A DNA stretch of 64,000 bases from Octopus bimaculoides (taxonomy: Eukaryota): assembly GCF_001194135.2 (NCBI RefSeq), contig NC_068985.1, forward strand, positions 107,092,840 to 107,156,839. The letters are read 5' to 3'. The position numbers and the translations under genes are program-made. Below, one piece after another: positions 1 to 64,000 of this stretch; positions within the stretch are counted from its first letter, which is position 1; every line of letters starts with the position of its first letter. The notes beneath the pieces are model-generated. The model searched no databases. It was not told the origin of the DNA and saw nothing but the letters and a program-made list of their open reading frames with translations.

Positions 1-500
1 ATATATATATATCATCATCATCATCATCGTCGTTTAACGTCCGCTTTCCATGCTAGCATGGGTTGGACGATTTGACCGAGGACTGGTGAAACCAGATGGC
101 TACACCAGGCTCCAATCTGATTTGGCAGAGTTTCTACGGCTGGATGCCCTTCCTAACACCAACCACTGAGAGCACCGCAGTCAATTTCTGTTAGAGGCCC
201 ATGGAACTAAGTCGCAAGGAGCCTAATCAAACCATTTTAGGTAATACATATATATACATGCATACATACAACATTTAAATATATATTCTACAGAAAATAA
301 ATGAATTCACAAATGCAGGAAGGGTGTGACGACAGCTTAGAAAATTGGGTAAGTACCCTATACCCAAATTTCTAAGCCCTCTCCACAACTTGCCTGTGTT
401 TGTGAATTACTTTATTTTTCTGTAGAATATCAGCACATGCTTATAAGTTTGTTTACAAAATGTGTGTGTATACATATACATATATATATATATATATATA

Positions 501-656
501 GGCACAGCGTGGCTGTGTGGTAAGAAGCTTGCTTCCTAACCACATAGTTCCAGGTTCAGTGCCACTGTGTAGCACCTTGCACAAGTGTCTTCTACTAGAG
601 CCTTGGGCCAACCAAAGCCTTGTGAGTAGACGGAAACTGAAAGAAGCCTGTTGTAT

Positions 657-692
<36 letters not shown>

Positions 693-1295
693 ATGTGTGT
701 TTGTCCTCACCACCATCACTTGACAACCGATGTTAGTGTTTACATCCCCATAACTTAGCAGTTCAGCAAAAGAGGCCGATAGAATAAGTACTAGGCTTAC
801 AAAGAATAAGGCCTGAGGTCGATTTGTTCGACTAAAGGCGGTGCTCCAGCATGGCTGCAGTCAAATGACTGAAACAAATAAAAGAATAAAAGAATATAGG
901 TGCAGGGGTGGCTGTGTGGTAAGTAGCTTGCTTACCAACTACATAGTTCCGGGTTCAGTCCCTCTGCGTGGCATCTTGGGCAAGTGTCTTCTACTATAGC
1001 CTTGGGCCGACCAAAGCCTTTTGAGTGGATTCGGTAGACGGAAACCGAAAGAAGCCCGTCGTATATATGTATATATATGTGTGTATGTATGTTTGTGTGT
1101 CTGTGTTGGTCCCCCTAGCATTGCTTGACAACCGATGCTGGTGTGTTTATGTCCTCGTCACTTAGCGGTTTGGCAAAAGAGGCCGATAGAATAAGTACTA
1201 GGCTTACAAAGAATAAGTCTTGGGGTCAATTTTCTTGACTAAAGGCGGTGCTCCAGCATGGCCGCAGTCAAATGACTGAAACAAATAAAAGAATA
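501..1295 (+). mobile_element. Two head-to-tail copies of SINE family B (501-896, 899-1295)
   Basis: tRNA-like head GGCTGTGTGGTAAG...GGTTCAGT, central (TG)n/(TA)n, tail GAAACAAATAAAAGAATA. Further copies or fragments at ~5960, 10770, 12990, 14050, 15230, 15990, 19690, 26300, 48730, 56050 and 60060. Confidence 0.85.
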
Positions 1296-1539
1296 TATAT
1301 ACACACACACACACAAACAAACACACATACACAAACATAGACACAAACATACAGACACACTTAAACACTTGTATATACCATCATCATCATCATCATTTCT
1401 GATGTTCAGTCTTCCTTGTTTGCATGGGTCAGATAGAAATTGTTGAGGAAACATCAAAAGTGAACATCAGATGACGATGATGTCTCATCTGTCATGCAAT
1501 TGTTACACTATAACAAGGAAGCATAAGGCAACTACTTAC

Positions 1540-41717
<40,178 letters not shown>

Positions 41718-41902
41718 CTTTCAACTATTTACACAGAAGCAGGCGCAATTCTGTTCAAGTCGATAAAGGTGATTAATAAGACATAACGAACCAAAGAAAT
41801 GTTGGTCGGAAAAAAACTTCACATTATTCCAACAATGTATATGGCCATGTTGGAGATATATATTTTGTTCTCCCGTTACTGGAGAGTGCATAATTCCACT
41901 TA

Positions 41903-41910
41903 ACTTCCGG
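41903..41910 (-). promoter_or_regulatory. ETS/GABP-type motif CCGGAAGT in the probable STUB1 promoter
   Basis: Exact 8-mer 186 bp upstream of the ATG in a locally CpG-rich, repeat-free stretch. Motif only. Confidence 0.35.
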
Positions 41911-44900
41911 CATTCGACCGACACATGTTCATTACACTATATTCCACAACAGCAGACTTCGTTACTTAAGATAACATTATTCTACACAACATTGCAATAC
42001 ACTTCTTTCTACTATCCTACATTGCATTACACCACCCTGATGCGCGACATTAACACTACACCGCATACAACATATCTAACATGAGAATCACTTCGTGTTT
42101 ATTCAGCCTGCAAATAATAGCAGCTAAATATTCTTTGAATTACACTCTGCTTTCTTAAAGGTATATGTGCACTGGATAGTTTTGTCCAAGATTCACTATA
42201 CCTGAAAATGTCGGATGGTCATGGCCGGAATCCTTTTGATCATGAGCATGCTTGTATGAACGAAGCCTTTACATTTTCGTTCGATCTGCTAAGGATGCCT
42301 GCCAAATCTTCCGGAAATCACACCCTACAATCGTAAAATGGAAGTTTACGTTGGATTCTTTAGAGCTTTGCCTGAGAAAATGATGGAATGGTCATGACTG
42401 GAACGTCCTTCATCGTAGGTCAGCCCTGACTGAGCTAATCGTTGCTAAACAACAAGGGAACTTCTAGTTGTCTGTTTGTCTTGCTAGAAATAGCACATAA
42501 ATCCCATTATACAGTCTTTTTGAAAAAGCCGGGCAAATTAGATAATTTATCTTAGATAAACGATGCTTCAAAAAGAAAAAAAAAGACGGTGGAATCATGG
42601 ATTGGATCGTCTTTGTTGGCCGATCGACCTGCTAAAAAATAAAAATTAAATTTCAAACTATACCCTACTATCTTAAAAAGTGCTGATCAGTAGCTTAACG
42701 ACCGCAACGCTATTACATTCTACATCCCTCAAAACGTTATATTACTTGAGTTACTCAACCTGCTAGAAATAGCAGCCATGTTTCCAACATAGTTTTGGAA
42801 AAGGACGCGTTTGAAAATGTTCTGGATTCTCAGCACATAGGAAAAAAACGAGATGGTCATGGCTGGAATGCCTTCGATCATAGGTCTGCTGCTTTTGCGG
42901 CTGAATAACAATGCCTTTAATTATAAGTCAACTCAACCAAGTCAGGTTTGAGGCTAAACTACAACGTACGATTCAGTGTGTAATCGACCCATGGTGGAAG
43001 GCACAACAACTGTCCACCTTGGACTACGTTCCTCCAGAACATACAGGAACAAGCTGAAACAGTGAAAGAAACACTGTCTTAACTTGTACTTGTATGCCTA
43101 GACTATCACACTGCCCTTTGCATATGTTAAATGACTGCATGTATTAATGTGGAGTGTAATCCTCAGGTAGGCAGAGATATGACTCTATCTGAAGTGGTTC
43201 AAATCTTGATCATCCATCTACAGGAGTCAAGCCAAATAGGAAGCTTCTGCCTTGTTGCTTTATATACCAGAAATACCTGTCAAATCTTCTTGATCTGCTC
43301 AAGTAAGGCTGAGATGAAGTTAAGCAACAATGTGCTACAAACTAATAAATATGCTGTCACTTGACCTGCTAGAAATAACAGCCAAGAAAAATGGGGATCT
43401 GGTGCAGTTAACAGTTTTTGTGTGTTTTTAAATGGCTAACATGTGGCTTCTGCACTGCAATACAGATGATTAAAAGTAAAATTGTTTACTTGACCATGAG
43501 GGCAGATCTCTTGTAAAAAGTAAACCATTTGGGATCTCCTAAAACAGATTGGGTTGTTCATTTAAATTCAAATCTTCAGAAGAAAAATTATTACTTGCTA
43601 GCCAAAGAATTTGCAAGAAAAATGCATGCAAAATATTCTATTAAGTGTGCAAAACTGCATCAAAATGCCTTTCTTACAAAATTAAAGAACATTTCAAATT
43701 TAATGATCTCTTTATGTCTGTCAAAAGTAAACAATCATTGCCAAGGGATCTTTTTTATAATAGGGTTAATACATCTGTCTTTGTAAAATGTTCCCTACAA
43801 TTTAATAAGTTTTCACAAGGTGCTTAATAAATGAATGGAATCGAACCAGTGTGTGCATGTTAATTATATTGGCATAATGATTTTCCTTTTAACAAAATGT
43901 TTTATATCTAATTATGTATCAAGAGTAGTGGATTAGCAGAATCATTAGAATGTCAAATAAAACAGCATGCAGTATTTATCTGTGATCATTATATTCAGAG
44001 TTCAGTCCTACTGAAATCAACTTTGCAATTTTTATGTTTCTGGGTTCAATGAAATAAAATACCAAAAAGGTTATGATATTGATTTAACTGAGTACACCCC
44101 CTCACCAAGTTTGTGGTCTTATTCCAGCGTTAGAAAACAATAATATATTTTTTTCTATTATAGGTGCTAAGCCTGAAATTTGCAAGGAGGGTTCTAGTCC
44201 AATTACAATCCCAGTGCTTGACTGGTATTTAATGGACCTTGAGAGGATGAAAGACAAAGTCAACCTCGGCAGAATTTGACTCAGACTGTGAAGTGGAAGA
44301 ATTGCCTCAAAGCATTTTGTCCTGAATACTAATGATTTGCCACCTTAAAAATTTGAAGTTACCTATGGCAGGATTTGAACACAGAATGCAAGGGACCAGA
44401 AGTTCCTACAATGCAAAGTATTGTAGTCCAATACTTTAGCAAATCTGCCAGCTCATTACAATTTTTTGTAGACAATATCAAACACCAGCATCTACAAATT
44501 CCTGCTTTAATGAATTTGAAGTGTAAAATCGTTGGCAGAGCAAGAGTAAGAGAGATGTTATAAAACAATGTGATATTGGTTGATTACAAGTCTACTCATT
44601 CAGAGATGATTTGAAGATTAAACAACATCTGGCAGTAGAAAAAAAACTTCATATTTTGCAGAACAATATCCACAAAATATCTTACTGATGTTGAATCAAG
44701 CAATCAACTGTCTACTTCAAATAGCACATAAGGGATTCATCCACCTCTGAGGGTTCCTCAAAGTTGTTTAACCTGCTAAAAATAACAGACAAAAATACCT
44801 CAAAACACATTCTTACATTCTACTGTCTTGAAAACAGTTGGGGTGCATTGTATAACGTGATCTTAGAAACACTGAATCTAAAAAACAAATTAAGGTGAGA

Positions 44901-46129
44901 TAGTCCTAAATGGAATACATTTTGGTTATATATCTGCTTGATCAAACTAAACTGGTGCTAAACAACAACAATAATCTGTCAATTATCACTAATATTTGAA
45001 GGTTGTTCCAGTCACCGATATCACATTGTTTTATAATATCTCTCTTATTCTTGCTCTGCCAACGATTTTGCTCTTCAAATTCATTAAAGCTGAAATTTGT
45101 AGATGCTGGTGTTTGATATTGTCAACAAAAAATTGTCATGTCATATGACCTAATCAACAGTCCGACTACATGCACCCTCTATGTAATGCTCTTTCCAAAA
45201 AAATATTTTCCTCTCAATTGTCTGTAACAACTATAATAACTATTTAACAGATGCAAATGATTCCAAACTCTCTATCTTAATTAAATGCAATTCAACTGGA
45301 AACAATCTCATTCCATACAAAATACATGGAAAATACATCCTGTGAATGCTTTTTTTTTTATTATCTAAGCTCATGTTAAGCTCACTCTAAACAAAGCAGA
45401 GTTAACTCCCTTGAAAAAAAAATTCCTTTTGATACTGAAAATAAAGTGTTCTCTGGAATTTCCATTTTGCAAATATTCTTTCAACAATGTGCTTTGATTA
45501 TTGGTTCATAGATATCTTGTTTTCTTTTGTACATCTCTTCCAGCACCTCTACCACAGATTCTGATCCACTAAACAAGCTAGCTGTTCAGAGAAGCAAAAC
45601 CTAATTATATTTGATATACACAGCTCTCTCCCTCTTTCTCTCCTTCTTTCTCTCTCCCTCCTACAGTGCAAATAGTAAAGCAGGTGTACAAAGACATAGT
45701 ATCATAGTTGTGTAGTGTGAGTTATGAAACAGTGCATGACAATACAGTGATGTACTGTGAATAGTGAAATAAGTACTTGACTTTTGTACTTTGACTGACT
45801 GGTATATATCCATTTAGTTTAGTACTTGACTAGCACATATCTAATCGACCTTAGAAGGATAAAATGTAAAGTTTGAACTCAATACATTCTCTCTCTCTCT
45901 CTCTCTCTCTCTTTCCCCATTCATAATTGTCAGTGCCAACTTCACTGCTGGTGTCCCTCCCACCACCACTACCATAACTACCATATGTCTATTACTAACC
46001 CATGCCAACGTGGAAAATGGACGTTAACAGATGATAAGTTGCTTCCCAAGGTGTTACACAAAGCATAGATAGGAACATACTACTGTATTAAAATGAACAT
46101 ATAAATATATGTATGTGAGAGAGAGAGAG

Positions 46130-46170
<41 letters not shown>

Positions 46171-46850
46171 CTTAATGTACACTCAAGGAATAAATATCTC
46201 ACCAATGAACTAGGATTGCATTACTTACGTTCATGTGTATCTATCTATTATATAAATCCTGGCATGTATTCTATGTCCTACATTGTTAGATTCCCCCCAA
46301 TAGAACACTGAAAATATTCTTTAATACCTTTTTTGAAGACAGTTATTATTTCTTAGTAATATATAAAGTGATTGCTTTGCTATTTTTTCTCTGTTCCTGA
46401 CTGGTTTATACATCAAACACTCATGGTGTTAATAAGTGCTATATATTATGTTATTGTGTGGCTAAATAAATGATTGTCTTCAGGACAGCAGCAGCTGGAG
46501 AAGAGAATAGCTACCAAAATATCTAGAGATATCATATGAAGTAACTTGAAGAACAGATTCTAATATTTTCTTTATATAGTATATGTTAAGTCCATTCTTC
46601 CAATTTGTTTTATTCACATAAAACATAAAATCATAACACTGAATGCTTGTTAGTTGTGCATTTGAAGTGATTAAATTTCTCAAGTAAATTAAGTTTATAC
46701 TAAGTTCATATGCATTTATCTCGTACACTGACATGAACAGACAGACAGATAGATAGATAAAGAGACAGAAATGGTGGGAGAGAAAGTGACATGTATATAT
46801 ATACACAAATACATACGTATGTATATGAAATTATTACATTTTTTTAAAAA

Positions 46851-47609
46851 TTATTTATTTACTTCTTTTCTTCTTGGTAGTGCATAAGATTTTTCAGCTT
46901 TCGAATCTTTAATGTTACAAATAACATTGTAACATTTAGAGGTACAATTAACAAGACATTGAGGCGCACAGCTTCGGTAAAATGACCTGATGTAAACAGG
47001 ACATCCAGTGACACAGAGTGATGTGACCATGAATAAAAGGCTCAACACTGTCACTACAGAAAACATCATTATTACTGTGCTCCAAAAGTTGGTTTCCTTA
47101 GTTTTAGGCTTTGTATCATAATGTGGCATTTGCTCTCCCTTCTGTTCACTCACCCCTTCCCCAGTAACAATTTTCACAAAAATTGGCGTTGGGTTTATTA
47201 GCTTCCTGAAAGGATCGTTAATGTAATTTTTCTTAATGTCCTCTGCCTTCTTGTGGAATATCATTTGAGAGAGTTTGTCTGCTAGATCTTTCCTACCAAT
47301 TTGATGCAGTCGACGTGAGAGGTCATGGAAGGTCTTGTGCCTTCCCTTATTCTGATCATAATTGAGTAACAGGATTAAACATGGAACTGGAGGTTTAGTT
47401 TTTTTGACTTTTGTTCTATTAAAGTTCTTTGGTAATTCCCATGTGTTTATTCGTAGTGCTCTCACTAACATTGCACACTCTCTAATGCTCAGGTGGTCAG
47501 AAATGAACTGAAGTTCATGAATATTCATGTCAATAATGCCATCACCTTGTTTTATAATGTGATAAAATAGTGCCAGCCAAATTAGTGTGGATATTACTTT
47601 CAAGTTCAT
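46851..47609 (-). CDS. Single-exon type I membrane protein, TMDD1 (C12orf81)-like, with N-terminal death-domain-like region
   Basis: 252-aa uninterrupted non-repetitive ORF, the longest real ORF in the window. Signal-peptide-like aa 1-24; helical region aa ~27-130 (ELQFISDHLSIREC...CLILLL...LSRRLHQIGRKDLADKL); hydrophobic TM aa ~176-200; Cys-rich tail. The TMDD1 similarity is from memory and was not searched. Confidence 0.8.
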   Translation of the reverse strand: MNLKVISTLIWLALFYHIIKQGDGIIDMNIHELQFISDHLSIRECAMLVRALRINTWELPKNFNRTKVKKTKPPVPCLILLLNYDQNKGRHKTFHDLSRRLHQIGRKDLADKLSQMIFHKKAEDIKKNYINDPFRKLINPTPIFVKIVTGEGVSEQKGEQMPHYDTKPKTKETNFWSTVIMMFSVVTVLSLLFMVTSLCVTGCPVYIRSFYRSCAPQCLVNCTSKCYNVICNIKDSKAEKSYALPRRKEVNK

Positions 47610-49479
47610 AACTGCTGATATTGGCTCTTTCTTATTAATTGCTCTTACAATTCCAGGTAAATTCGTTCAATTTTCCTCTTGTTGCTCTCAAGTTCCTTGA
47701 CCACAACTTTTGTACTTTGTTCTTGTTCAGTTCCAGCAACTTCTACCTGGTTTCCTGATAGTTTTATTTTTATCTTTCAGCTGTTTCCTTCTAAAATTTG
47801 ACTAAAGTTTGACTTCCTTCTTTCACAGGTTAATAAAATAAATACTTGTGAAGTACTAGAGTCAATTTAACAGATTACATTCCCTTCCATTAAATAACTG
47901 TTTCTTACTTTCATCCTTGAGCTCTCAACTCCTGATCAATTATTTTATTAACCTGTGAAGGAAGGAAGGTAAATTTTATTCCAAAAGCTGGATCCAAAAC
48001 ATAAAGAGATGTAATTAAATACCACAAACCTTTTGCAACCGCATCTCCTGGGCATATTTGAAACCTGACACTGCCCATACCTCTACAAATCTAGATGCAG
48101 CTAATTTTGTTTGCAGAGGGTAAGAGTGGAAAAGTGAGGAAAAGAGCTGAACTGATACTTCATTTATTGACCCAGAAAGGATCAAAAGTATAGTTGACTT
48201 CAGTGGGATCTGAGCAGAGAGCTGGAAAGCTTCTTGTCTGAGACTCTAAAAACCCTCTCAACTCATCATCTTCTGAATTACCATTATGTCAGATAAAATA
48301 TTAAATCAGGTTATTTGAAACAGTTAAGATCCCTCATTTACAAATTTTTTTCGACCATTGGAAGTCAAATTTTTAAGACCAAGGTTTACAGTCAACTTAT
48401 ACACCGAGATGAGTTTGGAGGACCAAAAATTCAAGATTTGGAAAGATGATGCTAGATGATAAAGATCCAAAATCCATGATAATATATAAATAAGGATAAG
48501 ATCGTTTTTTAAAATACCGATCATATCATGTGGCTAGCATAGGAATAAAAGCATTATAGGTGATAATTATTATTAAAATTATAATTAAGGGTATCTAAAA
48601 GATACCATCATGCTAGAGATAGCACTCAAAACTTGACTCTAGTGGTTTTAAAGTCAAGTTTTGACTGCTATCTCTAGCATGATGGTATCTTTTAGATACC
48701 CTTAATTATAATTATATATATGTATATATACAATGGGCTTCTTTCAGTTTCCGCCTACCAAATCCACTCACAAGGCTTTGGTCGGCTCGAGGCTATAGTA
48801 GAAGACACTTGCCCAAGGTGCCACACAGTGGGAATGAACCCAGAACCATGTGGTTGGTAAGCAAGCTACTTACCACACTGCCACTCATGCACCTACACAC
48901 ATGCATAAATACAAATGCACACACACACATAAATATATGATTACATATATCCATATATATATACATACATATATATGATAGGTGATTAACGTATGTGAAC
49001 AATATATACTACAGCAACAATGTCTGGTGATGCCTGTGAGGGTGCTGGCTTGCTTCAGTAGGTTCTGTTGAAGCTTGTGGTATGTGACCAATTGAAGCAC
49101 TTGGTGTTGCATTGATGTTTTTCTCTTTCTCCCCCCCCCCCACTTTTTTGTTTTTCTTTTGTAAAATATATTCCTTTTCATGTTTTGAATAAAAAGATTA
49201 CATATGCAAAAAAAAAAAAAAAAAATTCAATTGCCAACAACAATAACATCAACAGCTTAGGCCAATGATAGAGATTCTACACGATTACTCAACCAAATAG
49301 AAACAGCAGCTAAATCTCGCTCAGATCAAATCTTACTGTTTTAAAAGATGACACATTGTAGTGTAATCTTGGTCATTCTATATCTGAAGAAAGTTAGGGT
49401 GGTGACTGTTAGAGCCTTCGTTAAAGATCTACAAGATGAGGACTAACTTGGCAAATAGTAACAACTGTTAAAGAATATT

Positions 49480-49699
49480 CTTTTCTACTCTAGACACAAG
49501 GCCCAAAATTTTGGGGGAGGGGGCTAGTCAATTAGATCGACCCCAGTATGCAACTGGTACTTAATTTATCAACCCTGAAAGGATGAAAGGCAAAGTCAAC
49601 CTCAGCGGAATTTGAACTCAGAACATAAAGGCGGATGAAATACCGCTAAGCATTTCACTTGGCGTGCTAACGTTTCTGCCAGCTCACTGCCTTAGTAAC
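49480..49699 (-). mobile_element. SINE family D copy
   Basis: Reverse complement of the 12112 element. 10-bp TSD AAAGAATATT at 49470 and 49700. Confidence 0.85.
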
Positions 49700-50059
49700 A
49701 AAGAATATTAACAGTAACAACATCTGAAAAAAAAAAAAAAAACTCCACCTATAACTACAGTACAGCAGTAAATGTTTACAACAAAAACCATTTCGCAAAA
49801 AAAAAAAAAAAATCCTCAACAATAAAGATATTATCTACCCGAATAATATCAACAATGTCCACTACCATGTCTATAAATACGACAATAAATGGAATACATG
49901 AACAATTTAGCCATCAGAAATTAAGTTTACCTGGAACAACAAAATCTGCAACATCAAAAGAAGTACAGTAGAAGCAACACACATACACAAAATTATAAAT
50001 GTATTTATATAAATAAATATTTATGCCATATTATAGATGTGTGAAAATGTAATCTGTAT

Positions 50060-50130
<71 letters not shown>

Positions 50131-51067
50131 CATACATATGTGTGTGTATATATATATATATGATATATTTACTTCGTTTTTGTATCTAGTTTCAAGATTC
50201 TTTATACGGTATAGTTTGTTTTGAAGGTTGACTTAAATAACAGTTGAAATCACTAACAACAAATGGAAGTCCAGAAATTCAAACTTTACCAGAGATTAAA
50301 TGTTGATGACATCACATATTCAACCAATCCAATCTCTTGTCTTCACCTCTTCCTTCTCCTTCCCTCATCCTCCTTCTCTCCTCACCTCTCTCTATTGTAA
50401 TTCTTTGGAAATGTTACTGATTGGATAGCTTACATTTAATAAGTACATGACCAAGTACTAAGAATTTTTTTGTTTGTTCTGTGATGGAGTGCATTGTAGT
50501 TACATGTGGACTGATAAAAGAATATATTGCTGGGTTTCGTATTCTATTTTATTTTATCATCATGTATTCATTTGTTTGTGTATCCAGAGAGTTAAATCTG
50601 GCACGAACTGAATTCAGAATACCAAAATTACAAAACAAGATGCATTGAACGATTCACTCTCTCTTTCCCCCATCTCTATGTGCAGGTGTATGTGTGCCTC
50701 TTTGTGTGTGAGCTTATGTTTTAATATTTTGTTTATGCAGAGCAATATTAATGACCTGGTGTTAGAACAATATACATAAGCTTCAGAAAAAGTATTAGTC
50801 ATTACATAATTCTTTGTTTTCTTGTTGTTTATATAATTACTTTTATATATAGGCGCAAGCATGGCTGTGTGGTAAGTCTACACCTATTATAAGTCTACAT
50901 CTCTGTCTACTGGGATTGGTTGAGAGATGTACACACTCCTGATAAGAAACCAATAAGTTTCAAAATTCGATTAAGGCTGTTCATTATTTTTCCAATTTAT
51001 GAAGAAATACTTAAATTAGCCCATTTTATACATCTACTGCACAGATGACATATATATGAATATATGT

Positions 51068-51285
51068 TACACACCCTCCATTATAGGTCTATGTACCTAT
51101 CTATTCCACACCTCCAATACAGGTGTGTTTATCTCTCTATTACAGATCCTCCATTATAGGTCTACATACCTATCTAATACACACCCTCCATTATAGGTCT
51201 ATATATCTATTACACACCTCCAGTATAGGTCTAGATATTTATCTTTTACAAATCTACAATAGAGACATAGACCTGCATCTATTGC
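51068..51285. repeat. ~37-bp minisatellite (~5.5 units)
   Basis: Unit ~TACACACCCTCCATTATAGGTCTATRTACCTATCTAT. Confidence 0.8.
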
Positions 51286-52117
51286 AGAACACCAGTATTA
51301 TTCTTATATTCTATCCATTACATACACAAGTACAGGCTGCAGCATCTACTTATGACAACGATACTGTTATTCTCTTCCATATAATAGAAGTTCATGAAGA
51401 CAAAAAGGTGTTTCATTCCGTCACCAACGAAAATGGGAAAGTGAGGGAGAAGCTGACTATTTGAAACATATTATTACATCACACAGTGAACAACAACTGC
51501 TGATAATGTAGTCCAAGGATTGTTAGGTAAACCAATAAGACAGATCATCGGCAACATCGACAGATGACCGATGACTGACAACAATAATAATAATGTCCAC
51601 TTTCCATGCTGGCATAAGATGGGTAGTTTGACAAAATCTGATGAGTCACAATGTCATGTGAAGCTCCAATGACAACTTCGGCATGGTTTCTACAGCTGGA
51701 TGCCCTTCTTAATGCCAACCACTTTACAGAGTGTACTGGTTGCTTTTTTCATAGCATTGACAGTTGTGAGGCTGTCAGCTAATTTGCATGTTAGAAAAAG
51801 AACAAGAAGAAAAAAAGGGAAACGCTCCCACTATTAAATGGAGTATTCTCGGGAGGGGAAGGTGGCTTTATGCCAGATGCTGAAAGGCTAAAGATAGAGG
51901 GACAAGCACAGGTGTTTTGCTATAGAGAAGATACATGGCAAACCCCTATTATATATAGAGGTGGGAGGGAGTAGTAGAGAAGGAGATAAATGAAGATAGT
52001 GACGGAATGCCAGAGCAAACACTCAAGTTACAAGAATGAAGGGTTTAGTACAGAAAACTGGACTGAGGTAGCTGAGATATGTGAGTTTATCATCACAAGA
52101 TAATGATCACAAGTGCA

Positions 52118-52470
52118 GGCATACCTGTGTGGTAAGAAGTTTGCTCTTCATCCATTTACCTTGGGAGGGTTCAGTCCTGCTGTGTGACACCTTCAGCAAA
52201 TATCTTCAACCATAGCTCCAAGCGAAGCAAAGCCTTGTGAGTAGATTTGGTAGACAGAAAGTCTATGTGATATGTATATAATTGTGTGTGATGTGTTTGT
52301 CCTCCATCACCACTTGACAACCAGTGTTGGTTTGTTTACATCCCTGTATTTTAGTGGTCCAGCAAAAGAGACCAACAAAATAAGTGTCAAGCTTAAAAAT
52401 GAAATAAGTATTGGGGTTGATTTGTTCAACTAAATTCTTTCAAGGCAGTGTCCCATCATGGCCACAGTCT
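52118..52470 (+). mobile_element. SINE family B, diverged full-length copy
   Basis: Colinear with the 501-896 copy; its 3' end abuts an RTE-tail insertion. Boundaries approximate. Confidence 0.75.
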
Positions 52471-53245
52471 AATCATCATCGTTTAATGTCTGCTTTCCAT
52501 GCTAGCATGGGTTGGACGATTTGACTGAGGACTGGAGAACCAGATGGCTGCACCAGGCTCCAATTTGATTTGGCAGAGTTTCTACAGCTGGATGCCCTTC
52601 CACTCTGAGAGTGTAGTGGGTGCTTTTACATGCCACTGGTTCAAGGGCCAGTCAGGTGCTACTGGCAATGACCACGCTCAAATGATGTTTTTTACATGCC
52701 ACCTGTACAGGAGCCAGTCCAGCGGCACTGGCAACGACTTCGCTCGAATGTTTTTTCACGTGCCATTAAGGCGGCACTGATAATGAACATGCTTAAATGG
52801 TAGTATTTACATGCCACCGGCATGGAAGCCAGACAGCTGCTCTGGCAATGATCACGCACAGACAGTGCTGTTAGTGCTCCACTGGCACGGGTGCCAGTCA
52901 TCAAATTTGGTTCAATTACGATTTCGATTTCACTTGCCCCCAACAGGTCTTCGCAAGCAGAGTTTAGTGTCCTATGAAGGAAAGGTTGGCATGGATGCCA
53001 GTTGTCAAATTTGGTTCGATTTCGATTCCACTTGCCTCAACAGGTCTTCGCAAGCAGAGTTTAGTGTCCAATGAAGGAAAGGTATGCATAAGTGGGCTGA
53101 CTACACCCCTGGCAAAGGCCACGGGTTATGGTCTCACTTGGCTTGCCGGGTTTTCTCACGCACAGCATATTTCCAAAGGTCTCGGTCACTAAGTATTGCC
53201 TCGGTGAGGCCTAATGTTCAAACGTCGTGCTTCACCACCTCATCT
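52471..53245 (-). mobile_element. RTE-clade LINE 3' fragment (end of ORF, 3' UTR, (GAT)n tail)
   Basis: Colinear with the 8560-9195 copy, which encodes the RTE C-terminus. Carries a copy-specific ~105-bp internal tandem duplication near 52880-53085. Short tail copies at ~10, 9941, 14278, 27152, 31936, 32860, 51590, 55880, 58920, 59505, 60380 and 63420. Confidence 0.8.
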
Positions 53246-53663
53246 AATGACTGAAACAATTAAAAGATAAAAGATGTAACTACCAGACCATGAATCTGTG
53301 ATGAAGACTTTACACTACTGCCCAATCTGCTACTAATAGCAGCCAAATATCAGAGACAGTATGATGGTTATGGCTGGAGCATTTAATCATAAGTCTACTT
53401 GAGCAGACCTATGATCAGAGCTGATCTGGAATTAATTACAACTTGATCAAGAGCCAATAAGAGACAATGATCAACTGGTCTATCTCTCAGGGATGCTTCA
53501 AGTGAGACAGAATAATAATTTGCACTAATATATATGTATATAATTAACCATTTGCAGGATCCAATTGAATCAAGGTATTTTAATAATAAAGACACCAATT
53601 TAGGGTCAAGAATAGCATATCCATGTATCAGCAGTATATATGAACACTCATACACACAATATA

Positions 53664-53869
53664 CAGGGAAGCCCAAAAGTAGGTTTACAGTTATCATGTA
53701 GGAACTTAAAATTTCTTTTAAAACATTTTATTACATTAAAATTTCTATCTTACAATTGACTAAGTTAACATAGAATAATGGTTTCATATTTTTTTATAAT
53801 TAAGACCTAAACTGTTAATATATGAATGCAAAAGAGATAGTTGAATAACTGTAAACCTACTTTTGGGCC

Positions 53870-53875
<6 letters not shown>
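53664..53875. mobile_element. Tc1/mariner-type MITE (212 bp)
   Basis: 30-bp TIRs CAGGGAAGCCCAAAAGTAGGTTTACAGTTA and its inverse (27/30 match), flanked by TA on both sides. Confidence 0.8.
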
Positions 53876-53944
<69 letters not shown>

Positions 53945-54077
53945 TTTATGTCAACATATATTCTTTGAGCCAAATCTAAAATGCTAAATTTTAATTCACC
54001 CGATGAAAACGGTTTTTTGCATGATGTAATTGATTTGTTCATCAACAAAAAAAAAACACATCTGAAACAGCTTTAGT

Positions 54078-54375
54078 TGAACAAATCAACCATAGGACTT
54101 ATTCTTTGTAAGCCTAGTACTTATTCTATCGGTCTCTTTTGTCAAAACACTAAGTTACAGGGACATAAACACACCACCATCGGTTGTCAAGTGATGGTGG
54201 GGGTACAAACACACACACATATGACAGGCTTCTTTCAGTTTCCATCTATTAAATCCACTCACAAGGCTTAGGTCAGCTCAAGGCTATAGTAGAAGACACT
54301 TGCCCAAAGTGCCACACAGTGGGACTGAACCCAGAACCATATCGTTGGTAAGCAAGCTACTTACTACACAGCCAA
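54078..54375 (-). mobile_element. SINE family B copy
   Basis: Reverse complement of the family B head and body. Boundaries approximate. Confidence 0.75.
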
Positions 54376-56225
54376 TGTAGGTGTGTGTGTGTGTGCGTAT
54401 CCTAGTGGTTAGGGTGTTGCACTCACAGTCATGGGACCAAGGATTTGATGCCTAGATTATTTGGTGTATTGTGTTCTTGAGTAAAACACTTTGTTTCTGT
54501 TGTTCTGCAATCACTGTGACATGCAAGATGTGGTGCACCAGGCATAGTGAGTGAGCAAATGTACAACACAACAATTAATCATGGTAAACAAATCATCTGT
54601 GCAGGTTGTTCAGCAAGAAATAGCAGAACTGTCTTTCTAAGCCTTAAGAGACTACCATTGTATGTAGTTATGTACACATATATGTATCTCTCTCTAAATA
54701 TATGTGTATGTGTGTGAACTTTAAGGTTAGTTAAAATATGTTTGTGACATATTTCAACTTCTAAAAGCAAATTTTCTGCAGTTACCGTGGAGAAAAATTC
54801 TCCCTTGTGGTAAAAGGTGTAATAACATATCTGCCCAGTGTTGCTCTCCATCAGATTCCCAGACACCTTGTTTCTAGCTCTTTAGCTATTATCAATGGGA
54901 AATACCAAAGAGAGGTAACTCTGGGTAGATTTAACTAAAACACAGTCAACAACATTGACTGAGTTGCACTATTGGACCACCAGGTCTAAGGGAATTCAGC
55001 AGTATCAGCGCCAAGCAGTGTTTAGGTAGAAACAAACTCTAGGTGAGTTAAAGTATGTTTGTGACATATTTCAACTTCTAAAGGCAAATTCACTGCAGTT
55101 AACAGAGAGAGAAAAATTCTCTACAGCAAAAGGTGTAAAAACATCATATCTGCCCAGTGTTGCCCTCTATTGGATTCCCAGACACTATGTTTCTAGCTCT
55201 TTAGCCATTATCAAGGGGAAATACTGAGGTGAGGTAACACATACATATATATATATATATGCATGAGCAATGTCAAGTTTATCATATTCAGTTGTAACTG
55301 ACCATGATAAGGCCTAACACTGCAAAAATAGTTCCAGGAAGAAAATTGTTCATCTTGACTTGTGTAAATATGCATTTAGTTTGGGCTGTGTGTGATGCCA
55401 TTAGATTGTAGGACATGCATTTCTGCATCATTCCACTTTGTCAGTTATGATCTAATGATGTCACAATACAAAACAAAGTGAATTTGCACAAGTCTAGTTG
55501 AAAATTTTTCTCTCAGGTCTATTTTTGCAGTATTAGGTCTTACCATATCCAATTACAATCAAATGCATTAAGCATGAGTTTATACATATATATTTTAGTC
55601 AAAGCTGCTTCACCATCATCATTGTTTTGATGCCCACTTTTCTATGCTTGCATGGATCAGAAGGAATTTGTTGAGGTGGATTTTCTAATGTTGAATGCCT
55701 CTTCTGTCACTAGCCCTCACCCATTATGAAGTTAAGTGATATCTGCCTATGACCAGACATGTTTTCATGGAAGATCGCAAAGTAAGGACACCGTTTGCAT
55801 GAAGGTGACACTCATTTACAAGTGTCACATGAAACGAAACAGTAATACACATACACACAATACATATATAATGTGTGGCATCGTGTAAATGCATTCTGCA
55901 AAGTGGTTGGCATTAGGAAGGGCATCCAGCTGTAGAAACCATGCCAAATCAGACTAGGGTCTGGTGCAGCCCCAAGAGCTTGCTAGCTCTGGTCACACCA
56001 TCCAACCCATGCTAACATGGACAACAGATGTTAAATGATGATGATGATGACAGGCTTCTTTCAGTTTCCCTCTACCAAATCCACTCGCAAGGTTTTGGTT
56101 GGTCTGGGGCTATAGTAGAAGACACTTGCCCAAGGTGCCATGTAGTGTGACTGAACCCAGAAACATAAGGTTGGGAAGCTAACTTTTTACCACACAGCCA
56201 CACCTGTGTCATTGTGCAACATTAA

Positions 56226-56279
56226 TTTATTAAAACAAAAAAAAATGTTTTCCTAAGTTTATTTCCAAACAAATTTATT
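56226..56279 (-). terminator. Candidate NFS1 polyadenylation signals (3x AATAAA)
   Basis: TTTATT on + at 56226, 56258 and 56274, about 570-620 nt after the stop. They are followed on the minus strand by U-rich sequence, just before a SINE starts. Confidence 0.45.
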
Positions 56280-56846
56280 TAATACAACTTTTTAGAAAAT
56301 TACAAATTATCTTTACCCATGATTATATGGCAACTTTGGTAAGTGATCAGCACAAAACTTACAACTAATTTTGATCATTTACACGTTACACTTTGTAGAA
56401 TGTATAAATTGGAGAAAAAGATCTGAAAGACACACGGAAAAAAAAAAACATACTTTGACAGAAGATTGAAACTTTGTCATAAATATGCAGAGAATTGAAT
56501 GGCATCACACAGTACCAGCTATATTTCTTTCATAGCAATAAAACCCTAAATTCTTCGAACTCAGGATATGAAGCTGGAATAAATACAACAATACTCTTAG
56601 ACATTTTGTCCAACATTCATAATAAAAATAATAAGCTCAAAATATCTTTAGAAATAGATTATTATTATTATTATTAATATTATTATTATATATTATGTAA
56701 TAATGCCACATAGGAGTGTATATTGTCAATTAGAGGTAAGACTTGTATGTTTCTTGCAAATATTAGGGGCCAGACACATCGACTTTGCAGAGACAGGCCT
56801 GGAAGTAACAGTTGATGGGTACAGTTGAATATTACCACAATATCAC

Positions 56847-63255
<6,409 letters not shown>

Positions 63256-63572
63256 CTGCCAAAGAAACCATATTTCAATTATCATCATCAACATAGCTAT
63301 TGTCACTATCATTTTCACATCCTATTCTACAAATCTACAAAGGAATTGTTACTCGGTCACACAACCTGGCAGAAACAACAGTTAAATCTCTTGCAAACTG
63401 CCCTCACCATTGTTTTAACATCTGCTTTTCCATGCTTGCATGGAAAGCAGACGTTAAACGACGATGATATATATATTTAAAATCGAAATTCTGTCTCTTT
63501 CTTTCTCTGGCAGAATGAAAGTACCTGTTTCAAGGGAAGCTATTATGTTATTTCTAATTTCTCACACTCAAT

Positions 63573-64000
63573 CCAATATGTAATTCAACTGATTTCATTG
63601 ATGATTTGATGGATGAAATCTTTCCTAATTTTCTTCATAATTACAATACAGATTGGATTTGTGAGTGACCTATTCTGACTCCAAAAATGTTGCTGTACAT
63701 AGCATTAATAATATACCATTGAATAAGCTTCCAGTAGAAGTATTCAATTATAACTCAAGTGACAGTGTTGTTGATGATCAGAATATTGTTAACTACCCTC
63801 AATGAATTTTTGAACTCACTAGAACCACCAGGAATAGCTGCTCATTGTCTTCAACTGACAAAAAGGGACTCCTACTACGCTATTGTGTAATTTGTCTCAA
63901 CTAGAATTATGCAATGGTACAAGAAGAATTGTGCACAACCTTATGACAAAGGACATTGAGGCAAAGGTTCTCATTAGTTGCGGCAACTACATGCAGAAAC
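63573..64000 (+). mobile_element. Decayed Helitron PIF1-like helicase fragment in an NFS1 intron (antisense), running off the window
   Basis: With 3 frameshifts and a stop: FIDDLMDEIFPNF..DWICE*PILTPK/NVAVHSINN..LNKLP..SDSVVDD..NYP/EFLNSLEPPG..H.LQL/KGTP.TLL.NL...LCNGTR. Confidence 0.85.

Follow-up and report, generated by a model that had tools for sequence, protein, structure and literature searches.

An octopus protein with a predicted extracytosolic death domain and its probable place in the TMDD1 family

Does Octopus bimaculoides possess a protein that carries its death domain outside the cytosol, and what could such a protein do? The question is raised by a reading frame at positions 46851-47609 (minus strand) of the 64,000-nt stretch of O. 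bimaculoides DNA analyzed here (the window). A first-pass annotation had described it as an intronless gene for a receptor-like protein with an apparently extracellular death domain, reminiscent of TMDD1, and with a ladder of regularly spaced cysteines in the tail. NCBI labels the gene "uncharacterized protein" (LOC106879591 group), and we found no literature on its locus identifier.

The gene and its surroundings

The reading frame is intact: it starts with ATG, comprises 252 codons and ends with a TAA stop at 46851-46853, and an in-frame TGA is present 60 nt upstream of the start codon. It is the sole ORF of at least 120 aa in its part of the window that arises neither from an assembly gap nor from a microsatellite. 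As the public gene call (GCA_001194135.2, CM046605.1) gives the identical 759-nt range with a 252-residue product, the coding sequence consists of a single exon, and the term "intronless" holds for the CDS (introns in the untranslated regions are possible). The protein has cysteines at positions 45, 77, 199, 203, 214, 218, 222, 226 and 231, hydropathy peaks at residues 1-19 and 173-209, and the C-terminus RRKEVNK; indeed, all residue-level statements made at first reading (the cysteine positions, the sequon N64-R-T and the C-terminus) match the translated ORF. A hexamer resembling a polyadenylation signal (AATAAA, 46854-46859, minus strand; a consensus match only) overlaps the last codons, and a further AATAAA is found at about 46614. 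The gene is single-copy within the window, i.e., no paralogue was found there.

Three genes are called around the locus, all on the minus strand. The upstream neighbor encodes a protein with an Aminotran_5 domain (56847-57609, extending upstream), whereas downstream a CHIP/STUB1-like gene (CHIP_TPR_N and U-box, i.e., TPR plus U-box) has been called at 41577-41919 and on downstream to at least 36851. The orthologue in Argonauta hians adjoins the same CHIP-like gene, so the synteny of the two genes is kept. Alignable between the window and the Argonauta locus are the CDS (74% nucleotide identity, 656 nt), the first exon of the CHIP-like gene (82%) and interspersed repeats; the DNA flanking the CDS is, these repeats aside, unalignable.

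An interspersed repeat of ~150 bp occurs seven times or more in the window (~10-167, 9940-10100, 14276-14435, 31953-32129, 52472-52601, 59532-59683 and 60380-60537) and in several copies at the Argonauta locus (8546-8706, 10919-11053, 19388-19517, 19774-19935 and 20537-20691 of contig L001), with 70-85% identity, and looks like a SINE/MITE-type element common to octopods. The window is AT-rich and of draft-type assembly, with many spurious ORFs stemming from microsatellites and gaps; its five runs of N (2190-2534, 5415-5903, 14507-14702, 23782-23808 and 39602-39824) account for long, spurious "X" entries among the mechanically listed ORFs. Furthermore, a low-complexity tract with an excess of C over G (6001-8300, GC skew -0.47) contains pseudo-ORFs of 120-205 aa that are rich in Ser and Leu; the tract probably represents a degenerate CT-rich microsatellite or satellite DNA.

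Family, fold and predicted topology

A profile built from three octopod sequences was searched against 1.84 billion representative proteins and retrieved 155 matches at E<=1e-3 (92 of them at E<=1e-10). With few exceptions, they measure 200-300 aa, match the profile from the leader through the domain and contain a single transmembrane (TM) segment at about 150-200. Members are found in gastropods (Pomacea, Patella, Aplysia, Physella, Batillaria), in insects of about six orders (Apolygus, Aphis, Diabrotica, Ischnura, Schistocerca, Trichogramma; P0057, P0058, P0092, P0093, P0024 and P0157, with Hemiptera, Coleoptera, Odonata, Orthoptera and Hymenoptera as the orders named), in tardigrades (Hypsibius, Paramacrobiotus) and, among deuterostomes, in a lancelet and the hemichordate Saccoglossus (P0131). 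The conserved family suspected in the first place thus comprises relatives across molluscs, insects, tardigrades, a lancelet and a hemichordate. In an alignment of 64 members, D27, N29, L40, L48, L81, G89, R100, L101 and L113 are conserved in at least 90% of the sequences, and two columns, C45 and C77, are the only invariant ones. One full-length family protein (P0012) is filed under Siedleckia nematoides (EukProt EP00918), an apicomplexan parasite of polychaetes; most likely it represents contamination of the Siedleckia transcriptome by the annelid host and not a protist member of the family.

The assignment of residues 25-135 (47205-47537, minus strand) to the death-domain fold can be taken as established for the family as a whole and is well supported in octopus. 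The Pfam Death profile (PF00531) matches the octopus sequence with 21.8 bits (E=2e-4), just below its gathering cutoff of 22.6, and 25 of the 64 family members are matched at E<=0.01, the best one at 8e-8. TMDD1 domains likewise miss the strict Pfam threshold (bioRxiv 10.64898/2026.05.13.724128). A Pfam match of the octopus protein to DUF2135 (E=0.028) was dismissed as chance. When a domain-only profile (71 sequences) was compared with the PDB sequences, all 16 matches were death domains, led by THOC1 (3.6e-5), ankyrin-3 (ANK3; 2e-4), Fas (5e-4) and NRADD (6e-4), followed by ankyrin-2/1 and FADD, with alignments covering almost the whole death domain; the same search with the octopus sequence alone gave noise only (LptG, GST; E of about 1).

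AlphaFold2 with the three octopod sequences alone yielded an unusable model (pLDDT 43) and was repeated with the 64 family sequences. The resulting model has a pLDDT of 79.8 overall and of 84-97 across residues 30-130, with six helices in all (30-39, 42-53, 77-86, 94-103, 107-130 and a short one at 133-136). With the full-length model as a query, death folds, mostly death domains proper, make up about 45 of the 50 best Foldseek matches in the PDB, with target-normalized TM-scores of 0.5-0.65 and an rmsd of about 5-6 Å; the best E-value is 0.26, and there was no match at E<=1e-3. The structural check proposed in the first-pass annotation thus returned a confident six-helix model whose top matches are death folds, albeit with weak E-values, and together with the Pfam and PDB profile matches it bears out the death-domain reading.

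The domain is preceded by a predicted signal peptide (residues 1-24, MNLKVISTLIWLALFYHIIKQGDG; 47538-47609, minus strand), whose h-region (ISTLIWLALFYHII) of ~14 residues is followed by KQGDG, with glycine at positions -3 and -1 before I25. The predicted cleavage after G24 rests on hydropathy, on comparison with the family and on the -3/-1 rule; residue 25 opens the conserved motif (I/T)-x-D-x-N of the domain. A short hydrophobic leader (median 22 aa) stands directly before the domain in 109 of the 121 family members with a complete N-terminus, and a TM segment follows the domain in 92 of them. In the octopus protein, a poorly conserved stalk or linker (residues 136-174; 47088-47204; pLDDT <50 at 151-162) leads to a single TM helix at residues ~175-203 (47001-47087; hydropathy >2.0; helix 173-202 in the model), which ends in C199-x3-C203-P and is followed by the cytoplasmic tail (residues 204-252; 46854-47000; all minus strand). 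Judged by its sequence, the octopus protein spans the membrane once with type I topology, and its death domain is predicted to face the ER lumen or the cell exterior, since the domain sits between the cleavable-type leader and the single TM helix. Even if the leader were not cleaved, K4 on its N-terminal side would favor an N-in orientation and therefore a domain outside. The placement outside the cytosol proposed at first reading is hence retained.

C45 (codon at 47475-47477, at the start of helix 2) and C77 (47379-47381, at the start of helix 4; both on the minus strand) are the only cysteines of the helical domain, as had been noted before, and C77 is invariant in the set of 71 sequences as well. 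The residues of THOC1 aligned to them in the domain-profile alignment are not cysteines. A disulfide C45-C77 is predicted; the invariant pair would fit an oxidizing compartment and the disulfide reported as specific for the death domain of TMDD1 (10.64898/2026.05.13.724128). The sequon N64-R-T (47412-47420, minus strand), situated in the variable loop between helices 2 and 4, is kept in a second octopod and lost in Argonauta, and it therefore adds little as evidence for the topology; the tail has a sequon of its own, N221-C-T.

Constraint was estimated from three octopods, i.e., the O. bimaculoides window, the Logan contig L002 (SRR11869385) and Argonauta hians (contig L001). The octopus protein shares 85% amino acid identity with the second octopod (the Logan contig) and 63-65% with Argonauta. 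For the whole ORF, the three pairs gave dN/dS values of 0.28, 0.18 and 0.20 (Nei-Gojobori), 0.18 being a value for Argonauta, at a dS to Argonauta of about 1.4 (up to 1.36). The gene is therefore under purifying selection. The death domain is at 0.07-0.08 against Argonauta, the cytoplasmic tail at 0.12-0.28, and the stalk is the least constrained region (0.42-0.58); for the Argonauta comparison with 0.18 overall, the values are 0.08 in the death domain and 0.12 in the tail. The second octopod has its stop directly after ALPRR, five codons earlier (L002 1459-1461 versus window 46854-46868), so the terminal KEVNK is not conserved. L002 was considered as a spliced transcript and rejected as such: it is colinear with genomic DNA (window 47804-46795) and thus provides no evidence for splicing or expression.

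Relationship to TMDD1 and a possible role in fertilization

A preprint that is not peer-reviewed (bioRxiv 10.64898/2026.05.13.724128, May 2026) singles out TMDD1 as the one family whose death domain is extracellular. According to it, PSI-BLAST traces TMDD1 to lancelets, molluscs, annelids and tardigrades, and human TMDD1 (P0DPE3, NP_001373666.1) finds the protein of Pomacea canaliculata (A0A2T7PE00) at 2.4e-9, with a reciprocal match at 1.6e-6 and a tree that agrees. The same Pomacea protein (P0028) is matched by our octopod profile at E=2.2e-20 over leader, domain and TM segment, and by pairwise BLASTP at 2e-23 (29% identity over 133 aa). In this way the resemblance to TMDD1, noted in the first-pass annotation, could be substantiated, and the octopus protein very probably belongs to the TMDD1 family. 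Its link to vertebrate TMDD1 is transitive via Pomacea and rests on the preprint. Vertebrate TMDD1 was not reached by our profile searches of a named database of 5.8 billion proteins, which gave six matches each and whose word index also missed members of the alignment. A weak hint is provided by the zebrafish tmdd1 guide RNA, which encodes ALQQIGR as compared to RLHQIGR in octopus; the exact peptide ALQQIGR is present in no retrieved protein. Molluscs, tardigrades and a lancelet are common to our search and the preprint, whereas the insect members and the hemichordate one belong to taxa that its text does not list (10.64898/2026.05.13.724128).

The architecture reported for TMDD1 in the preprint is that of the octopus protein: a signal peptide, an extracellular death domain directly after it, the cysteine pair, a single TM helix and a short tail. 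The TM helix starts at about 175 in octopus and at 215 in human, the octopus stalk being shorter. The coding sequence is a single exon in octopus, whereas the zebrafish tmdd1 mutation lies in exon 3; the mouse coding region is similarly compact and fits within a 1.1-kb deletion (10.64898/2026.05.13.724128). The homologues from Pomacea (A0A2T7PE00), Aplysia (LOC106011343), Physella, Patella and Batillaria have the same architecture as the octopus protein, with a loop between helices 2 and 4 that cannot be aligned between octopus and gastropods. Classical death domains (Fas, FADD, ankyrin, THOC1/p84, NRADD/p75NTR) have the same six-helix fold; however, they are cytosolic or nuclear and lack the cysteine pair, whereas the octopus domain is predicted to be extracytosolic and scores below the Pfam gathering cutoff.

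The view of the family as functionally uncharacterized is outdated. Knockout of TMDD1 makes males sterile in both zebrafish and mouse, and the protein is part of the sperm SPARK complex, where it co-immunoprecipitates with TMEM81-IZUMO1-SPACA6 (TIS) and with DCST1/2 (bioRxiv 10.64898/2026.05.13.724128). Direct binding to DCST1/2 is predicted, in zebrafish with an interface that involves the death domain and an ipTM of about 0.6. In mutants, TMDD1 and DCST1/2 are depleted together, and TMDD1 is needed for sperm-egg adhesion in fish and for fusion in mouse. DCST1/2 and FAM187 are conserved and required in invertebrates; the authors propose a core of DCST1/2 which FAM187A and TMDD1 joined later, and report TMDD1 as an essential, ancient part of the sperm fertilization machinery beside DCST1/2 and FAM187 (10.64898/2026.05.13.724128).

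Taken as a whole, the octopus protein is probably a sperm-surface TMDD1 orthologue; for the fertilization role itself, which follows from orthology only, the balance tips slightly in favor. From orthology, the protein would be made in male germ cells and displayed at the surface of the sperm, where the extracellular death domain could serve as an assembly module on the ectodomains of DCST1 and DCST2, probably together with a FAM187-type Ig protein. Its binding would stabilize the ancestral core of the machinery on which sperm-egg adhesion and fusion depend. A loss of TMDD1 would take the partners with it and leave the sperm unable to fertilize.

A somatic cell-surface receptor, whose death domain would oligomerize in trans or bind a ligand and whose Cys-rich tail would signal, is an unlikely competitor. 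Homotypic oligomerization through death domains is established knowledge, and dozens of Logan- or metagenome-derived family members carry no tissue information, which leaves room for somatic expression. However, all functional data on the family relate specifically to sperm (10.64898/2026.05.13.724128), the tail contains no signaling domain recognizable by Pfam, and selection on the domain is purifying rather than diversifying. Moreover, the window contains one copy of the gene and the family shows no expansion, a pattern atypical of immune receptor families in invertebrates. The homotypic adhesion or immune receptor suggested at first thus finds no support in the present evidence.

The two further rivals fare worse. 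Since the death domain of NRADD is among the best PDB sequence matches, one might think of a p75NTR/NRADD- or TNFR-like receptor of inverted topology, with the N-terminal segment as an anchor and the death domain in the cytosol. This is highly improbable, as the domains of NRADD and p75NTR stand C-terminal to the TM segment, whereas that of the octopus protein stands N-terminal to it, right after an h-region of 14 residues, too short for an anchor; the family-wide leader length (median 22 aa), the orientation favored by K4 even for an uncleaved leader, and a cysteine pair suited to an oxidizing compartment argue against it as well. A chance ORF or a decaying pseudogene in repeat-rich octopus DNA would be in keeping with the AT-rich window, its many spurious microsatellite and gap ORFs and a Logan contig that is colinear with genomic DNA and shows no splicing, but it is effectively refuted by a frame that is intact in three octopods at a dS of up to 1.36 and a dN/dS of 0.18, by a CDS that aligns at 74% nucleotide identity between unalignable flanks, and by 155 homologues across Bilateria. 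We therefore keep to the reading of a sperm-surface TMDD1 orthologue.

The gene now labeled "uncharacterized" gains an annotation as a cephalopod TMDD1 orthologue, and the added sequences sharpen the TMDD1 family profile in its conserved positions (C45, C77 and the QIGR-x-DLA helix). The concept of an extracellular death domain with a role in sperm was already set by the 2026 preprint and is unchanged here (10.64898/2026.05.13.724128). The mollusc-specific cysteine ladder of the tail is the sole feature that has not been described before, and we flag it as testable.

The cysteine ladder of the tail

The ladder (C199, C203, C214, C218, C222, C226 and C231; 46917-47015, minus strand) starts at the end of the TM helix and occupies the juxtamembrane part of the predicted cytosolic tail. 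Residues 197-233 contain seven cysteines with four C-x3-C pairs (shuffle P=0.005), and the run of four at 214/218/222/226 has a shuffle P of 0.012. All seven are invariant in the three octopods, whereas the last five residues of the tail are not conserved. A mollusc-like subset of the family likewise has a C-P where the chain leaves the membrane, along with a stretch rich in cysteines, e.g., Aplysia (CLRACPSVCSASC) and P0005 (CYQVCPTACSVRC), and Aplysia and Physella share with octopus both the juxtamembrane C-P motif and the run C-x3-C-x3-C-x3-C. Similar ladders are found in other mollusc-like members and are absent from insects and tardigrades, whose tails are basic or acidic with few cysteines; unlike octopus, Pomacea has only three tail cysteines and no C-x3-C pair. 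By this comparison of tails, the ladder is a mollusc-lineage feature and not a family-wide one, and while the preprint terms the TMDD1 tail "weakly conserved" (10.64898/2026.05.13.724128), the octopus ladder is conserved and common to other molluscs.

Dense juxtamembrane cytosolic cysteines are typical S-acylation sites. The cysteine clusters of coronavirus spike tails, the SNAP25 linker and cysteine-string protein are similarly dense and start at the cytosolic end of a TM segment; the regular i+4 spacing over four turns in octopus is unusual compared to these, and the likeness is one of analogy, not homology. Multiple palmitoylation may be the likeliest role of the tail, a tentative proposal for which position and conservation speak: the ladder would be multiply S-acylated and pin an amphipathic tail to the inner leaflet. 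Metal binding is an alternative, which we rank below palmitoylation. It is rather improbable that the ladder, beyond anchoring by lipids, acts in molluscs as a metal- or redox-dependent module coupling the extracellular death-domain/DCST assembly to membrane microdomains or to the parts of DCST1/2 that are cytoplasmic and rich in cysteines, or that the octopus protein is used outside fertilization; should such a module exist, fusion would be subject to a regulatory input in invertebrate sperm that is missing from vertebrate TMDD1.

Besides the ladder, another tail motif was noticed in the family. Octopods have no clear counterpart of it beyond a possible K-S-Y-A-L-P, but many lophotrochozoan members, e.g., P0009, P0013, P0014, P0016, P0036, P0043, P0099 and P0028, carry K-(H/Y/F)-x-(I/L/V)-G ~45-55 residues after the TM segment.
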